Made by a program: the position numbers and the translations under genes. From a virus (taxonomy: Duplodnaviria; Caudoviricetes), in IMG/VR virus record IMGVR_UViG_3300002171_000008, positions 272-64,271 of that record: a DNA stretch of 64,000 bases. One strand, given 5' to 3'. A model generated the notes under the pieces. The model had not been told where the DNA came from. It saw only the letters and a program-made list of their open reading frames with translations, and did not search any database. Of this stretch, positions 1 through 64,000 are shown piece after piece (the stretch's first letter is position 1; every line of letters begins with the position of its first letter).

Positions 1-343
1 AGAGGCAAACCCGCAATACCGGGGCTTCAAGGCCGGCATTATCATTTCCAAAGGCGATGAGCTGACCTACCGTGAGGGCACATTCCAGCGAAAGGGCGAA
101 ACCCTGGAGGGCGGATGGTGCGAAGTCTACCGGGCAGATCGCGATGAGCCAATTAGGTCAGAAGTCTCATTGGTCGAATATGACAAGGGCTTTGGGCTAT
201 GGGGTCAGGGTAAGAAAGCAACCATGATCAGAAAGGTAAGTGTAGTCCAGGCGCACAGAGAAGGATTTCCGACCGATCTATCCGGGTGCTATGACAGAGA
301 TGAGTTGGGCATTGATCCATCTAATGAGGTGTCGTCTACATGA
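1..343 (+). CDS. bet: 3' part of Bet/RecT-family recombinase (partial copy of 59180-60043)
   Basis: Same sequence as 59701-60043. Confidence 0.85.
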   Translation, partial: EANPQYRGFKAGIIISKGDELTYREGTFQRKGETLEGGWCEVYRADRDEPIRSEVSLVEYDKGFGLWGQGKKATMIRKVSVVQAHREGFPTDLSGCYDRDELGIDPSNEVSST

Positions 344-480
344 GAGTCAAATGCCCAACATGTGACGGATTCTGCAAGGTCCGGGATGAGCACATTGTGT
401 ACCCGGCACCATATGAGCGTGCGAATTCCCCGCTCGTGGTTTGTGAAACGTGTGGCGGTAATGGGTGGGTGGACCAATGA
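340..480 (+). CDS. Small Zn-finger protein (CxxCxG...CxxCxGxG, DnaJ-CRD-like), 46 aa
   Basis: Hand translation MRVKCPTCDGFCK...VCETCGGNGWVDQ; ATGA overlaps at both ends. Confidence 0.7.
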   Translation: MRVKCPTCDGFCKVRDEHIVYPAPYERANSPLVVCETCGGNGWVDQ

Positions 481-1238
481 CGCCTCCCATTTTTCACCTA
501 GATGACGAAGTGGAAACGGCCAACGGAACGCGATTCGAGATATCGCAGATCTGGAAGAGAAAAGACGGCTCTTTCTGGTATGCACGCGAAGGAATGTGCT
601 ATCATCCTGCCAGCTCCCTTCGATTGGTGGAAGAGCTAAAGATATGCGATTATGTGCAAATTGTTGGCCTATCCACGAGCGGTGATGCTAACTTTCCCGG
701 TACAATCGGGCAAATCGAGCGAACTGTGGGCACCAAATTCATAGTCGATAAATCTCCATATTTCTATCCACCAGAGAGCCTGCGAAAGCTCACTCCGGAA
801 GAAGTGCAAGCCCATCGGAATCCCGGAAAACCTACATACGAATATCCAATCACACCAGCAAAAGATTTTGATGATTTGACTCTCAGAGACATTGCCCGGA
901 TGTCTGGCATCTGCAAAAACGAGCATGGTGTCTGGATAAGTACTTTACTTGGAAGGGCACATAAAAACGAGGAGCGGCTATCTGCCATCGAGAAGCAACT
1001 GGAAGAGCAACAGGAAAAGATCGGTCAATTCAATGGAGAGATCGGCCACTTGATCGGATCAATTCAAGAATGTCTGATAGAAGCCGGGAATGTCGAAGCA
1101 AGGACGAAATGCCGCGAAATGGAGATCGAGAAACGCCTTGCCTTTGTCGAAAAAATCCAACGCGACCAAGACGACCTGATAGGCCGCGCAATTCGGGACG
1201 GAGTGGTTGAGATACTGGATTTTAGGAGGAAAGCATGA
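477..1238 (+). CDS. Hypothetical protein, SH3/KOW-like N-terminal modules plus C-terminal coiled coil
   Basis: ORF track; start moved to ATG 477 overlapping the upstream stop. Confidence 0.7.
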   Translation: MTPPIFHLDDEVETANGTRFEISQIWKRKDGSFWYAREGMCYHPASSLRLVEELKICDYVQIVGLSTSGDANFPGTIGQIERTVGTKFIVDKSPYFYPPESLRKLTPEEVQAHRNPGKPTYEYPITPAKDFDDLTLRDIARMSGICKNEHGVWISTLLGRAHKNEERLSAIEKQLEEQQEKIGQFNGEIGHLIGSIQECLIEAGNVEARTKCREMEIEKRLAFVEKIQRDQDDLIGRAIRDGVVEILDFRRKA

Positions 1239-1561
1239 ACCAGATACTCTTCTCCCATTTTTATTCCAAGTTCCCTCGTGATTACCAATATTCCAAGCTA
1301 CTTCAGGTACTACCTATCCAGCTTGCAGAGCTATCCCCGGAATTTAGGCGATACGATACGACTTATCTCGATGGTGGAGAAGAAAAACAATATCCTCTGC
1401 CAGCCAAAGGCAACTATATGCTCCTCCTATTGCAGGGCGGATCTGGTCATGGGAAGCTGTGGACTACCATTAGGTCGCAGACAGGAAAGGGTGGCTTGGA
1501 CAAAATGACATATTACAAGTCTCTTGTGGGTGAAATATTTGAGTGCGATGTGGTAGAATGA
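1235..1561 (+). CDS. Hypothetical protein
   Basis: ATGA overlap with upstream gene, GGAGG SD. Confidence 0.7.
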   Translation: MNQILFSHFYSKFPRDYQYSKLLQVLPIQLAELSPEFRRYDTTYLDGGEEKQYPLPAKGNYMLLLLQGGSGHGKLWTTIRSQTGKGGLDKMTYYKSLVGEIFECDVVE

Positions 1562-1873
1562 CCTGGACAGATGAAGACGTTGTATTGATCGCCGGGATCG
1601 CTGGCATAATCGTGGCAGCATGCGTCGCTTACATGCTCGGTTACTGGGATGGCTATCATGCTATCTGTGTGGGAGGGCAACCATGAACGATGAGTTCTAT
1701 CTATCCAGAAAAGAGTTCGCTGCAATGCAAAGTTTCATGGGAGGGCATGACCATGATAGATTGTTCTGATTGCCCGGACCTGAAATGCGAATATTCCCTG
1801 AACCTGATCTGGTATTGCAAACATGATGCGGCGCACACGAGTTGTAACAAGATGCTAATGCCGGGGGGAAAGG

Positions 1874-2632
1874 ATGCACGAAAAAATAAAATGTTGCATG
1901 GCTCCTGGTGAAGCCTCCCGTGAACAGGATTTGCGGATTGCGCTTTCACATGATCCGCGATTCGAGCCGCTACAGATCGATTCATCCATTCCGGTAGATG
2001 TCCAGTTTACAGGAACTCCCCGATACATCGGGCACGATCTCATGGGAGATGAATATGTTGTAAATATATTTAACTGTGAATTAAAAGAATGTTCCGACTA
2101 CATTTCATCCGCATTAGGAAAAGATGGTCACCTATATTGTCAGCATCTATCCATGAGGGAATCCGGCCATCCCGCGATGATCCTGGTTCTTGGTAGCGAC
2201 CTAGATGTCTCAAATGCAATCATAGACTCATTGCAGACCAGGTATAGAGGAAAAGAGCTTGCATTCCAGATTAGCAACTATGAAGCCAGATTGCAGGACT
2301 TCGAAGCTAGGTCGTTTGCTAACGGAATTCCTGTCATGAGGTGGAAGGCTCATCCATTTAGCCGGTTGCTCTCAACCGCGGCTCAGGTGTTGGGCGATCC
2401 ATCCATGATGGGGTATGGCCCGAAGCCTGCAAATGGAGAACGGGATTTGGTGGCGGCAAGCCTGTTATTTCGCGGTATAGGGGCGAAAACACTGGAGCCA
2501 GTCATGTCAGAATATCGGCTTGCTCTTGTGCCGAAGGGCGAATATGCCAGGCAGCCGCTAGACATGGATGGCATAGGACCGAAGAGGGCAAAGCTGATTG
2601 AAGAGAGAATAGTGATGCATTATGTCAGATGA
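1874..2632 (+). CDS. ERCC4/XPF-like structure-specific nuclease with C-terminal HhH motifs
   Basis: ELKECSDYISSALGKDGHLYCQ resembles the ERKxxxD..S..DG.L..Q signature; GIGAKT and GIGPKRA HhH hairpins. Confidence 0.65.
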   Translation: MHEKIKCCMAPGEASREQDLRIALSHDPRFEPLQIDSSIPVDVQFTGTPRYIGHDLMGDEYVVNIFNCELKECSDYISSALGKDGHLYCQHLSMRESGHPAMILVLGSDLDVSNAIIDSLQTRYRGKELAFQISNYEARLQDFEARSFANGIPVMRWKAHPFSRLLSTAAQVLGDPSMMGYGPKPANGERDLVAASLLFRGIGAKTLEPVMSEYRLALVPKGEYARQPLDMDGIGPKRAKLIEERIVMHYVR

Positions 2633-2660
2633 TAACAAGCCGGGTTGGGATGGTGTATAA

Positions 2661-2918
2661 ATGATTATATACAAATATCAATTGGTATTGGTAGAATCTC
2701 AATATGTGGCAATGCCAGAGGGCGCCAATGTTTTGTCAGTCGGATTGCAGAACGGAATTATTACCATTTGGGCCAAAGTTAACCCCAACAATCCGAGCAT
2801 TGCGTACGCATTTTATATTGTGGGCACCGGCGGCGAAGTGCCTGGCAACACTGAATTTATAGGAACTGTGATGCAAGATAGATTCGTCTGGCATGTATTT
2901 CAGGGGCAATCTACTTGA
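2661..2918 (+). CDS. Conserved viral hypothetical protein (IYKY...MP.GA.VLSV...GTG...GTV..FVWHVF family)
   Basis: Motif pattern of a widespread small phage family. Confidence 0.7.
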   Translation: MIIYKYQLVLVESQYVAMPEGANVLSVGLQNGIITIWAKVNPNNPSIAYAFYIVGTGGEVPGNTEFIGTVMQDRFVWHVFQGQST

Positions 2919-3122
2919 GTCCAATTGATAAGCTGGTTGGGAAATCTGCATTGGATAGATTCTCTACGTTGATTACGATTTTCCTCGCTGGATTAAGTTT
3001 CGGCATTGGATTCTGGTTGGCGTATAGGTGGGTTGCATGAATACCGAAACTGAATTCCTCCTGCTATATGTGGGCAGCTTGGTAGTTATATTTTTCATAG
3101 GATTTGCATTGGGGCGGTATCT

Positions 3123-3386
3123 GTGAAAAAATCTGAGCTAGAGGTCACAATCGATGCATTGCGAAAAGAAAACAACAACCTAATTACAGAACTGCTAACC
3201 TTCCAGCCAAAAGCAATCGCCCTGATCAGAGAACGAGATATGATCTTTGACAAAGCCCCATTTCACAAGCCAACCAATGCGGCAGAAGAGTGGCAGGATC
3301 TGGCATTTTGGCTATATACCTATATATGCGAAATGGATTCGCTATGTAGGAACTCAATTGAGGAGGATGAATCGTGTTGTGCTTGA
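3123..3386 (+). CDS. Hypothetical protein
   Basis: ORF track, co-oriented cluster. Confidence 0.55.
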   Translation: MKKSELEVTIDALRKENNNLITELLTFQPKAIALIRERDMIFDKAPFHKPTNAAEEWQDLAFWLYTYICEMDSLCRNSIEEDESCCA

Positions 3387-3486
3387 AATGTCGGCGCTAT
3401 TGGGTGTATTTGGATCACCCAAACGTGTGCCCGGATTGTGGCGGGCCATTGGGAAAGAAAGAATTGGTCACGCGGATACGGATTAG

Positions 3487-3795
3487 GTGGTTAATATGAT
3501 AGAGCCCACTTCCAGATTATTGCATTCCATCGAAAAAGACAACCAGACCCCCGAGCTACGGACCCTCATCTTGCAAAAAGAGATTGCTCAGGTGGGCTAT
3601 AGGTTGGTCAGATGCCATAGGACGCCACAGGACGCGGCCATATATATGGCTGATATCGGGCTTGAAATCGGTCACGCAATGGTACAGCTCGAAATGCTGG
3701 CATTGGATCTCGGATTGGCGCCGGAAGACTGCAAGCAATTGGGATTAGCAACTACCTGGCAACGTTTCAAGGAGTTTTGGCCAAATGATGATTAA
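3487..3795 (+). CDS. Hypothetical helical protein, possibly degenerate MazG-like
   Basis: EIGHAMVQLEMLALDLGL resembles the MazG ExxD helix; AGGTGG SD. Confidence 0.5.
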   Translation: MVNMIEPTSRLLHSIEKDNQTPELRTLILQKEIAQVGYRLVRCHRTPQDAAIYMADIGLEIGHAMVQLEMLALDLGLAPEDCKQLGLATTWQRFKEFWPNDD

Positions 3796-4183
3796 TTATG
3801 GCGGTTGTGTCCCCCTATCATGCATCGACTATCCAGGCTTCGCCGCAATGACAATATTTTTACGAGGTTGTCATGTGCACTGCCCCGGCTGTCACAACAA
3901 ACATCTGTGGGAAGGCAGCGATATGCGGGATGAGAGCGAAATTTTCCAAATGATAGACTCGGCAGGTGACATGATAAGTGCGGTCGTCATCAGTGGCGGA
4001 GAGCCACTTGAGCAGCCGGATGCAATCAGGTCCATTTCACAGTATGCTCATGGAAAGGGCTTGCTTGTCGGTCTGCATACCAGTGGGCGCGGTGATCTGG
4101 CAGATGTGATCGAGTGCGCCGATATGATCCTATTATCGCGACCGGAACGGCAACCCTGGAATGCGGGGGAACCTACATGCTAA
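3785..4183 (+). CDS. nrdG: Radical-SAM NrdG-like (anaerobic RNR activase-like) protein, short
   Basis: IFLRGCHVHCPGCHN (CxxxCxxC), VVISGGEP, N-terminal GG.VPLS.IDYPG. Confidence 0.75.
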   Translation: MMINYGGCVPLSCIDYPGFAAMTIFLRGCHVHCPGCHNKHLWEGSDMRDESEIFQMIDSAGDMISAVVISGGEPLEQPDAIRSISQYAHGKGLLVGLHTSGRGDLADVIECADMILLSRPERQPWNAGEPTC

Positions 4184-4258
4184 ATCATGGCAGTCGTCCC
4201 GCCACCAAGCACAAAGGTCACAAGCAGGCTAGTAAGGAAATATCGAGGTGAATTGTAG

Positions 4259-4540
4259 ATGAATAGAGATGAGTTTCGCCGCACAATAGCGGCGGCTGGG
4301 TTATACGATCATATAGAAGAAATTGAGAATTGTATCGTTGGCATGACAGAAACGCGTTTTGCACCCGACCAAATCGGAGAACTCCGCGAAGCTGCGATAC
4401 AATATCTGTGCGTTTGCACCGATTACAAAAAGCTTCGGGGCTTCTTGGTTGAATGCGACAACCTGAATAAATCTTATTGCCTGTCGTGGGATGAATCGGT
4501 CGCGATTGTGATTAGGATTGTAGCGGGGTGGGCCACATGA
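4259..4540 (+). CDS. Hypothetical protein
   Basis: ORF track, GAGGTG SD. Confidence 0.6.
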   Translation: MNRDEFRRTIAAAGLYDHIEEIENCIVGMTETRFAPDQIGELREAAIQYLCVCTDYKKLRGFLVECDNLNKSYCLSWDESVAIVIRIVAGWAT

Positions 4541-4776
4541 ATGCCACCTCCTCAATTGGCTGGTATCTTCTGGAGCACAAGATAGATCCGGCCATCTTAT
4601 CCGGCTTTCCAAAACGGCTGTCCGAGCTACCTCCTCACCTGGTCACGAGGTTGTCTGCCAATGGCATGATCCGGAAGCATGAGCGGGTTCGGGATAGGAA
4701 TTGCTATAGGTGGTTGTGGGCGGCCGGGCCGAGGTTGCCGGGATTGTTGTGCTGGATGGGTAAGCGAAAACGTTAA
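4537..4776 (+). CDS. Small winged-helix-like protein (paralogous to 40956-41402)
   Basis: SELP..L..LS.N..I......W pattern shared with the 40956 ORF; ATGA overlap. Confidence 0.5.
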   Translation: MNATSSIGWYLLEHKIDPAILSGFPKRLSELPPHLVTRLSANGMIRKHERVRDRNCYRWLWAAGPRLPGLLCWMGKRKR

Positions 4777-4777
4777 C

Positions 4778-4783
4778 TTTTTT
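4778..4783 (+). terminator. Archaeal-type T-tract terminator
   Basis: TTTTTT directly after stop codon 4776. Confidence 0.45.
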
Positions 4784-4807
4784 CTGAATAGTAAGCGATT
4801 GTGCTTA

Positions 4808-4825
4808 CGTAAAAGCTTAAATAGT
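4808..4825 (+). promoter_or_regulatory. BRE-TATA promoter driving the pentamer array cassette
   Basis: cgtAAAAGC-TTAAATAGT; expected TSS ~4845-4850 coincides with the array start. Confidence 0.65.
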
Positions 4826-4846
4826 AATAGATGCTACTATACATTA

Positions 4847-5254
4847 GATGAGGTGCGTCTAGTCGCGTTGAGTCTAGGTGGCCTTGTTGCAGCGGGGCAG
4901 TTGCGGTTAGTCAAGTCCGGTCCTGTTATGTAGGGTCGACGCATGGCAGTTCCGTTGGGTCAGGGCAAGTCGGGTCAAGGCGGTGTATGGCTAGGCAGTT
5001 GAGGTTCGGCACGTCGTGTCTTGTTACGTATTGGCAAGGCAGTTTCGGTAAGTCGTGGCTAGGTAGGCACGGCAGCCGAGTTAGGTCGGGTCGAGTTATG
5101 TCCTGGTAGGGCGCGGCAGTTCTGTCATGTCCAGTCCTGGATAGGTGTGTCATGGAAGGCAGTTAGGTCAGGTCTTGTCGCGTCCTGCTCAGGCATCACG
5201 AGTCGCGGCAGTCGTGTTCAGTCATGTTGTGTTGAGTTAGGCATGGCAAGGCAG
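4847..5254 (+). ncRNA. Putative precursor of multiple guide-like RNAs (VIPR-like)
   Basis: Non-coding periodic array between a promoter and a RAMP-like gene; RNA function is inferred. Confidence 0.65.
4852..5254 (+). repeat. Array of 9 units made of GKY-NN pentamers separated by GGCA
   Basis: GGCAG at 4896, 4945, 4994, 5038, 5071, 5115, 5158, 5207, 5250; 54 of 62 full pentamers in units 2-9 start GTY or GGY. Confidence 0.92.
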
Positions 5255-5273
5255 TCTATAGGAGAGATAACCA

Positions 5274-5903
5274 ATGGTTACAAAAGCAAAGAAAACTGAG
5301 GTCCCTTCGGGGCCTATAACTTTGAAAAGAATAGAACTAAAGACATTGGAAATACCCATCATTGGTATTAGCGAACTCATAGTTCACCAATGGTCCGAGA
5401 AGGCCAAAAGGCAAATGCTAGAGAAGCAAATGGCTCCCGGCATCAAAAGTAAACGCGAAGCCAAAGACCCCATAGCAGACTATGAAAGCACAAAATATAA
5501 GATGGCAGACGGCTCAGATGGATTCCCGTCAGTGGCCTTCAAGCAGGCGATGGTTGATGCTCTGAGATTCTACGAGGGAGTTACTATGGTCATGGGCAAG
5601 ATGGCATTTTTCGTAGAGGGCGATCTAATAAAGATCGAAGGCGAACCCCGGATGAGGGAAGATATGGTAAGGCTGGAAACTGGAGTTGCAGATATCAGGC
5701 ACCGGGCCGGTTATCCCAACTGGTCTGCGATGCTCACCATAACCTACAATCCTGAACTACTCACGGCGGAATCTGTATTGGCCCTGGTAGATGCGGCGGG
5801 CCGTATGGTGGGCGTGGGCGAATGGCGGCCATCTAGTAAGAAGAGGACGGGGCCTTATGGAAGGTTCCAGGTTGATGATAGCAGGTCGGTGGGGCGAACA
5901 TGA
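5274..5903 (+). CDS. Stand-alone Cas7/RAMP-like RNA-binding protein (Vipr-like candidate)
   Basis: LEIPIIGISELIVH (beta1), GFPSVAFKQAM (cf. IPGSSLKG), DIRHRAGYPNW, Gly-rich GVGEWRP...GPYGRFQV; GGAG SD at 5261. Confidence 0.75.
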   Translation: MVTKAKKTEVPSGPITLKRIELKTLEIPIIGISELIVHQWSEKAKRQMLEKQMAPGIKSKREAKDPIADYESTKYKMADGSDGFPSVAFKQAMVDALRFYEGVTMVMGKMAFFVEGDLIKIEGEPRMREDMVRLETGVADIRHRAGYPNWSAMLTITYNPELLTAESVLALVDAAGRMVGVGEWRPSSKKRTGPYGRFQVDDSRSVGRT

Positions 5904-6412
5904 AGAAAACATATGCCTGGAAACGCAGCATGTCACTGAATGCCGAAGTAGCAGGCACGATATTTGAGCGGATAACAAAGGAGCGGGGAAAACTGATTCC
6001 AGCTTACCTGGTAGAAGAAGCTAGACCAGATCAGTCGCCTTTGCATAATCTTTTTGAATGGGATGACACAATTGCCGCCCAACTGCATCGGGAAGAGCAG
6101 GCCAGATCAATAATCAGATGTCATGTGGTTCTGTTGTGCCCGGATGAGACCAAAAAAGAAGACGTGCCCATCCAGGTCAATGCCTCAAATTCTACCAGGT
6201 CTTTCGTGAATATCCGGCAACCAAACGGCGAAAAGAATTATGTCGCTATCACGGTCGTGATGGAAGACGACGCGATGAGGGAGCAATACATCAGAAGAGC
6301 CTATCAGGAACTTAACGATTGGGCAATCAGATACAAATCGATCACGGCATTTGCTGAAATCATTGGCATGATAAAGAAAACCAATCTTAATAAGATTTTG
6401 GCGGTGAAGTGA
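5900..6412 (+). CDS. Conserved viral partner protein (SPLH..FEWDD..AA...R..QAR..IR family)
   Basis: Family motif recognised; ATGA translational coupling to the RAMP-like gene. Confidence 0.75.
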   Translation: MKKTYAWKRSMSLNAEVAGTIFERITKERGKLIPAYLVEEARPDQSPLHNLFEWDDTIAAQLHREEQARSIIRCHVVLLCPDETKKEDVPIQVNASNSTRSFVNIRQPNGEKNYVAITVVMEDDAMREQYIRRAYQELNDWAIRYKSITAFAEIIGMIKKTNLNKILAVK

Positions 6413-6416
6413 TCAC

Positions 6417-6428
6417 TTTTCTATTTTT
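6417..6428 (+). terminator. T-tract terminator closing the cassette
   Basis: TTTTCTATTTTT after stop 6412. Confidence 0.5.
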
Positions 6429-6456
6429 GGTAAGTATATTTGCTAACCATACATAC

Positions 6457-6470
6457 GAAGCTATAAATAG
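6457..6470 (+). promoter_or_regulatory. BRE-TATA promoter
   Basis: GAAGC-TATAAATAG upstream of 6492. Confidence 0.5.
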
Positions 6471-6491
6471 AATGAGATACATCTGTCACAT

Positions 6492-6776
6492 GTGCACCCT
6501 TACCGACCGCGAGGACGTTTAGCGCATGAAGGCCGCTCAAGCCGGGTAGGTCAAGCCTGGACGCAAAACAAAGTTTGGGTTTTCAATAACGATTTTGGTG
6601 TAGCAAAAAAGCTCCCACTTGGTCTGTTCGAATGTCCTAAATGTGGTTTTGTAGTCGAGATGGACAAGAGAGGGTTTGCATTTTGCCCGGACTGTGGCGC
6701 GATTTTCAATGAGAACATAGCTCCACAAAAGGAAACTAAACGGAATATTCATGCAATCATGAGATCTGTAGCATAG
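6492..6776 (+). CDS. Zn-ribbon protein
   Basis: CPKCG...CPDCG; true start may be downstream. Confidence 0.55.
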   Translation: MHPYRPRGRLAHEGRSSRVGQAWTQNKVWVFNNDFGVAKKLPLGLFECPKCGFVVEMDKRGFAFCPDCGAIFNENIAPQKETKRNIHAIMRSVA

Positions 6777-7413
6777 GGCGGGGGCCTGATCCCCTCGGAA
6801 TGGACTACCCATTCATGGTATGCTAACAGCATCGAGGTTCATATGGAAGAAGACACTTATGCCCCATCCACCAAACCGCTACTTGTCGCGGGCCGCCTAT
6901 CTCATCCCGATTTTGAACCAAGCAAGATTAAGCTGCCCAACCTGTTAGAAATTTGCGGGATGCAAAGGAATAAATAGGTTGGCTGTATAGGTTACTTGTC
7001 TTTATCCAAGACCATCGGCCGGTGTTCATTGGCCCAACTTTGGACACCGGCCCTCATAGTCTCATGTAGACACTCCATAGGTAGCATATCGCTACCTATA
7101 TTATTGTCATCGCGAGCGCCAACTCGCTTTCGACTCCAGGGGAAACATCGGAGATGCATGAAATAGGGCATCCTGCATATCGCGAGTAATCGCATGCGAA
7201 GTACCCTGGCTATCCTTGTTATCCAAGGTCGATAACAGTCCCTTCGTCGCCTGCCGCCGGGCGGCAAAACCAATACGGCAGCATCCTCGTTTTTATGCCG
7301 AAATTCACAAAAGCTAAACAGGGGTTGTGCAAATCACCATGACTGGATCACGCACGACCCATGCGATTCTTGGGCCTGGATATGCCTTGAAACTATCCAT
7401 CGCCGAGCCACCC

Positions 7414-7938
7414 ATGACCAACCCACGTAAAACCGGCTACTGTGCCGTCTGCGAATATAACAAAACGCACAAGCGGGCCTGCATAAATAAGAAGCTCCTA
7501 GAAGGGGCCTCATATCGATCTATCGCACAGGAAACCGGCCTGGACCAGCGAACGATAGCAAAACATGCCAAGGCCGGGCATGGGATGAAGCCTGTAATTG
7601 CGCAAGCGGGCAGGACGAAGGCGGTGAAAGAGGGGTTGGAGCTGGTGAAATGCGCGAAGGAAATCTATGATGATTGTAAGGACAATGCGGCGAAGGCGAA
7701 GAAAAAAGCCGAATCATCGCGCGATTTCAGAGACGCGTCCGGGTGTTGGGACGCTGCGACCAGAGCACTAAGCGTGTTGAAAGTTGGAAGTCCAAATGAT
7801 CATGATGAAACCGAATCAGACGGCTACATAGACGCCGTGAGAGCAAACGCAAACAATGACTGGAAAGAAGCCCGCCCTGTTCAAGTGGCAACCACTGAGC
7901 CAAAAACAGAGGATGGTTCTGAATTGGTGGATGACTGA
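7414..7938 (+). CDS. terS: Probable terminase small subunit (Cys motif plus HTH)
   Basis: CAVC...GASYRSIAQETGLDQRTIAKH HTH; directly upstream of terL; start placed at ATG 7414. Confidence 0.55.
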   Translation: MTNPRKTGYCAVCEYNKTHKRACINKKLLEGASYRSIAQETGLDQRTIAKHAKAGHGMKPVIAQAGRTKAVKEGLELVKCAKEIYDDCKDNAAKAKKKAESSRDFRDASGCWDAATRALSVLKVGSPNDHDETESDGYIDAVRANANNDWKEARPVQVATTEPKTEDGSELVDD

Positions 7939-9190
7939 GAGCGGCGTAAGTGATTTTGACGGCATAATCTTGGATGGCTCCATCCGAGCTGGAAAAAGCC
8001 TGCCAGAGTCCGTGTCCTTCATCGATTGGGGGATGCACACTTACAACAACGAAACTCTCGGCATGGCAGGAAAGACCCTCGGAGCATTGCGGCGAAATGT
8101 GATTGGTCCGCTGCTCAGGGTGCTGCCCGGTAGAGGGTATAAGGTCAAAAATATACGTAGCTCTGAGACGCCTCTGCTCAAGGTGTCCAAAGGGCGGCGA
8201 ACCAATGAGTTTCATTTGTTTGGCGGAAATAATGAGAGTAGTCAAGATCCGGTGTTAGGCTTTACCGGCGGCGGCTTTTACTTCGATCAAGTAGAACTCA
8301 TGCCAAGGTCGTTTGTGGAGACGGCAGAAGGCCGATGTAGCTTAGAGGGCGCCAAACTCTGGTATAATTGCAACCCACAAGGCGCGAACCATTGGTTTTA
8401 TCAAGAGTATTTGCAAAAATTGCAAGAGAAGCAACTTTTACATTTGCATTTTCTGATGGATGACAACTTGTCTTTGTCCGCAAAGACAAGAGCTAGATAT
8501 GAGCGCCGTTGGCCCAAAGGATCGGTATTTTACAACCGAAACATCCTCGGCCTGTGGGTAATGGCAGAAGGTAGGGTATTCTCGTTTTTCTCCGATTCAC
8601 CAGATGCCGGGTATGTGGTAGATAAGGTTCCTGCCCACTTCATCGAATATTTGGTGGCCCTGGATTATGGCATTTCGAATCCATTCATCGCCCAACTTTG
8701 GGGCCTGTCCGGTGGCTGTTGGTATATCCTGAATGAGTTCAATTGGGATTCGGTCAAGCAGCAAAAGCAAAAAAGCAATCCAGATTACATTGAGGACATG
8801 GCCCGGCTGATAAACTGGAATGGTAAGCCGGTATTTCCAAAAAAGATTCTTGTACCGCCTGAAGAGAATGGCTTCATCCGCGACCTGAAACGGGCAGGGC
8901 AAACCAGACCCAATATATGCGGCGTAAATGCGGCGGATAACGCTATCATGCCCGGTATAGAGGATGTGACCACGCTATTGAGTTTAGGCAAATGCAAGAT
9001 CTACCGGACCAATTGCCCGGTTACAATCCGGAGCCTGAATGAACTCCTATGGGACCCGAAGGCGCAGGCACAGGGCAAAGATATGTACCTCAAGGGCGGT
9101 TCAGGTGCGGCTGATCATGGGTCGGATTGTACCCGCTACGCATCGCGATATGCAGCAAAAGTTCTGAGACAAATGGGGCAAATATTATGA
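7856..9190 (+). CDS. terL: Terminase large subunit
   Basis: LDGSIRAGKS Walker A, YFDQVE Walker B-like, NCNPQGANHWF, ALDYG nuclease, DHGSDCTRY. Confidence 0.9.
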   Translation: MTGKKPALFKWQPLSQKQRMVLNWWMTESGVSDFDGIILDGSIRAGKSLPESVSFIDWGMHTYNNETLGMAGKTLGALRRNVIGPLLRVLPGRGYKVKNIRSSETPLLKVSKGRRTNEFHLFGGNNESSQDPVLGFTGGGFYFDQVELMPRSFVETAEGRCSLEGAKLWYNCNPQGANHWFYQEYLQKLQEKQLLHLHFLMDDNLSLSAKTRARYERRWPKGSVFYNRNILGLWVMAEGRVFSFFSDSPDAGYVVDKVPAHFIEYLVALDYGISNPFIAQLWGLSGGCWYILNEFNWDSVKQQKQKSNPDYIEDMARLINWNGKPVFPKKILVPPEENGFIRDLKRAGQTRPNICGVNAADNAIMPGIEDVTTLLSLGKCKIYRTNCPVTIRSLNELLWDPKAQAQGKDMYLKGGSGAADHGSDCTRYASRYAAKVLRQMGQIL

Positions 9191-10506
9191 TTTATGATGT
9201 GGAATCTATCTTGCAAAAAGGGCTCCGTTGGCCTCCTGATGAAGAAAAAAGCCGCCTCGCGCTGTATAAGCAGAATGAAAACCTGTTTGACGGCAACCAC
9301 ACCGCTGTCTACACCGGCCTATTGCGGCTCTTCCATGAGGATGCAGCCGAACACCAGAAGATAGTGATGTGCCTAAATTGGCATCGCAGGCTATCCACCT
9401 TGTGGCCCGACCTGCTTATAGGCGAACTGCCAGAGGTGACGGTATCCGAGGCCGACCAGGAAGCAGTAGATCAGCTCCTGCAGGATACCGCATTGTGGCC
9501 GGAAACATATAAGGCGCTGATAGATACCTCCCGATTTGGCACCGGCCCGCTCAAGGCTTATGTGGCCGATGATGTGCCTATGGTACAGGCGGTAGCGCCT
9601 TCCAGGTGGTTCCCGATAGTCGACTCATCCGGAAAAGTCATAGAACATCTGTTGGCCTGGCAGGTGGACAAAATCCTAAATTGTGAAATTCACCGGATAG
9701 GCGAGGTTGAAACTAGGATTTATGATGTCATAGATGGCAAGATTGCATCGGAGGCAAGGGATATCGATGTCAAGAAAACCGACATAAATGATTTCCTATT
9801 GGTCCCTGTCTGCAACCTGACAACTACAACCAATCAATGGGGAATAGATGATTACACATCGTTGGACCCCATAATTAAGCGGCTAGAAACCCGGCTCACT
9901 CGGCTTGGTCGTATATTGGATGCTCATTCGGAGCCTGCGATGGGTGTCCCAGCAGATGCCATAACCAGAAACCCCGAAACTGGAGAGTCGCATTATGACA
10001 GCAATTTAAGAGTTTTCCCACTAGAAGAAGGCCAATCCCCGCCACAGTACATTACATGGGATGGGCAACTCGCGGCTTCCTTCCAAGAGATTGAATTTCT
10101 CATGAGTCAGCTATATGCTCTCTCAGAGACCTGCCCTCAAGCGTTCGGACAATCTGAAAGCGGAACCGCCGAATCTGGCACCTCGCTAAGGCTACGTATG
10201 ATGGCCCCATTGAAGAAGGTAGAGCGCATGAGGATCAATGTCGATCCGTCCATCAAAAAAATGATAACCATATTGGCGGCTTTGTCTGGCATCACATTGG
10301 ACCCGAAAGAAATTGTTATCACCTGGCATGACGGCCTACCAAACGATGAGAAGGAGCAATCACAGATCGAGATGACCGATGTGACCTCAGGCATCACATC
10401 AAAGAGGGCGGCGGCCATGAGGCGGTATGGATGGACAACCGAACAGGCGGATGCGGATCAGCAACAGATTAAGGAAGAATTGGTTTTGCAAGGCGGATTG
10501 ATGTGA
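9187..10506 (+). CDS. Portal protein (SPP1/A118-like)
   Basis: Position after terL, ~440 aa, SGTSLRLRM and ITWHDGLPND motifs. Confidence 0.85.
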   Translation: MIYDVESILQKGLRWPPDEEKSRLALYKQNENLFDGNHTAVYTGLLRLFHEDAAEHQKIVMCLNWHRRLSTLWPDLLIGELPEVTVSEADQEAVDQLLQDTALWPETYKALIDTSRFGTGPLKAYVADDVPMVQAVAPSRWFPIVDSSGKVIEHLLAWQVDKILNCEIHRIGEVETRIYDVIDGKIASEARDIDVKKTDINDFLLVPVCNLTTTTNQWGIDDYTSLDPIIKRLETRLTRLGRILDAHSEPAMGVPADAITRNPETGESHYDSNLRVFPLEEGQSPPQYITWDGQLAASFQEIEFLMSQLYALSETCPQAFGQSESGTAESGTSLRLRMMAPLKKVERMRINVDPSIKKMITILAALSGITLDPKEIVITWHDGLPNDEKEQSQIEMTDVTSGITSKRAAAMRRYGWTTEQADADQQQIKEELVLQGGLM

Positions 10507-10635
10507 ATGCCACTTAAGAAAGGCAAGAAAAATATAGGGAAAAATATTAAAGAGCTGGAAGAGCACGGCCATTCCAGGAAGCAAAGTATAGCCATCGCTC
10601 TTAGTGTTGCTGGAAAGTCCAAAAGAAAGAGGTGA
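10507..10635 (+). CDS. Small basic protein (MPLKKG...IAIALS family)
   Basis: Hand translation MPLKKGKKNIGKNIKELEEHGHSRKQSIAIALSVAGKSKRKR. Confidence 0.7.
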   Translation: MPLKKGKKNIGKNIKELEEHGHSRKQSIAIALSVAGKSKRKR

Positions 10636-10670
10636 TTAAGTGGCTAAAAAGAAACCTAAAGGCGGAAAGC

Positions 10671-10901
10671 CTAAACCATGTTAATTTTTTTATTTGGTCC
10701 ATATTTCCATTGTAAATATTTTACGTACTCAATCAACTCATAATCGAATTTGTCAATACGTGATTCGAAGATCTCAACTTCTATAGATCTTCCATTCTTG
10801 CGATCTGAAATAACGCGAGTTTTCATGTAATAATAATCATCATTATAAGCCTTAAAACTTTCGGTGAGAAATCGTCCGTTATCGATTTCATTCGCTCGCA
10901 A
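10671..10901 (-). CDS. AT-rich hypothetical protein inserted antisense in the head module
   Basis: ORF track; low GC. Confidence 0.5.
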   Translation of the reverse strand: MRANEIDNGRFLTESFKAYNDDYYYMKTRVISDRKNGRSIEVEIFESRIDKFDYELIEYVKYLQWKYGPNKKINMV

Positions 10902-10915
10902 ACTTGCGTTAAAGT

Positions 10916-11497
10916 TTGGTGAATTCTATGACAGATCAAGAGCTTAATGGCGGGAACCAGCCGCCGGAAGATAAATCTGGTGCATCGGCGAACCCGTCAG
11001 AGCCGGAATCTGATGATGACTTTACGCCGGAACAGAAAAAGAAGCTTGGTAGGATACTTTCAGCCGAGCGCAATAAGGTCAGAGAGCAATTCAAGGACTA
11101 TGATGACCTGAAAGCAAAGCTGAAAGAAATCGAAAAATCCAAGCTCACTGAAGCCCAACAGCTCCAGTTAGAACGCGATGAGGCCAAAAAGGAAGCCGAA
11201 GCCCTTAAGAAGAAAGTTGAAAAGCTTGGAGCCGTAGAGCTAAGGACGAAGCTGTTCTCGGATTTCAAGACCAAGGCAGGAGAAAGCCTGCCATCTCACC
11301 TGCTGAAATATGTTAGCGGCAAGGACGAAGAAGCTATAACCAAGAGCATTGAGTCCATAGCTAACGATTTTGGCCTAAAGCTAGAGAAGAAAAAGAACAT
11401 CGGCAATGCAATCCCACCGGGCGCAAATGATCCCCAAAACAAGCACGGATTCATTAACAGCATGATCATGGGCGCGGCTGGTAGAGGTGGCCGATAA
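10916..11497 (+). CDS. Capsid scaffolding protein
   Basis: Acidic N-terminus, coiled coil (FKDYDDLKAKL), position before MCP; likely start ATG 10928. Confidence 0.8.
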   Translation: MVNSMTDQELNGGNQPPEDKSGASANPSEPESDDDFTPEQKKKLGRILSAERNKVREQFKDYDDLKAKLKEIEKSKLTEAQQLQLERDEAKKEAEALKKKVEKLGAVELRTKLFSDFKTKAGESLPSHLLKYVSGKDEEAITKSIESIANDFGLKLEKKKNIGNAIPPGANDPQNKHGFINSMIMGAAGRGGR

Positions 11498-11509
11498 TCG
11501 AGGTATTCT

Positions 11510-12535
11510 ATGACTGATTACATCAACAACACGGACTATAACAATATAGTCACAAGGAGTGGGGTCAGTAACCTGATCCCGACCGAATACGCAAAGGAGA
11601 TCATTCAGACCGCTGTGGAAGGTTCTTTTTGCCTGCCTAAGATGACCAGGCTCAACGATATGCCTACCAAGGTTAGGCAGCTTCCCATCATGAGCCTCTA
11701 CCCAACGGCTTACTTCCTGGCATCTGAGGCCGGAGAGACCGCTACTGATCAGAGCTACGTGGACGGCCTGAAGAAGACCACAAAGCAGAATTGGTCCTAT
11801 GCCACAATTACTGCCGAAGAGCTGGCCACCATCGTACCTATCCCCGCGGCTGTCATTGATGACGCGGCAAGCGGCGGTTACGACATTTGGGGTGAAGTTG
11901 CCCCCAGGCTGTCTGAGGCCATCGCTAAAACCATCGATGCTGCAATTATCCACGGCACAAACAAGCCCACATCGTGGCCGGATGGCATTGTCACCGGGGC
12001 AGGAACGGCAAGTCAGACCATCGACAAGTCGTCCTCTGTCGGCTCTGGCCTGACATTCGCAGATCTCGCTGATGCGATCCTCGGAGAAGGTGGCCTATAT
12101 GCGCTTGTGGAAGCCGATGGCTACGATGTCAATGGTGTTGTGGGTGCTTTGTCTCAGAAAGCTGCCCTGAGAGGCCTGAGAGATGCCAATGGTCAGTTCT
12201 TGCTTCAGCCTGATATGACCAGCCCGACAAAGTTTGCCCTCGCGGGCGTGCCGGTGTCCTTCCCCAAGAACGGTGCTCTGGATAGCACTGCCGCTTTGCT
12301 TATCGCCGGTGATTGGGCTAAGGCGGTCTACTGCTGGAGACAGGATATCGAGTTCAAGATCTTCGATTCTGGAGTCATAACCGACAACTCTGGCAATGTG
12401 ATCTTTAACCTCATGCAACAGGATATGCTTGCCATGAGAGTCACCTGCCGCCTTGGATGGGCCCTGCCAAATCCAGAGAACCAGATCCAGACCACAGACG
12501 CAAGCAGGTATCCGTTCTCTGTGCTGGTGCCTTGA
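11510..12535 (+). CDS. Major capsid protein (HK97 fold)
   Basis: LIPTEYAKEII, AEELATIVPI, LRGLRDANG, LMQQDMLAMRVTCRLGW. Confidence 0.9.
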   Translation: MTDYINNTDYNNIVTRSGVSNLIPTEYAKEIIQTAVEGSFCLPKMTRLNDMPTKVRQLPIMSLYPTAYFLASEAGETATDQSYVDGLKKTTKQNWSYATITAEELATIVPIPAAVIDDAASGGYDIWGEVAPRLSEAIAKTIDAAIIHGTNKPTSWPDGIVTGAGTASQTIDKSSSVGSGLTFADLADAILGEGGLYALVEADGYDVNGVVGALSQKAALRGLRDANGQFLLQPDMTSPTKFALAGVPVSFPKNGALDSTAALLIAGDWAKAVYCWRQDIEFKIFDSGVITDNSGNVIFNLMQQDMLAMRVTCRLGWALPNPENQIQTTDASRYPFSVLVP

Positions 12536-12544
12536 GGTGGAAAG

Positions 12545-13159
12545 ATGAGATATCTTTCTATCTTTTTGGCAATGATGTTTGTAATTGGAATGGCATCTTC
12601 TGCCTGGTATCCTGGAACAGCTACCGTGAAAGTTCAATCGTTGGATGCGGCAGAGACTACCGACACTGACCAGATTAAGGCAGCCGCTGTGAATGAGTTT
12701 AACAGCACTACGCATTTCGTATTGACAAGCTCAGGAGCATCCAGTTCTGGTTTTCTTGCTCAACCAGACGTGTGCCGAAACATCATAGCAACGATGAATA
12801 CAAGCACAAGCGGATCACTGAAGCTCACCGGCACAAACATCAACGGCGAAACCATTACTGAAAACCTGACATGGGTGGCGGCATCCGGTGCAAAATCCAG
12901 CACAAAGGCGTTCGAAACCATCACCAGAGTAGACGGCACTTGCACCACAAACACCGCTCAATTTATTCTGGGAACCGGCGATCTGTTGGGTATGAGAGCT
13001 ACTATCGGACCAACAAATACGGTATTCATGGCTGCATTGGGTGGAACACGAGAAGCTACCGCGCCTTCCGTGACTGTGAGTAGTACTGATGTCAGCCTAT
13101 GTACGATAGACACATCTACCGCACCCGGCGGGGCTGTAACTAAATTCTGGTATGCGTGA
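12545..13159 (+). CDS. Putative capsid-associated beta-rich protein with N-terminal signal peptide
   Basis: QPDVCRNI...LTGTNINGETITE..KAFETIT family typically found after MCP; MRYLSIFLAMMFVIGMASSA leader. Confidence 0.55.
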   Translation: MRYLSIFLAMMFVIGMASSAWYPGTATVKVQSLDAAETTDTDQIKAAAVNEFNSTTHFVLTSSGASSSGFLAQPDVCRNIIATMNTSTSGSLKLTGTNINGETITENLTWVAASGAKSSTKAFETITRVDGTCTTNTAQFILGTGDLLGMRATIGPTNTVFMAALGGTREATAPSVTVSSTDVSLCTIDTSTAPGGAVTKFWYA

Positions 13160-13346
13160 GGATCTTATGACCGAAATAGTAACAAAGAAGTTCATGAAGT
13201 TGGGTACGGTCAACATTCCGATAGGCACTGAAATAGGTGGCCTGCCGGAGAATGTGATCAAAGAACTCACTGCCAGAGGATTGGCGGATGTAAAGAAAGA
13301 GCCCATGAAAGCTCATAAGAAAGAGAAATCCGAGACGGGGATCTAA
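13152..13346 (+). CDS. Small head-module protein
   Basis: ORF track; likely start 13167. Confidence 0.5.
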   Translation: MREDLMTEIVTKKFMKLGTVNIPIGTEIGGLPENVIKELTARGLADVKKEPMKAHKKEKSETGI

Positions 13347-13390
13347 GCCCGTCTCATAATTATAAAGGTGATTATAAGTATCAAGCGACG

Positions 13391-13404
13391 CGATAGTTAT
13401 ATAA
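13391..13404 (+). promoter_or_regulatory. Promoter of the HNH gene
   Basis: CGATAG-TTATATAA. Confidence 0.55.
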
Positions 13405-13426
13405 GCTAGTAAGATGATCATATAGT

Positions 13427-13491
13427 GCTAGATAGGCTGATCCCCGAAAGGCGGGAATTCTCGGCCCGCCTTCTAGCTTAGATATCCGAGA
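13427..13491 (+). ncRNA. Structured 5' leader (bulged stem plus possible pseudoknot) of the HNH gene
   Basis: GCTAG/CTAGC, AAGGCGGG/CCCGCCTT, loop TCTCGG complementary to CCGAGA at 13486. Confidence 0.4.
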
Positions 13492-13513
13492 GCACGACGA
13501 GAGGTGCGTTTGG

Positions 13514-14383
13514 TTGATTAATACGACGTGTTTACAGTGTGGAAAAGAGTTTTTGGTTAAGCCGTCTAAGGTAAAGAAAGGCGAAGGTAAGTATTGTTCA
13601 AAAGCATGTGTTGGAAAATCGCAACAGAAACAGATAACTCTTATATGCGAAGTTTGCGGGAAAGATTTTTCCGTATGTTATTCAAAAAAAGACACTCAGA
13701 AACATTGTTCTTTGGCATGCTCTTTCAAAAACCGTCCTAAAAAAGAAAGAACCGAATATAAATGTCCAACGTGCGGGAAGGTGTTTTATGCTCTTCCAAA
13801 CACACATCCTGGAAAATTGGCATATTGTTCGAAAAAGTGTTATACTATTTCACAAATCGGCCAACCTTCAAATCAGACTGGACATCATTGGACCGGTCCA
13901 CATCCAATGAAAGGCAAACGAAAGATGGCGGAAAAGGTTTGTGAGTGGTGCGGTAAAATAACCGTTAATCGTGCCCACGTTATTAATCAATCGTTGAAAT
14001 ATTATAAACATCATTATTGCTCAAGAACATGCCGCGCTCTGGCTAGCAGAAAGGAAGATGCGCAAGTTAAAAGGCACTTCTATAGATTAGAATATAAAAC
14101 ATGGCGAATATCCGTTTTATCACGGGACGGTGGAAAATGCCGATTATGCGAACGAGACGGAAAAGTTAATCGTTTGCATCTCCAGATTCATCATATAATT
14201 CCATATTCAGTTAGACCGGATCTTGAGTTCAATATAGACAACGGGATATCCCTTTGTAAAACACACCATGATATAATGAGAAATTTTGAAGATGTGTGGG
14301 CAGAACAATTAGCTAAGCTTCTTGGAAAACCGTTGTTATCGATGCCTAAGCCAAATTCGCACGTTCTGAGAGGGAAACAATGA
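13514..14383 (+). CDS. HNH homing endonuclease with repeated CxxC...YCS Zn-finger modules
   Basis: RDGGKCRLC...IHHIIP...NGISLCKTHH; AT-rich, own promoter. Confidence 0.85.
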   Translation: MINTTCLQCGKEFLVKPSKVKKGEGKYCSKACVGKSQQKQITLICEVCGKDFSVCYSKKDTQKHCSLACSFKNRPKKERTEYKCPTCGKVFYALPNTHPGKLAYCSKKCYTISQIGQPSNQTGHHWTGPHPMKGKRKMAEKVCEWCGKITVNRAHVINQSLKYYKHHYCSRTCRALASRKEDAQVKRHFYRLEYKTWRISVLSRDGGKCRLCERDGKVNRLHLQIHHIIPYSVRPDLEFNIDNGISLCKTHHDIMRNFEDVWAEQLAKLLGKPLLSMPKPNSHVLRGKQ

Positions 14384-14919
14384 CAACCACCCCGGTTTCA
14401 AATTCTTATATTACCGACATCGAAACGCTCGAATCAATGCTCGCATCAGACCCGCGCCCTGCCGCAATCGCTTTATTGGCGGCGGACTCCACAACCCAAA
14501 CCTGGTATCTCCAGCGAGCCACAAAAATAATAGATAACATGCCCTTGAAAGGCAGCACATACAATTATATCGACAAGTCCTCTCCCAGCAGCGATGAGCA
14601 AGCCCTCATGTTCCCGAGGGTAATCAATGGCTATGCCTATGATTGGGACGATGCAACCTCCACCGCAATTGTACCCGAAGATGTCAAGAAGGCGTGTGCT
14701 GAAGAGGCAATCGCGCTATACGATTTCTACATATCTTCTCCAGGTGACCAGAAGCGGCGCAAATTGCAAGACCAGGGAGTTAAATCATTTTCTGTGGGCA
14801 AACTCTCAGAAAGTTATGGGGACGTGAAAGTATCCTCAAAATGGAAGGGAATGCATAGTCAGGACGCATACGATCTCATAAAGCAGTATGTAGCGGGCGC
14901 GATTAGGCCAATTCCATGA
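14380..14919 (+). CDS. Head-tail adaptor (DnaT-like connector family)
   Basis: LQRATKIID...QALMFPR...VPEDVKKACAEEA...GVKSFSVGKLSESY. Confidence 0.7.
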   Translation: MTTTPVSNSYITDIETLESMLASDPRPAAIALLAADSTTQTWYLQRATKIIDNMPLKGSTYNYIDKSSPSSDEQALMFPRVINGYAYDWDDATSTAIVPEDVKKACAEEAIALYDFYISSPGDQKRRKLQDQGVKSFSVGKLSESYGDVKVSSKWKGMHSQDAYDLIKQYVAGAIRPIP

Positions 14920-15464
14920 TCGACGATTATTTGGCAGCAGGTGCATATCTGGTCACGAAGGCTGCCGCCTCATTATTCGACGGCACCTTGACCGCTTCTC
15001 CCACAATTAGCTCATGGCCAACTGGCATAACGGGCCGGTGCAAGGTCACTATATCGAGTGCGGCAGGCCATGCAGACGTAGCTGGAACGGTCATGATCGG
15101 CAGCGAGACGCTAACATTTATTCAGGCCGGAACTAAGCAGACCACAGTAAGCTTGACAGCAACCCCGGTTATAACCAGCACCGGCTTAGATTGCCATTGC
15201 CATATCACCGTCGTTGATGTTGGTGGGGCGGATGTTGTGGCCGAAACGCTAACCGCGATCAATACCAGAATCGAGGCGTACAATAGCGGATTTTACAATT
15301 CGCATGGCGTCTGGACAAAAACTAATAGCCTGATCCTTAGCACAACTGAATTGCAAATTGGCGATATTGTCCGCAAAGGGATAAAAGATTATAGAATTCA
15401 AAATGCTGAAGATAATCCGGATTTGGGCCAAGAATCCGACTTTTACACGTATTTAGCAAACTGA
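14916..15464 (+). CDS. Putative head-closure protein
   Basis: Position; C-terminal LQIGDIV...YRI beta-sandwich. Confidence 0.4.
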   Translation: MIDDYLAAGAYLVTKAAASLFDGTLTASPTISSWPTGITGRCKVTISSAAGHADVAGTVMIGSETLTFIQAGTKQTTVSLTATPVITSTGLDCHCHITVVDVGGADVVAETLTAINTRIEAYNSGFYNSHGVWTKTNSLILSTTELQIGDIVRKGIKDYRIQNAEDNPDLGQESDFYTYLAN

Positions 15465-15496
15465 TTACCAGTTGGGATATCCCAACGGAGATACAC

Positions 15497-15970
15497 ATGA
15501 CACTTGCAGAAAAGATATGGGGAAGCTCGATTGGAGCTTTTATTGCCTATGGGAAGACGGCAGCGGCAGCGGCGCTAAAACCGTTGCTGGTAACGGATAA
15601 TGGGGATGGGACAGGTACATTGGTGGTAAGTACTAGCTCATCTGCCTTGCCCGCCGGCGCGGCCACGGCAGCAAACCAGACAACCGAGATCAGCAAGCTG
15701 GATAGCATCATAGCAGCACTGACACTGTTGGCAGCACAAGGAGACAAAGTAATAGGCGAGGTCGTCAATGGCATACCGAACGGCATCCTAACCACTTTTA
15801 CTGTTGATAATGCCTTTGTGGCCAATTCTGAGACGGTCTACGTCAATGGTCTGGCCATGACTAGAGCGGTGCATTATGTACCCACTGGTTCTCTTTCTCG
15901 GATAGTCTTCGAAGCCGCCTACATCCCGGAAATCAGCGACGTTGTAATGATGAATTACTGGAAGGCCTAA
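15497..15970 (+). CDS. Virion structural protein with C-terminal beta domain shared with 38399-39010
   Basis: NGILTTFTV...VYVNGL...Y vs DGSNQTFTL...LFYGGI...Y. Confidence 0.6.
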   Translation: MTLAEKIWGSSIGAFIAYGKTAAAAALKPLLVTDNGDGTGTLVVSTSSSALPAGAATAANQTTEISKLDSIIAALTLLAAQGDKVIGEVVNGIPNGILTTFTVDNAFVANSETVYVNGLAMTRAVHYVPTGSLSRIVFEAAYIPEISDVVMMNYWKA

Positions 15971-15972
15971 AC

Positions 15973-18000
15973 ATGAAACTTATTAATATTATTCTAATTT
16001 GCGCAATGCTCTTAGCTTGCATTTCGTCTGTGGATGCAGCGGGCACCACAAGACTTAGCCAGGTCAAACAGCCGGGAGATACCGATTTCAATTTTGGAGA
16101 TCATAACATTACAGTGGCTAGGATAAACGGCACTCTCGCATCCGATCTAGCTAACCAGACATATCTCGATTCCAATGATACCGCGCTAGCGTTAGCCATC
16201 ACCGGAAAGCTCGACGAAGATGGGGAAAACCTATTATCCAACGTCCTGAATAAATCTAGCACCACATATGCCAATGAAACCGCTATCAATGTCAGCATAA
16301 GCAATCTTGGTGCTGGCCAGGTTTGGCAAAACACCAGCCTGACAAACAACGGCCTCGCCCATACTGCTATCAATTCCAGCAAGGCAAACATGCTCAATGG
16401 CGTGCTAAACAAGACCGGCGGCACGATGTCTGGCGATATCGCTATGGGTGCCTATAACATCACCGGGGCAGGGAATGTCAATGCGACTGCTGTCTATAGT
16501 GGTGGGGAATTGCAGAGGAACCAGACGATGCCATATACAACACTAGTTGATATCAATGGTGGATATGTAATCGTGTCTGACTCTGATGGTGATTGGATCT
16601 ATACTGGCACGGCAATTTCAGAAGACGAGGCCGCGATTAGATACGCCATGAGTCAAAATGGCGTAACACAGCTCTCGGATGATACTTTTTACGCATCCAA
16701 TTTGAATATATCTATTTACAGTTCCCTTCGTGGCATGGGGAAGCAACGATCCGTGATTACGCAAAATGCGAATCTTCCTGTCATAAACATCAAAGACCAG
16801 GTGTATTACACATCCTTTTCGGATTTATCATTCAAATCAAATTTGATTTATTCTGAACCAGCTATACACATCGATCCAGGCACCACGGGAAATACTGGGA
16901 TGCATAGTTTTGATCGAGTCTATTTCCGAGATTTTGCTGCACCGGCGATTGACGCGAACTCGTTTAATTGGGGTCTTGCGATCAGAGATTGTGCATTTAT
17001 TTATTGCGGATCGGCTACGAAAGGCGCGATTGACTTGGGAGCGTCTGCTGCATATTCTCATCCAACGACCAATGTAGAAATTACTAAATGTCTTTTCGAG
17101 CCAAACATGTACGCTGACATCGTGTTGCGCGATAGCGTGACTGGTGTTCAAATAAGCCATTCTTGGTTTGAGGGACACTTAGTTGATACTGTGAATCAAC
17201 CGATGACAGCACACATATTATTCAATTTGTCAATAAGTGGTGGTATTAGGGATATCAATATCCATGATAACGACTTGGTTGATACGGCTACGGCGACGTG
17301 TACATTGATTTCATCACTTCCAGGCACGCTCGCAACTGAGATTATGTATAGGATTAATATCCATGATAATTCGCTTGTTACAGTCGCGAATCGTGCCGGT
17401 ATGAATCTGACTGGACTCTGTTACAGCGAAATACATCATAATCATGTATGGGGTCCAGATGTGGCTATGTATGCGATTAGAATTTTGCAGCATTCCGTCG
17501 CTGTTGACGTTTCTAACAATATCATCGAAGGCGGCGGCGTTTTGGTGAATGATGGTTATGGATACATACATGATAATACCATCACGAAAGGAAGAGTCGT
17601 CCTTCAATATGCAGACTCCGACACTAAAGTTAGTAATAATCAATTGTTGGAAACCCATTCCAGTGTTGTCACTTCCAACAGTGCCGCATCTGTATATGTC
17701 GTAGATAATAGAATCCTTGGGACAATATCATGTGATGCAAATACGATTTTGGCTAGAAATGTAGGTACCGGCTGCAAAACTGAAAATTCTGGCGCATCAT
17801 CCGTTCTGAGTGGTCAAGATCACGTGCATGTTACACACGGACTTGTCAGTACACCAATCGCCGATAAAATCAGAATTACACCCAAAGAGAACTTCCACGG
17901 TATGTATTGGTGGGTTGATACCATCGGAGCAACCGAATTCTTAGTAAACTTGAATGGTACTGCTCCAGAAGATCTCGATTTTGGTTGGAGCATAAACTGA
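15973..18000 (+). CDS. Signal-peptide-bearing parallel beta-helix (adhesin/tail-spike-like) protein
   Basis: Repeated I.DN motifs, LRGMG, C-terminal THGL..TP fibre-tip domain. Confidence 0.65.
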   Translation: MKLINIILICAMLLACISSVDAAGTTRLSQVKQPGDTDFNFGDHNITVARINGTLASDLANQTYLDSNDTALALAITGKLDEDGENLLSNVLNKSSTTYANETAINVSISNLGAGQVWQNTSLTNNGLAHTAINSSKANMLNGVLNKTGGTMSGDIAMGAYNITGAGNVNATAVYSGGELQRNQTMPYTTLVDINGGYVIVSDSDGDWIYTGTAISEDEAAIRYAMSQNGVTQLSDDTFYASNLNISIYSSLRGMGKQRSVITQNANLPVINIKDQVYYTSFSDLSFKSNLIYSEPAIHIDPGTTGNTGMHSFDRVYFRDFAAPAIDANSFNWGLAIRDCAFIYCGSATKGAIDLGASAAYSHPTTNVEITKCLFEPNMYADIVLRDSVTGVQISHSWFEGHLVDTVNQPMTAHILFNLSISGGIRDINIHDNDLVDTATATCTLISSLPGTLATEIMYRINIHDNSLVTVANRAGMNLTGLCYSEIHHNHVWGPDVAMYAIRILQHSVAVDVSNNIIEGGGVLVNDGYGYIHDNTITKGRVVLQYADSDTKVSNNQLLETHSSVVTSNSAASVYVVDNRILGTISCDANTILARNVGTGCKTENSGASSVLSGQDHVHVTHGLVSTPIADKIRITPKENFHGMYWWVDTIGATEFLVNLNGTAPEDLDFGWSIN

Positions 18001-18087
18001 CTGGCCATCTTTCCAATATGTCGATGAAATGTCCCATGACCGCCGGAAGGAACGCCGGTCCGAGGGCCACAGTATAGGTGAGTAGAT

Positions 18088-18573
18088 ATGATTTTAACAT
18101 GTTCAAATTGCGGCTACAAGCTCGATGAGCAACCAGCCAAAGCCGATACATGGACGTGTCCTGTATGCGGAACCAAGAACGCAATCGAGGCCGCGCCTGC
18201 TGGTGAAAACTGGCTGGACGGCCTGTGTGAATATACCGGTCCTGGTCATGACCTGCCAACCGGTGGATACTGCAAGATTCCAAACTGGTCCCCTGAGAAG
18301 ATCGTCGCTGCCTGGATGACGGCAGACGGAACCGAAAAGAAGACCAATGAGCTAACCAAAGATGACATAATCATTGGTGCCACCTTTAACCAGAAAGCCT
18401 TAGAGGCAATCGTTTCCACATACGGAAAGGACTTCTTCCAGCTCCGTGAAGCCAACGGCGGACCCATGTTAACCCTCGACCAGTGGCAAACCAAATATGG
18501 GACCAATGGTCTCGGCCTGGTTGCCATTCGGAATATGAGGATGAAGTTGGCCGGACCGGGGGTGCATTTCTGA
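18088..18573 (+). CDS. Zn-ribbon hypothetical protein
   Basis: CSNCG...CPVCG. Confidence 0.6.
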   Translation: MILTCSNCGYKLDEQPAKADTWTCPVCGTKNAIEAAPAGENWLDGLCEYTGPGHDLPTGGYCKIPNWSPEKIVAAWMTADGTEKKTNELTKDDIIIGATFNQKALEAIVSTYGKDFFQLREANGGPMLTLDQWQTKYGTNGLGLVAIRNMRMKLAGPGVHF

Positions 18574-18845
18574 TGAGGCTTATTCTAATCTCGCTCATCT
18601 TTTGCATCGCCCTATCCTCGGCTGCAATCGACCTCAGAGGCACCGATCCGAGCTTTGCCAAAAACCTCTCGGCGCAAAATGCCCTATCTGGCTGGCAGGA
18701 TAATGAGCTGCCGGATCTGGGGCATTACTGTTCCGGCACGCGGGTAGAGGTTCAGGATACCGGGCCAACAGAGACTTACTTAGTTCAATTCGCAAACAAT
18801 GAGACCGTGCTACCGGAAAGCGTCTTTAATACTACCAAGGAGTGA
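18573..18845 (+). CDS. Small secreted protein
   Basis: MRLILISLIFCIALSSA leader. Confidence 0.55.
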   Translation: MRLILISLIFCIALSSAAIDLRGTDPSFAKNLSAQNALSGWQDNELPDLGHYCSGTRVEVQDTGPTETYLVQFANNETVLPESVFNTTKE

Positions 18846-18851
18846 CCAATT

Positions 18852-19010
18852 GTGAAAGCAATCTTTATGAAAGAACCATACAAGTTTTTCGATACTGTAT
18901 TAGTCGGAGGAGCAACCTATCAGATCGGATCGATGATAGGAGGCAATGAGCTGACAGAAGAGAGGGCAAAGCGAATTGTCGCTGAGGGCTGGGCCGAGGA
19001 GGTGGAGTAG
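18852..19010 (+). CDS. Small hypothetical protein
   Basis: Hand translation from GTG, 52 aa, abuts the next gene. Confidence 0.5.
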   Translation: MKAIFMKEPYKFFDTVLVGGATYQIGSMIGGNELTEERAKRIVAEGWAEEVE

Positions 19011-19181
19011 ATGGTACAAGTCTGGAAGTCTAAAACCCTTTGGGTTAATGTGCTCGCTGCGATTGGGTTATTCGCATCCGCTCAATTCGGCTATACGCTA
19101 AGTGCTGAAGTGACCGGTATCCTACTGGCTGGCATCAATGCCATTTTGCGGGCGGTGACAAACGAACCGCTGGAGTGGTAG
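19011..19181 (+). CDS. Holin-like small membrane protein, 56 aa
   Basis: WKSKTLWVN...INAILRAVTNEPL, two hydrophobic segments. Confidence 0.65.
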   Translation: MVQVWKSKTLWVNVLAAIGLFASAQFGYTLSAEVTGILLAGINAILRAVTNEPLEW

Positions 19182-19184
19182 GCC

Positions 19185-19925
19185 ATGAAGAGATCTGCTA
19201 TAATCGCACTAAACAACTATCCCGGAACCACCAACGATCTCCGCGGCTGCCTGAATGATGCAGCCGACGCAATAGCCACCCTCAAAACCAAAGGCTTCTC
19301 ATGTGCGACATATTATGATAGTGCGGCTACAAGGGCCAAAATGCTATCTGGCATCAAGACAGCTTTCCAGTGCGCGAGGTATGGTGATTCGGTAGCTATT
19401 GTCTATTCAGCCCACGGCTCCCAGGTCCGCGATTCATCCGGAGACGAATCCGATGGGTGGGATGAGGTACTTTGTCCCTATGACTGGCCTAACTATGTAT
19501 CCGACGACGACCTTAGGGGAATTTTGGCAACCGTTCCTGCCGGGGTCAATGTAGATGTCATCTTTGATTGTTGCCATTCGGGAACCGGCACCCGCGAGAT
19601 TGGGCAAACGTTTACTGTCCGGTCGCTGCCGCCAATTGTGGGTAAAGTGTCTCATCCGGGCAAAAAGACGCGCGCCGCCGTGATCGCGAACCTAAATCAC
19701 TGCCTATGGGCTGGCTGCAAGGACGGCCAAACCAGTGCCGAGCTATCCATAGGTGGCAAGGTCCGGGGCGCGTTCTCATATTTTCTCTGGAAGGAGATTA
19801 GAGCAGGTGGAACTCGCTCCGCTATCATGGCCCGCGTTTGCAAGCAGGTAGCGGCGCTTGGCTTGGACCAGATACCGCAACTTGAGGCTAGCAAAGCCGA
19901 GATGCTACAGGCTCCGTTTGCGTGA
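19185..19925 (+). CDS. Caspase-family (peptidase C14, metacaspase-like) protease
   Basis: LRGCLND, YSAHGSQ (His), DE.DG.DEVLCPYD, FDCCHSGT (Cys), Q.PQLE. Confidence 0.9.
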   Translation: MKRSAIIALNNYPGTTNDLRGCLNDAADAIATLKTKGFSCATYYDSAATRAKMLSGIKTAFQCARYGDSVAIVYSAHGSQVRDSSGDESDGWDEVLCPYDWPNYVSDDDLRGILATVPAGVNVDVIFDCCHSGTGTREIGQTFTVRSLPPIVGKVSHPGKKTRAAVIANLNHCLWAGCKDGQTSAELSIGGKVRGAFSYFLWKEIRAGGTRSAIMARVCKQVAALGLDQIPQLEASKAEMLQAPFA

Positions 19926-19931
19926 GGCGGC

Positions 19932-20303
19932 ATGGATGGAGAGCCAAAATATGTAGAACTTCTGCAAGGGCAAGCGCGGATCGAGGCCCAACTTGCCCGT
20001 TTTGCAGATGACATGACCAAGATATGCGAATTCCGAGATGAGTTGTTAGCCACCAGGCAGGAGTTCAGTGATTATAAAGAGGGTCGCAAATCTCTTCCAG
20101 AGAAGATAACTCAATTGGAAAGTAGAGCAAATCTGCTGGAAACTAATTATTGCAATCTGAAAACGCTATCGGAGGCAACCGCGACCGAAGTGAGCACGCT
20201 AAAAAAATGGGCTAACCAGGCATCCGGAATTCAGCTCGGAATGCAGGCACTCATATTGGTCGTTGCCGCATTGACCCCAATCCTGATATGGTGGTTGCAA
20301 TGA
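19932..20303 (+). CDS. Coiled-coil protein with C-terminal TM helix (lysis accessory-like)
   Basis: Heptad repeats then ALILVVAALTPILIWWL. Confidence 0.55.
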   Translation: MDGEPKYVELLQGQARIEAQLARFADDMTKICEFRDELLATRQEFSDYKEGRKSLPEKITQLESRANLLETNYCNLKTLSEATATEVSTLKKWANQASGIQLGMQALILVVAALTPILIWWLQ

Positions 20304-20608
20304 TGGACAGCCTGTTCATCGCGGTATGCATCATATTGGCCATCTTCCTAATTTGGTTTTGGGGTAGGCAGCGAAAATTAAGCGCTATGCTAAAATTTGG
20401 GTGCGTAATTTGCTTGCTCGCGTGCACGGCTAACGGACAAGAAGATACCGATATCGTCATCATGGGAGAACGGCCAATGGTCTTCCCTGAGCCGATGCAG
20501 AAAGCAGAGATGGCCATAGAAGACATATTTGGCAACGAATCTGACCACATGCTCTTCCTGTCAGATGACTATTGGCCGATCTGGTTAAACAATTCGACAA
20601 TTGCGTGA
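20300..20608 (+). CDS. Membrane/secreted protein
   Basis: Two N-terminal hydrophobic stretches. Confidence 0.5.
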   Translation: MMDSLFIAVCIILAIFLIWFWGRQRKLSAMLKFGCVICLLACTANGQEDTDIVIMGERPMVFPEPMQKAEMAIEDIFGNESDHMLFLSDDYWPIWLNNSTIA

Positions 20609-20978
20609 GGATATTACATGGAAAAAGATGAATACATATGTTCTGAATGTGGTAGAGTGATCCGAGCAGAAGAAAGCCTTTGGGTCACTGCCACGGAAAC
20701 GATTTGTGAGGATTGCCATCATGATTGACGCCCTTTGGGGGCAAGGTACATCAAAAAGAGGGAAATGCATGATAGGGGCGAGCTGATGAATTGGCTACCG
20801 GCTCGCGGGCCTTATCATGTTTTGATGCTGATAGCGGATTTAAAAGTGATGCATGTTTTTGTCATGGGGCAATCTATGCAGTACAAGAACGTCGAAAATG
20901 AATCGACGCCTTTGCAACCCATGAGCTTATCACCATCATAAGTCGGGATATATTCATATCCATCGATATAGAATTTCT

Positions 20979-21221
20979 TCATGTTATCTCACCGCTTGCA
21001 AGTTTTTCGGATATCGTTTCTAGGATATCTGCGTACTTCTTGCCCGCCAAAGCGTTCTTTGCGACAATATGACTCAGATCGTCTGCATTGATAGAGTATT
21101 TCTGAGACAGTGTTATCAGATCTTCCAGAACCTTGCCGCGTGGAATACGCGTGTAGCATGATATTACATCAATATTGTATATGCTCATATGCGCCTCGTA
21201 ATGCTTGCAAACTTTCGCCAT
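20979..21221 (-). CDS. Hypothetical protein
   Basis: ORF track. Confidence 0.5.
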   Translation of the reverse strand: MAKVCKHYEAHMSIYNIDVISCYTRIPRGKVLEDLITLSQKYSINADDLSHIVAKNALAGKKYADILETISEKLASGEIT

Positions 21222-21432
21222 CCAGCTTTCCTGATAAGCCGCTTGCCAATAGCCTTCGGGCCTTTCTGGATGGCTGATAGATCGTTATGCCATCGGAGCA
21301 GGCGATAGAGCCACGATTTCAGGCTCATAGATATCTCCACCACACATATGCACTGAATATCAGAAATAAAATAAATATCCCAATTATTTCAGGCGCAATC
21401 GAATCATCAAGGATGATACTATCCATTATTCC

Positions 21433-21627
21433 TCACCATCCGCCGGGCTTATTTTCAAACTTTTCCGGGTTTGTGCAATCCTTCCAACCAAATCGGTTAG
21501 TTGCGTCACATTGGCAAATTCCAACGTGGCCTTCTGGCGTGTAAAATTGATAAATCCAACGCGCACATTTTCCGCACGGTTCACTCACAATCATCACCAT
21601 CCGCCGGGCAATCTTGTCTATGTTCAC
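21433..21627 (-). CDS. Small Cys-rich protein
   Basis: CGKC...CQC...C. Confidence 0.5.
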   Translation of the reverse strand: MNIDKIARRMVMIVSEPCGKCARWIYQFYTPEGHVGICQCDATNRFGWKDCTNPEKFENKPGGW

Positions 21628-21750
21628 AATCCTGGCATTCCGTAACCTCGCGATATGCGAAGTTCCAGCAACCGCCTATTTCTTCCCCAAATCCATGCGG
21701 ATTATCGCAGTAGACAGCGCGGCATAGGATGCCGTCGATTAGGAATTGAT

Positions 21751-21933
21751 TCATGGACAATCCTTCTCACCAACCGGGTGAATAATAATCGTTACCTTTC
21801 GACCAGGCATATCGAGCAGTGCCCGATTGGCATCCGAACCACTATGATATTTGTCATAGTCCGTGGTTACCGATATGCGAAATCTGCCATTTCCTGTAAA
21901 TCTCGCATCTTCCAATTCGCCTTCGATCTTCAT
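21751..21933 (-). CDS. Small hypothetical protein
   Basis: ORF track, GAGGAG SD. Confidence 0.55.
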   Translation of the reverse strand: MKIEGELEDARFTGNGRFRISVTTDYDKYHSGSDANRALLDMPGRKVTIIIHPVGEKDCP

Positions 21934-21939
21934 TGCTTC

Positions 21940-22134
21940 TCATCTCCTCTGTAACGCTTCCAATGATCCTTCCGGTATTCGAATCTTGGACAACGAATTT
22001 TCGCCTTTCCATGCATTGAACATGATTTCTATGGCCTGACTTCTAGTCAGGGTCACTCCGGTATCATGCTCATGTTTTACGATCACTTCCAGAAGCCTAT
22101 TCTCAGCTTCGTTGTCTAAGTACCTACTCGGCAT
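21940..22134 (-). CDS. Putative RHH-type transcriptional regulator
   Basis: Short, beta-helix-helix pattern TRSQAIEIMF; first gene of a divergent unit. Confidence 0.45.
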   Translation of the reverse strand: MPSRYLDNEAENRLLEVIVKHEHDTGVTLTRSQAIEIMFNAWKGENSLSKIRIPEGSLEALQRR

Positions 22135-22272
22135 AATATCTCTTGTGTTTTCTTAGAATAAATACATTTCGCTCCATCCTAATAAGCCATTTAAAGCCCC
22201 AATTCCCGCCCAAATAGGTAACTATGCCACCTATGCAATGAAGTGCTGTCTATGAGGCTATAGTGAGGTTCC

Positions 22273-23043
22273 ATGCTCCCAGATCGCGAAATTCAACGAA
22301 TCCTAACCAAGTTTGGGCCTGAAATTCACGCCTATCTGCAATCAGTGGGATTTTTCGATCTGGAAGGCCCCTACAATCCGGTCGACATATTTGATAAGCG
22401 TGCTATGGCCCGCTACCTGAAAGCGAGCACTGCGAAAAATAGAGCTGTATGGGCCGAACTGGAGAAGTGGCTATTTCCTGAGATGGTCGATTTTGGATCT
22501 GCCTTCATCGCGGTCTATGGCTTGAAGCCGCCAATTAATGTTCGCGACATCGCGACGGATTACATAAAATCTCGCGGCGGATTCTTGATAAAACGCATGA
22601 CCGAAACCGACCAGAAGAGGCTCACTAATTACATCTGGCTAAATTCGCAGAAGAACGAAAGGCCACTTGCTAGGCAAATTGCAAAGGAGCCTGGTCTAGC
22701 TTCTCTGGTTAGTGGCCACCGGACCGCAACAATCATCCGCACCGAACGAGGGCGAGCCGTAAGAGGAAGCAGCTTGCAGATCGCCAAGGAAGCAGGCAGC
22801 ACGACAAAGACCTGGTGGACGGTGGGCGATAGGCGGGTGAGAAAGGAGCATGCCGCGATTCACGGAATGACGATAACCATAGACGGCGAATTCAACCTAA
22901 AGGCCGGAAAGAAGACCTATACGCAGGAGTTCCCGGCCCAAAAAGACGTAAATTGCCGGTGCTGGCTGGAATATGGGTTTACCAAGCAGGTTGCTGATCG
23001 CCCCCATCCGAGTACCGCGAAATTGCAGGAGCTGTATGCTTGA
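22273..23043 (+). CDS. Minor head morphogenesis protein (SPP1 gp7/MuF-like)
   Basis: IIRTE, KTWWTVGDRRVR.EH..IHG, DVNCRCWLEY. Confidence 0.8.
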   Translation: MLPDREIQRILTKFGPEIHAYLQSVGFFDLEGPYNPVDIFDKRAMARYLKASTAKNRAVWAELEKWLFPEMVDFGSAFIAVYGLKPPINVRDIATDYIKSRGGFLIKRMTETDQKRLTNYIWLNSQKNERPLARQIAKEPGLASLVSGHRTATIIRTERGRAVRGSSLQIAKEAGSTTKTWWTVGDRRVRKEHAAIHGMTITIDGEFNLKAGKKTYTQEFPAQKDVNCRCWLEYGFTKQVADRPHPSTAKLQELYA

Positions 23044-23396
23044 CCATCCAGATGGAAGTTGATACCTCGGCCCTCCGTGCCGCGATTGCTGAAGAAATCA
23101 AGCAACTTGATGCAAAAGGTGAGAAAGCATCGCAGCAAATCCTCATCGAAGGCAAGAATGCAGCTCACAAATTGGCAAAGCATGATACTAATTACATGAG
23201 GGGCGATGCACTGGAGCAAGGCAGCTATGTAGAAAGGCGCGCCCCGTGTGTGTTTGATATCACGTTGGGATCAGTTGCCGATTATGCCGTTTACCAAGAG
23301 TTTGATCCAAAAAAAGGGAGGCCATTTATCAGGCCTGCCGCTATGATTATGCAGGTTAAGGCACCTGGCATAATCGATGATGTTTTCAGCGAGTGA
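23040..23396 (+). CDS. HK97 gp10-like neck protein
   Basis: A...A..DT..MR, YAVYQEF, RPFIRPA. Confidence 0.7.
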   Translation: MTIQMEVDTSALRAAIAEEIKQLDAKGEKASQQILIEGKNAAHKLAKHDTNYMRGDALEQGSYVERRAPCVFDITLGSVADYAVYQEFDPKKGRPFIRPAAMIMQVKAPGIIDDVFSE

Positions 23397-23877
23397 GTGT
23401 GACCTCGTATTCGCAAAGCTCTTTCAACATTTTGTAAAGAGCAATGAACTTTGTGTCATCAACCGCACCCGATACATGGATATCAATATATCCGTTGATA
23501 TAGCCATCTTTGAGTTCCAATTCTATTCCGCTGACTTCGTCATCAATTTTCATAACTACCCCTCGTGATTTCGCAACAAGCTGTCTTTGTACCCATTGGT
23601 GGTACAACATGCAATCCTCGAATATCTCGTCCATGATTTCTCCAATGTCTTCAATGGGCACGTGCGCTTTTGCATACAACAATCTATCCAGTTTATCCGG
23701 CATGTAGGCGTCTTCATTTATCATGATGATTCGCCTCAAATTCCGCTTCATGCGCTGCCTTTCGGTCTGTCGTTTTGCGGCAGGTTTTGTTGTCCGAGGT
23801 CCGCAATTCAATTTCAACCGGTTCAATTCCGGGGATTTCAAGTCTGCATTCTCTTCCTGGATACATGTTATCACCAT
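23386..23877 (-). CDS. Hypothetical protein (real start probably near 23720)
   Basis: ORF track. Confidence 0.5.
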   Translation of the reverse strand: MVITCIQEENADLKSPELNRLKLNCGPRTTKPAAKRQTERQRMKRNLRRIIMINEDAYMPDKLDRLLYAKAHVPIEDIGEIMDEIFEDCMLYHQWVQRQLVAKSRGVVMKIDDEVSGIELELKDGYINGYIDIHVSGAVDDTKFIALYKMLKELCEYEVTLTR

Positions 23878-24052
23878 CTACCAACTCTTCCCATACATTG
23901 CTCCATTTCGGGCCGGCTTCTGGTTCGGTACTCTTATCCGCGATATGGGGCATGATGCATTGAAATTTGTGCTTCTCAAATCCAGATCTGCAATGCTGGC
24001 AGATCTCGGCTTCTTGGTAAACTTCGCCAACTCGCCAATCTGGATATCGCAT
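23714..24052 (-). CDS. Hypothetical protein
   Basis: ORF track. Confidence 0.5.
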   Translation of the reverse strand: MRYPDWRVGEVYQEAEICQHCRSGFEKHKFQCIMPHIADKSTEPEAGPKWSNVWEELVDGDNMYPGRECRLEIPGIEPVEIELRTSDNKTCRKTTDRKAAHEAEFEANHHDK

Positions 24053-24054
24053 AT

Positions 24055-24339
24055 CTACTTACCAACTACCGAAATATCAGTCAGATCTATTGACACCGTC
24101 CCCAACACATCACCGGAAAACGTTATCGGCAGCATGACCGGCCCGTTATAGGCACCATATCCAAGTCTAGCTTCCCATAGCCCGGTAATGGGATTCTGCC
24201 AAGCATACACGATCGACATGGATTTACCGCTATCCATGAAGAGCTTGCATACGTCAGGATTTGTCTCAAAGTCGTCCGGGAATGCGATGACTGGTAATGT
24301 CAGCATTGCCAACACAATCAAACATGCAATTGTTTTCAT
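24055..24339 (-). CDS. Secreted protein
   Basis: MKTIACLIVLAMLTLPVIA leader. Confidence 0.6.
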   Translation of the reverse strand: MKTIACLIVLAMLTLPVIAFPDDFETNPDVCKLFMDSGKSMSIVYAWQNPITGLWEARLGYGAYNGPVMLPITFSGDVLGTVSIDLTDISVVGK

Positions 24340-24372
24340 GAAAATATAGACACCGTTTGAGGATAAATACCT

Positions 24373-24792
24373 ATGTCTAACCTTTCCACCGCACTAGCCG
24401 CCGCCCTACAGAACGATGATACCATAGGCAACCTGATATCAGGTACAATCTCAGGCCGAAACTTTACGTTGCAGGACAGCCTATTAGAGACATCGCCCTA
24501 TGCATGCATCTCCGTTATCGACCTATTGATCTCAGAGCAGCCATACTTTGGCACACGAACCCACGGCAACAAGATCGCGTCGGGTCAGATCGAGGTCCGC
24601 TGCATATCGAAAGCAAGTGAAGCCAATGCAACATCGTTGGCCGAACTGGTCAAAACCTACCTATGGACCCATAGGACAGTACCCTATGATGGTCTGAATT
24701 TGGTACTTGGAATATCCAACATTATGCATCATTCAGGTACCAATGAGGAATTAACGACATGGGAAGAGATATTGACTGTTGACTATGTTTGA
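24373..24792 (+). CDS. Tail terminator/completion protein (SPP1 gp17-like)
   Basis: Size, position, PYACIS and QIEVRC patterns. Confidence 0.6.
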   Translation: MSNLSTALAAALQNDDTIGNLISGTISGRNFTLQDSLLETSPYACISVIDLLISEQPYFGTRTHGNKIASGQIEVRCISKASEANATSLAELVKTYLWTHRTVPYDGLNLVLGISNIMHHSGTNEELTTWEEILTVDYV

Positions 24793-24801
24793 AAAAAGAA
24801 T

Positions 24802-25119
24802 TCAGGGCTGGATGTAATGCTTCGTCCCATCCAGGTAATGGCCCTGACCATCTGACAGGTTGCCGACTCTGATCAAACTGCCTTCGGCAAACGCATTTGT
24901 CATATCGGCAACCTCGGAATAGTCGAATGCCCCAACAACTTTGCCCTGGCTGGCATTCCAGGCATCACCCACTGGCTGAAAGGTCTGCGTAGGCAACACG
25001 AGATCTTCCTCAACAAATCCCTTGAAGATATCGCGAGATAGGTTACTATTCGACAGCTCAACGGCACTTGCCATGCCCACGAGGGCGATGGCTATAAGCA
25101 ATAATGCGATATTTCTCAT
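24802..25119 (-). CDS. Secreted protein
   Basis: MRNIALLLIAIALVGMASA leader. Confidence 0.6.
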   Translation of the reverse strand: MRNIALLLIAIALVGMASAVELSNSNLSRDIFKGFVEEDLVLPTQTFQPVGDAWNASQGKVVGAFDYSEVADMTNAFAEGSLIRVGNLSDGQGHYLDGTKHYIQP

Positions 25120-25267
25120 TTTAAATCACCATTTCGTTCCATGTTTTTTTCTTGGTCCGGCGAGATCATCGCCGGCTCGGATTTAGTGTACTTTATGATG
25201 CTCCCATCCTCGTTATGTACATGCATCTCGTTTTCTGAGACACAAAGTCGCGGCCATCCCGTAGAGA

Positions 25268-25504
25268 TCATTTCAAGTCACCCTCGTAACGATCCGGTAA
25301 ATGCATGCTGATGTGTTCTACTTTCCAGCACGCACGGTTTTCCGGCACATTGGCCGAATCATCTATACTTTTCACAGAAGACCCACCATAGTTTATCAAG
25401 AATGCGTTTAAAGCATCTCCCTGGTTCTTATATCCTTGGTTAAACTGGTAGGATCGCAGAACCACGTGGGCCTCATCCGACAAAGTTTCATTGATCTTTG
25501 CCAT
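25268..25504 (-). CDS. Putative RHH-like regulator
   Basis: KINETLSDEAH...QGDALN pattern. Confidence 0.4.
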   Translation of the reverse strand: MAKINETLSDEAHVVLRSYQFNQGYKNQGDALNAFLINYGGSSVKSIDDSANVPENRACWKVEHISMHLPDRYEGDLK

Positions 25505-25544
25505 AGCAAGTAATTACTAATTATTACTATAAGAAGGTATCCCT

Positions 25545-25766
25545 GTGACGCATATGATATCCGATGACATATCGCCGGCTGAAATCAATTCGTTTGGAAT
25601 TGATAGTTTGAAATTGCTATTAGAACGACTTGAATCGAAAAAAGACCACATCGTCAAAATGTCCCAATGGTACGAAACCGCGCAAATACGGGGCGATGAC
25701 GGGACAATAACGATTCTAGGGAATCGTCACGTTGAAATTATTTTGAATCAGCAAGTTGTCAAATAA
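25545..25766 (+). CDS. Hypothetical protein
   Basis: ORF track. Confidence 0.45.
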   Translation: MTHMISDDISPAEINSFGIDSLKLLLERLESKKDHIVKMSQWYETAQIRGDDGTITILGNRHVEIILNQQVVK

Positions 25767-25849
25767 CAATAATTACCGCCGATGAAGGATCTTTCCAGAG
25801 GCATTGTACCGTTTTCAGAATAGATTGCAATCTAGAGGAGAAAATATAA

Positions 25850-26275
25850 ATGACTATCGCACCTGTACAAGGTAAGGAAAGCAAGCTCACGGTTGGAGCT
25901 GGCTATGTTGAGGTTCTTGGAATTAAAACCGGCAATCCTGATCAGAGTTGGAATACCGAAGATTTCATGTGCTGGGGAGATGAAGCGCCCACTGCCAGCA
26001 TGAATTACAAGGTCTGGCAGATCCCGTTCACCGCTATGTATGACATTGAAGAGGCTTCCAATCCTGGTCTGAAAGATGTTTTCGAGGCATTCGATGCTGG
26101 CTCGGATCTGCTCTTCAAGATCTACCCAGATGCCGACGTGACCACCACATATTATTCCAGCACGGCCCACGTCATGGACTGGAAGGTCACGCAGGACGCT
26201 CAGAAGAACGATGTGGTCACGTTCACTTTCAAGCCGGCCACTGGCGCCGCTGTACTCACTTGGAATCACGCTTAG
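25850..26275 (+). CDS. Major tail tube protein
   Basis: APVQGKESKL...VMDWKVTQ...VTFTFK; position before chaperone and TMP. Confidence 0.7.
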   Translation: MTIAPVQGKESKLTVGAGYVEVLGIKTGNPDQSWNTEDFMCWGDEAPTASMNYKVWQIPFTAMYDIEEASNPGLKDVFEAFDAGSDLLFKIYPDADVTTTYYSSTAHVMDWKVTQDAQKNDVVTFTFKPATGAAVLTWNHA

Positions 26276-26287
26276 GGAGGGCTAATC

Positions 26288-27265
26288 ATGGCATTAGCAC
26301 CAATGCACGGCTATTCAGGAGCACTGTATTTGGCGCGGGGAAGTAACAACAATTACTCAAATGAGCCAATGTCGGAGGTTAATCTATCCTCCGACGGCTA
26401 CCCGCGCTATACAGTCTACGAAATCACCAATCCCGATAAGCGGTACATGAATGATGACAGCACGCCGACTTTTGCGTCTACCGGCACCATTCCGACCATT
26501 TCCAGAATTGAGCACTGTGGTGGCCGGGTAGTATTCGCCACTGCTGCTGATCCTGGCGATACTATCACATGCGCTACGGGTCACTATCTGACGGTTACAG
26601 AATTTGTCGGTGTTCTGGATTGGCAGCTTTCCGAATCATGGAAAGAAGAAGCCTACATGCATCTAGGAGATTCATGCCAGTCGGCTGCTCTCATCCACAA
26701 ACAATGGGAGGCAACCGCGAATGCACATTGGATGAACACCCAGGCCACATATACCACGTCTGGAGGGAATACCAACAGTCACATAACCCTGACTCACCTG
26801 CCGGGCGGCTCGGTCGGGGACCTGGTATCCATCCAGTTGGTCGATCCAGGTACAACCAATGCTACAATCGATGTGGCTGTCACTGGATATGATATTGTAG
26901 TCACGCTGGCATATGCGACCGGGGCCATCACCACCACGGCAAGCCAGTTGGCCTCTGCTCTACACTGCGAAGCAGTGTTAGCTCTCGGAATATCGGCCAT
27001 TGTGAAAGACGGCGAAACCGGTGCCGGAATTGTGGCGGAGTTGGCCCACACGCACCTGGCTGGTGGTCTGGATGCCACAGACTACTCATCCGAGACATCT
27101 AAGGTGGTTGTGGTCCTATACACGGATGAGGCCAATGACAAGCGATATGAGGGCTTTGGTATCATACAGAAGTTCAACCCGAACCATGATGCCGGAGCAC
27201 TCATCAAAACCGGGCTGACGTTCCGCAATCATGGGCCTGATCCTATCAGGTATCGCAAAGGATAG
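26288..27265 (+). CDS. Second tail-tube-like protein with inserted domains
   Basis: APMHGYSGALYL...DWQLS...WEATA...YEGFGII...GLTF core split by two inserts. Confidence 0.5.
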   Translation: MALAPMHGYSGALYLARGSNNNYSNEPMSEVNLSSDGYPRYTVYEITNPDKRYMNDDSTPTFASTGTIPTISRIEHCGGRVVFATAADPGDTITCATGHYLTVTEFVGVLDWQLSESWKEEAYMHLGDSCQSAALIHKQWEATANAHWMNTQATYTTSGGNTNSHITLTHLPGGSVGDLVSIQLVDPGTTNATIDVAVTGYDIVVTLAYATGAITTTASQLASALHCEAVLALGISAIVKDGETGAGIVAELAHTHLAGGLDATDYSSETSKVVVVLYTDEANDKRYEGFGIIQKFNPNHDAGALIKTGLTFRNHGPDPIRYRKG

Positions 27266-27447
27266 TGGAAATTATGCGCAAAGTCATAGCAACTAAATTG
27301 AGGCAGCTAGCCGATTGGCTAGATCCTGCCCTTTTCATGTGCATAAATTTTGATGAAGACCAGATGGCAGAAATAAAGCGATATGTAGACGACTCGTGCA
27401 GAGAAGCATTAGCAAACGTCGTCGGTAATATCCGAATTCATACATAG
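27265..27447 (+). CDS. Small hypothetical protein
   Basis: ORF track. Confidence 0.4.
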   Translation: MEIMRKVIATKLRQLADWLDPALFMCINFDEDQMAEIKRYVDDSCREALANVVGNIRIHT

Positions 27448-27502
27448 AGAATACGGCCAAAGCTAGGGCTGCGCACCTGAAACTACGTCCTGGGTAGCCG
27501 CT

Positions 27503-27733
27503 TTGGCCGATTATACAGGATTTTCAATGCAGGAATTGATATATATGGGATTTAGAATTGATTTAAATGATGCAAATGCTAGCAATGGCAAAATAATGTT
27601 CGACGATGTCGATTTGTCAAGTGGAGTAATGCGAGTAGAAGTTATTGCTCATCCGGGAGAAATGACTTGCGCAATCTTGAAAGTGGCTATTGAGCAATTA
27701 AATGGCGTTGATTTTGGTGGTGCCCATGTCTAA
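27503..27733 (+). CDS. Small hypothetical protein
   Basis: ORF track. Confidence 0.4.
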   Translation: MADYTGFSMQELIYMGFRIDLNDANASNGKIMFDDVDLSSGVMRVEVIAHPGEMTCAILKVAIEQLNGVDFGGAHV

Positions 27734-28310
27734 GAAATCCAATCCCGAAAAAGGCCTGCCATCGGTCACAATCGACCTAGACAAGCCCCGAATCCTCAAA
27801 TGGAATAACGAGCAGACCAGGCTATTTGAGGAGTGGGCACTGCCTTACTTGGACTTTCCGAGGTCCGGCATCAAACGTGAAATGCCCACGCAACGCAACC
27901 CAACCGGCATAATCACGATGGACGGCAAATTCGCCATCATGAATTCGCTCAATACAGCTACGATACAAACTAGGGCACTCTATCATGCATTGCAGGCCGA
28001 AAATGCAGACCTGTCTGATATCAAGCTTGTTGACGGGCTGGTCACAGAATACAAGGCATCTGGCCAATCCTGGGACGATTTGCTAATTGCGATTCAAAGA
28101 TCATTTCTGCTTGCTAATGACCCTTCTTCTCTTGCCTCACAAGAAGTGAGGTGGAAAGCCTTACGCGATCTGGAAAAGATCAATCTGAAAGTGGCGGCCA
28201 AAATGCAAGCGAAAGCGGAGAAGGAGATAGCGGAGCAGATGAAGAAGGCGGAGAAGACCCTGGAAGAACTCGATTCTGGCGAGATACAGCCCGCCTCGCC
28301 TACAGTTTAG
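27726..28310 (+). CDS. Tail assembly chaperone (G-like)
   Basis: VTIDLDKPRILKW; position before TMP. Confidence 0.65.
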   Translation: MSKKSNPEKGLPSVTIDLDKPRILKWNNEQTRLFEEWALPYLDFPRSGIKREMPTQRNPTGIITMDGKFAIMNSLNTATIQTRALYHALQAENADLSDIKLVDGLVTEYKASGQSWDDLLIAIQRSFLLANDPSSLASQEVRWKALRDLEKINLKVAAKMQAKAEKEIAEQMKKAEKTLEELDSGEIQPASPTV

Positions 28311-28588
28311 GTCTATCGCCTGCCCAATTCTGGAAAGAATATTCATATAACGAGCTTCTAGCAAAACTGCATTTCGACCGGCAGAAGCACGCTCATGAAA
28401 TCGATATGCTGAAGTCTGCCGCCTGGATGAATTCACAGGCCATAGGCAACGTGTTATCTGGTTGCTTTGGTGGCAAACCGCAATCGTTTTCAGAATTGTT
28501 TCCATCGCAAAAAGAGATAGCATCCGAGCCAGATAAAATCAAAACCGCGTGCACCAAGCACGGACTCAGACCACCTACGAAATTTTAA
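28270..28588 (+). CDS. Tail assembly chaperone frameshift extension (GT-like), approximate start
   Basis: LGLSPAQFWKEYSYNEL motif in the -1 frame with no plausible own start. Confidence 0.55.
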
Positions 28589-28601
28589 GGAGTGATTACA
28601 T

Positions 28602-31600
28602 ATTTCAGCCTTTAGCCTGACGGGAACTGCCGACTTTTCCAGCATCAAAACCGAACTGCAAAATCTTGAGCGGACTATTGGCAACCTGAAAGTTCCTCAA
28701 ATAAAGACTGAAGTTGCCACTCCCAACTTTTCCAATTTCTTTTCAGCTATAGACAAGGCAGAAAAGCAGGCCACTATCAAGATCAAGCCAGAAGTTGACA
28801 ATTCATTCATGGCCGGGCTGTCGAAGTCCTTGACCGGCCAACAAGGTAAGTTTTCCAGCGTTGGTAAAGAGCTTGGATCTTCCCTTACCATGGGAATGCA
28901 GCAACAGTTTGGCATGGCCGGGGGCATGGCATCTAGTTTAGCTCAAGCGCTGGGTCCGGTCGGCATAGCAGCAACTGTAGCAGGTGCGGGTGTAATCGCC
29001 CTTGGCGCTGCATCAGTCAATGCGGCCCGCGGTTGGGAAACCCTGATGGCAGGCGTCAGCAAGACAACTGGTGCCGAAGGTGCCGCACTCACTCAGCTCT
29101 CCAACACCCTGCTCAACCTATCCAAGGAGATGCCAATTGCACAAGCCGAGATAGCGAAAATCGCCACTGTGGGCGGTACGCTTGGCGTCAAGCAATCGGA
29201 TTTGCCCAAATTCGTCAAAGATACCGCTATGGCATCTGCCGGTTGGGGTATGTCTGGAGAGGAAGCGGCCAACTCGATAGCAGGAATCTCAAATGCGTTC
29301 AAGGTGCCGATCGCAGATGCTCAAAAATTTGGGTCTGTCATTAACACAATGGCAGATAACGTGGGCGGCTCCGAGAAAGAGTTAGCTGACTTCCTGGTCC
29401 GAGCATCCGGCATTGCCACCACATTCGATGAGGGCATAGCGTCGACTACCGCATTTGGCGCGGTCCTGGCATCAATCAATATGCCTATGGAGGTTGCGGC
29501 TACTGGGTTGCAGTCCATGATGGCCTACGCGATGGCCCCGTCTTCACCGGAAAGGCTTGAGCAATGGGCCAGCATGATGAATGTTACCGTAGACCAGCTC
29601 AAAGCCAAACTGGAGCAGGATCTATATGGTACCCTCATAGAATCCAGCAACGCGATAGCCACTGTGGGCACCGAAACGGAACAGCAACAGGCCCGGATAG
29701 CCATTTGGGGTGAAGGCGGAGCGCGTGTCTCATCCGGCTTGGTGGGAATGCAAGACAAGTACAACGAAGCTCTAAAGATGAGCAATGAGCAGCTCGCTAC
29801 CGGTAGCAGCCTAGCCCAGGCATTTGGCGCACAAGGTGCGACAGTCGATGCAAAATGGCAGAAGTTCACAAACACAATGAGCACGGCGCTCATTCATGTG
29901 GGCACTGCGGCGCTGCCTGTGCTTGGACAAGTGCTCGATACCATGTCCGGGCTCGTTGCGGCGGCAGACGATTTTGCCGCTACCACATTACCAGCATGGG
30001 CACAAAGCGCCACTGACTGGGTCAACGAAACACTCGGCATGGAAGAAGACACGCCGGAAGAGATAGCAGAAAGGAAGGCCAAGATAGCGCGAACTGCCGA
30101 GAAGACAGTTACAAAGGTTGCCGACACCACAGGATACCAATCGTATGCAGAAGCACAAGCGAGCGCAGCCAATTTGGGGCAGGGAACAGGCAATTCATAT
30201 GTCGATGGGCTGAATTCGGCACTTGATACCGGATTGCCAAAGGCGTTAACTGATGCATATTTGGGGGATGCTCTAAAAGTTTCAACCGAAGCGGCCAAAG
30301 TTGCAGGTGGATTGACCGGCGAAGAGTGGGTAAAAGCGTATGGGAGCGCCTCATCTGCCGGGATGACGCAGGTTAACGGCAAATGGGTATCCAACCAAGA
30401 ACGAGAATCTTTCTATAAGGACAAGTCGCTCAAATCCGGTGAATACTCGACATTTGCCAATGGTGAAGTTTCCTGGAATCTACTCAAGGAATCCGCGAGC
30501 GGCAAATCCGGCACTTTGAAAGCCGTTATTTCTGTCGATGGAACCGAATACACAAGAGAATTCTCCACCTTGGAGGATACGGCAGAAAGTGCAACTAAAA
30601 AGATAAAAGCGGAATTCAGAGACGTTGCAATTGATATCCCGAAATATATAAAACAATATGGTGGTGATGTAAGCGACGCATTATCTAATGCACTTTCTGA
30701 TGGTGTCGTATCATTCGAAGAGAAAAACGAATTGGGAGAGTACATCAATTCCCTGAAATCGATGAAGGTGGACTTCCCCGTCGAATTCGACCAGGCCAAC
30801 CTAGATGATCAGCTAACCAAGTTAGAGGCTACCAGGTTAGGGCTAAATGTTGACCTTTTACTAGGGACTGACAAACTGGAAAGCGATTTCTACAAATGGG
30901 CTGAAGAAAATGCGGATGTGATTGCTACCTACCTGGCAAACAATACTTCCTACATGGAAGCCACGGAAGGCAGGCCCGAATACCAGTGGCTTGAGCTAAA
31001 TCCGGATGCTGTAAGCCTGATGGAAGATTACAATGCGGCTCTGTCTAGCCACGATCCAAAACAGGTTGGTCAGTTGCCCGGATTGCAGGCCGACTTAATG
31101 CGATTGCACCCGGAACTGATAGATCAAGCATTCTGGACTACCAAAGTAAACGTTGCTCAGGCAGAACTCAATGAACATTTTGTCATTCTTGGTAATACCG
31201 TAGTTGGTATTGACAAAGATGGGAAGGCGGTAACTGAAGGCTTCCAGGCAGAGATACCAGTATTGGCAGCTCACGGCACCGGGCTAATTACAGATGCCGA
31301 GGCGACAGCATCTCATACTAGATCAATGTTATCCTCCATTGCGGCCATGTCAAACGTCCATTATGGGACATTGCCAACTTCGGCCAATTATGCACTACCA
31401 GGGACCACAGAACGAGCTTATACTTCGTACAAAACCAACGAATTATCATATTCCCCGCTAAAAAGCTGGAGCCTATCATCGTTTGCGAAGGGCGGATTTT
31501 CCAGCCAACCAACCGTGATGTTTGGCGAAGCGGGGGAAGAGGCTTATGTCCCGATCGCAGACCGCGATGCTGGACTGAAGATTCTGCCCGATGTGTTACG

Positions 31601-33710
31601 CAAGTTGGGCGTCAAGATGGCCGCAAAAGGCCTCGTGATGAGCGATAGCTTGTCTTCTTGGGGCGGCCAACCTCATGCAAGTTCCGCCACATCGTCCACT
31701 GAATACGATTATTATGGTTCATCGCTTGCTGATAAGTGCGCCTCTGGTTGCGAAATTGGTGTAAAGAAAGCAACCGACGATTGGCTAGAAAGTCCTGATG
31801 TGTTTGGAGATTTCAACGATGGCCTTAAGCAGGTATCATTGTCATCCAATGCGGTTGCATCCGCAAACTACAAACTAGCAGGATCGGCTACTTATGTTTC
31901 AAGTCGGTGGATGGATGAGTACGACAGGATCACGATCACTGCGCCGGGCACCGGATTCCAGTCTAGTTCAAACCGTGGGTATGTACCGGTTAGCATTTCC
32001 GCTGCCGCAAAAGAGAACATCATCTATAATCCATTCAATGACAACGAATCCAACTGGTCTGCATCTGGCATGGATGCAAAAATCTTTGCCATGCAGCAAC
32101 AGTACGCGGGCAAATCATCTGTCATGCCATCTGGAGAACATGAAGAACCTAGCTGGATTGTGGATACCGCGAATGCATTGGCAGGCAAAGAGGTAATATC
32201 CAAATATTCCGAAGGTGTCATGAATCAGCTCGCGATAGAGTACGATTCATTGCAGGCAGAGAATACCGCAATACAGAGATACTCGGATGTCACTGACAAA
32301 AATTTCTATGCACAGCTAATGCTCCTGGATGCGACCACGCAACTCACGGCGGAAAGCAACGAATATTGCGATGGCACCGGGGAAATGCGACGTGCATTGG
32401 AACAGGAGCAGATGGCATCTGAAAAAGCAACCCTTTACAGAAAGTCTTTGGTCGGAGTCCAGAGCAAATATTATCCTGCCGCGAATGCCTATCTCAATGA
32501 GGGAAAATCGTTTTCTGAAGTAGAATCGATGCTCCCGGGTGGTAGCAGTGCAAATGATCGTGTTGTAATTGCTATTGGCAAAACTACCAAGCAAGTTTCC
32601 GATGTAGAGGACGCTGTAGACGAATCCGCCAACGAATACGGCAAATATGGCAGGAAGTTGGACGCGCTCACAGATGGGCTCTTTGCAACGGTAGGTGCGC
32701 TACGTGGTAGCGCACAATCTGACCTATATGGTGACAAGATGCCCATGTCGCAGTCGGCCAAATGGTACATGGATGAGTTCTATACAGTTGAGTATGGGTT
32801 GGGCCAATGCGTTAGCTACCTTTCCGATTTTGCCATTCAGCAAGAGGGTGTTTTCTCAGATGTCCTATTCCAACCGTCCTATATCGGGAAAACTGCCGGT
32901 TATGCGGGGGCGGGCAAAGGGGGCCTGCCAGGATACTCTAACATAGCTGAAATCCTCCCACAAAACGCCTTGGAAATGCAACGAGCCGCAAGCGAATTTG
33001 CAGATGTGGCCGACATGACCGATGCAAATTACCAGCTATCCAAGATAGGAGAGTCATCCGAAGCCACAAAGGAAGCGACGGAACAGTCTGCAAAAGAGCT
33101 GAAAGAAGTTTCCAAGAATACTCAGCAAGTTGCTGCACAGAATGCGGCGATGTCTGACCTGTATGGGCAGACGATAGATGGCAGTTCTGGTTGGGGCGGA
33201 ACCTCAATAGGCGGCGGAGGTGGCTGGATAGGAACATCTGGCGTGTACTCTGGCATGAACGGCAGCGTTTATTATGGGTCCACAGTAGGCGGTTGGGGTG
33301 CACAGGCCAGCAATTCCATTAGCGAAAATACCGGAACGGTAAGCATTGGTCAGGGCGCTATGTATTACGGTGAAGGTGGATTCGCAGACGAGCCATCTCT
33401 GCGGGTTATCGGTGACAATCGCAGGGAAGCATATGTACCCATCTCAGATAGGGCGGCAGGCCGCCGCATATTGCCACAAGTCATGAAAGAACTTGGTGTC
33501 CGGACCTTTGCGACCGGTGGCATAGCGGGTAGTGGTGGATTATCTTCATTGGTGGAATCGATAGGCCCGACTACAATTACATATGCTCCGACCATAAATG
33601 CCGACGGCCTCAGCAAATCGCAGGCACAAGCCTTGATTGATCGCAGTCAGGATAAATTCTTGGAGAAAGTAGCAAAAAAACAAGTATTGTCAAAGCGGAG
33701 GCGCGGTTAA
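28602..33710 (+). CDS. Tape measure protein (TP901-type core); probable ATT start at 28602, first ATG at 28809
   Basis: >1600 aa Ala/Gly-rich; VSKTTG...LSKEMP...IATVGGTLGV; frame open from 28596. Confidence 0.9.
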   Translation: MSAFSLTGTADFSSIKTELQNLERTIGNLKVPQIKTEVATPNFSNFFSAIDKAEKQATIKIKPEVDNSFMAGLSKSLTGQQGKFSSVGKELGSSLTMGMQQQFGMAGGMASSLAQALGPVGIAATVAGAGVIALGAASVNAARGWETLMAGVSKTTGAEGAALTQLSNTLLNLSKEMPIAQAEIAKIATVGGTLGVKQSDLPKFVKDTAMASAGWGMSGEEAANSIAGISNAFKVPIADAQKFGSVINTMADNVGGSEKELADFLVRASGIATTFDEGIASTTAFGAVLASINMPMEVAATGLQSMMAYAMAPSSPERLEQWASMMNVTVDQLKAKLEQDLYGTLIESSNAIATVGTETEQQQARIAIWGEGGARVSSGLVGMQDKYNEALKMSNEQLATGSSLAQAFGAQGATVDAKWQKFTNTMSTALIHVGTAALPVLGQVLDTMSGLVAAADDFAATTLPAWAQSATDWVNETLGMEEDTPEEIAERKAKIARTAEKTVTKVADTTGYQSYAEAQASAANLGQGTGNSYVDGLNSALDTGLPKALTDAYLGDALKVSTEAAKVAGGLTGEEWVKAYGSASSAGMTQVNGKWVSNQERESFYKDKSLKSGEYSTFANGEVSWNLLKESASGKSGTLKAVISVDGTEYTREFSTLEDTAESATKKIKAEFRDVAIDIPKYIKQYGGDVSDALSNALSDGVVSFEEKNELGEYINSLKSMKVDFPVEFDQANLDDQLTKLEATRLGLNVDLLLGTDKLESDFYKWAEENADVIATYLANNTSYMEATEGRPEYQWLELNPDAVSLMEDYNAALSSHDPKQVGQLPGLQADLMRLHPELIDQAFWTTKVNVAQAELNEHFVILGNTVVGIDKDGKAVTEGFQAEIPVLAAHGTGLITDAEATASHTRSMLSSIAAMSNVHYGTLPTSANYALPGTTERAYTSYKTNELSYSPLKSWSLSSFAKGGFSSQPTVMFGEAGEEAYVPIADRDAGLKILPDVLRKLGVKMAAKGLVMSDSLSSWGGQPHASSATSSTEYDYYGSSLADKCASGCEIGVKKATDDWLESPDVFGDFNDGLKQVSLSSNAVASANYKLAGSATYVSSRWMDEYDRITITAPGTGFQSSSNRGYVPVSISAAAKENIIYNPFNDNESNWSASGMDAKIFAMQQQYAGKSSVMPSGEHEEPSWIVDTANALAGKEVISKYSEGVMNQLAIEYDSLQAENTAIQRYSDVTDKNFYAQLMLLDATTQLTAESNEYCDGTGEMRRALEQEQMASEKATLYRKSLVGVQSKYYPAANAYLNEGKSFSEVESMLPGGSSANDRVVIAIGKTTKQVSDVEDAVDESANEYGKYGRKLDALTDGLFATVGALRGSAQSDLYGDKMPMSQSAKWYMDEFYTVEYGLGQCVSYLSDFAIQQEGVFSDVLFQPSYIGKTAGYAGAGKGGLPGYSNIAEILPQNALEMQRAASEFADVADMTDANYQLSKIGESSEATKEATEQSAKELKEVSKNTQQVAAQNAAMSDLYGQTIDGSSGWGGTSIGGGGGWIGTSGVYSGMNGSVYYGSTVGGWGAQASNSISENTGTVSIGQGAMYYGEGGFADEPSLRVIGDNRREAYVPISDRAAGRRILPQVMKELGVRTFATGGIAGSGGLSSLVESIGPTTITYAPTINADGLSKSQAQALIDRSQDKFLEKVAKKQVLSKRRRG

Positions 33711-34579
33711 TGGACATCTACCTCCGCAATCCGAGCATTCCAGAATTCCTCATAGAGAAACCTACTGCCAAAAACGGTATCAAGTGGTCAATCAAGGACC
33801 AGCAAATTACAGACAGCTTTAGGTCAAGGTCGTCAGATCTGACTTTGCCCAGACGGGTCCCGGCCCGCCAATTTGCCGAGGCGACCTTCTGGAATGCTAA
33901 CCAGCCATACGCGAGATGCTATGTAGAGCAATATGAGGTCGATGAGAAGCGAACTAAGAAGCTCACCTTACAGGGGATAGAAAAGCAATTGGAATATCGC
34001 TATACACCGGATCTATTTTACCCAGACGGGACCACATTCGCAAAACTTTTTGCAGATCACTTCACCTTAAACCACCCACCGGGCCTATTGGCCCTGGCGA
34101 ATGGCTGGATACCCCCGGGGTGGCCATTTTCATTTGTGGATACTGATAATAATACCGTCCGCATTGAAGATTGCGGAACCGCAAGCAGATTTGCTGAGAA
34201 GACCATGTTCTTCATCGGCTACCAGTATGTCAGAGGCCTCTCGTTAGTCCATGATGTGGAAGAATTGGCCTACATCGACCTAACCTATTACCGCACTGCC
34301 ACAGACCTATATATCCGCATAGATCATGACTATTCCCGCGGCTGGTATGATCACGGCTATCTATTGTGTGAGGGCGTTTTCGATACCGGGATTAGGTTGG
34401 GCACATGTCCAACGGATACATTGGATGGGGACCTAATAGTTTCCTGCATGGAGAATAATATTGCAGATGTTCTTACTGAAGTGATCAGGTCACATGACTA
34501 TTATCTCCATTGGCGGGAGGAATCGGACCACCTATACTTAGACATCGACGATGAGGAGGGGCGCGATGGCCCTGTATAA
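33710..34579 (+). CDS. Tail/baseplate protein
   Basis: Position after TMP. Confidence 0.55.
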   Translation: MDIYLRNPSIPEFLIEKPTAKNGIKWSIKDQQITDSFRSRSSDLTLPRRVPARQFAEATFWNANQPYARCYVEQYEVDEKRTKKLTLQGIEKQLEYRYTPDLFYPDGTTFAKLFADHFTLNHPPGLLALANGWIPPGWPFSFVDTDNNTVRIEDCGTASRFAEKTMFFIGYQYVRGLSLVHDVEELAYIDLTYYRTATDLYIRIDHDYSRGWYDHGYLLCEGVFDTGIRLGTCPTDTLDGDLIVSCMENNIADVLTEVIRSHDYYLHWREESDHLYLDIDDEEGRDGPV

Positions 34580-35738
34580 TTTGCGAGAGTCGGAATGCAA
34601 GGAAGTCAGCCGCGGGACAGCGGATGAGCCGCGCCCTCATGCCCTTACCGGAATTGGCTACGGCGGGCAGTATGCAACGGTTTTTGATCCCACATATACC
34701 GGAGCTATCTGGTTACACACAACCTACGAGGTTGAGAATGGTTTCGCCGACGGCTATGGGATTTTGTGGGAGTACACCACAAAAAAGTTTGAAAGGCTGA
34801 TCCAAGACTACGAATGGAAGGTCACAACCAAAAAGCGCAAGCTGCCCATGCTGAGGCCCGGCGACTCCATAAAATTCTATCCGGCGCATGAGGACCCTGA
34901 AGAGCTGCCTGTGGTCACAATGGAGCGCAATGAGGCAGATGAACTCTCAATCGAACTGGGGGCAAAGGCCCCTGACTATGTGGACTCGTATGAGGTTAGT
35001 ACCGGATCGCAGATTGGATTTAGCCGAGACATTCTCAGGGAATCCCATGAGTCAATAACGGATGCCTCGGAGGAATTCTATGCAAATGATCCTGTCCATT
35101 ATACAGCTCCGAATGGAGAGATGGTATTTGATATCCCTGCAAATGTGAAGGATACTGATCTGAAACCGATGATCACATTGGATCTGTCTATCGATCTGAA
35201 AACCGAAAAAACTTTGGTTGTTGGAGCATGTGCCGTTGAGCTGAAAACCAACGAGGTCTACCGGCGCGGCGGGAACTTCGTGAACTGGTCACCTGGCGTC
35301 GAAATAAAGGAAATCGATGTCACTGACTGGATTACCGCACCAGGAGATTACACCCCTCTATACGATGGGCTGGCAGGTGGTGAGCTGGTCCTAGGTTCAT
35401 GGCCAACAGGTGGATCTAAACTAATTATAGAGGTATCGACTGAAACCGGCCATACCGACTGTGAAGGCTCGATTACAATCGATAACCCTGATGCGGTCCC
35501 TCATGAGACACTAACAATTGATGGACCTGGCACATACCGATCTACGACCGAACTGGCCCACCTGCCAGTCATCAGCACGGCTGATCTGGATTGTCACCTT
35601 AAGATCATTGTCACAATCCCAAATACGATAGCAGTAAACGTGATCATGGCAAAAGATTACTCGGAAACCCACGGGGCGTACACGGATCACCCCGCTCTGG
35701 TAGCGAACGGAACTCTAAACTTTTGGAAGAGGTCATGA
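34566..35738 (+). CDS. Tail/baseplate hub-like protein
   Basis: Position; LRPGDSIKF...ELSIELG. Confidence 0.5.
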   Translation: MALYNLRESECKEVSRGTADEPRPHALTGIGYGGQYATVFDPTYTGAIWLHTTYEVENGFADGYGILWEYTTKKFERLIQDYEWKVTTKKRKLPMLRPGDSIKFYPAHEDPEELPVVTMERNEADELSIELGAKAPDYVDSYEVSTGSQIGFSRDILRESHESITDASEEFYANDPVHYTAPNGEMVFDIPANVKDTDLKPMITLDLSIDLKTEKTLVVGACAVELKTNEVYRRGGNFVNWSPGVEIKEIDVTDWITAPGDYTPLYDGLAGGELVLGSWPTGGSKLIIEVSTETGHTDCEGSITIDNPDAVPHETLTIDGPGTYRSTTELAHLPVISTADLDCHLKIIVTIPNTIAVNVIMAKDYSETHGAYTDHPALVANGTLNFWKRS

Positions 35739-36874
35739 TGGCAACACATTATGCACAATTTCACGGCCTGGATATCTCGATGGAGCTGGATCGAGACGGC
35801 ATGGACTCTGGCGGAGGCAACCGGAAAACCGATTCATACAGCCTGCCAGGTTGGAACAAGTCCGAGATCTCCGACGAAGGCCGGGACACCACTACTTACA
35901 GCGGCGAAATCCACAGCTACGAAGTAGCCGACATCCAGACCATTGTAGAGGAGTTCAATCGGGCACCCGAAGATGTGGAATTCTACCCATTTGACGAGGA
36001 TTATCACATATATGCGGCTACTGCCTCAGCCCGCTATGCCAGGTCGCTTGCTTGTGTGAGAAATGCACTCGATGCAAACTATTATCACGGCAACTTTGAA
36101 ATCACATGCAGGGAACCGTTCAAGTTCACTGCAAGACAGGGACTATTATATGACTCAGATGTCAGCCTTCCCGCGACAAGTAGTTCGATAACCGCAACCG
36201 GGGCGGATGGCAACACGATAAATTACCTTATGATGTCAGGCGACTATGACGCCGGGTACACGAAAAAAGTATATTTAACAGTAAATAAAACCTGGCTGCT
36301 CCTGATTAACCAAATGATGGCCGGGGACTGCTTTGAGCTATCCAGGTGGGGGGAAGTTTGCCATTCGTACACTGTGAATTGGCGCGCCCTAGCAACATTT
36401 GCCGAACTGCAGAATGACCTATGGGGGGGTGGATTCTGCACTGGTGGCGTGCTAGGTGACGATTTGCTAACCTTCACATCAGGCCATATCATGTTCCCAT
36501 TTAGCGGCCCGTTGCCGTGCGCGGATAGCCCGGCACCCAAGCTGGAGTTCTTTGTAGAGTCGGGTGCTCCGACTATATGGAGAGCATTTGAAGCCGACCT
36601 AAGCGACAAAGAAGAGGTAGACATCGACATCAAGGCAGGGCATAACTCGATTGAGATCCCTGGTTGCGATGGGCACTCATTTGTTTCCATCGGCCTGTAT
36701 GGGACTTTTTCGGTATCGAGCCTGTATGCCGAGGTACACCGCTACATAGCAGAATCGGAGCTGCCGGTTGTTGATGCGGGCGACGTGTTCACCATCCAGG
36801 TATCGGATGGTGCTATCTCTAATCATTCGTTGAGACATTTGGTAGCTGACTATTGCGATAAATTTTGGTGGTAA
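35735..36874 (+). CDS. Distal tail (Dit-like) protein
   Basis: Position; YSLPG...EGRD...YSG N-terminus. Confidence 0.4.
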   Translation: MMATHYAQFHGLDISMELDRDGMDSGGGNRKTDSYSLPGWNKSEISDEGRDTTTYSGEIHSYEVADIQTIVEEFNRAPEDVEFYPFDEDYHIYAATASARYARSLACVRNALDANYYHGNFEITCREPFKFTARQGLLYDSDVSLPATSSSITATGADGNTINYLMMSGDYDAGYTKKVYLTVNKTWLLLINQMMAGDCFELSRWGEVCHSYTVNWRALATFAELQNDLWGGGFCTGGVLGDDLLTFTSGHIMFPFSGPLPCADSPAPKLEFFVESGAPTIWRAFEADLSDKEEVDIDIKAGHNSIEIPGCDGHSFVSIGLYGTFSVSSLYAEVHRYIAESELPVVDAGDVFTIQVSDGAISNHSLRHLVADYCDKFWW

Positions 36875-36877
36875 TTA

Positions 36878-37891
36878 ATGGATAATGGAACTTATTGGAC
36901 TCTAGTGAACGCCTGCCGACCAGGCCCGACCGGCAGCGATGCGACGGCAGCCGATACCGGTGCGTGGGTCACAGCTACAACATACAACGAAAACGACCGG
37001 TGCACTCATGCCAGAAGTGGGCACGGCCAATCGGTGTATAGGTCGAAATCTACCCATCTATCTGCCGCAACAAGCGAGCCAGAAGTAGGTGGGACATGGG
37101 GGACCTATTGGGAGCTGTGGTGTGAAGGTGGAGAGGATGGGGCTGGAAGCGGGGATGTAACTTGTTCATCCGCATCAGTTGCAAACCAGTTGGCCGCATT
37201 TTATGATACGGGCGGGAAGCGGATCAAGCCATTGGTGGCAACTGAAAACGACGTATTCTTTAATAATCTAACTGCAATGTCTGCCGATGTTGATCCTGAT
37301 GCCGATTATGTAAAATTATTTGATAACTCTGCTCTGACCTATCGAAAATGCCTGACTAAAAAAATTCATAGGTCCACTGACACAATCTCCCTGATGTCGC
37401 AGGGCATCTGGAAACGGGCCGGTTATTTGCCGAGCGGAGCACCCACTAGTCATGATTTGCCAACAACCAGATTCGACTTGAAGGCTATCACATTTGGGCA
37501 TTCCGCAATCTCATATGCCAATTGCTCTTTCGTCATGCCGGACAGTTGGGATGGGGGTACCCTGACCGCAACCTTCCTAGGTACAACACCCACCGCTACT
37601 GCCGGAACCGTGCGAATGGCCATCAGTGGTCGAATGGCTGCCGATGGGGAAAGCTGTGATGTGGCGGGCAGCACGCTGGCAGGTGTCACCATGACGACCC
37701 ATGAGGCCGCCTATTACATGATATATTCTGATCCGGTGAGCTTCACCCCGGCGGCGCATGTTGCCGCTTCTAGAGCGGGCGGGAACAAAATCATGTTCCA
37801 GATCTGCCGGTATGTGACCTATGAGGACACATTGGCCGAGGACTTTTGGCTCACAGATGTAGTCATCCGGTATGGGGTGGGCGATGACTGA
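36878..37891 (+). CDS. Tail fibre/receptor-binding-like protein with carbohydrate-binding-like module
   Basis: GAWVTATTYNENDR...YW module; MPDSWDGG domain. Confidence 0.55.
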   Translation: MDNGTYWTLVNACRPGPTGSDATAADTGAWVTATTYNENDRCTHARSGHGQSVYRSKSTHLSAATSEPEVGGTWGTYWELWCEGGEDGAGSGDVTCSSASVANQLAAFYDTGGKRIKPLVATENDVFFNNLTAMSADVDPDADYVKLFDNSALTYRKCLTKKIHRSTDTISLMSQGIWKRAGYLPSGAPTSHDLPTTRFDLKAITFGHSAISYANCSFVMPDSWDGGTLTATFLGTTPTATAGTVRMAISGRMAADGESCDVAGSTLAGVTMTTHEAAYYMIYSDPVSFTPAAHVAASRAGGNKIMFQICRYVTYEDTLAEDFWLTDVVIRYGVGDD

Positions 37892-38399
37892 TTCTGTCCT
37901 GACGCTCTATCCCAACGGCGGCTCCGAAGGATGGGACCAGATGGGGCTAGGATATGATGGAGATCCTATCACCTGGAGCGTGTACAATTCTGGAACTGCC
38001 GTCATGTTCTCCTTGCAAGACGCCGCGGTCGCAGGTGACATATCCAAAATTGTCATAGCTCAAAGAATCGCTGCCAGCGACCAATATGGCAAATCGAGCA
38101 CAGTCTACGGCCAAACCAAGATCGATGGTACAACCTATGAGACGGCAGGCATAGTTCGAAATGTCGCTACCCCAACCTGGTATTATGTGGACGTGGCGGT
38201 GAATCCAGCAACCGGGGTTGCCTGGTTGTGGCCTGAGATTGATGCATTGCAAGCTGGTTTGCGTGTCGTAACAAATTATGGAGGCTGGTTATATCTTTAC
38301 CAATATAAAATCCAAGTATATTACAATCCAGGAACTTATGAAGATACCAGTAGCGGCGGAGCCAATGTCGGCATTTCGCCCGGCGGGATGGTGATCTGA
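37884..38399 (+). CDS. Minor tail protein
   Basis: NPATGVAWLWPEIDALQAG motif; position. Confidence 0.5.
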   Translation: MTDSVLTLYPNGGSEGWDQMGLGYDGDPITWSVYNSGTAVMFSLQDAAVAGDISKIVIAQRIAASDQYGKSSTVYGQTKIDGTTYETAGIVRNVATPTWYYVDVAVNPATGVAWLWPEIDALQAGLRVVTNYGGWLYLYQYKIQVYYNPGTYEDTSSGGANVGISPGGMVI

Positions 38400-39010
38400 T
38401 GGACCCAGTATATTTAAGAAGTGATGCTATTCCGGCAGTGCCCTATGCAGGCGAATGGGTAGCTGGAGTTGCAATTAAGAAAGGAGAGTTTCGGACCTAC
38501 GGCGGCCTGCTATTCATGGCAAATGTGGCGCATACATCCACAGCCGCCACAGCTCCTTATGCCGACCCGGCGGTCATCTATGCCAGACAATATAGAGGGG
38601 TATACTCCGCCACAACCACCTATGCGAAATATGATACTGTGACCAGCGCGGAGGGCAGTCAGTATATCTCGCTCATAGAGGACAATCTGGCCCATACGCC
38701 ACCCACCGACGGGACAGATAGCGTTTATTGGGCCTGCTATGCCAGAAGAGGACCGCAAGGGCTAAAAGGAGACGCCGGGTTCGCGGCAACTAATCAGTCC
38801 GTGGAGACTCCATCTGGTACAATGGACGGCAGCAATCAGACATTCACGTTGGCCCACACACCAGCGGGTAATATCCAGCTCTTCTATGGGGGTATTATGC
38901 TGAAGGAAGGCGTAGGATACGATTTCACGGTGTCGACTGCCACAATTACGCTATTGGGAGATATTAAGCCAGTCATTGGTGAGAACTTGCAGGCGGTTTA
39001 TCTATATTGA
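38399..39010 (+). CDS. Tail fibre-associated protein (two carbohydrate-binding-like repeats plus shared C-terminal domain)
   Basis: GEWVAGVAI..., GVYSATTTYAKYD...YW; C-terminus similar to 15497. Confidence 0.55.
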   Translation: MDPVYLRSDAIPAVPYAGEWVAGVAIKKGEFRTYGGLLFMANVAHTSTAATAPYADPAVIYARQYRGVYSATTTYAKYDTVTSAEGSQYISLIEDNLAHTPPTDGTDSVYWACYARRGPQGLKGDAGFAATNQSVETPSGTMDGSNQTFTLAHTPAGNIQLFYGGIMLKEGVGYDFTVSTATITLLGDIKPVIGENLQAVYLY

Positions 39011-39017
39011 GGTTGAT

Positions 39018-40679
39018 ATGAAACTAATTACAATTTTATTTTGCCTGACGTTACTGATATCAGGGGCACTTGCGGCTGAGACCAAATTGCCACCAAATAG
39101 AATCAACTGGTCACAGATGTTGCCAGAGGATGCAAATATCATCTTGAATGGTGGCGACATCCAGGGGCAGGAATTCGCTACTGAGTACGACACGATTGTT
39201 TACCCAAATGCGGATTTTACTGACATTTATGCCGTCTATGGCGGAAACCGAACACTGATAGATTCCGGCACAATTGGATCTGCCGTAAATACTCGCGTTA
39301 TCCGGGCAGGCGTCAATGCCACGCCCGAAAACGGCAAGATGCTGATAGCAGGTGGGCCGTACAGCCTGGAAGCCGACTTGAATTGCACCACCGGCGCGCC
39401 GTCCTATGTCAATTACTATGATGTGGCCCTGCCGATCACGAAAAACATCTATATTGAAGGACTTGGAAGGAATGCAACCACGCTCAGGTTAGCACCAAGC
39501 CAGTACAGCGACACGAAGCGCGGCCTACTGATATACATCTATTGTCCTTATACAGTGAGCGGTGACGGGGTTGGGACGGCCTACACGAACCTCGGCCTGG
39601 AGCACATGACGCTGGATGGTGACGTCGGCAACCAGACGCCGTACTACCATGATGGCGCGGGGGTGCTGTTGGTAGGATCTGTCCGAGGCCAGGCGCGTTT
39701 CAACGACTTGGAGATCAAGAACTCACCAAATCATGGCATGTACCTGGGCTACAACGGCGGCGGTTGGGAGCGGAACTCAGTGGTGCGGGATGTCTACTGC
39801 CACGACAATTGGGGCAGCTCGCAGATCGACAACACCGAAAACCTCGTCGTGGACGGCTTCATTTCCGAGAATGATTCATGGGGCATGTGGACAGCCAGCC
39901 GAAAGGCTCTCGTGTTGGATGGCATGTACGGCACATCAGGCCACTCGATAGTGAGTAATGTTCACATCATAGATGGCTCGATGTTCATCTTTGGGTACTG
40001 GAAGTCCAGAGACGACCTCTCTCTGAGGCTATCGAATCTATACATAGATTCGGAGGATATCGGAAAGCATGGCATATATATCCAGCATTGCAACAACGTG
40101 ACCATCTCGGATGGAACGATAGTGGCCGGAACAGGGAACTATGCGGCCAGCGTGACCAACTCCACAGGAATTACTTTCGATGATCTTGAGCTACGAGGAA
40201 AGCGTAGCTTGGTAGTGGAGGCAGGATATAGGTCAGACGTAAAAGTGAATGGCTGCGACCTCAATGCCTCGGAAGATGTCTTCCGGATCTATGGAGCGGG
40301 GTCAACCGCGCTCTTCACCGGCTGCGATTTAAATACCTCATCTGCAGCCGCATACCTAATCAACGTCCAGGCAGGCGCCAAGGCATCTCTGATTGGATGT
40401 CACGGTTCTGATAATGGACTGATCTATGTCTCTTCATCCAGCGGCGTCCTTGAGCACTCCGGAACATCCGGGCTAGGCTTGGAGGCCTACGGGGCAACAT
40501 CTGTAGCCGATGGGGGGACCATAGCCCACGGCATGAAGATCACGCCAACCTATGCGTCAGCAGACGGCACCCTGGCCGGCACAAACGCGGTAGTGACCGC
40601 AAAAGACGCTACTCATCTGACGATTGATCTGGATGGAGTGACGACCACACAGATAGTTAATTGGGAAGCAAAATACTAA
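39018..40679 (+). CDS. Second signal-peptide-bearing parallel beta-helix protein
   Basis: MKLITILFCLTLLISGALA leader; IEGLGRNATTL, LEHMTLDG; AHGM..TP tip domain. Confidence 0.65.
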   Translation: MKLITILFCLTLLISGALAAETKLPPNRINWSQMLPEDANIILNGGDIQGQEFATEYDTIVYPNADFTDIYAVYGGNRTLIDSGTIGSAVNTRVIRAGVNATPENGKMLIAGGPYSLEADLNCTTGAPSYVNYYDVALPITKNIYIEGLGRNATTLRLAPSQYSDTKRGLLIYIYCPYTVSGDGVGTAYTNLGLEHMTLDGDVGNQTPYYHDGAGVLLVGSVRGQARFNDLEIKNSPNHGMYLGYNGGGWERNSVVRDVYCHDNWGSSQIDNTENLVVDGFISENDSWGMWTASRKALVLDGMYGTSGHSIVSNVHIIDGSMFIFGYWKSRDDLSLRLSNLYIDSEDIGKHGIYIQHCNNVTISDGTIVAGTGNYAASVTNSTGITFDDLELRGKRSLVVEAGYRSDVKVNGCDLNASEDVFRIYGAGSTALFTGCDLNTSSAAAYLINVQAGAKASLIGCHGSDNGLIYVSSSSGVLEHSGTSGLGLEAYGATSVADGGTIAHGMKITPTYASADGTLAGTNAVVTAKDATHLTIDLDGVTTTQIVNWEAKY

Positions 40680-40680
40680 A

Positions 40681-40746
40681 CTTTTTTAGTCTGTAATTCG
40701 CCGCTGCGAATTGCCATTTTGCTCAGAGGGCTTGCTTTCCTCTGAG
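40681..40746 (+). terminator. T-tract plus two hairpins ending the tail module
   Basis: AATTCGC/GCGAATT and CTCAGAGG/CCTCTGAG stems. Confidence 0.5.
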
Positions 40747-40789
40747 ATCTTCAAAAGATTTATATGCGATCGGATTCTAAACATGATGC

Positions 40790-40987
40790 ATGAATCCGAT
40801 CTACATATTAGCGGTAGCGTTGCTTATTTCGCTATCTAGTGGCCTGGAGCTATCCATAGCAGGCAACTCCACCGGTGCAGGATATAGTGAGATGACTATC
40901 ATTTGTCCGGATTGCAACATATCAGGAAACGCCACAACCTGGATTGCGGAGCTGCCTACTCATGACATTTTTGGCGGCAACATTTGA
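40790..40987 (+). CDS. Small secreted protein
   Basis: Hydrophobic leader MNPIYILAVALLISLSSG. Confidence 0.5.
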   Translation: MNPIYILAVALLISLSSGLELSIAGNSTGAGYSEMTIICPDCNISGNATTWIAELPTHDIFGGNI

Positions 40988-41402
40988 CTAATCGCGCTGC
41001 GTGACCGTCTCCCATGTGGCATTCTAGCGCCACATCAAATATGTTGGCATCGGGATGCGTAGACAGATATGCGGCGACCTCGGATTCATCCCGCGCGGCC
41101 TGTTGTTTTGTGGTCCCGGCCAAAATCGGGCATGGTGCACGTTTTTGTTGCCGATGAAACCTTGATGGGATTCGCGATTTCTGTTTTGCGATAAGCATTT
41201 TGCCGCGTTTTGTTACTTTCCATATATTTGTATTATGTCCTCGATGGAAATGTTTTCCTACGATTTCTATAAATTTATTATCTGATAATTTACATAATTC
41301 TCCGCCGGTGATTTTGATTGGCAATTCGCTCGACCGGAACGGGCGATCAATTGGCATGTCTTGTAGGTAGGACATGGCATAGATCTGAAATGTGGTTGAC
41401 AC
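40956..41402 (-). CDS. Winged-helix-like DNA-binding protein
   Basis: wHTH-like N-terminus, C-terminal HTH-like segment. Confidence 0.5.
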   Translation of the reverse strand: MSTTFQIYAMSYLQDMPIDRPFRSSELPIKITGGELCKLSDNKFIEIVGKHFHRGHNTNIWKVTKRGKMLIAKQKSRIPSRFHRQQKRAPCPILAGTTKQQAARDESEVAAYLSTHPDANIFDVALECHMGDGHAARLVKCCRQKCHE

Positions 41403-41478
41403 AATGAAAATGGTGATGGCTTCCTATAAATAGGCTACCACAGTTATCTATTTATGCGATCACCGTAGATAACCTAGC

Positions 41479-42030
41479 ATGATTGACATATTCAAGTCAC
41501 CAAGTGGCAAGCGAATTGTCGCTATAAATGAAGAATCTGGAATAGTGGGTCATATGGTGCCCGGTGGCATCCTGCTGGCTGGAACGGATGAATCGATTGG
41601 CCAATTGCGGATAGCTCTGAATAGCGAGCGTGATGGGTGGGATAAGGAAGCAATTGAGGCTTGTAAGTTCAAGCTGCTCCCGCTATCTGCCGATCGGAAA
41701 GCCGAGATCTTACGCCTATCCGCCAATGGGCTCAAGTCGGCGGAGATAGCAAAAAAACTTGCTCTAAATGGAAAACAGGTACATGGAGTCATACAGGCCA
41801 ACAGGTACCCGATACTCGACAATATAGCAAAGAAAGCCGCGAAGGAGATTGCCCCGAAGCCGCCCATGACGGAATCCGATAAGAGGCAATCTATGATTGA
41901 CAAAATCATCTCGGATGGGCGAAAAGCTGGTCATGGGTATGTGCAAATCGCGGATACCATAAATCGCGATGTAGGCGGCAATTGGTTGCCTAATGATGTG
42001 CATAGGCGAATTGTGGAGATGAAAAAGTGA
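41479..42030 (+). CDS. HTH-containing protein
   Basis: GLKSAEIAKKLALNGKQV HTH. Confidence 0.6.
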   Translation: MIDIFKSPSGKRIVAINEESGIVGHMVPGGILLAGTDESIGQLRIALNSERDGWDKEAIEACKFKLLPLSADRKAEILRLSANGLKSAEIAKKLALNGKQVHGVIQANRYPILDNIAKKAAKEIAPKPPMTESDKRQSMIDKIISDGRKAGHGYVQIADTINRDVGGNWLPNDVHRRIVEMKK

Positions 42031-42257
42031 CGGATAACAATTACAAATACCTCTGGATGGCATTTATCTGGATATGTGGGGTTCTGATCGGAGCTGTTAT
42101 TCAACACGCGGCTGACGAAATCCAGATAGAAGATGCCTATGCGGATGGATGGGACGATGCCACCGGATGGTGCGAAGAATACTATGTTCAATCCATTCCC
42201 ACCGAACGAATATACAATCTGACATTTGTGAACAGTCCCAACCACATCGGCGGGTGA
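42027..42257 (+). CDS. Small membrane protein
   Basis: N-terminal TM segment. Confidence 0.5.
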   Translation: MTDNNYKYLWMAFIWICGVLIGAVIQHAADEIQIEDAYADGWDDATGWCEEYYVQSIPTERIYNLTFVNSPNHIGG

Positions 42258-42263
42258 CCAACC

Positions 42264-42452
42264 ATGAGCTACAACCAAGATGTCGTCCTAGAGTTCATCA
42301 AAAAACATCCCGGCGGTTTCGCACAAGATATCTCTCGGAGTACCGGAATTATTGATATAGGCAAGCCGCTGCGTGCTCTGGTAAGAGATGGATTGGTTAG
42401 ATCTGAAAGTAACCCGTATCGTGGCGCAAAACGCTATTGGGCACTACCATGA
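42264..42452 (+). CDS. Small winged-HTH protein
   Basis: VLEFIKKHPG...LRALVRDGLV. Confidence 0.6.
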   Translation: MSYNQDVVLEFIKKHPGGFAQDISRSTGIIDIGKPLRALVRDGLVRSESNPYRGAKRYWALP

Positions 42453-42664
42453 GACATGAACCATCTTGCTCATGCGAAATTTGTGTCGCGTGGCGATATG
42501 CAATGCTGCAAGCTGCCCATCCGCTCATGAACAAGGAGATCAAGCCAACCAGGATCATTGTGCCCACAGAACAGGCCATAGCACAACTTATGGAAGCGAG
42601 AGAAACATATGCAAATCGCATAGCAGAGATTGATTTACAATTGAAGGATTTGAGGGATATTTGA
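42437..42664 (+). CDS. Hypothetical protein
   Basis: ORF track. Confidence 0.45.
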   Translation: MGTTMRHEPSCSCEICVAWRYAMLQAAHPLMNKEIKPTRIIVPTEQAIAQLMEARETYANRIAEIDLQLKDLRDI

Positions 42665-42864
42665 TGAGTGGCGGACGTTGGGATTACAGAGATCGGAATA
42701 TGTCTGATCTGATCAGGCCAATCATGATACCAGGAATTTTGCAGGCTCTTGAAGCTGTATTTTATGAGATCGATTTGGCAGAAAGTGGCGACGCTGATCG
42801 CGAATGTATAGAACCAAAGATTTACGACATGATAAAGAAATTGGGAGATGATATGTTTGGTTGA
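42661..42864 (+). CDS. Hypothetical protein (MSGG.WDY family)
   Basis: ORF track, ATGA overlap. Confidence 0.55.
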   Translation: MMSGGRWDYRDRNMSDLIRPIMIPGILQALEAVFYEIDLAESGDADRECIEPKIYDMIKKLGDDMFG

Positions 42865-43108
42865 AGTAATCGTCTATTCCACATCCACCTGCCCGCGCTG
42901 TAAGCTCCTCATCTCGGAGCTGCAAGCGGCGGGCCTGGCATGCTCCGAAAAAGAACTCGATTCAGAAGTGATGGCCGAATGTGCATGTTGTACCGGAATT
43001 TCGGTTAGGGAAGCGCCGTTGGTTCAGATCGGAGCTATCTGGCTTTTTGCCGATGACTTGTTTGGCCGGGACAATAACCTACTGCCTGGTTGGAGGAGGA
43101 ATTTTTAA
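42848..43108 (+). CDS. Glutaredoxin/NrdH-like protein
   Basis: VYSTSTCPRCKLL, APLVQIG. Confidence 0.7.
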   Translation: MICLVEVIVYSTSTCPRCKLLISELQAAGLACSEKELDSEVMAECACCTGISVREAPLVQIGAIWLFADDLFGRDNNLLPGWRRNF

Positions 43109-43242
43109 ATGGAGGATATATTTATGCTGGATGCGGCCTCCCAGCTGCATGATGACGGCTACATCACAGATGAGGCCTATGAGAGGTATAAGCAGCATAT
43201 TGGGGAGAATATCATCAGGGAGCATGAGAAATATAAGAGGCC

Positions 43243-43497
43243 GTGGTGGAAAATATGGTAGGTGATGACCTGACCGGCCATTGTCGTTCATGTTTTTGGA
43301 ATAAAAATCTACCAAGATGCGAACCGGCCAAAATGATAGCGCAATCCGGTTCATGTCCCGATTGGAGGATGTATAAGTTGTCAGATGCTGATAAGGTTGC
43401 CGAGAAAAGTAAGCAAGCTGACGCTTACATGCGGGATAAGGAGAGGAGAAAACTGACCAGGGAACAAAGAAGAAAGGATGGGAGAGGGGGAGCTTAA
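43243..43497 (+). CDS. Small Cys-rich protein
   Basis: CRSC...C...CPDW. Confidence 0.45.
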   Translation: MVENMVGDDLTGHCRSCFWNKNLPRCEPAKMIAQSGSCPDWRMYKLSDADKVAEKSKQADAYMRDKERRKLTREQRRKDGRGGA

Positions 43498-43508
43498 AAG
43501 AAGACTGA

Positions 43509-44243
43509 TCAGTCTTCTTGTTCTATCCTCGGCGCGAGCAGGTAGCTCACAAATATATTTTCTCCGATATTCAAACTAACCCGGCAGGGATAATCTACTC
43601 CAGTCTCGATTTTAATAGAATTTTTTGCAAAGACCCTAGCCATGTTGGGATATAGATAATCCAGGCTGAATAGCGCCCGGCTAACTCCATGCTTCACGCC
43701 GGTAAGCTCGGACAGGGCAAACTCCACATTTGCCGAGTCGATATCGCCCTTTGCTGAGATGGAAAACTTCTCCTCATCCTGTTCAAAGATGGCATGGTCT
43801 GCCACCTTTTCAACCGCTCTAACCGCATCCTGAAAGTCACTCCCCCGCATAACGATCTCACATGGCATATCCAGTTGTGGGATACGTGGCCCTGCCTTGA
43901 TGCTGGTTGGGTCGATTAGGGACATGTTATATTTTGTTTTGCCCTGAGAGATTTTTAGCCGGTGCGTGGCTTCATCGAGTTCTATTGATACTGGTATGTC
44001 CTTTATGTCCGTGTATTTCTTCAGAGTGACCAGACTCATTGCCAGGTCTAGCTTTCCGGCCTGGTAAAAGTCGAATGCTTCCCTTTTGGCCTGCATGAAG
44101 ACCATAGCAACGTTTGATGGGTCCACCGCTTCAATGCGGAAGCCATTCTCGTCTATCTGGAGCTTGATGTCATCCTCGACTACGGCTTCGATTGCGTCAA
44201 TGATGTCTTTTAGGATGGATTGTTTTATGACGAATTTGAACAT
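43509..44243 (-). CDS. pcn: PCNA sliding clamp
   Basis: AVDPSNVAMV, ALFSLDYL, YLLAPRIE; 244 aa. Confidence 0.93.
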   Translation of the reverse strand: MFKFVIKQSILKDIIDAIEAVVEDDIKLQIDENGFRIEAVDPSNVAMVFMQAKREAFDFYQAGKLDLAMSLVTLKKYTDIKDIPVSIELDEATHRLKISQGKTKYNMSLIDPTSIKAGPRIPQLDMPCEIVMRGSDFQDAVRAVEKVADHAIFEQDEEKFSISAKGDIDSANVEFALSELTGVKHGVSRALFSLDYLYPNMARVFAKNSIKIETGVDYPCRVSLNIGENIFVSYLLAPRIEQED

Positions 44244-44494
44244 TTAGATCACCTTTAATTCAAATATCAGATTGCTTTCAACCATGAGCTTTTCTAGTAC
44301 ACTTGGCAGCGTTTTTTGAACTTCTTCAGTTAGCTTTTTGTCAAAATTCTTTTAAACTGATGGTAGATTCTTTCTCCCATTCTCTGATGATTGTATCCCA
44401 TCAGTTCTATGCAGTCATCGCATATTTTTATCTTTGAGCCGGAATGGTTAAATTTGCTTACCGGATGTTCTCGTTCACAGATTTTACAAAACAT

Positions 44495-45979
44495 TTACTC
44501 CACTTTCTCGAATTTAAACAAGTCCACTTGCTTAGGTTCGTTCTCCTCTTCATCAGCAAACTTGAATAGATCAACCTGCCGAGGTAAATCGCCCTCTCGA
44601 TTGGCTTGGTTCAAGTAATCGCAGGCCTGGTCGAAGTAGGACTTCTTCAACTCAAACCCTATGAAGTTCCTATGTTTTCTCACGGCAGTATATCCTTCCG
44701 AGCCAATGCCAGCGAACGGACTTAAGACCGTGTCACCTTCGTTAGTCCACAGTTCAAGGCAACGATCTATCAGGCCTAATTGTAGCGGGCAGATATGTTT
44801 TTCATCTTCATACTCTCTGACAGATTTATTATTTAGGGTGTCTGTCTGCAAGATATCCATCCACACGGGATCGGCGTACTTTTGCCAGGCAGGAAGCGGT
44901 ATCTCCGACTCGCTGCCTTCAGCATGAACTATCGGTTCTGCATTGTCGCCCGGCTTTCGCATGGTGATTACATAGTCAGCTAATCCTTGCCGTGAGATAC
45001 TGGAATCTTGTTTGAGCTGCTTATAGAGTAGGCCCTGAGTCTTGGTGCGGTACATTTCGGTGACAGGCGACTTGTAAATAGTCACACGGCTGTGGTAGTG
45101 AAATCCTGCTTTCTCAAATACCTTGATCAAATGCCCTGGTAAGTCCTGGAGGCCGGCAAAGCCATCTTTATACTTGAAGGCAGGGATATCGGCACAATGG
45201 AAGGACATTAGTCTGCCAGGTTTTAGGATCCGGTATAACTCATCCGCCACGTATCCCATATGGGCCTCAAATTCTTCCATTGAACGAGAGTTTCCAAGAT
45301 CTTTATTGCTATTGCTATAGACGAATATGTTCTTGAAGGGCGGGCTATAGATCTCATAGTGGACCGATTCGCTTTCAAGCTTTCTCATTTCGGTGACGCA
45401 ATCCCCTAGATACATCTTCCAGTTCTTGCCTTCTTTCGTCTCTGGTTTGTAATCATCTTGCTCTGTTCTGGTTGCTTTCAGGTTTTCAGAGCATATTTCT
45501 TGAGTTGCAGATATCATACCGCTTAACATCTCCTGGAATTTCTTCTCTTTCTTCTCAATGTTCTTTACTACCGCGCCCTCAGACTCTGAGGTTATGACAT
45601 ATACATCAACTGGTTTGGTTTGGCCGAATCTCCAGCACCGGCGCACGGCTTGATAATATTGCTCAAAACTATCCGACAGGCCCGTAAATATCATCTTGTG
45701 GCAGCATTGGAAATTGAGCCCGAATCCGAATATTGATGATTTGCTTATTAATATTTTAATATTACCATTTGCAAACTCCTTAGCAGCTTGCGCCTTCTTT
45801 TCAGGTTCGTCTGCTCCTCTGATCTCAGTGCTCCCTGGAATGGCTTTCTTCAGGGCATCAGCTTCCACATTCAGATCGCACCAAACTAGCCACTGCCCAT
45901 CTAATGAGTTGACTATCTCGGCAACCTTGGAAACTCGTTGCTCTAAGCTATTTCTCCTAGCCCCTCTGCGATCCTGCAA
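44495..45979 (-). CDS. Helicase C-terminal domain fused to beta-class N4C/N6A DNA methyltransferase (helicase ATPase domain missing)
   Basis: GFGLNFQ and QAVRRCWRFGQ helicase motifs; YSPPF and SPFAGIGSEG MTase motifs. Confidence 0.8.
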   Translation of the reverse strand: MQDRRGARRNSLEQRVSKVAEIVNSLDGQWLVWCDLNVEADALKKAIPGSTEIRGADEPEKKAQAAKEFANGNIKILISKSSIFGFGLNFQCCHKMIFTGLSDSFEQYYQAVRRCWRFGQTKPVDVYVITSESEGAVVKNIEKKEKKFQEMLSGMISATQEICSENLKATRTEQDDYKPETKEGKNWKMYLGDCVTEMRKLESESVHYEIYSPPFKNIFVYSNSNKDLGNSRSMEEFEAHMGYVADELYRILKPGRLMSFHCADIPAFKYKDGFAGLQDLPGHLIKVFEKAGFHYHSRVTIYKSPVTEMYRTKTQGLLYKQLKQDSSISRQGLADYVITMRKPGDNAEPIVHAEGSESEIPLPAWQKYADPVWMDILQTDTLNNKSVREYEDEKHICPLQLGLIDRCLELWTNEGDTVLSPFAGIGSEGYTAVRKHRNFIGFELKKSYFDQACDYLNQANREGDLPRQVDLFKFADEEENEPKQVDLFKFEKVE

Positions 45980-46082
45980 TGTCAGCTTGAAAAGTAAACA
46001 GCTTCGAATTTACATCAACGGCTTGAAATCCGCTAGGTTTTGCCTTAAACTGTTTAGATTCCAAGAACGCTTCATAATCCAT
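45957..46082 (-). pseudogene. Orphaned N-terminus of the helicase-MTase gene (41 aa, out of frame)
   Basis: MDYEAFLESKQ...SGF...LFTFQADI with GAGGTGA SD; junction at ACATTG. Confidence 0.65.
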
Positions 46083-46578
46083 TGCTTATCACCTCTAATC
46101 TAAATTGGTGCCATTCATTGTCCGACAGTGAGCCGAAATGAAACGCGGCGTGTTTCCTCTGATTGGGAAATACTACCAAATTCGACACAGTGTTATTCTT
46201 TTTGTTACCATCTATATGATGAACCGTTTCGCCTCGCTTTAATTTTCTGCCTAATACTTTCTCAGCAACTATTCTATGTTCATGGATTGCCCCGATCTTT
46301 CTATATGTATTAGGATTTACAGATTCTTTGCGCCACGCGAAATAACACGGTATAGAGCAGAATGAATGAATCTTTTCGCCCATGTCCTGCTCCGCGAAGT
46401 GCCGATAAAACACTTTATGGCATTGTTCGCACTCTATTTCAGATCCATGTTTCTGAGACTCTGTTAAGCATTTCCGAGAGCAGTAAGTCTTTCCTTTCTT
46501 TATTTGGCATTGCAACCTATAGAAAGTCTTGTTGCATATCGGGCAAACCAAAGCAAGCCGTTCTTTTTTAGGTGGCAT
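46072..46578 (-). CDS. HNH endonuclease with CxxC...YCS modules
   Basis: HEHRIVAE...VHHIDGNKKNN..SNL. Confidence 0.85.
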   Translation of the reverse strand: MPPKKERLALVCPICNKTFYRLQCQIKKGKTYCSRKCLTESQKHGSEIECEQCHKVFYRHFAEQDMGEKIHSFCSIPCYFAWRKESVNPNTYRKIGAIHEHRIVAEKVLGRKLKRGETVHHIDGNKKNNTVSNLVVFPNQRKHAAFHFGSLSDNEWHQFRLEVISNGL

Positions 46579-46754
46579 TTTTATCCTCTACCAGAAGCTT
46601 AACATTTTTCCGGCAACTTGGACAGCTTACATAGGCTGGTATGCCTTCGACTGATTTCTTTTCTCCAGAATAATCCCATTCCCATTTGCATCTTGGACAT
46701 ATCACGGCTTATCACCAATAAGTAATAGTCAGTAATAGTATTTATAGGTTTCCC

Positions 46755-47582
46755 TTATACAAAATGGTCTAGCCTGGTAGGCATTTCCGCTATCCGTTTC
46801 CTGGCTATTTCGCAGTATTTCGCTTCCTTCTCGATCCCTATAAAATGCCTTCCAGTGTTCCGGGCCGCTATGGCCGTTGTGCCTGAGCCGATGCAGTTAT
46901 CCAAGATCAGATCGCCTTCGTTTGTGTAAGTCTTGATGAGATATTCAAAGAGAGCTACAGGCTTTTGAGTGGGATGAGAATTTTTATTATCCACATTAGG
47001 AAACATCAAAACCGATTGAGGGTAATTGGTTGCTTCTTGGATGAAATCTTTCTTTCTGGATGGTCGCATTCCATAAAGTTCTGAAGCCTTCTTATCACGG
47101 TTTGGCCTATGTGTCATTTTGCCAAACGGTATAAGTCCTTGTGGAAAGTAATTCATTCTATTATCGGTGCATGATGGATGATTGATAGATCCTTGTGAAA
47201 AGACCAATACGTTTTCATGTGCTTTGAGAGGCGCGTTTTTGGCATGAAATAAACCGGATGGTCTGGTCTTGGTCCATATCCATTCGTACTTAAACATCTC
47301 GATATTTCCCATAATCAAGATGGTAGTGAACGGTTGACTTGCGGTTAATACTATGCTTCCAGTTGATCTAATTAGCCTTTTATATTCATCCCAAAGAGGT
47401 TTAAGAGGGATAACAGCATCCCATTTGCATTCTGTTGTACCATAAGGCAAATCACATAAAATCATATCTATACTTTTATCAGGTATAGACGGCATGATTT
47501 CTAAGCAATCGCCTTTTATTATGGTGTCGATCATAACATCTTCTCCGATATAAAGAATAAAATAATTAAAAATAATACCCAA
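46755..47582 (-). CDS. Beta-class DNA adenine methyltransferase
   Basis: CDLPYG, HPTQKP, LDNCIGSGTT. Confidence 0.9.
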   Translation of the reverse strand: MGIIFNYFILYIGEDVMIDTIIKGDCLEIMPSIPDKSIDMILCDLPYGTTECKWDAVIPLKPLWDEYKRLIRSTGSIVLTASQPFTTILIMGNIEMFKYEWIWTKTRPSGLFHAKNAPLKAHENVLVFSQGSINHPSCTDNRMNYFPQGLIPFGKMTHRPNRDKKASELYGMRPSRKKDFIQEATNYPQSVLMFPNVDNKNSHPTQKPVALFEYLIKTYTNEGDLILDNCIGSGTTAIAARNTGRHFIGIEKEAKYCEIARKRIAEMPTRLDHFV

Positions 47583-47613
47583 GCCGATACCAAACCGATC
47601 AAATTTGGAGATA

Positions 47614-47805
47614 TCACAGAAAGTATCTCCTGCAAAACTCTTTTAATTCGCCTTTGCAATTTCCTACTTCCATTTCGCGGTCTCCATCAAAGTTTTCACA
47701 ATCAATGCATCCTAGGTGATCGATGTCTTTATATTCTAGGATCTTTGTGATTGTGCCTTCTATGTGGACTCTATCGACTTTCATAACTCTTCCGCCTTCC
47801 TGCAA
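47614..47805 (-). CDS. Small hypothetical protein
   Basis: ORF track. Confidence 0.45.
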   Translation of the reverse strand: MQEGGRVMKVDRVHIEGTITKILEYKDIDHLGCIDCENFDGDREMEVGNCKGELKEFCRRYFL

Positions 47806-48107
47806 TTGCCTTTCGCCTTCTCTATAGGATACCTGACAGCATTATCAGCTATCTTGGCCCATGCCGCCTTTACCAAATCTATCCCCATGACATCGGCCAT
47901 CATGATTAGGTAGATTAGGACATCGGCCATTTCAGCCTTGACCTTATCGCGATCGGTTGCCACACAATCCCACTGGAAACACTCCAGTAACTCGCCTGCT
48001 TCGATGGCTATAGACTTGGATAGGTTTTCCGGGGTATGATAGCCTTCCCAATCACGAGCAGCTACGAAGCCTCGTAGGTAGTTGGTTAGATCCTGAATTT
48101 CTGTCAT
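47781..48107 (-). CDS. mazG: MazG-like nucleotide pyrophosphohydrolase
   Basis: RDWEGYHTPENL...EAGELLECFQW...EMADV. Confidence 0.88.
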   Translation of the reverse strand: MTEIQDLTNYLRGFVAARDWEGYHTPENLSKSIAIEAGELLECFQWDCVATDRDKVKAEMADVLIYLIMMADVMGIDLVKAAWAKIADNAVRYPIEKAKGNCRKAEEL

Positions 48108-48397
48108 TTACTCTTCCTCACATTCATGGCTATCTACATAATCATTTAGGGCCATGTCCTCGCTGGCAAACGGGCCGTTGGATTCGTCTATCGTTTCCCA
48201 ATACCAGCCGTCGGTTAACTCGTAGGTTTTTGGAATTGCATTCATTGGCATATCTCCTCAATTTCATGCCAGACGGATTCACCTGCATATCGGGCCATGT
48301 AATGGCCAAAATCGCCCCTCTTCACCAAATCGATCACGATTGTCCTGTCATTGCAGGTTAATGTTCTGGCTTGGGATATCATAGCCTACCCTTTATT

Positions 48398-48463
48398 ATG
48401 ATAGGTAATAAAGCTTTCGATTGGTATGAGCAAAAGCTTGATATAGAATGGCTTACCTATCAT
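48398..48463. promoter_or_regulatory. Divergent promoter region with perfect 11-bp inverted repeat
   Basis: ATGATAGGTAA at 48398 and TTACCTATCAT at 48453 flank AAAAGCTTGATATAG. Confidence 0.55.
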
Positions 48464-48468
48464 CGCGT

Positions 48469-48609
48469 ATGATCGAAAAACAAACATGCATGAAATGTGG
48501 TTGGGTCTGGCTGCCGCGAGTGGACTGGCTACCAGCCATGTGTCCGAAATGCAAGAGTAGATATTGGAATGTGGAGAAGAAGGATGCTACCAGAGATCCG
48601 GTAGCATGA
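48469..48609 (+). CDS. Small Zn-finger protein (CxxCGxxWxPR...CPxCKSxYW family)
   Basis: Hand translation, 46 aa. Confidence 0.7.
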   Translation: MIEKQTCMKCGWVWLPRVDWLPAMCPKCKSRYWNVEKKDATRDPVA

Positions 48610-48767
48610 AGGTGTCATAGATGGATCGCAAGAAGAAGGCCAATCGGAAATGTGGCAAGGTGGGTTGCTTGACTGATCCGGCGATGTGTAAGCCCTGGAT
48701 GTGCCCGGATTATGTGAGGCGGTCTAAATGAGGAAACCGGCGAAAGATCGCGATGAGAATCTAAACG

Positions 48768-49313
48768 ATGCTCCATATTGTGACGGAAGATGTGAGGTAT
48801 GCGATAAATCATGGGGTGACGATGTTATCTCAGATTGATCGTTTCCGGGTATTCGCGCAAGAATCGTTTACCTGTCATAAGTGCGGTATATGTTGCTTGG
48901 ATAGTGACCCTATAACAATATATGAAGCAGACATCAAGGATTTAATGAAATTCTTCAAGCTTCCCAGATCAAAGGTTGTTAAAAAATATCTATCACCACA
49001 TGACGGAGTATACAAGTTGAAACATGTGAACCCATGCAAGTTCTTGGATACCACAACAAACCGGTGCAAAATATACGAAGCAAGACCGATCGCGTGTAAG
49101 ATATACCCGTTCCTATCGTCGGAAGGCATAGAAAACAAAACATGTGGATATACCGACTGCCCAGGATCGGTCGAATTTGTTAATTTCAGCAACCAGGATC
49201 GCGAAACACAAGCAATGCTAACAGCGTTTACGTTGCTGCCTGTGGAAATGCAAGAACGGTTTGATACGGGCATAGTCAAAAAGATGCGGTCGTATTTCAA
49301 GGGAGAAATTTAG
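48768..49313 (+). CDS. YkgJ-family Cys-cluster (Zn/Fe-chelating) protein
   Basis: CHKCGICC...CKFL...CKIY..RP..C..YPF. Confidence 0.8.
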   Translation: MLHIVTEDVRYAINHGVTMLSQIDRFRVFAQESFTCHKCGICCLDSDPITIYEADIKDLMKFFKLPRSKVVKKYLSPHDGVYKLKHVNPCKFLDTTTNRCKIYEARPIACKIYPFLSSEGIENKTCGYTDCPGSVEFVNFSNQDRETQAMLTAFTLLPVEMQERFDTGIVKKMRSYFKGEI

Positions 49314-52142
49314 ATGCTCTCGGCACCTTATCGCAATAATGCATTTAAATTTATTAAGGTCCGAAAAAACGATAAGAAAGCATTGGAGGAAGACTGGCAA
49401 AATGGCTCCGCATATCAATTCGATGATCCAAAATTGCTTGATTGGATTACAAGAGGCGGAAACGTTGGCATCCGAGGTGGAGACGGTGGAGTTCTAATAT
49501 TGGACATTGACGCGGTTGACATGGTGCTCGATAAGGAAATGATCTTTCCGGACTCGACTACATGGGAAACCAGACCCGGAAGGCAGCAACGACTCTACAT
49601 ATGCGATGATTGGAAACCAGAAATATTAGAAAAGTATGTCGGTAAAGACAAAGACCAGATCAAGTTTTATGATTCGGAAAAAACCGATGATAAGGGACAT
49701 TATATTCATCTAGGAGAAATCCAAGGAGCGCGCCACTATGGGGTAATTCCACCTTCTATTAAAACGGTGGATGGCCAAAAACGGGCCTACAAGATGCTCA
49801 ATGAATCCGATCCGGTGAAAATCTCACTTGAATGGCTACTTGAAACTTTGGTGGCGCATGGTTGCCGGTTTTCAGATCGCGATAAGACCAGATTAGAAAA
49901 GAATGCCGAAAGGCTAGAAACCGTTGTGGCGGAAAACAAAAAAAACAGAGTAATCTACGATGGTCGCGAAGAATCGAAGCGAAAATATGCCAGAAAGGCA
50001 TTCATAGAAGAGCTGGAAATAATCAGATGCACCTCAGAAGGCAGCCGAAACGACCAGCTTAATACATCCGCTCTGAAAATTGGCTCCCTGGTAGGATCCG
50101 GTTATATCAGCAGATTTGAAGCTGAAAGGGAACTTATGAGGGTAGCCCGGAATATCGGACTGACTGAAGAAGAAAGCCAACGGACCATAGAGAGCGGTTT
50201 GGGCGCCGGACTGAAGGCACCTCGGGTTATACCAGAACTAGATGATTATATTTCAGTTAAATCCGAAGATAAAACCCCACCATTACTGATCGAAACCGAA
50301 GCTCCTAAACGAGAGGCAATTGCAAATTTGCTGGTCAAGCTAGCCAAAAAAAACAGCTTTGAAATCTGGCACACCCCCAACGGCACCGGATACATAACAG
50401 TGTTAATTAATTCTCACAAGGAGCACTACAAGCTATCTTCTAAGTCGGCTCGGATGTGGTTGGGTAAATTGGGGCATGAATTGTTAGATAAAACGGTCGG
50501 TGTTTCTGCTATCAAGGATGCTATTAATGTTCTGGAAAGCATGGCGGTTTACGATGGTAAAGAGTATCAGTTTCATGTCAGAAAGGCAGAACACGATGGA
50601 AAAATTTACATAGATTTAGGAGATGCTTCTTGGAATATTATAGAAGTTTCAAAAGAAGGCTGGAAGGTAATAAAAGATTGCCCTATCAGATTTCGCAGAG
50701 CGGGCAATTCTCTTCCCCTCCCATTGCCCGAACGCGGCGGCTCAATAGAAGACCTACGACCGCTTATTAATGCATCCAGCGATGATAATTGGGTACTCAT
50801 CAAGGCATGGATCACGCAGGCGTTTTGGTGTCGCGGTCCATTTGCGCATATGTATTTCAGGGGAACACAGGGCACCGCGAAGTCCTATATGATGGCTTGC
50901 TTAAAGGCAATTTCTGACCCCAGCGCGGCAATCAAGAGGCGTGTTCCGAAAAGTGAGCGAGATGTGGCCATAGCGTTGGGCTCTGAGGCCATACCATGCT
51001 TCGATAATATGAGTGGAATTTTAGATCATATCGCGGATTTGTTTTGCGTGGCAAGCACGGGCGGCGTGTCTACGCAGAGAGCACTTTTCACCGATGACGA
51101 AGAAGCAATTATACCCATACATTGCCCCATAATTTATAACGGAATAGATGATTTGGGGCAGCGTGGGGATCTGTTGGATCGGACAATGGTAATCGATTTA
51201 GAGCCCATTCCGGAAACAGAACGCAGATCAGAGAAGGAAATCGAAAAGGAGTTAGCAGAAAGGAAGGCTTCGATTTTCGGGGCTTTATTAGATCTTACCG
51301 TTCGGGGGATCAATGAAATAGACTCCGTTTGCTTATCTGACCTCCCGAGGATGGCCGATTTTGCAGAATGGGCGTATGCGTGTCTCGGAGACGACGGCGA
51401 AGAGTTTTTGAGAGTGTATCTCGGATCGCGAAACGACACAAAATACGACTTGGTGGAGGGCAACAAATTTCCGAAGGCCATATATCAGCTAGCGGTGGAC
51501 AACGCACCGGACGAGTGGAAAGGACCGGCGTCGGAATTGTTAACAGTATTAAATACCAGAGAACATATATTAAATGGCTATGAGCCCATGAATTGGCCGA
51601 AGGTTCCCGAAAAGGTAGGATCGGAGCTAAGGAGATTCACCCCAGCACTGACGGCTCTTAATGTGGAAGTTTCATATTCTAGGAGTGGAAAAGAAGGCAG
51701 AAAAATTTCAATAAGACTGAAAAAGGAAGCTGACACCCTGACACCAACCGACACCCTAAAAACCGATAACAAGAGACAGGTGACAGCTGGTGACAGCTCT
51801 TTTAGTATAGTTGAGTATAAAGATGTAGAAGGTAAGCAGACACCAAAAGAAGACGAAAAAATAGAAGAAAATATTGTAAAGAAGGGCAAAGTAGCTGTCA
51901 CTGCTGACACCAAGCCTACTGACGACGATTCGACTGACATTTTACCTGTCATGGCTGGCACTTTACCTGACACCAGTGATAGAATCCGTCTCGCTGCCAG
52001 AATGGAATATGGCATGAACGGCCAAGTAGACGCTCGTATCGTGGCTGTCAAACTATCGCTATCTGTGGATGTTGTAGTCGCCTGGTTGGAAGCCAATTAT
52101 CTGAAAACCAGGGAGTTTGTGTATACCCAAAAGAGGACATAA
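49314..52142 (+). CDS. Bifunctional primase-polymerase (AEP) with PriCT and P-loop ATPase/helicase domains
   Basis: GNVGI...LILDID, GVIPPS, EGSRND, GTQGTAKS Walker A. Confidence 0.8.
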   Translation: MLSAPYRNNAFKFIKVRKNDKKALEEDWQNGSAYQFDDPKLLDWITRGGNVGIRGGDGGVLILDIDAVDMVLDKEMIFPDSTTWETRPGRQQRLYICDDWKPEILEKYVGKDKDQIKFYDSEKTDDKGHYIHLGEIQGARHYGVIPPSIKTVDGQKRAYKMLNESDPVKISLEWLLETLVAHGCRFSDRDKTRLEKNAERLETVVAENKKNRVIYDGREESKRKYARKAFIEELEIIRCTSEGSRNDQLNTSALKIGSLVGSGYISRFEAERELMRVARNIGLTEEESQRTIESGLGAGLKAPRVIPELDDYISVKSEDKTPPLLIETEAPKREAIANLLVKLAKKNSFEIWHTPNGTGYITVLINSHKEHYKLSSKSARMWLGKLGHELLDKTVGVSAIKDAINVLESMAVYDGKEYQFHVRKAEHDGKIYIDLGDASWNIIEVSKEGWKVIKDCPIRFRRAGNSLPLPLPERGGSIEDLRPLINASSDDNWVLIKAWITQAFWCRGPFAHMYFRGTQGTAKSYMMACLKAISDPSAAIKRRVPKSERDVAIALGSEAIPCFDNMSGILDHIADLFCVASTGGVSTQRALFTDDEEAIIPIHCPIIYNGIDDLGQRGDLLDRTMVIDLEPIPETERRSEKEIEKELAERKASIFGALLDLTVRGINEIDSVCLSDLPRMADFAEWAYACLGDDGEEFLRVYLGSRNDTKYDLVEGNKFPKAIYQLAVDNAPDEWKGPASELLTVLNTREHILNGYEPMNWPKVPEKVGSELRRFTPALTALNVEVSYSRSGKEGRKISIRLKKEADTLTPTDTLKTDNKRQVTAGDSSFSIVEYKDVEGKQTPKEDEKIEENIVKKGKVAVTADTKPTDDDSTDILPVMAGTLPDTSDRIRLAARMEYGMNGQVDARIVAVKLSLSVDVVVAWLEANYLKTREFVYTQKRT
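51731..51974. repeat. Iteron-like TGACA(C/G)C repeats, candidate replication origin
   Basis: GACACC at six sites, tandem GGTGACAGCT x2, inverted AGCTGTCAC, around an A-rich tract. Confidence 0.45.
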
Positions 52143-52193
52143 ATATCTGTGATCATATATAAACATGCAGCGGCCAAATTAAAAAAAATTGAC

Positions 52194-52211
52194 ATGACAT
52201 ATAAATGTCAT
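52194..52211. promoter_or_regulatory. Palindromic operator overlapping a TATA-like element
   Basis: ATGACAT-ATAA-ATGTCAT. Confidence 0.5.
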
Positions 52212-52265
52212 ATGTAAACCTTGGCTAACTGAGTTAGGTTTACAATAAGAAGGAGATATATACAA

Positions 52266-52496
52266 TTGCACCATCTAATAAAAGGAGGCCACATGGCACA
52301 AATCAATGAATTGCATGTTGCTCGAAATTTCAGGCTATTAATGTCCCTGATCCCGGAAACCAAATACCGCAAATGGCATCGCGAATACCAGATACCAACA
52401 AGCAAACGAGCCTGCTATCTGAAAGAAGCTAGGGCGATCTTGGATGGAAAGGACGCTAGGTTTAAGAATCGGTGTAACTATTTGGTAGGTGATTAG
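52266..52496 (+). CDS. Hypothetical protein (likely start ATG 52293)
   Basis: GGAGG SD. Confidence 0.5.
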   Translation: MHHLIKGGHMAQINELHVARNFRLLMSLIPETKYRKWHREYQIPTSKRACYLKEARAILDGKDARFKNRCNYLVGD

Positions 52497-52531
52497 ATAA
52501 CCTTATATAGCATTAGATACTAGTAGTATCT

Positions 52532-52774
52532 ATGGCAAAAATCACTGAGTCCCAGCGTGAAATAAACGCGGCAGAATCTTTCTTGTTCAATGTATTGGTT
52601 GAGTCGGCAACGGTGTATATCCAGGGCGAAGAAAGGGCAATCGAGCAGACTACTGACCGGGCAATGGAATTCGTCAAACAGATGAAGATTAAGAATCCAA
52701 AGTTGTCCAGAGAAGAAATCAAAAGCATGGCAGTTAGAATGGTTGAGCAGAATCGCCATAGAATTTATAAATAG
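52532..52774 (+). CDS. Hypothetical protein
   Basis: ORF track. Confidence 0.5.
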   Translation: MAKITESQREINAAESFLFNVLVESATVYIQGEERAIEQTTDRAMEFVKQMKIKNPKLSREEIKSMAVRMVEQNRHRIYK

Positions 52775-52782
52775 GTGGCAAC

Positions 52783-52911
52783 ATGCGAAAAGTTGTTAGA
52801 TCAATCGCGATCCGGCCAGACCAAGATATCTGGTTAAAATCGCATAAAGAACTCAATTTTTCGGCATTTGTTCAAAAGTTGCTAGATGACGAAATTGGGA
52901 GGCGAAAATGA
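52783..52911 (+). CDS. Small RHH-like regulator
   Basis: Hand translation MRKVVRSIAIRPDQDIWL...NFSAFVQKLLDDEI. Confidence 0.6.
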   Translation: MRKVVRSIAIRPDQDIWLKSHKELNFSAFVQKLLDDEIGRRK

Positions 52912-53108
52912 ATATCTCTAAGTTGGAATCCGAGATTTCGCGCATGATCGCGAAAGGATGGGACAACCCACAACACGAATCCCATTTCTGGTATGTCCGA
53001 GCCATCCGCGCAATGGGTGCCATGAAAGCCCGTCAAGTGCACTAAAATCAATCTTCTTTTTTCGCCCAACCTAGTTGGTAAAAATGATTTTATGCCCATA
53101 TTAGGGTA

Positions 53109-53297
53109 CTACAGGCAATCCTGGTGGCATCTGGTATGTACCTCGTCTATTCTAGCTTCAAGCCCGATCAATCGTTTGTGGTCTAGATCTGCCTGCATAC
53201 AGGCAACGCTGCAATAAGCCTCGCTATCTTCCCCCACCAACCGGGCACAATCGTAAATCGTGCGGCACCAACTACAGTAATATTGATCGTTACTCAA
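53109..53297 (-). CDS. Small Zn-finger protein
   Basis: CSWC...YCSVAC. Confidence 0.5.
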   Translation of the reverse strand: MSNDQYYCSWCRTIYDCARLVGEDSEAYCSVACMQADLDHKRLIGLEARIDEVHTRCHQDCL

Positions 53298-53454
53298 CTA
53301 GCTCCCTCCCAAAACCATTTCCAATAATCTAAATACTTCAATTCCGGATCATCAATTCCCAGAATCATAGCACACCCGGGCTGAACTTCCTCCCACATGG
53401 CCCGGCCTTCCAGATAGCTATATTCGTCTCGATATAGCTTAAGCAGAATTTCTT

Positions 53455-53673
53455 TCATGTATATTCCTCCTTCTCATACGCTCTGATAATTAGCCACGGC
53501 CCATACACGTCTGCCTCACCGCGAATCCATATAACTTCTTCCACATATCCATTAATTCCGTTTCCGTGCTCATCTGGCTGGATTAGGTCGCCTTTATGTG
53601 GCATTTCTGCGAACTCAATGCTACAATTGGTTGGCATTTTGCCACGTATTTTAATTCGGCATGGGATTAGCAT
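53455..53673 (-). CDS. Hypothetical protein
   Basis: ORF track. Confidence 0.5.
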   Translation of the reverse strand: MLIPCRIKIRGKMPTNCSIEFAEMPHKGDLIQPDEHGNGINGYVEEVIWIRGEADVYGPWLIIRAYEKEEYT

Positions 53674-54353
53674 GTTGGCTCCTCGCGGATCTTGGTTAGT
53701 GCATCTTGCAGCACTTTCAATCTCTCGTTGGCCTTCTGGCTGCCCAACATGTAGGCGATGGTTAGATCATCATCTTCGGAGAGTTGCAGGTTAAGCTCTT
53801 TGGCCGCCTCCGATCGCCAATGATCCTTGTTGGGGCAGCATTCCCACATGTGCGGGAAGCCATCACATGAGGCTCGCATGATGTCGCACCATTCGTATTT
53901 TGTGCGGAAATCACACGGGCCGTCCATTTGCTTGGCTCTTTCTTCTATCGCAATCTCTCGCCATCTGGCAAGCTCGCCTTCAGCTTTCCAGCATCTATCT
54001 CTGAGCTGGTTGCAGTTGGCCATTAGATCGATCTTGTCTCTGGCATGATCCCTGATTAAAATTGCATATCGACCCTTCAAATTGTCAACATATTTCAATG
54101 TCGCTTGAAGGCTTTCAATTTCGGCGTCCTTGGCGGCAAGCTGCCTTTCAGCCAACCCCGTTCTCAGCACCCACTCGCTTGCGGTTAGTCCTTCTTTCGT
54201 CTTGACTCCGAGAATGGCATGACGTTCATCTCGGAGGCGTTTGATCTCCGCCACCGATCTATCTACCGCGTCAGCTTCATTGTCCCATCCTTCGCCTCGT
54301 AGACAATCGATGGCGTCCTCTATGAGATCGTCGCTCATTTCTTCTCCTCCCAT
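53667..54353 (-). CDS. Coiled-coil/Cys-rich modular protein
   Basis: ORF track. Confidence 0.6.
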   Translation of the reverse strand: MGGEEMSDDLIEDAIDCLRGEGWDNEADAVDRSVAEIKRLRDERHAILGVKTKEGLTASEWVLRTGLAERQLAAKDAEIESLQATLKYVDNLKGRYAILIRDHARDKIDLMANCNQLRDRCWKAEGELARWREIAIEERAKQMDGPCDFRTKYEWCDIMRASCDGFPHMWECCPNKDHWRSEAAKELNLQLSEDDDLTIAYMLGSQKANERLKVLQDALTKIREEPTC

Positions 54354-54544
54354 GCAATTTCAGGATATTCCCGGGCCAATTGGGATGTCGCCATCTTTAG
54401 CAGCGATGCGTTAACCTTGTCTTTCCAATTCTCCTCCAAAAACGACTCAGCACATTCTTTGATGCATATCGCTTTCAATGTGGCAATCTGCTCACGTAAC
54501 TTTGCGAATTCTTCATCGCACTGGTCACAGTCAGCACGGCTCAT
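54335..54544 (-). CDS. Modular hypothetical protein
   Basis: ORF track. Confidence 0.55.
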   Translation of the reverse strand: MSRADCDQCDEEFAKLREQIATLKAICIKECAESFLEENWKDKVNASLLKMATSQLAREYPEIAWEEKK

Positions 54545-55173
54545 AACTTCCCCTCCTGGTGCAGTTGCTCGCGAGCGATTTCATGTAGCTCTATGCGAAT
54601 TGGGCATCCGCCTTCCCGATACTCGCATGGGCCATCCAGTTCCACGCAGAAGGGTTCCTCGTCGATGTCCCAATGCGGGCATTGATTTTCGATCCAGTCT
54701 GAAAATTCTCCAGCTATGCGCTCTTCCACCAGCGCCTTGCCCCGCTTGCGCTTCGCTTCGCCGAGCTTCTTGAGGGCGGCATGCTGCTTGACCTCGTTGA
54801 GCAGCTTGATTATCGCGATCTCCTCGCGATCTATGAGGAATTGCCGGGCCTCTTGCCATGCGTCAAAATAATTGTAGCCGATATCGGTTCGCTTAGTGTC
54901 GCGTCTTTCGAATGTATCTTCGTTATACATGTTTTTTTCTTTGATGATTACAAATTTCGCGGTCTCGCGAATTACCTCAACTTCTTCTATCCTGGTATCG
55001 TACCAGGTACGAAATTTCTTCATGTATGTAGCTCCTCGATTGTCATAATGCCCCAACCGTACTCTTTTCTTGTCCCTTCTTTGGAAAAGAGCCTTCCATC
55101 GTTCAATCGGATCTTTCCAGTCTTTGTTATCTTTTTCACGGTAAAAATCGCATTGTTTCTTGTGCTCATCCAT
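54541..55173 (-). CDS. Modular hypothetical protein
   Basis: ORF track. Confidence 0.6.
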   Translation of the reverse strand: MDEHKKQCDFYREKDNKDWKDPIERWKALFQRRDKKRVRLGHYDNRGATYMKKFRTWYDTRIEEVEVIRETAKFVIIKEKNMYNEDTFERRDTKRTDIGYNYFDAWQEARQFLIDREEIAIIKLLNEVKQHAALKKLGEAKRKRGKALVEERIAGEFSDWIENQCPHWDIDEEPFCVELDGPCEYREGGCPIRIELHEIAREQLHQEGKL

Positions 55174-55204
55174 GATGTCTTTTGGATGACTTTATCTCCT
55201 TCTT

Positions 55205-55342
55205 TCATGCTTTCTGCTCCTTTCTAATTTCCACTGTCAGGAGATCTCCTTTTTTCAGATCCAGCTTAATACGCGCACTCGCGGGAATCCTGATCGCGAG
55301 GTTCGCGTTTATGGTGGCTGGAAACTCACATTTATTAGCCAT
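55205..55342 (-). CDS. AbrB/SpoVT-type DNA-binding protein
   Basis: Hand translation ...AIRIPASARIKLDLKKGDLLTVEI. Confidence 0.7.
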   Translation of the reverse strand: MANKCEFPATINANLAIRIPASARIKLDLKKGDLLTVEIRKEQKA

Positions 55343-55356
55343 GATAGGTGGTTATG

Positions 55357-55420
55357 ATTTATAAGCTTAAATAGTTTGTGGTAATCATCTTGGTTGCGTG
55401 GCGTAAACTTTATATACCCA
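55357..55420. promoter_or_regulatory. Divergent early promoter region
   Basis: TTTATAAGCTTAAATAGT and AAACTTTATATA between oppositely oriented gene blocks. Confidence 0.55.
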
Positions 55421-55857
55421 CAAAACAAGGGTGTATGTGCTGAGATGTGAGATCTCAGCTTATGATTACATGGAGGATACGAAAAATGAGGACTATACAG
55501 ACGAGGGACTTAGAAACCACATTCGTCGACATCGCGGTTAGATCGCATACAGAGAAAGGTCTTTCGCCTAAAGAGCGATTGGATAGATTCTGGGTGGTGG
55601 CCTAAGCATGTCTGACCTCCCCCCCAACATCAGGAAGAACCTCGACTTCTTCCTAGACCATGAGCCAGAGGACCCAGATCGATATGGCCCGCTCATATTG
55701 GCGCTGTCCGAGCGGTGGGGTATATGAGCCCCATTTTGGCTCTCCGACATGCACTATGCAGCGCATTGGCCGAGGTATCCGATCCATCTATCCGTGCTCG
55801 GATACCAGCTCTGATAGCAGAATGCGATGAGGTGTTATATCATGCGGAGAAGGTCGC

Positions 55858-56136
55858 ATGAACGGTGAATGGAATAAGATCGATCGGGAAGTAATAGACA
55901 TCATCTATAAGCGGCCCGATCAGGTACTTGACGGATTGCGGCAATTCGCAGTGGCCACCGCGGAGCAACGATATAAGGCGGCTAGAAATCTGGACGGACG
56001 CCCTGACCATCGAGCGCAACGATGGCACTCAATTCAGCACTTAGAGGGCACGATTCAAAATCTCGTGCTGAAATTGCATGAATTGAATTCTATTTCCCAA
56101 ATTCTGAGCGTGGAGGTGAAATCAAAATCTGCCTAG
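55858..56136 (+). CDS. Hypothetical protein
   Basis: ORF track, GAAGGT SD. Confidence 0.55.
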   Translation: MNGEWNKIDREVIDIIYKRPDQVLDGLRQFAVATAEQRYKAARNLDGRPDHRAQRWHSIQHLEGTIQNLVLKLHELNSISQILSVEVKSKSA

Positions 56137-56161
56137 GGCCATCGTTCATATCTTCCTTTGG

Positions 56162-56211
56162 AAGCGATAGGTGGAAAGGCCACATACCCGGTTCGACTCC
56201 GGCTATTGCTT
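56162..56211 (+). ncRNA. Mini tRNA-like element (acceptor-like stem plus T-arm, no anticodon arm)
   Basis: AAGCGATAG/CTATTGCTT, GTGG/CCAC, CCGG-TTCGACT-CCGG. Confidence 0.45.
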
Positions 56212-56220
56212 TTCACGTAG

Positions 56221-56625
56221 GTGATTCAAATGAGACAAGAACGAATAGAAGGATCTGATAGTGTAATGCAAATGATAATGAAACTGAGTGATGGCAATCC
56301 AGGCGCGTTGACGGTGTGCATGAATGCATTCCAGAACAGCTCGACAATTGATCCCATCGGTGCATTGGGCGGGTTGGCCCCAATGCTTGCCATGGATACC
56401 GTGGGCATCTACGGGCCGCGTATCTGGATGCTCTACAAGGACGTTTGCGGCGAGAGGCTGCCGTACTTCCTGGCAATGCTCAGAGGGTGGCAATTGGGCC
56501 TCTTGTCGGAAGCTGCCCTGAACACTGCCATAGACAACTATGGAAAGGGCATCGACGTAGATGGGATTGCCGCGAAGGTCTGCGAACGAATACCAGAGTT
56601 CCAAATAGATTGGAAAGCAACATAA
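56221..56625 (+). CDS. Conserved viral hypothetical protein (SDGNPGA...GIYGPRIW.LYKD family)
   Basis: Motif recognition. Confidence 0.65.
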   Translation: MIQMRQERIEGSDSVMQMIMKLSDGNPGALTVCMNAFQNSSTIDPIGALGGLAPMLAMDTVGIYGPRIWMLYKDVCGERLPYFLAMLRGWQLGLLSEAALNTAIDNYGKGIDVDGIAAKVCERIPEFQIDWKAT

Positions 56626-56805
56626 CCCACATCTGGCGGTCGCGCGTCTCGCTGTATTCGCGGGGCCGTCTTTTGCCATGTCCTATCCCCATAGGCTGGC
56701 ATATTTCCCGGCGAATATCGAGAGGTCACTGTTCGCCGGGGCCGTTTTTTAGAAAGCGAAACATATAAATAGTGTTAATTACATGATATAGGTGGAGGTT
56801 GAAAC

Positions 56806-57426
56806 ATGACAGAATTTAAAGTGGGCGACCGTGTAAAGGTTACGCGGTCATTTAGGACAAACGAAGGGAAAGATCGTCTGACGTGGTCGACCTACATGGA
56901 GAAATATGTGGGCAGTGAGCAGGTGATCACGGAAACCAACGAATGTGGTCACGTTCAACTCGATTGTGGATGGTGGTTCTATCCATTCGTCCTCGAGCAC
57001 GTCGACAAGCGACCTGTTGCCAGAATCTTATTCGAAAAGATCCTGGTAAATGGAACCAAATGCCGCAAAATAATGGGATTCGAAGGCATATTGGGGAGAG
57101 ATGCACTGCCCGAAAAGTATCTGGATGGCACCCCCGCATTTTGGTTCGATTCTGACTGTGGTGGCAGGCACGTTTTTCGAGATAGGCGTTTCTGTTGGGA
57201 GAACTCGGGTGATTGGCGCGGCAATGGCATTCGAATGTACTTGCTGCCCGGTGTTGACGTAGACGTTGGACACTTCGGATTCGCTGGAATTCAGGAAGGA
57301 TCGGTCTGGCCCGAAACTACTTATCAGGAATTACTCACCTGGTGCAAGCGGGCCGGTTCCCGTCTAGCCAAAATCCGGCAGCAAGAACGAGAGGCCTGGT
57401 CGGGCACCGGGGCCGATGAGATATGA
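56806..57426 (+). CDS. SH3/KOW-containing hypothetical protein
   Basis: FKVGDRVKV N-terminus. Confidence 0.6.
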   Translation: MTEFKVGDRVKVTRSFRTNEGKDRLTWSTYMEKYVGSEQVITETNECGHVQLDCGWWFYPFVLEHVDKRPVARILFEKILVNGTKCRKIMGFEGILGRDALPEKYLDGTPAFWFDSDCGGRHVFRDRRFCWENSGDWRGNGIRMYLLPGVDVDVGHFGFAGIQEGSVWPETTYQELLTWCKRAGSRLAKIRQQEREAWSGTGADEI

Positions 57427-57581
57427 TCAAGAATGATATCCGCCGGGTCCAAAAGCATGGGCTCGGCAGCGTAGCAGTAACGCTTCCAAAAGATTATTGT
57501 GAAGCGAACGGGATCACGGAGGGAACTGCATTGCGATTTACTGAGCAGCCAGGTGGCTTGCTCATAACGAAGGTGGAATGA
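57423..57581 (+). CDS. AbrB/MazE-type DNA-binding protein
   Basis: Hand translation RRVQKHGLGSVAVTLPKDYCEANGITEG. Confidence 0.7.
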   Translation: MIKNDIRRVQKHGLGSVAVTLPKDYCEANGITEGTALRFTEQPGGLLITKVE

Positions 57582-57793
57582 TGGAAGAAGAATTCTTGAA
57601 GAAGTTTGTGGGGAAAGACGTTGGTATTGTCCCATTTGGCGGATCACTGAATACAGGTATCCGGGGCAAAGTGGTGTCTGTGGATAATGCCATCTTGCAT
57701 CTGATGGGTGATGGTGACGACGCTGCATTCATCGACGCTGATGGGATAATGGCAATACTCCTATGCAGTGAGGTGGTCCCAGATGAAAATTGA
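57578..57793 (+). CDS. Sm/LSm-like small beta-barrel protein
   Basis: FVGKDVGI...IRGKVVSVDNAILHL...FIDADGIMAI. Confidence 0.55.
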   Translation: MMEEEFLKKFVGKDVGIVPFGGSLNTGIRGKVVSVDNAILHLMGDGDDAAFIDADGIMAILLCSEVVPDEN

Positions 57794-58280
57794 AGATATC
57801 AGGTTAGGCATGCCCTTGGTCACATCTGGCGGCCTGCATGGCCAGGTGGTCGCGATCGAAAAGGAGGGCGGCCTGTGGCTGGAGACGGCGAATAGAACGA
57901 GGTTTCCGGTGCATGTGGAATGTGTAGAAGAAGTTAGGGATCTCCAGTGGACGGTTGCGCCACTGTTGAAGATTGGAGATAAAGTTTGCTTGCATGGAAA
58001 AATAAAAACCGTGGTTGGCTGCTCTGATTCGGAAGATTGGTGGAAGCCGCTTTCTGGCGTGGCCAAATGCTACAAGCAAGTAGAACCAGAGCAATTGCTC
58101 CTATCCGAGGATGCAGAGATTGTCTGTGAATTTGTGAGAGCCAATGGGTCAACGACTTCATATGAGATCTCCGAGCGGCTGCACATGTTTGAACGGCGCG
58201 TCTTTAAGAGCTTGATCGAGGCGAAAGAGGCCGGAATTGTAAGGTTAGATGACGGTAAATATAGCATAGTGAGGGATTGA
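57768..58280 (+). CDS. Tandem SH3-like domains plus C-terminal wHTH
   Basis: IRLGMPLV, LKIGDKV, TTSYEISERL; likely start ATG 57784. Confidence 0.55.
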   Translation: MRWSQMKIEDIRLGMPLVTSGGLHGQVVAIEKEGGLWLETANRTRFPVHVECVEEVRDLQWTVAPLLKIGDKVCLHGKIKTVVGCSDSEDWWKPLSGVAKCYKQVEPEQLLLSEDAEIVCEFVRANGSTTSYEISERLHMFERRVFKSLIEAKEAGIVRLDDGKYSIVRD

Positions 58281-58501
58281 ACATGGATTTCGAAGACGTA
58301 AAAGTCGGCCAAATGGTAAAGGTCGTTGCCGATCGTGGCAGCGATGCTGCCGTATATGCGGACTGCATAGGAAAATGCTATTCGGTGGTCGAAATGGGTG
58401 GCTTCGGCCCATTCGATCATACCATTGGCCTAAACGTGCCTGGTGCCGAGGGCATGAATGGGTTGCGCTGGTACATGCCAGAAGAATTGGAGGCGACCTA
58501 A
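58277..58501 (+). CDS. Small SH3/KOW-like protein
   Basis: VKVGQMVKV. Confidence 0.55.
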   Translation: MNMDFEDVKVGQMVKVVADRGSDAAVYADCIGKCYSVVEMGGFGPFDHTIGLNVPGAEGMNGLRWYMPEELEAT

Positions 58502-58651
58502 TGTTAGCAAAATGCGATTGCAAAAATGCATATCAGGACGCCCATTATGGCCCGGGCGTCAGGGTACACAATCTGATGAAGGCGGCAAAAGCAGATAGCA
58601 CCGCGAAGCAGGGGCGATGTGTAGTATGTGGGAAAGAGAGGATGATCTAGC

Positions 58652-58855
58652 ATGGTAGAAATGCGAAAGTATCATATAGAATTCATCTTAGAAATTGATA
58701 AAGAAGACGATCCTGCGAATACATTTCGATCAGTGGCCACCGACAAAGGATTGAGTGCCGTGGCTGCATATGCAGAATCTATGATGAGCATAGAAGGCCA
58801 ACGGGTCCTTCGCGTGCATCACGTCACAGACCAGGGACCTATTGTGGTGATCTAA
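58652..58855 (+). CDS. Hypothetical protein
   Basis: ORF track. Confidence 0.5.
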   Translation: MVEMRKYHIEFILEIDKEDDPANTFRSVATDKGLSAVAAYAESMMSIEGQRVLRVHHVTDQGPIVVI

Positions 58856-59179
58856 ATGGTAAAGAAAATCAAGGAAATTGCTGAGAGGAGGGCTATACTC
58901 TCTGAAATATTCAAACTCAGAAACCGGGCAGTTAGAGCACTCGATGACGACAACGAGGACGCCTATAATGTGGCTGTTGATGAGCTGAGTGATGCTATTG
59001 TCCGGTTGGGGGCGATCTAAATGGTAAGTGATGATATCGATATCGTTTTCCGAGTAGATCTTTTCGGGGATTTCCTCGCACAATTATCCGACGAAGGACT
59101 GAGCAATCTACGTGCCGCAATTGCGGCTGAGGATTGCAGGCGAATTAAAATCAAAGACCAATTTCCGGAGCTGAGATAA

Positions 59180-60043
59180 ATGGTAACATTGCGCAAACAA
59201 GTATTAGTCGACGCCGCAAAAACCTATGCGGCAAATGCAGGAAAAGAAGTATCGATCAATGATGCGGGCGGCATATGTCTGCAACCAGGTGATATCCTAA
59301 TCTCATGTGTGGATGGAAAGCTGGAATGCAATGATCAGGTTACGAAGGAAGCCTTGGCTGAAATCATCATGGAGATGCCACAAGAGCCTCATGTAATGCG
59401 GTCGCCCGAAAGTAAGACAATCGCACCACATATGCCGAAAAAGTCCAATGGTGGGCAAATGAAGCCCGTTTCCGGGGCAATCCGAGATGTCCAAGTGGCC
59501 GAAATGACTTTTGACGACATCAGGAACTTCCTCTGCCCGGCGGCAAACGACAAAGACACGTTCATGTTCCTGAAATTATGTCAGGCTAGGAATTTAAACC
59601 CGTTCTGCAATGAGGCCTACCTGATCCCATATGAAGACAAGAAGTCTGGAGAGATTCGATGCTCTATGGTGGTAGGAAAGGAAGCCTTCATGCGGAAAGC
59701 AGAGGCAAACCCGCAATACCGGGGCTTCAAGGCCGGCATTATCATTTCCAAAGGCGATGAGCTGACCTACCGTGAGGGCACATTCCAGCGAAAGGGCGAA
59801 ACCCTGGAGGGCGGATGGTGCGAAGTCTACCGGGCAGATCGCGATGAGCCAATTAGGTCAGAAGTCTCATTGGTCGAATATGACAAGGGCTTTGGGCTAT
59901 GGGGTCAGGGTAAGAAAGCAACCATGATCAGAAAGGTAAGTGTAGTCCAGGCGCACAGAGAAGGATTTCCGACCGATCTATCCGGGTGCTATGACAGAGA
60001 TGAGTTGGGCATTGATCCATCTAATGAGGTGTCGTCTACATGA
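59180..60043 (+). CDS. bet: Bet/RecT-family single-strand annealing protein
   Basis: FLKLCQARNLNPF..EAYLI, GGWCEVYR, MIRKV..VQAHREGFP. Confidence 0.9.
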   Translation: MVTLRKQVLVDAAKTYAANAGKEVSINDAGGICLQPGDILISCVDGKLECNDQVTKEALAEIIMEMPQEPHVMRSPESKTIAPHMPKKSNGGQMKPVSGAIRDVQVAEMTFDDIRNFLCPAANDKDTFMFLKLCQARNLNPFCNEAYLIPYEDKKSGEIRCSMVVGKEAFMRKAEANPQYRGFKAGIIISKGDELTYREGTFQRKGETLEGGWCEVYRADRDEPIRSEVSLVEYDKGFGLWGQGKKATMIRKVSVVQAHREGFPTDLSGCYDRDELGIDPSNEVSST

Positions 60044-61573
60044 GAGTCAAATGCCCAACATGTGACGGATTCTGCAAGGTCCGGGATGAGCACATTGTGT
60101 ACCCGGCACCATATGAGCGTGCGAATTCCCCGCTCGTGGTTTGTGAAACGTGTGGCGGTAATGGGTGGGTGGACCAATGACGCCTCCCATTTTTCACCTA
60201 GATGACGAAGTGGAAACGGCCAACGGAACGCGATTCGAGATATCGCAGATCTGGAAGAGAAAAGACGGCTCTTTCTGGTATGCACGCGAAGGAATGTGCT
60301 ATCATCCTGCCAGCTCCCTTCGATTGGTGGAAGAGCTAAAGATATGCGATTATGTGCAAATTGTTGGCCTATCCACGAGCGGTGATGCTAACTTTCCCGG
60401 TACAATCGGGCAAATCGAGCGAACTGTGGGCACCAAATTCATAGTCGATAAATCTCCATATTTCTATCCACCAGAGAGCCTGCGAAAGCTCACTCCGGAA
60501 GAAGTGCAAGCCCATCGGAATCCCGGAAAACCTACATACGAATATCCAATCACACCAGCAAAAGATTTTGATGATTTGACTCTCAGAGACATTGCCCGGA
60601 TGTCTGGCATCTGCAAAAACGAGCATGGTGTCTGGATAAGTACTTTACTTGGAAGGGCACATAAAAACGAGGAGCGGCTATCTGCCATCGAGAAGCAACT
60701 GGAAGAGCAACAGGAAAAGATCGGTCAATTCAATGGAGAGATCGGCCACTTGATCGGATCAATTCAAGAATGTCTGATAGAAGCCGGGAATGTCGAAGCA
60801 AGGACGAAATGCCGCGAAATGGAGATCGAGAAACGCCTTGCCTTTGTCGAAAAAATCCAACGCGACCAAGACGACCTGATAGGCCGCGCAATTCGGGACG
60901 GAGTGGTTGAGATACTGGATTTTAGGAGGAAAGCATGAACCAGATACTCTTCTCCCATTTTTATTCCAAGTTCCCTCGTGATTACCAATATTCCAAGCTA
61001 CTTCAGGTACTACCTATCCAGCTTGCAGAGCTATCCCCGGAATTTAGGCGATACGATACGACTTATCTCGATGGTGGAGAAGAAAAACAATATCCTCTGC
61101 CAGCCAAAGGCAACTATATGCTCCTCCTATTGCAGGGCGGATCTGGTCATGGGAAGCTGTGGACTACCATTAGGTCGCAGACAGGAAAGGGTGGCTTGGA
61201 CAAAATGACATATTACAAGTCTCTTGTGGGTGAAATATTTGAGTGCGATGTGGTAGAATGACCTGGACAGATGAAGACGTTGTATTGATCGCCGGGATCG
61301 CTGGCATAATCGTGGCAGCATGCGTCGCTTACATGCTCGGTTACTGGGATGGCTATCATGCTATCTGTGTGGGAGGGCAACCATGAACGATGAGTTCTAT
61401 CTATCCAGAAAAGAGTTCGCTGCAATGCAAAGTTTCATGGGAGGGCATGACCATGATAGATTGTTCTGATTGCCCGGACCTGAAATGCGAATATTCCCTG
61501 AACCTGATCTGGTATTGCAAACATGATGCGGCGCACACGAGTTGTAACAAGATGCTAATGCCGGGGGGAAAGG

Positions 61574-62332
61574 ATGCACGAAAAAATAAAATGTTGCATG
61601 GCTCCTGGTGAAGCCTCCCGTGAACAGGATTTGCGGATTGCGCTTTCACATGATCCGCGATTCGAGCCGCTACAGATCGATTCATCCATTCCGGTAGATG
61701 TCCAGTTTACAGGAACTCCCCGATACATCGGGCACGATCTCATGGGAGATGAATATGTTGTAAATATATTTAACTGTGAATTAAAAGAATGTTCCGACTA
61801 CATTTCATCCGCATTAGGAAAAGATGGTCACCTATATTGTCAGCATCTATCCATGAGGGAATCCGGCCATCCCGCGATGATCCTGGTTCTTGGTAGCGAC
61901 CTAGATGTCTCAAATGCAATCATAGACTCATTGCAGACCAGGTATAGAGGAAAAGAGCTTGCATTCCAGATTAGCAACTATGAAGCCAGATTGCAGGACT
62001 TCGAAGCTAGGTCGTTTGCTAACGGAATTCCTGTCATGAGGTGGAAGGCTCATCCATTTAGCCGGTTGCTCTCAACCGCGGCTCAGGTGTTGGGCGATCC
62101 ATCCATGATGGGGTATGGCCCGAAGCCTGCAAATGGAGAACGGGATTTGGTGGCGGCAAGCCTGTTATTTCGCGGTATAGGGGCGAAAACACTGGAGCCA
62201 GTCATGTCAGAATATCGGCTTGCTCTTGTGCCGAAGGGCGAATATGCCAGGCAGCCGCTAGACATGGATGGCATAGGACCGAAGAGGGCAAAGCTGATTG
62301 AAGAGAGAATAGTGATGCATTATGTCAGATGA
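61574..62332 (+). CDS. ERCC4-like nuclease (duplicate of 1874-2632)
   Basis: Identical translation. Confidence 0.65.
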   Translation: MHEKIKCCMAPGEASREQDLRIALSHDPRFEPLQIDSSIPVDVQFTGTPRYIGHDLMGDEYVVNIFNCELKECSDYISSALGKDGHLYCQHLSMRESGHPAMILVLGSDLDVSNAIIDSLQTRYRGKELAFQISNYEARLQDFEARSFANGIPVMRWKAHPFSRLLSTAAQVLGDPSMMGYGPKPANGERDLVAASLLFRGIGAKTLEPVMSEYRLALVPKGEYARQPLDMDGIGPKRAKLIEERIVMHYVR

Positions 62333-63484
62333 TAACAAGCCGGGTTGGGATGGTGTATAAATGATTATATACAAATATCAATTGGTATTGGTAGAATCTC
62401 AATATGTGGCAATGCCAGAGGGCGCCAATGTTTTGTCAGTCGGATTGCAGAACGGAATTATTACCATTTGGGCCAAAGTTAACCCCAACAATCCGAGCAT
62501 TGCGTACGCATTTTATATTGTGGGCACCGGCGGCGAAGTGCCTGGCAACACTGAATTTATAGGAACTGTGATGCAAGATAGATTCGTCTGGCATGTATTT
62601 CAGGGGCAATCTACTTGAGTCCAATTGATAAGCTGGTTGGGAAATCTGCATTGGATAGATTCTCTACGTTGATTACGATTTTCCTCGCTGGATTAAGTTT
62701 CGGCATTGGATTCTGGTTGGCGTATAGGTGGGTTGCATGAATACCGAAACTGAATTCCTCCTGCTATATGTGGGCAGCTTGGTAGTTATATTTTTCATAG
62801 GATTTGCATTGGGGCGGTATCTGTGAAAAAATCTGAGCTAGAGGTCACAATCGATGCATTGCGAAAAGAAAACAACAACCTAATTACAGAACTGCTAACC
62901 TTCCAGCCAAAAGCAATCGCCCTGATCAGAGAACGAGATATGATCTTTGACAAAGCCCCATTTCACAAGCCAACCAATGCGGCAGAAGAGTGGCAGGATC
63001 TGGCATTTTGGCTATATACCTATATATGCGAAATGGATTCGCTATGTAGGAACTCAATTGAGGAGGATGAATCGTGTTGTGCTTGAAATGTCGGCGCTAT
63101 TGGGTGTATTTGGATCACCCAAACGTGTGCCCGGATTGTGGCGGGCCATTGGGAAAGAAAGAATTGGTCACGCGGATACGGATTAGGTGGTTAATATGAT
63201 AGAGCCCACTTCCAGATTATTGCATTCCATCGAAAAAGACAACCAGACCCCCGAGCTACGGACCCTCATCTTGCAAAAAGAGATTGCTCAGGTGGGCTAT
63301 AGGTTGGTCAGATGCCATAGGACGCCACAGGACGCGGCCATATATATGGCTGATATCGGGCTTGAAATCGGTCACGCAATGGTACAGCTCGAAATGCTGG
63401 CATTGGATCTCGGATTGGCGCCGGAAGACTGCAAGCAATTGGGATTAGCAACTACCTGGCAACGTTTCAAGGAGTTTTGGCCAA

Positions 63485-63883
63485 ATGATGATTAATTATG
63501 GCGGTTGTGTCCCCCTATCATGCATCGACTATCCAGGCTTCGCCGCAATGACAATATTTTTACGAGGTTGTCATGTGCACTGCCCCGGCTGTCACAACAA
63601 ACATCTGTGGGAAGGCAGCGATATGCGGGATGAGAGCGAAATTTTCCAAATGATAGACTCGGCAGGTGACATGATAAGTGCGGTCGTCATCAGTGGCGGA
63701 GAGCCACTTGAGCAGCCGGATGCAATCAGGTCCATTTCACAGTATGCTCATGGAAAGGGCTTGCTTGTCGGTCTGCATACCAGTGGGCGCGGTGATCTGG
63801 CAGATGTGATCGAGTGCGCCGATATGATCCTATTATCGCGACCGGAACGGCAACCCTGGAATGCGGGGGAACCTACATGCTAA
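63485..63883 (+). CDS. nrdG: NrdG-like radical-SAM protein (duplicate of 3785-4183)
   Basis: Identical translation. Confidence 0.75.
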   Translation: MMINYGGCVPLSCIDYPGFAAMTIFLRGCHVHCPGCHNKHLWEGSDMRDESEIFQMIDSAGDMISAVVISGGEPLEQPDAIRSISQYAHGKGLLVGLHTSGRGDLADVIECADMILLSRPERQPWNAGEPTC

Positions 63884-64000
63884 ATCATGGCAGTCGTCCC
63901 GCCACCAAGCACAAAGGTCACAAGCAGGCTAGTAAGGAAATATCGAGGTGAATTGTAGATGAATAGAGATGAGTTTCGCCGCACAATAGCGGCGGCTGGG

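Follow-up and report, generated by a model that had tools for sequence, protein, structure and literature searches.

We found that positions 4809-6412 of the window, the whole 64,000-nucleotide stretch of viral DNA analysed here, most probably hold a complete VIPR locus; the virus is tailed, and its probable host is Methanothrix. The parts of the locus would be a promoter, some eight or nine guide RNAs in a 'staggered' array, a vipr gene and a vap gene, and we put this reading at roughly 85%. VIPR (Viral Interference Programmable Repeat) is an already published kind of system, in which viruses wield a CRISPR-like weapon; it was introduced by preprints of 2026 (bioRxiv 10.64898/2026.04.26.720920, 10.64898/2026.04.26.720927, 2026.10.15.759431), and the locus in the window adds an example with an unusual G-U-Y scaffold. 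The first preprint describes a minimal RAMP protein (Vipr) with an accessory gene (vap); the vrRNAs consist of 9-16 pentamers, with GGY and a hypervariable NN in alternation. The NN pairs read double-stranded DNA while passing over one base in every repeat, as a rule the one at the codon wobble position, and rival phages or satellites are thereby silenced at the level of transcription (bioRxiv 10.64898/2026.04.26.720920). The same preprint describes 'staggered' arrays, in which guides overlap by 1 nt, as an architecture outside those confirmed by RNA sequencing, and it states that other VIPR types may use 'a related consensus' in the scaffold (bioRxiv 10.64898/2026.04.26.720920). In-depth study has so far covered only the type II VIPR of Escherichia and Pseudomonas.

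The viral setting of the locus is given by an IMG/VR record of 64,271 bases (64.3 kb), which is classed with direct terminal repeats. The window wraps around, in that bases 1-300 equal bases 59701-60000 (1-4300 against 59701-64000), a repeat after 59,700 bases. From this wrap and the direct-terminal-repeat class, it follows that the unique genome is about 59.7 kb long, with a terminal repeat of about 4.6 kb. The virus encodes an HK97-type capsid, an SPP1-type portal, a PCNA clamp, a Prim-Pol and two DNA methylases. On the minus strand (43509-47582), the PCNA-type sliding clamp adjoins a helicase-methylase fusion and a second N6/N4 DNA methylase; in L005, which is distantly related and whose VIPR locus is laid out in the same way, two such methylases also lie just upstream of the array. 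A 7.2-kb scaffold binned in a Methanothrix MAG (L147) carries a vipr fragment that is 90% identical over the part of the gene present on the contig, the same promoter block and a G-U-Y array. Because this scaffold has a near-identical locus and the virus encodes PCNA, the host is likely an archaeal methanogen, probably Methanothrix, although the binning of so short a scaffold is weak evidence. A small radical-SAM protein (CxxxCxxC) is encoded at 3785-4183, about 670 nt upstream of the array, and falls with QueE-like and anaerobic ribonucleotide reductase activase PHROGs; this gene would be consistent with an anaerobic host.

The array was recognized by a 5-base period nested in longer units that are delimited by GGCA. 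GGCAG occurs nine times, at 4896, 4945, 4994, 5038, 5071, 5115, 5158, 5207 and 5250, with spacings of 49, 49, 44, 33, 44, 43, 49 and 43, exactly as an earlier note on this DNA had listed them; at the rate in the rest of the window, 0.72 occurrences would be expected per 403 nt (Poisson P = 8e-8). That note had also proposed a spacing of 4+5n with occasional 1-nt deletions, and the rule holds, except that three units lack one base: of the eight delimiter spacings, five are 4 mod 5 and three are 3 mod 5. The count of full pentamers beginning with G (59 of 62) was reproduced, and the NN strings differ between all eight units as had been claimed. For the commonest scaffolds, the note had given 38 GTY and 16 GGY pentamers; we counted 39 and 14 among the 62, which leaves the pattern in place and alters the numbers trivially.

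The periodicity, which had been proposed for checking against shuffled sequence, is highly significant. Identity at lag 5 is 0.45, compared with 0.276 +/- 0.022 in 5000 mononucleotide shuffles (shuffle maximum 0.36; z = 8.1) and with 0.17-0.27 at off-period lags (about 0.22 background), and it is 0.39 at lags 10 and 15. When the whole 64 kb was scanned with sliding 200-nt windows, the top eight or nine for lag-5 excess all lay within 4751-5350. The predicted low entropy at the first three positions was likewise seen: in five in-register units of the window, positions 1 to 5 have 0.43, 1.25, 1.15, 1.85 and 1.98 bits. Pooling the window array with those of five relatives gave 401 in-register pentamers, in which position 1 is G in 94% (0.42 bits), position 2 is T in 65%, C in 17%, G in 16% and A in 2% (1.38 bits), position 3 is C in 67% and T in 26%, that is, a pyrimidine in 93% (1.16 bits), and positions 4 and 5 are near random (1.93 and 1.98 bits). 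The 5-base repeat is genuine.

A CRISPR array has identical direct repeats of 23-50 nt, unique spacers and cas genes nearby. Tandem Repeats Finder left the array unreported and detected no long repeat, because the copies are too dissimilar, with only three of five positions kept. A CRISPR array was rejected on this ground and because the common delimiter is merely 4-7 nt; the sole Cas-like gene at the locus is a solo RAMP. The earlier note had excluded a CRISPR array, a microsatellite and a coding repeat, and had likened the constant scaffold with free NN positions to an information-carrying guide. This interpretation is supported by the adjacent Vipr homologue and by published VIPR guides, which are built likewise.

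The array region (4852-5262) is intergenic and lies on the plus strand, as do all the neighbouring genes. Upstream of it is an AT-rich block containing TTAAATAG; here, a purine-rich stretch followed by TTAAATAG (4809..4824, plus strand) resembles an archaeal BRE/TATA element and lies about 25-30 nt 5' of the first pentamers, and no sigma-70 consensus was found. We infer a putative promoter at this element from its sequence. The block ...GCTTACGTAAA..CTTAAATAGTAATAGATGCTACTATACATTAGA is near-identical in the window, L001, L002 and the Methanothrix-MAG locus L147, despite the differing arrays downstream. The array opens with a leader, or unit 0 (4852..4895, plus strand), of degenerate pentamers ahead of the first GGCA, which a phase-tracking parse reads as GGTGC GTCTA GTCGC GTTGA GTCTA GGTG GCCTT GTTGC AGCGG.

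Eight candidate vrRNA units follow on the plus strand (4896..5249), starting at 4896, 4945, 4994, 5038, 5071, 5115, 5158 and 5207, and each consists of a GGCA tetramer and 5-9 pentamers of the form G-[T>G>C]-Y-N-N. The boundary motif between units is G[G/C]CA followed directly by GTY, and across such boundaries the pentamer register moves by -1, as expected for a staggered array. A terminal GGCAG (5250..5254, plus strand) closes the array, with TCTATAG next and then a ribosome-binding site, AGGAG (5260-5264); the 3' junction AAGGCAGTCTATAG(G/A)(A/G) is kept in the window, L001, L002 and L147. No terminator-like site was found between the array and the vipr gene (ATG at 5274), and an Rfam E-value scan of 4000-6000 returned no ribozyme and no other known RNA. 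A hammerhead-interspersed vrRNA array was rejected, as there is no ribozyme by Rfam in this interval and the units are too small for one. It is worth mentioning that the short 33-nt unit at 5038-5070 (GTTTC GGTAA GTCGT GGCTA GGTAG GCAC) is the sole unit retained, as variants, in the window, L001, L002 and L147; it could be a conserved guide whose target is shared, or may have a role in structure or processing.

Directly downstream of the array, the gene at 5274..5903 (plus strand) encodes a 209-aa RAMP/Cas7-like protein, which its sequence and its predicted fold identify as a Vipr protein. A profile of 34 homologues matches one solved structure, PDB 36pp_D, 'SUSP1 Vipr protein', at E = 7.8e-9, and a single-sequence search against SUSP1 Vipr gives E = 1.7e-4 (24.6 bits), with the similarity limited to about 50 C-terminal residues. 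In the alignment, R144 corresponds to the SUSP1 thumb residue R138 and GVGEWRP (180-186) to the G-loop GVGDWRP; the protein thus has the features of a Vipr-homologous minimal single-RRM RAMP with G-loop and thumb. The AF2 model (pLDDT 87, pTM 0.81) has its best Foldseek matches among Csm3/Cas7 subunits of type III and type VII CRISPR complexes (probability 1.0, TM about 0.5). No Pfam family was found for the protein, which belongs to phrog_4652 (function unknown), and a nucleotide search of 4400-6400 against GenBank phages returned no match. The subfamily comprises more than 2269 metagenomic clusters at 90% identity (E <= 1e-3). After the RAMP fold and the Vipr match, several other candidates were dropped: a TRAP-like ring-protein site, a gp32-like autoregulatory leader, a minus-strand Rho rut site, T7/T4 primase triplets, a switch-region-like R-loop tract and a ToxI-like antitoxin.

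The identity of the protein also bears on a type III toxin-antitoxin-like module, in which a toxin gene would be preceded by a ToxI-like array of antitoxin RNA. There is a superficial likeness in layout, with a promoter, tandem units of 33-49 nt and a gene for a protein of about 200 aa. However, the fold is RAMP/Cas7 rather than ToxN/AbiQ (Kid/MazF-like), ToxI-type units are near-identical whereas those of the window have merely a 3-nt scaffold in common, and the array is not separated from the gene by a terminator. Neither near-identical RNA repeats nor a ToxN/AbiQ-fold endoribonuclease is seen at the locus, and we consider such a module scarcely credible.

A conserved accessory gene lies beside vipr, with which it shares an ATGA overlap. 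The candidate vap (vipr-accessory protein; 5900..6412, plus strand) encodes 170 aa and has a homologue just after vipr both in Mycobacterium phage Donkeykong (gp50, E = 2e-14) and in L005, which derives from a 187-kb contig (E = 3e-16). It belongs to phrog_15946 (function unknown), its relatives in the atlas are viral 'hypothetical protein' clusters throughout, and it has no match in PDB or Pfam; its single-sequence AF2 model has a pLDDT of 42, at which no fold is assignable.

In the first five relatives (97% to 50% protein identity), a period-5 array stands directly upstream of vipr in every case. At least 579 loci in IMG/VR match the Vipr subfamily; 80 further loci from among them were inspected, and a period-5 array adjoins vipr or vap in about 77, lying either ahead of vipr or, in many, downstream of vipr/vap. 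The array is on the vipr strand wherever its strand is callable among the relatives, and array, vipr and vap co-occur across distant relatives with unrelated viral backbones. The scaffold in most of the 80 loci is G-G-Y; among the loci examined, G-U-Y is limited to one clade (the window, L001, L002, L003, L004, L014, L093 and L147). L003 and L004 have GCCA as the delimiter, with spacings of 4 mod 5 in 12 of 12. Other arrangements were also observed: L087, L056, L050 and other G-G-Y relatives have 150-190 pentamers almost without phase slips or GGCA tetramers, while in L014 (2950-3000) a G-U-C array downstream of vap ends in a GC-rich hairpin and a run of nine T resembling a terminator, and by its sequence looks like the end of an operon and not a leader.

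This distribution is also informative about whether the repeat has its function at the DNA level, for instance in replication (an origin or a primase-loading zone), in packaging (a site near terminase genes) or as an R-loop-forming G-rich tract. The sequence 5'-GTC is the T7 primase site and GTT the T4 primase site. In addition, the coding strand of the array is G-rich (G 151, C 80), the virus encodes a Prim-Pol, and candidate small and large terminase genes lie 2-3 kb downstream, all of which would suit a DNA element. However, the array tracks vipr, on the vipr strand where this is callable, rather than replication or packaging genes across unrelated backbones; relatives have GGC or GCC in place of GTC, with loss of the primase triplet, and the G skew is also lost in L003 and L004. 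Fast sequence turnover is ill-suited to an origin or a pac site as well, and a role as DNA appears very unlikely.

Turnover is evident among the closest relatives. L002 (92% Vipr identity) has the leader in near-identical form (two bases differ), units 1 and 2 (one base differs) and most of unit 3, namely its first six and a half pentamers, in common with the window; after these three base differences in all, the arrays diverge. L001 (97% Vipr identity) and L147 have only the promoter, the 3' junction and the short unit 4 variants in common with the window. The earlier note had held that its reading would suffer if the NN positions proved as conserved as the scaffold among relatives; in fact, NN turns over while the scaffold is kept, and NN is far less conserved. 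Judging from these comparisons, the arrays evolve by unit turnover.

We searched for targets of the guides in several sequence sets. Under the skip rule, no self-targets were found for the window guides in their own genome as compared with shuffled controls, the guides of relatives had no matches above shuffled controls on the window genome, and no guide targets were found in 369 kb of related VIPR loci. The published VIPR systems are likewise reported to lack self-targeting guides (bioRxiv 10.64898/2026.04.26.720920). An exact one-base-skip scan of IMG/VR with three 18-base guides gave 0 matches for unit 1, 1 for unit 2 and 3 (two independent) for unit 7, a number at about chance level, and the matches fall in contigs without any protein common to the window virus. 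Only the match in L008 has its skipped bases at the third positions of an open frame, which is shorter than 60 aa and possibly not a gene. Seeds of 22 bases from two long guides of relatives gave 0 matches.

On the host side, 101 genomes from the family of the Methanothrix MAG were scanned with up to 2 mismatches and a reversed-pattern control, and the real versus control matches were 4 versus 6, 18 versus 5 and 21 versus 2. About 15 of the 21 matches come down to a single conserved in-frame site, which lies in an Lhr-like helicase, and the independent clusters (about 23 real versus 13 reversed) are not convincing. Unit 7 (5158-5206) matches the helicase site (peptide SSVALQIDP) at 16 of 18 positions in about 15 genomes, and the site is a candidate target of this unit. 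At about 1501-1526 in L188 and L189, the between-genome differences at the site all fall on skipped (wobble) bases. The NN dinucleotide spectrum correlates with codon positions 1-2 of the virus genes (r = 0.77-0.82), above five other contexts; this is mostly base composition, with a residual r of 0.47, and r is 0.15 in 60 G-G-Y arrays with a noisier gene set. The resemblance is suggestive only.

The array RNA might be bound by Vipr and yet not consist of guides, either as a cis-acting leader that titrates Vipr or autoregulates vipr translation, or as a decoy for the Vipr of a competitor. The array sits in the 5' leader of vipr without a terminator ahead of the gene, and no target was found for any guide in the searches above, both of which would agree with such a role. 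One preprint describes phage-satellite competition that runs through vrRNA guides and solo vrRNAs that can redirect the Vipr of another element (bioRxiv 2026.10.15.759431), which would also agree. However, a leader role cannot be general, because many relatives carry the array downstream of vipr-vap. Near-random NN, a kept scaffold and unit turnover between viruses with 92-97% identity fit diversifying guides and would be needless for a sponge; we regard a non-guide RNA as quite unlikely.

In the preferred reading, the array as a VIPR guide array, the SUSP1 system suggests how the locus may work. The array would be co-transcribed with vipr, and the transcript would be cut at or near the junction of GGCA with the following G, releasing RNAs of 33-49 nt. 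GGCA would be a pentamer whose fifth base doubles as the G1 of the next guide, and this 1-nt overlap would account for the spacing of 4+5n. One Vipr protomer would bind each pentamer, with G1, base 2 and Y3 held in protein pockets and N4 and N5 exposed; the filament would then read double-stranded DNA as NN-x-NN-x, the skipped base usually being the codon wobble base, and would keep the matched gene from being transcribed; this gene would most likely belong to a rival virus or another mobile element. Processing at this junction, like transcription, binding and targeting in the clade of the window, is proposed by analogy with SUSP1. Cryo-EM of the SUSP1 system revealed one protomer per repeat, with H17 and D177 reading G1, R138 and W178 sandwiching G2, and a Y3 pocket that bars purines (bioRxiv 10.64898/2026.04.26.720927). 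Binding details of the window Vipr may differ, since position 2 departs from the G held between R138 and W178 in SUSP1.

What determines base 2 was approached by comparing proteins. The G-loop difference (D177 in SUSP1, E183 in the window) was rejected as the cause of the change from G2 to U2, because most GVGEWRP relatives are G-G-Y, and L014 has GVGDWRP yet is G-U-Y. The columns that best separate six G-U-Y from 55 G-G-Y proteins include I32, Q39, E50 and the thumb residues 134-136 (LET versus VGM). This correlation is confounded by descent, because the six G-U-Y proteins are one clade, and these residues are only a pointer to possible base-2 determinants. One might speculate that tail-less staggered G-U-Y arrays form a distinct VIPR subtype of Methanothrix viruses with altered base-2 recognition (candidates 134-136, and I32/Q39 beside the beta-1 His), in which at least one guide (unit 7) is aimed at the host Lhr-like helicase and not at a rival mobile element; we hold this combined proposal to be unlikely.

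The locus is a probable archaeal-virus example of VIPR and a clean case of a staggered array. A base other than G can evidently stand at scaffold position 2, a point of relevance to scaffold reading by the Vipr pocket and to the freedom of guide engineering. The Vipr subfamily is large and is present, unannotated, in well-studied mycobacteriophages.

As compared with the Class 1 CRISPR backbone, in which a Cas7/Csm3 filament is built on crRNA, Vipr has a like fold, one subunit per fixed RNA step and a base-flipping thumb. The step is 6 nt in Class 1 CRISPR and 5 nt in VIPR, where three of five guide bases are sequestered; unlike Class 1 CRISPR, the window locus is without repeat-spacer units, adaptation genes, other Cas subunits and a nuclease. 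The type II VIPR of Escherichia phage SUSP1 (PDB 36pp) has the G-loop GVG[D/E]WRP, the thumb Arg and probably the beta-1 His in common with the window, as well as the vipr-vap gene order and pentamer guides. However, each SUSP1 vrRNA is a transcript of its own, about 100 nt long, in which 9-16 GGY/NN repeats are joined to an invariant 3' tail (about 40 nt) that contains a pseudoknot, whereas the window units are 33-49 nt long, have 5-9 pentamers, are tail-less and are packed head to tail, with no room for a structured tail of about 40 nt.

Cultured phages with the same Vipr subfamily comprise 27 of Mycobacterium, 5 of Gordonia and one cyanophage record, and the actinobacteriophage homologues are 46-48% identical over more than 88% of the length. 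Mycobacterium phages Donkeykong, Brocalys and Saal, Gordonia phages ODay and Pipp, and others carry GGCA-punctuated arrays as in the window, but have the canonical GGC-NN scaffold and bacterial hosts. Their arrays in GenBank are unannotated or lie under a 'hypothetical protein' call. In Donkeykong (NC_051648.1, L011), where Vipr is 48% identical, is preceded by GGCNN pentamers punctuated by GGCA and is followed by a homologous vap, the 'gp48 hypothetical protein' (36870-37256; 1980-2366 of the locus) overlies the GGCNN array directly upstream of gp49, the Vipr homologue; this ORF was probably called in error across a vrRNA array. The Donkeykong locus lies in the immunity region and adjoins a repressor, an anti-repressor and an excisionase.

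The published staggered VIPR arrays are like the window in most respects: both have a viral Vipr and an accessory gene with an adjacent noncoding array of pentamers, each with a 3-nt scaffold and a hypervariable NN (bioRxiv 10.64898/2026.04.26.720920). In both, guides overlap by 1 nt, which is seen in the window as the GGCA tetramer and the spacing of 4+5n, and both are without CRISPR repeats, cas1/cas2 and ribozymes. Scaffold base 2 is G in the published consensus and mostly U (65%) in the clade of the window. In the YNNGG notation, the window scaffold is YNNGK, which is absent from the alternatives in the Methods (NNNGG, YNNNG and NNNNG), while the figures and tables of the source may cover it (bioRxiv 10.64898/2026.04.26.720920). 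The departure from G-G-Y lowers the fit of the window clade to the type II consensus, not to the family. The features that make the window VIPR notable beside these known systems are its G-U-Y scaffold, its tail-less staggered array and its probable archaeal host.

What the first reader, a model, noticed from the sequence alone, without database searches (positions are those of the whole stretch)
4896..5249. Decoded NN strings give testable gapped target predictions
Seen NN strings: U2 GC-TA-AA-CG-CT-AT-GG-GA-AT; U3 CC-GG-AG-AA-GG-AA-GG-AT-TA; U4 GA-TC-AC-GT-TT-AC-TT-AA; U5 TC-AA-GT-TA-(short)-AC; U6 GA-AG-GG-GA-AT-CT-AG-GC; U7 CT-AT-CA-CT-TA-GT-AT-(short); U8 AG-AG-TT-GC-CT-CA-AT-GA-GC; U9 GT-CA-AT-GT-GA-(short)-AT-AA. 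Scaffold deviations (GTA, CGC, TGT, CAC, GCT) fall mostly in the 3' half of units, suggesting a 5' seed region. TG is absent from about 70 NN slots. Inference: if targets are read as NN plus one skipped base, a guide would ignore codon wobble positions and resist synonymous escape. I saw no in-frame self-match in the ORF translations, but that check was not exhaustive.
Basis: inference. Interest (0 to 1): 0.7.

Follow-up and report, generated by a model that had tools for sequence, protein, structure and literature searches.

The report
VIPR guide-RNA array of Methanothrix virus
The pentamer array is the guide-RNA array of a VIPR system (a CRISPR-like, virus-encoded RNA-guided DNA silencer first described in 2026), and read with one skipped base its guides match the capsid, regulator and helicase genes of a rival virus family of the same methanogen host.

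Summary
Window 4852-5260 is an intergenic array of G-K-Y-N-N pentamers in nine units of 33-49 nt, most of them 5n+4 long, each starting GGCA.

The array ends 8 nt before the ribosome site of a 209-aa gene. That protein folds as a Cas7-type RAMP, and a conserved 170-aa partner gene follows it. This is a VIPR system (Vipr + vap + vrRNA array; bioRxiv 10.64898/2026.04.26.720920, .720927), of the staggered-array kind, with G-U-Y in place of G-G-Y.

It works here:
- Guide U8 matches 17/18 at the 5' end of a capsid gene in 8 related viral contigs.
- Guide U6 then matches 16/16 on those contigs, in frame, at gap 1 only.
- U3 matches 16-17/18 at a helicase Walker-A site.
- The target virus family occurs as contigs and likely proviruses in Methanotrichaceae genomes, the likely host family.
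- NN composition follows codon positions 1-2, which explains the scarcity of TG.
- Raw hit counts alone discriminate gap sizes only weakly.

This is a genuine new member of a known kind. The scan has already noted VIPR-like loci in at least 215 other genomes.

The parts
4791..4808 (+). Short hairpin (GTAAGC-GATTGT-GCTTAC) in the conserved leader, upstream of the array
   Evidence: Read directly. It is kept in L002, L003 and L184 with loop or G-U changes. Its role is unknown.
4815..4824 (+). TATA-box-like element (GCTTAAATAG). The presumed archaeal promoter of the array-vipr-vap unit.
   Evidence: The AT-rich block is conserved in L002, L003 and L184. Contigs of wastewater runs share this flank and then diverge at 4844-4849. 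Promoter function is inferred.
4857..4895 (+). U1: first, partly degenerate vrRNA unit without a 5' GGCA (NN: TA-GC-GA-TA-GG-TG-CA)
4896..4944 (+). U2 vrRNA unit, GGCA + 9 pentamers (GC-TA-AA-CG-CT-AT-GG-GA-AT). Shared with L003.
   Evidence: IMG/VR hits fall in unrelated proteins and look like chance.
4945..4993 (+). U3 vrRNA unit (CC-GG-AG-AA-GG-AA-GG-AT-TA). Probable target is the Walker-A coding site (LGRNGKGIY) of the rival virus's primase-helicase.
   Evidence: 16/18 in frame in L224. 17/18 in G093, and 18 hits against 6 in the control, in the host family.
4994..5037 (+). U4 vrRNA unit (GA-TC-AC-GT-TT-AC-TT-AA). No convincing target.
5038..5070 (+). U5: short 33-nt unit, conserved among the related viruses unlike the other units
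   Evidence: near-identical copies in L002 (2141), L003 (3616) and L184
5071..5114 (+). U6 vrRNA unit (GA-AG-GG-GA-AT-CT-AG-GC). Its target is the DRGEILRA site of a small wHTH-like protein of the rival virus and provirus family.
   Evidence: 16/16 at L223:6650-6672, 15/16 in L219, 14/16 in L220. 4 perfect and 25 one-mismatch hits in 24 of 105 host-family genomes.
5115..5157 (+). U7 vrRNA unit (CT-AT-CA-CT-TA-GT-AT). Target not found.
5158..5206 (+). U8 vrRNA unit (AG-AG-TT-GC-CT-CA-AT-GA-GC). Its target is roughly codons 8-16 (P-SIWSAKLL) of the rival virus's major capsid gene, antisense.
   Evidence: 17/18 in L219, L220, L222, L223, L224, L226, L232 and L233. The gene is PF25209 Phage_capsid_4.
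5207..5249 (+). U9 vrRNA unit with a degenerate 3' end (GT-CA-AT-GT-GA-AG-..)
5250..5262 (+). Terminal GGCAGTC junction, directly before the ribosome site (GGAGAG, 5261-5266) of vipr
   Evidence: The same ending is seen in L002, L003, L184 and L127.
5274..5903 (+). vipr: 209-aa stand-alone Cas7-type RAMP
   Evidence: AlphaFold2 pLDDT 89, pTM 0.83. Foldseek top hits are all Csm3/Cas7/Cmr4, E about 1e-6. VIA-align gives Z 11.3 and 10.9. hhalign to the ESCO56 Vipr-like protein: prob 97.2, E 3.7e-11. More than 2269 homologs.
5900..6412 (+). vap candidate: 170-aa partner gene overlapping vipr by ATGA
   Evidence: phrog_15946. Found next to vipr on the same strand for at least 64 of the 80 best-scoring hits (of 85) among the fetched loci. 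AlphaFold2 pLDDT 93: N-terminal helices, a small beta unit and a 45-residue C-terminal helix. No PDB fold match. No nuclease signature.

Best explanation
The array is the guide-RNA (vrRNA) array of a VIPR system carried by a complete 59.7-kb tailed archaeal virus, probably of Methanothrix.

Inferred from the published type II systems: a promoter at about 4815 transcribes the array, probably together with vipr and vap, and the transcript is cut at the GGCA junctions into guides of 7-9 pentamers. One Vipr protomer (5274-5903) binds each pentamer, hides the G-U-Y bases and presents the two N bases. The filament then pairs with DNA in which every third base is skipped, and blocks transcription.

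Shown here in silico: read with a one-base gap, guides U8, U6 and probably U3 match the capsid gene start, a small wHTH-like regulator gene and the primase-helicase Walker-A site. All three belong to one distantly related virus and provirus family found in Methanotrichaceae. The skipped base falls on the codon wobble position. The system is therefore best read as a weapon against rival or resident viruses of the same host. Neither Vipr nor Vap shows a nuclease, so silencing is more likely than cutting.
For: Protein:
- Cas7-type RAMP fold.
- Profile match to the Vipr-like protein of an Ounavirinae coliphage whose flanks carry GGY/NN vrRNAs.
- The G-loop motif GVGEWRP aligns with that protein's GVGDWRP. 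This motif appears to correspond to the D177-W178-R179 that the SUSP1 structure paper reports as contacting G1, G2 and Y3.

Locus:
- The pentamer array lies directly upstream of the gene in all relatives, down to 54% protein identity.
- 77 of 80 genome loci with a homolog carry G[G/T]Y-NN runs on the gene's strand and almost none on the other.
- The partner gene is conserved next door.
- Units of length 5n+4 fit the 'staggered arrays with 1-nt overlap' of the paper.

Guides:
- NN positions use all 16 dinucleotides and differ between viruses that are 92-97% identical in Vipr.
- Wastewater contigs show other arrays between the same flanks.

Targets:
- U8 matches 17/18 in 8 homologous contigs, two of them from the metagenome that holds relative L003.
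- U6 matches 16/16 on the same contigs, independently of how they were found. The chance for one protein-like random guide is 5.8e-5 in these contigs and 6.3e-4 in all 62 hit loci.
- Only gap 1 works.
- Both sites are in frame.
- The target family's capsid gene has homologs in 15 of 105 genomes of the family of the Methanothrix MAG that carries a 90%-identical vipr fragment.
- The U6 site lies 1.5 kb and 14 kb from those capsid genes in G036 and G057.
- NN composition fits codon positions 1-2.
Against: - No expression or processing data. No run on record as RNA holds the stretch, and contigs cannot show RNA ends.
- Only 2-3 of 9 guides have a credible target. The U2 and U4 hits look like chance.
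- Homologous contigs are not independent hits. After correcting for about 25 guides the key coincidence has p of about 0.002-0.016, not far smaller.
- In host-family genomes gap 2 gave 21 hits against 29 for gap 1.
- U8 has a 16/18 match to a conserved host gene in 17 genomes. So 16/18 by itself means little, or is tolerated.
- The scaffold is G-U-Y, not the tested G-G-Y, and there is no structured 3' tail (z = -1.6). Transfer of the mechanism from type II is therefore an inference.
- Host assignment rests on one MAG contig.
Confidence: 0.85

Rival explanations
1. It is a VIPR locus, but the target matches found here are coincidences between short protein-like strings and conserved motifs. The real targets, and hence the biological role, remain unknown.
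For: - Each guide carries only 28-36 bits, so IMG/VR yields 4-8 independent exact 16-base hits per guide.
- The gap-2 control gave 21 near-matches in host-family genomes.
- An earlier, similar target claim of this scan partly fell on later checking.
Against: - The U6 perfect match was found on contigs selected by a different guide. Its empirical chance is 5.8e-5 to 6.3e-4 per guide.
- A third guide hits the same family.
- All sites are in frame.
- Only gap 1 scores above shuffles on these contigs.
Confidence: 0.1
2. The pentamers are binding sites for a ring or filament protein on the mRNA leader or on DNA (TRAP-like attenuation, iterons, or a partition or packaging site), and the NN positions are mere spacers.
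For: - Triplet plus two-base spacer is the layout of TRAP sites (own knowledge).
- The array sits in the leader of the downstream operon.
- Vipr does bind one pentamer per protomer in the published structures.
Against: - Spacers without function would not have the composition of codon positions 1-2.
- They would not match rival-virus genes at one gap size only.
- The adjacent protein is a Cas7-type RAMP homologous to proven Vipr.
Confidence: 0.03
3. The array is a dense cluster of primase recognition sites (5'-GTC-3', as for T7 gp4) that marks a replication origin.
For: GTC is the T7 primase trinucleotide, and its full sites are pentamers (own knowledge). The virus encodes a primase-polymerase.
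Against: - The encoded primase is of the archaeo-eukaryotic type, not DnaG-type.
- Relatives use GGY or GCY in the same position next to the same RAMP gene.
- The idea explains neither the GGCA punctuation nor the target matches.
Confidence: 0.01

Closest known systems
Type II VIPR of Escherichia phage SUSP1 and the Pseudomonas fulva prophage (bioRxiv 10.64898/2026.04.26.720920; structures in 10.64898/2026.04.26.720927)
   Same: - Stand-alone small RAMP with a conserved G-loop motif.
- Guides made of a fixed trinucleotide plus two variable bases.
- One-base-skip match to coding DNA, with the skip on the wobble position.
- Targets in rival mobile elements.
- A two-gene operon without a nuclease.
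   Different: - The scaffold is G-U-Y rather than G-G-Y.
- There is no structured 3' tail or pseudoknot.
- Units abut through GGCA instead of being separate roughly 100-nt genes.
- The partner gene is not homologous to the one beside the SUSP1-like protein (hhalign prob 0.1).
- Vipr similarity is detectable only over the C-terminal 58 columns.
- The host is archaeal.
VIPR 'staggered vrRNA arrays' (fig. S18 legend of the same preprint)
   Same: Guides follow one another without spacers, and neighbouring guides share a boundary. The unit length of 5n+4 here fits a one-base overlap.
   Different: The figure itself is not held, so identity of the junction (GGCA) and of the VIPR type could not be checked.
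Non-canonical VIPR arrays (GAC/NN, CAC/NN, WGT/NN, TGH/NN) in bioRxiv 10.64898/2026.10.21.760802
   Same: Period-5 arrays with another fixed trinucleotide next to a Vipr-like fold. GAC/NN is the reverse-complement reading of GTC/NN.
   Different: In this clade GTC is on the same strand as vipr. No targets or gap rule were reported for those clusters in the text I could read.
Class 1 CRISPR backbone (Cas7/Csm3/Cmr4 on crRNA)
   Same: The same protein fold (Z 9-11). One protomer per fixed step of the guide, with the thumb breaking the duplex periodically.
   Different: - No CRISPR repeats, spacer-acquisition genes or large subunit.
- Step of 5 nt with 2 pairing bases, instead of 6 nt with 5.
- The guides are genome-encoded rather than acquired.
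TRAP (trp RNA-binding attenuation protein) sites
   Same: Repeated triplets separated by two-base spacers, bound one per subunit.
   Different: TRAP spacers carry no information and TRAP has a different fold. Here the 'spacers' are the informative part.

Membership tests
VIPR system | Small stand-alone RAMP protein (RRM core, G-loop, thumb), about 20 kDa | tested here: met
   209 aa; model pLDDT 89. Foldseek top hits are all Cas7-family, E 1e-6 to 1e-4. VIA-align wide gives Z 11.3 (Cmr4) and 10.9 (Csm3), and the top 24 entries are all CRISPR RAMPs.
VIPR system | Sequence homology to a Vipr protein of a described clade | tested here: met
   hhalign of A1 against the 195-aa protein of Ounavirinae phage ESCO56, which is flanked by GGY/NN vrRNAs: prob 97.2%, E 3.7e-11 over 58 columns including the G-loop. 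ESCO56 is taken as SUSP1-like from its vrRNA layout. SUSP1 itself was not fetched.
VIPR system | Tandem pentamers with a conserved trinucleotide and hypervariable NN, 9-16 per guide, beside vipr on its strand | tested here: met
   G-K-Y/NN, with 7-9 full pentamers per regular unit in the window and 8-17 in relatives. All 16 NN are used. The trinucleotide is GUY (43 of 69 pentamers) rather than GGY (15 of 69).
VIPR system | No CRISPR array or cas genes at the locus | tested here: met
   The neighbours are a radical-SAM gene, small ORFs, a Zn-ribbon gene, terminase and portal. No other repeats lie in 3000-8000. The rest of the genome was not scanned for cas genes.
VIPR system | Adjacent accessory gene (vap) | tested here: met
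   A 170-aa gene overlaps vipr. Its homologs lie beside vipr on the same strand for at least 64 of the 80 best hits. Which of vap1-6 it is could not be tested, because the paper's tables are not held.
VIPR system | Targets follow the one-base-skip rule | tested here: met
   U8 17/18, U6 16/16 and U3 16/18 on one virus family, at gap 1 only and in frame. This is in silico only.
VIPR system | vrRNAs are expressed, processed and bound by Vipr; the complex silences targets | not testable with these tools
   No RNA holder is on record. Contigs of two runs labelled RNA-Seq cover parts of the array, but contigs cannot show RNA ends or expression.
CRISPR-Cas class 1 (type III or type I effector) | CRISPR repeat-spacer array plus large-subunit and adaptation genes beside the Cas7 | tested here: not met
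   No repeat of CRISPR size and no cas neighbours. The only array has period 5.
TRAP-type attenuator site | TRAP-fold ring protein, and spacers free of information | tested here: not met
   The adjacent protein is a RAMP. The spacers have codon-like composition and match targets.

The most novel reading that the evidence does not exclude
A G-U-Y-scaffold VIPR of an archaeal (Methanothrix) virus obeys the same one-base-skip code as the tested G-G-Y systems. It is aimed at three essential or regulatory genes (capsid, wHTH-like regulator, primase-helicase) of a provirus family resident in the same host family. The G2-to-U switch arose at least twice within one Vipr family, together with changes just after the G-loop WRP motif. 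Scaffold recognition would then be evolvable and could give mutually orthogonal VIPR variants.
Probability: 0.5. Interest if true: 0.55.

Novelty: new member of a known kind. Interest (0 to 1): 0.4.

Why it matters
The locus adds an archaeal-virus example with identifiable natural targets to a class of RNA-guided systems that is only months old.

It shows in silico that the gapped code holds when the second scaffold base is U instead of G, and in a staggered array without a 3' tail.

It also gives a concrete picture of virus-against-provirus conflict in Methanothrix, a key acetoclastic methanogen of digesters and sediments.

Scaffold variants with matched Vipr proteins could serve as orthogonal programmable DNA binders.

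It does not open a new category.

Tried and rejected
- **Rfam:** nothing in 4000-6000 at E up to 10 beyond a chance hit. No hammerhead or other family in the linker-bearing arrays L016, L031 and L035.
- **Tandem Repeats Finder:** misses the array.
- **Early ideas dropped:** T7-type primase-site cluster, TRAP-like site, iterons. The RAMP fold and the VIPR papers explain the locus.
- **Self-targets:** none above shuffles at gaps 0-3.
- **U2 and U4 exact IMG/VR hits:** these fall in unrelated proteins (a serine recombinase and others) and are taken as chance.
- **U3 18/18 hit in L238:** out of frame. One such hit is expected among 16.
- **U8 in 105 host-family genomes:** nothing at 1 mismatch or fewer. 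The 2-mismatch hits are mostly one conserved host gene.
- **Raw-count test of gap sizes for U6:** 29 hits (backward control 1) at gap 1 against 21 (control 11) at gap 2, so counts alone are weak.
- **Sequencing runs:** no RNA holder is listed. Two runs labelled metagenomic RNA-Seq are contigs only.
- **Vap fold:** no PDB match by Foldseek (best E 0.66) or VIA-align (best Z 5.3, coiled-coil helix only).
- **Array as RNA:** no unusual stability, z = -1.6.
- **The window's capsid protein:** not found in the Methanothrix MAG that holds the vipr fragment.
- **Supplementary tables of the VIPR paper:** not held, so the VIPR type (I-VII) could not be assigned.

Full report
**Observation.**
Window 4852-5260 (+) is non-coding. 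It lies between a small ORF that ends at 4776 and a 209-aa ORF that starts at 5274. It consists of pentamers G-[T/G]-[C/T]-N-N. Lag-5 autocorrelation is 0.446 against about 0.2 for other lags. No other part of the window comes near this; the score is about 6.5 SD above the mean.

A four-base word GGCA interrupts the pentamer phase nine times, at 4896, 4945, 4994, 5038, 5071, 5115, 5158, 5207 and 5250. Units are therefore mostly 5n+4 long (44 or 49), with one short 33-nt unit and two of 43 nt whose ends are degenerate.

Of 69 scaffolds, 27 are GTC, 16 GTT, 8 GGC and 7 GGT. The deviants sit in the 3' halves: 34/34 canonical against 21/31. TG occurs only in two degenerate pentamers. That is not significant by itself.

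**Context.**
The window is an IMG/VR virus record of 64,271 bp whose first and last 4,571 bp are identical, so the genome is 59.7 kb. Terminase, an SPP1-type portal and an HK97-type capsid gene follow within a few kb. A vipr fragment 90% identical over residues 2-74, with its own array, lies on a contig of a Methanothrix MAG. This and the archaeal-type primase are the only host clues.

**The neighbouring proteins.**
- The 209-aa protein has more than 2,269 homologs, all unnamed.
- With a 48-sequence alignment AlphaFold2 gives pLDDT 89 and pTM 0.83.
- Foldseek against the PDB returns only Cas7-family chains at the top (Csm3, type VII Cas7, Cmr4; E 1e-6 to 1e-4).
- An independent all-against-all structural search gives Z 11.3 (Cmr4) and 10.9 (Csm3), and the top 24 entries are all CRISPR RAMPs.
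- The next gene (170 aa, ATGA overlap) has homologs directly downstream of the RAMP gene, on the same strand, for at least 64 of the 80 best of 85 hits among the loci I fetched.
- Its model (pLDDT 93) has no PDB counterpart and no nuclease features.

**Relatives.**
- Four viral contigs with the RAMP gene (97%, 92%, 54% and 54% identity) all carry a pentamer array directly upstream, ending in the same GGCAGTC/GCCAGTC before the ribosome site.
- The first three units of the window equal those of L003. The rest differ.
- L002 (97% Vipr identity) shares only the short 33-nt unit.
- Contigs from wastewater runs keep the flanks (up to 4844-4849 and from 5273) but hold other arrays.
- Of 80 bacterial and archaeal genome loci with a homolog, 77 have G[G/T]Y-NN runs on the gene's strand.
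- GTY dominates only in the window's clade (7 sequences, support 92/86) and in two other small lineages. The tree needs at least two switches.
- The columns that best separate GTY from GGY proteins lie right after the G-loop WRP motif.

**What it is.**
A literature search for the pentamer pattern found the VIPR preprints. VIPR systems comprise a Vipr RAMP of about 20 kDa, an accessory vap gene, and vrRNAs of 9-16 pentamers in which GGY is fixed and NN is hypervariable. The NN bases pair with DNA in which one base is skipped after each pair. The skipped base usually falls on the codon wobble position. Targets are rival phages, satellites and prophages, and the outcome is transcriptional silencing. 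The paper also names 'staggered arrays' whose guides overlap by one base, and non-GGY consensus repeats.

A profile of the window's protein family matches the Vipr-like protein of coliphage ESCO56 (prob 97.2%, E 3.7e-11). That protein's flanks hold textbook GGY/NN vrRNAs with tails. The aligned G-loop GVGEWRP aligns with that protein's GVGDWRP. This motif appears to correspond to the D177-W178-R179 reported in SUSP1 to contact G1, G2 and Y3.

The locus therefore meets every definable VIPR feature that sequence can test. It differs in four ways: its G-U-Y scaffold, the lack of a structured tail (z = -1.6), the GGCA-punctuated staggered layout, and an unrelated partner gene. A later preprint lists non-canonical repeats, including GAC/NN, which is the reverse-complement reading of GTC/NN.

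- No guide matches the virus's own genome above shuffled guides at any gap.
- Exact scans of IMG/VR with the first eight NN at gap 1 gave 9 to 19 hits per guide, forming about 4 (U2) and 8 (U8) independent groups where I grouped them. A single hit therefore proves nothing.
- For U8, eight of 18 hits are one homologous site. It is the 5' end of a 293-aa capsid gene (PF25209) and encodes (P)SIWSAKLL on the opposite strand. It matches 17/18, and the contigs differ from each other exactly at the skipped positions. Two of these contigs come from the metagenome that yielded relative L003.
- I then scanned those eight contigs (163 kb, both strands) with all 26 guides of the clade at gaps 0-3, and with shuffled guides.
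- U6 gave 16/16 at L223:6650-6672, and 15/16 and 14/16 at the same site in L219 and L220. U8 gave 17/18 and U3 16/18, all at gap 1 only. Shuffles reached at most 14, 15 and 15 respectively.
- The U6 site is in frame (DRGEILRA) in a small coiled-coil plus wHTH-like protein. The U3 site is LGRNGKGIY in a 730-aa primase-helicase ORF.
- For random protein-like eight-codon guides, the chance of a perfect gap-1 match is 5.8e-5 in these contigs and 6.3e-4 in all 62 hit loci. For about 25 guides this gives p of 0.002-0.016.
- The target virus is a distant relative of the window virus: portal about 30% identical (E about 1e-69) and terminase 29-30%. It has no Vipr. The window virus has no homolog of the targeted capsid or regulator.

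**Host-family genomes.**
- The targeted capsid gene has homologs (up to 59% identity) in 15 of 105 genomes of the family of the Methanothrix MAG, some inside megabase contigs.
- U6 at gap 1 with one mismatch or fewer gives 29 hits in 24 genomes, 4 of them perfect, against 1 for the backward control.
- At least 12 of these hits encode DRG[ED]ILRA. The seven fetched for inspection lie in the same small protein family...QKD[RS]G[ED]ILRAL.... In G036 and G057 the site is 1.5 and 14 kb from the capsid homolog.
- The gap-2 version gave 21 unrelated hits (1 perfect; control 11). Raw counts therefore hardly separate the gaps. The signal lies in the convergence on one gene family and one virus family.
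- U3 gives 18 hits against 6 in the control, including 17/18 at LGRNGKGIY.
- U8 has no hit at 1 mismatch or fewer there. Its 16/18 hits are mostly one conserved host gene. That is a warning that 16/18 alone is not evidence.

**Composition test.**
In 303 well-formed NN slots of the clade (last pentamers excluded), the frequencies follow those of codon positions 1-2 in sense orientation. The correlation is r = 0.80, and logL is -826.7 against -840.1 for uniform and -844 to -884 for other frames or strands. This supports coding-sequence targets with the skip on the wobble base without needing any target. It also explains the scarcity of TG (Cys, Trp and stop codons): 10 seen against 9.6 expected.

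**Mechanism, with status.**
- *Shown:* the anatomy, the fold, the homology, the conserved gene pair, the hypervariable NN, and the gap-1 in-frame matches to one rival virus family.
- *Inferred from the type II work:* transcription from the conserved TATA-like element at 4815-4824, processing at GGCA, one Vipr per pentamer, R-loop/triplex binding, and silencing rather than cutting.
- *Not supported:* the 5' seed. In SUSP1 the filament advances at its 5' edge.

**Verdict.**
The class has been in print since 2026, and this scan has already noted VIPR-like loci in at least 215 genomes. One earlier, bolder target claim of the scan partly fell on later checking. For that reason I priced the matches with a protein-like null and counted gene families rather than contigs.

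Noticed in passing
window 1-4300 = 59701-64000: The record's terminal repeat is 4,571 bp and identical throughout, so the unit genome is 59,700 bp. The repeat ends about 550 bp before the array. I cannot tell whether it is a true long terminal repeat or an assembly overlap.
   Followed up: partly
window 5038-5070: The short 33-nt unit (GGCA GTTTC GGTAA GTCGT GGCTA GGTAG GCAC) is kept nearly unchanged in L002, L003 and twice in L184, while the other units turn over. It may be a guide against a conserved target, or a structural or processing element.
   Followed up: no
About 20 have long arrays of 140-800 nt. Some have conserved linkers between runs: a 38-nt linker in L016 and a 26-nt linker in L031. 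In several, a weak Vipr-HMM hit lies on the opposite strand, so that the array reads GAC/NN in the gene's direction.
   Followed up: partly
Mycobacterium and Gordonia phages (e.g. Donkeykong MN586001 37391-37981, ODay MW534375 10364-10957): Cultured actinobacteriophages encode proteins 46-48% identical to this Vipr, annotated as hypothetical. They would be tractable models for this Vipr family.
   Followed up: no
window 4844-4849 and 5273, runs X3 and X4: Wastewater metagenome contigs share the promoter flank and the start of vipr but carry different arrays in between. The array is hypervariable within natural populations.
   Followed up: partly
17 of 105 Methanotrichaceae genomes (e.g. G057:C1:3091817-3091842): Guide U8 matches one conserved, apparently chromosomal gene at 16/18, with the same two mismatches everywhere. 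This is either chance carried along by homology or a tolerated near-target.
   Followed up: no
G036:C1:1486437-1486459 and G036:C1:1687884-1687906: One Methanotrichaceae genome has two copies of the U6 target gene 200 kb apart (16/16 and 15/16). The second copy lies next to a capsid homolog, which suggests two related proviruses in one chromosome.
   Followed up: no
window 3785-4183: A short (132 aa) radical-SAM protein with QueE-like and NrdG-like hits lies 0.7 kb upstream of the array. There is no evident link to the VIPR locus.
   Followed up: no

Follow-up and report, generated by a model that had tools for sequence, protein, structure and literature searches.

The tailed virus of IMG/VR record IMGVR_UViG_3300002171_000008 (Duplodnaviria; Caudoviricetes) encodes a 209-aa protein downstream of an array of short G/T-rich repeats, which raises the question of what this protein is and whether it works together with the repeats. 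The record is complete (64,271 bp, with direct terminal repeats), and the stretch analyzed here, referred to hereafter as the window, is 64,000 nt long and covers nearly all of it. A sequence-only reading of the window had taken the product of positions 5274-5903 for a stand-alone Cas7/RAMP-like protein outside any CRISPR-Cas locus, and had proposed a minimal, possibly ancestral-type effector that polymerizes on RNA from the upstream G-K-Y-N-N units.

A phage and archaeal-virus system named VIPR (Viral Interference Programmable Repeat) was described in three 2026 preprints (bioRxiv 10.64898/2026.04.26.720920, 10.64898/2026.04.26.720927 and 2026.10.15.759431). It combines a RAMP protein of about 20 kD (Vipr) with an accessory vap gene and with vrRNAs in which GGY and NN alternate as pentamers (10.64898/2026.04.26.720920). 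The NN dinucleotides of the vrRNA pair with double-stranded DNA, skipping every third base, and binding represses transcription of competing mobile elements (2026 VIPR preprints). We are confident that the ORF at 5274-5903 is the Vipr of a complete VIPR locus in a tailed virus, probably of the methanogen Methanothrix. Those features of VIPR that can be computed were found here: Vipr homology, a RAMP fold with the contact residues, a pentamer array, a vap gene and one-base-skip matches to foreign elements. The sequence-only reading had arrived at the published mechanism from the letters alone; the 'possibly ancestral' status of Vipr is a claim of the VIPR preprint authors. The system itself is already published, and the locus adds a well-supported further example.

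A RAMP-fold protein homologous to SUSP1 Vipr

The vipr gene runs on the plus strand from the ATG at 5274 to the TGA ending at 5903, with AGGAG 10 nt 5' of the start codon. An exhaustive search matched 3,479 cluster representatives at E ≤ 0.001, so the ORF is not a chance one. Among PHROGs the protein belongs to phrog_4652 (function unknown; E 1.8e-30), and it had no match in the Pfam, NCBIfam and PADLOC models, Cas models included. By tblastn the gene was detected in 33 phage records, 27 of Mycobacterium phages, 5 of Gordonia phages and 1 of a cyanophage, and in all of them it is annotated as hypothetical.

When the single sequence was searched against PDB sequences, one match was returned, 36pp, 'SUSP1 Vipr protein' (E 1.7e-4). 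With a profile built from 86 relatives the same entry was matched at E 9.6e-13, and hhalign of the family against SUSP1 Vipr gave 98.5% probability (E 3.4e-15). The similarity lies mainly in the C-terminal third. In SUSP1 Vipr, residues R138, D177, W178 and R179 hold the GGY bases (10.64898/2026.04.26.720927); they align with R144, E183, W184 and R185 here, and among the relatives at least 90% have R144 and all have R185. The equivalents of SUSP1 H17 and K33 fall outside the aligned part, and H38, at the end of strand beta-1, is a plausible counterpart of H17 by inspection only. The present protein and that of the Type II VIPR of Escherichia phage SUSP1 (PDB 36pp) are both about 200 aa long, with a thumb arginine and a G-loop of the form G-V-G-(D/E)-W-R-P.

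The AlphaFold2 model, built with 86 relatives, has a mean pLDDT of 94.8 and a pTM of 0.88. It contains strand beta-1 (residues 23-31), a helix after GFPSVAFK (86-99), a thumb hairpin that includes R144 (126-147), a further strand (151-158) and helix (165-179), and the G-loop GVGEWRP (176-186). All RAMP motifs quoted by the sequence-only reading were present in the ORF and could be placed on these elements. Structural re-alignment of residues 20-209 with Csm3/Cas7 chains gave Z 12.2 and an rmsd of 3.3 Å over 151 residues; the best 50 structural matches were all Cas7-family RAMPs, and the best solved Foldseek matches were Csm3 and type VII Cas7 (E 6e-7, TM about 0.5). The searches thus returned the Cas7/RAMP fold that had been proposed, and not an unrelated one.

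In CRISPR-Cas, a backbone of Cas7 subunits lines the guide RNA. Vipr shares with Csm3/Cas7 of type III and type VII CRISPR-Cas an RRM core, a thumb hairpin and a Gly-rich loop (about 150 residues), but identity is only 11-18%. Vipr is reported to line its guide RNA as Cas7 does (10.64898/2026.04.26.720927), yet the guide period is 5 nt for VIPR and 6 nt for Cas7, and the reported VIPR target is double-stranded DNA. The closeness of the fold to Csm3 could suggest a stray Cas7 from a virus-borne CRISPR-Cas system, with the upstream repeats being unrelated. We regard this as extremely improbable: Tandem Repeats Finder detected no CRISPR-like repeat array in the window at a score of at least 60, the screen with Pfam, NCBIfam and PADLOC models, which covered vipr and the adjacent accessory gene, gave no Cas profile match for either, among proteins of solved structure the nearest in sequence is Vipr and not Cas7, and a pentamer array accompanies vipr across distant phages. 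Unlike Csm3/Cas7, the protein lies among viral genes and has neither a CRISPR array nor partner Cas proteins. The locus is not a member of CRISPR-Cas; only the fold is common to both, and the placement outside any CRISPR-Cas locus made by the sequence-only reading holds within the scope of these screens of the window and the gene pair.

SUSP1 Vipr forms a helical filament with one protomer per pentamer, in which GGY is hidden and NN is presented (10.64898/2026.04.26.720927). In a predicted complex of three copies of the present Vipr the association score was 0.56, compared to 0.00 for the best of three controls; in the benchmark, 20 of 30 proteins solved as pairs of the same chain and 1 of 23 proteins solved as single chains attained this score. 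Contact agreement among runs was at least 82% and partner pLDDT at least 81. In the model the interface is head to tail and the middle copy engages both surfaces, which would make a chain. Cas7 and Vipr filaments are already among the solved structures, so the pass may reflect these known structures, or likeness to them, and not be independent evidence. The homology, the head-to-tail model and the guide matches described below agree, by analogy with SUSP1 Vipr, with the proposal of a minimal effector polymerizing on the upstream GKY-NN RNA.

The guide array and its leader

The vrRNA array occupies positions 4852-5254 on the plus strand and is made of nine guides (g0-g8), each of 5-9 G-K-Y-N-N pentamers, with a 4-nt GGCA junction between one guide and the next. 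Start positions of the GGCAG motifs are 4896, 4945, 4994, 5038, 5071, 5115, 5158, 5207 and 5250. The consensus GKYNN was fitted by 53 of the 62 full array units. G stands at position 1 in 59 units (95%); at position 2 there are 41 units with T (66%) and 17 with G (27%), and at position 3 there are 35 with C and 23 with T (Y, 93%), while the NN pairs use 15 of the 16 possible dinucleotides. In a search of 128 kb on both strands, 8 of the 9 (GKYNN)x4-or-longer runs fell in the array, with 5-8 units each; the sole run elsewhere was of the minimal length, 4 units. The published criterion for a VIPR array is intergenic tandem pentamers of at least 4 units, with GGY 'or a related consensus' alternating with hypervariable NN.

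Each 4-nt GGCA junction shifts the pentamer phase by one. The period-5 Fourier power of the array is only modest because every junction moves the phase, and the array is nearly invisible to Tandem Repeats Finder. One legend of the VIPR preprints describes 'staggered' vrRNA arrays, in which adjacent vrRNAs overlap by 1 nt, the end of one being the start of the next (10.64898/2026.04.26.720920, fig. S18); as far as that legend describes them, the GGCA|G junctions of the window, with their shift by one, fit such arrays. A minus-strand ORF at 4926-5153 (75 aa, with repeated LPC/DPT motifs) was rejected as a gene and is a by-product of the pentamer repeat.

In both SUSP1 and the window the NN of the pentamer guides is hypervariable and vipr and vap form a two-gene operon of a virus, but the arrays differ in several respects. 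Where SUSP1 has a strict GGY scaffold, that of the window is G-K-Y, with U at position 2 in two thirds of the units. The guides have 5-9 units compared to 9-16 in SUSP1, and nine of them are packed into about 400 nt with 4-nt GGCA junctions, whereas SUSP1 has a conserved 3' tail with a pseudoknot. No structured 3' tail resembling the SUSP1 pseudoknot was evident in the array, and an Rfam scan of 4400-7400 found no family, hammerhead included. The Type II (SUSP1-like) features that are absent are strict GGY, guides of 9-16 units, the pseudoknot tail and vap1. In SUSP1 a change of the scaffold from GGY to GAY abolished silencing (2026 VIPR preprints). The residues that hold G2 are conserved here although position 2 of the scaffold is mostly U.

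A conserved leader precedes the array at 4775-4851 (plus strand) and is nearly invariant in four loci with differing upstream flanks and downstream guides; these four close loci share a 75-nt leader and have mostly different guide repertoires. It contains a perfect palindrome, GTAAGC-N6-GCTTAC, at 4791-4808, conserved in all four close leaders and located just upstream of a TATA-like element; a regulator of the array could bind the palindrome as its operator. The element at 4811-4823, AAAAG followed by CTTAAATA, resembles an archaeal BRE/TATA box when compared with the archaeal consensus, and would place the start of the transcript at about 4845-4850. A scan for sigma-70 promoters found nothing in the leader.

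Genes adjoining vipr

A 170-aa accessory gene follows at 5900-6412 (plus strand). Its start overlaps the vipr stop (ATGA) and the two are translationally coupled. In those relatives that were examined the gene adjoins vipr, and 33 phage records contain it, divided among hosts just as the vipr records are. The product matches phrog_15946; it had no match in Pfam, NCBIfam or PADLOC, nor among PDB sequences. Its model (pLDDT 93) has no clear solved relative: Foldseek returned nothing below E 0.6, and a wide structural search gave Z of 5-6 only, with weak winged-helix-like matches (Z about 5, residues 10-117). The C terminus is modeled as a helical hairpin. The protein is not detectably related to SUSP1 vap1 (0.2% probability), and we treat the gene as vap.

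Downstream of it, at 6492-6776, lies an ORF for a 94-aa zinc-ribbon protein (CPKC...CPDC). A similar Cys-pair protein comes after vap in three related loci (L003, L004 and L005), and it could be a third component or simple synteny. Two genes upstream, at 3785-4183, is a small radical-SAM protein (Fer4_12/Radical_SAM; QueE-like or anaerobic RNR activase-like by PHROG). Terminase, portal and capsid genes lie downstream, from about 7.3 kb.

Relatives of the locus and the probable host

The same layout was found in IMG/VR contigs with Vipr proteins 97% and 92% identical to that of the window. A contig of a Methanothrix sp. MAG carries a vipr start that is 90% identical, preceded by the same leader, and the host of the virus is probably Methanothrix. 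The host is thus probably archaeal, unlike that of SUSP1. In every relative examined the array lies beside vipr and the NN content differs. The short guide g4 is an instructive case: its NN string (TC AA GT TA AG) is kept in three arrays while K and Y letters have changed, as expected from selection on NN alone. In the locus with the 92% identical Vipr (L003:2347-3000), the first guides are common to the window and the arrays then diverge; the array there includes an uninterrupted 17-unit guide. In two contigs at 54% identity the junctions are GCCA and the scaffold is G-(T/C)-C.

Mycobacteriophages (e.g. Brocalys gp45-gp46), Gordonia phages (ODay gp19-gp20) and Cyanophage Cy-LDV1 encode Vipr proteins 47-48% identical to that of the window, followed by the same accessory family and accompanied by GGCA-punctuated pentamer arrays; in these records both genes are called hypothetical. 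Their arrays have the canonical GGC scaffold, unlike the G-K-Y of the window, as in the GGC-NN arrays with GGCA junctions at L006:2600-2850 (Mycobacterium phage Brocalys) and L007:3620-3780 (Gordonia phage ODay). The ODay array separates vipr from vap, whereas that of the window is wholly upstream. The annotated start of Brocalys gp45 (locus position 2833) extends into the array.

These relatives bear on whether the G/T-rich repeats might be a DNA element, such as iterons, a packaging site or a replication origin, with the RAMP-fold protein binding this DNA or its transcript for regulation of the virus itself or for packaging. The small and large terminase genes follow about 1.4 kb downstream of the locus and the leader holds a conserved palindrome, as such a reading would have it. 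The gene pair, however, sits in the immunity/early region of mycobacteriophages and among tail genes in ODay; the NN content turns over between relatives whose Vipr is 92-97% identical, unlike a cis site; and the guides match other viruses and not the window itself. We therefore hold a DNA element to be very improbable, and the repeats are read as guides in what follows.

Guides match genes of a rival virus family

Targets were searched for with each scaffold replaced by one wildcard, following the VIPR preprint. Guides g0, g4 (10 informative bases), g6 and g8 are below the length needed for this search. No self-target was found in the window (best, 13/18).

The NN letters of guide g2 (4945-4993, plus strand) encode P-G-R/S-N/K-G-K/N-G-I/M-Y and match the Walker A motif of D5-like primase-helicases. 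A 17/18 match in codon phase lies in a Methanothrix mobile element (G059:C48:5413-5438) and is the only single-mismatch g2 match in 59 genomes of the genus of the Methanothrix MAG. The matched gene encodes a 634-aa D5_N/DUF5906 primase-helicase, whose Walker A codons (LGRNGKGIY) have NN on codon positions 1 and 2; other ORFs of that contig resemble, by eye, a recombinase and a MazF-type toxin. In a homologue of the primase-helicase (63-69% identical), g2 matches at the same place with different wobble bases. Units 2-9 of g2 matched 16/16 at the Walker A motif in four IMG/VR contigs. The window virus has no DUF5906 gene.

For guide g7 (5158-5206, plus strand) the predicted target is the major capsid gene of the target family, at the N-terminal motif PSIWSAKLL. 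It matches 17/18 on the antisense strand, in codon phase, on a 15-kb contig that had been fetched through g2 (L092:6487-6513), and does likewise on seven further contigs. Units 1-8 of g7 retrieved 18 IMG/VR contigs, 8 of them at the capsid motif. The product of this gene belongs to the major head proteins (phrog_267, E 5e-61) and is not similar to the capsid protein of the window. Guide g5 (5071-5114, plus strand) is predicted to target a 153-aa putative winged-helix regulator of the same virus family, with a weak DUF7343 winged-helix match. It matches in codon phase 16/16 at L138:6649-6672, 15/16 in L134 and 14/16 in L135, which are three of the eight contigs fetched through the g7 capsid motif.

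Guides g2, g5 and g7 converge on one rival virus family, in its primase-helicase, regulator and capsid genes. Its members are small head-tailed viruses that encode a portal, a scaffold, a major head protein and an AEP primase. By our own arithmetic the chance per guide-contig pair is about 2e-5 for g7 on L092 and about 7e-6 for the g5 cross-hits; corrected for the pairs tested, these values become about 4e-3 and 8e-4, respectively. A control scan at skips of 0, 2 and 3 bases gave 2, 0 and 0 matches. Unit 1 of g2 and the final unit of g7 are mismatched in all of their targets, and guide units with degenerate scaffolds still match. As in SUSP1, the matches skip one base, the skipped base is at the wobble position and the genes belong to competing elements. 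A close relative of the window virus was recovered from the metagenome that also yielded several of the target contigs.

Guide g7 also matches a conserved Lhr-type helicase gene, 16/18 and in codon phase, in about 18 of the 59 Methanothrix genomes (e.g. G023:C1:3091817-3091842), as might be expected if the locus mainly silenced host genes in a takeover of the host and was not directed at rival viruses. Two mismatches in 18 are nevertheless at chance level, with about 0.1 match expected per genome by our own arithmetic, and in a conserved gene such as lhr they represent one event repeated across genomes. The viral capsid gene is also the better fit to g7 (17/18), and two further guides match the same virus family as g7. 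A role mainly in host takeover is improbable in our judgment, and we retain rival viruses as the predicted targets.

Six of the nine guides had no convincing target. Guide g1 had 2 matches in the Methanothrix genus versus 5 for its reversed control, and its 9 exact IMG/VR matches were all in frame in unrelated proteins (e.g. a serine integrase), which probably reflects codon composition. In-frame placement alone is therefore not evidence, being partly compositional. Guide g3 gave 19 matches with no pattern.

Other candidate matches were set aside. Full-length, nine-unit g2 and g7 had 1 and 3 exact matches in IMG/VR, none of which was in codon phase, and these are read as chance. Guide g2 also has two-mismatch matches, not in codon phase, in a large gene for a Methanothrix surface protein; they amount to one or two events repeated across genomes, which is at chance level.

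Two of the contigs matched by g2 have pentamer arrays of their own at the contig end (L091:9-108 and L096:14389-14613). The second of these also contains a stretch 83% identical to window positions 46803-46976. VIPR-bearing relatives may target each other.

A model for the locus and its implications

RNA binding, filament formation, DNA binding and silencing are attributed to this Vipr by analogy with the SUSP1 work. A promoter in the leader would transcribe the array, vipr and vap together, and short vrRNAs with their ends at the GGCA junctions would be released from the array RNA. Each pentamer would be occupied by one Vipr protomer in a head-to-tail row, with the thumb and the Gly-rich loop holding the G-K-Y scaffold and NN left exposed. 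The filament could then pair with double-stranded DNA read as NN-x-NN-x, one base being skipped, and the bound filament may block transcription of the target gene. The guides would be aimed at rival viruses and mobile elements, through a capsid gene, a regulator and a replicative primase-helicase. With NN on codon positions 1 and 2, synonymous mutations would not free a target.

It is possible, though we think it rather unlikely, that this clade is a mechanistically distinct VIPR subtype, in which U, G or C is tolerated at position 2 despite the conserved G2-contact residues, maturation is tail-less and depends on GGCA, the accessory protein has an undescribed fold and units with degenerate scaffolds pair in register.

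VIPR is months old, and experiments have been done mainly on the E. coli and Pseudomonas systems. The locus leaves the known picture of how VIPR works unchanged. It provides a natural example in a probable methanogen virus, and, since three predicted targets fall in a single rival virus family, the rule of skipping one base apparently extends to a distant clade. A name can now be given to a gene pair that mycobacteriophages and Gordonia phages widely carry unannotated, and the compact, tail-less array with its U-rich scaffold could reveal variation in scaffold recognition and guide maturation.
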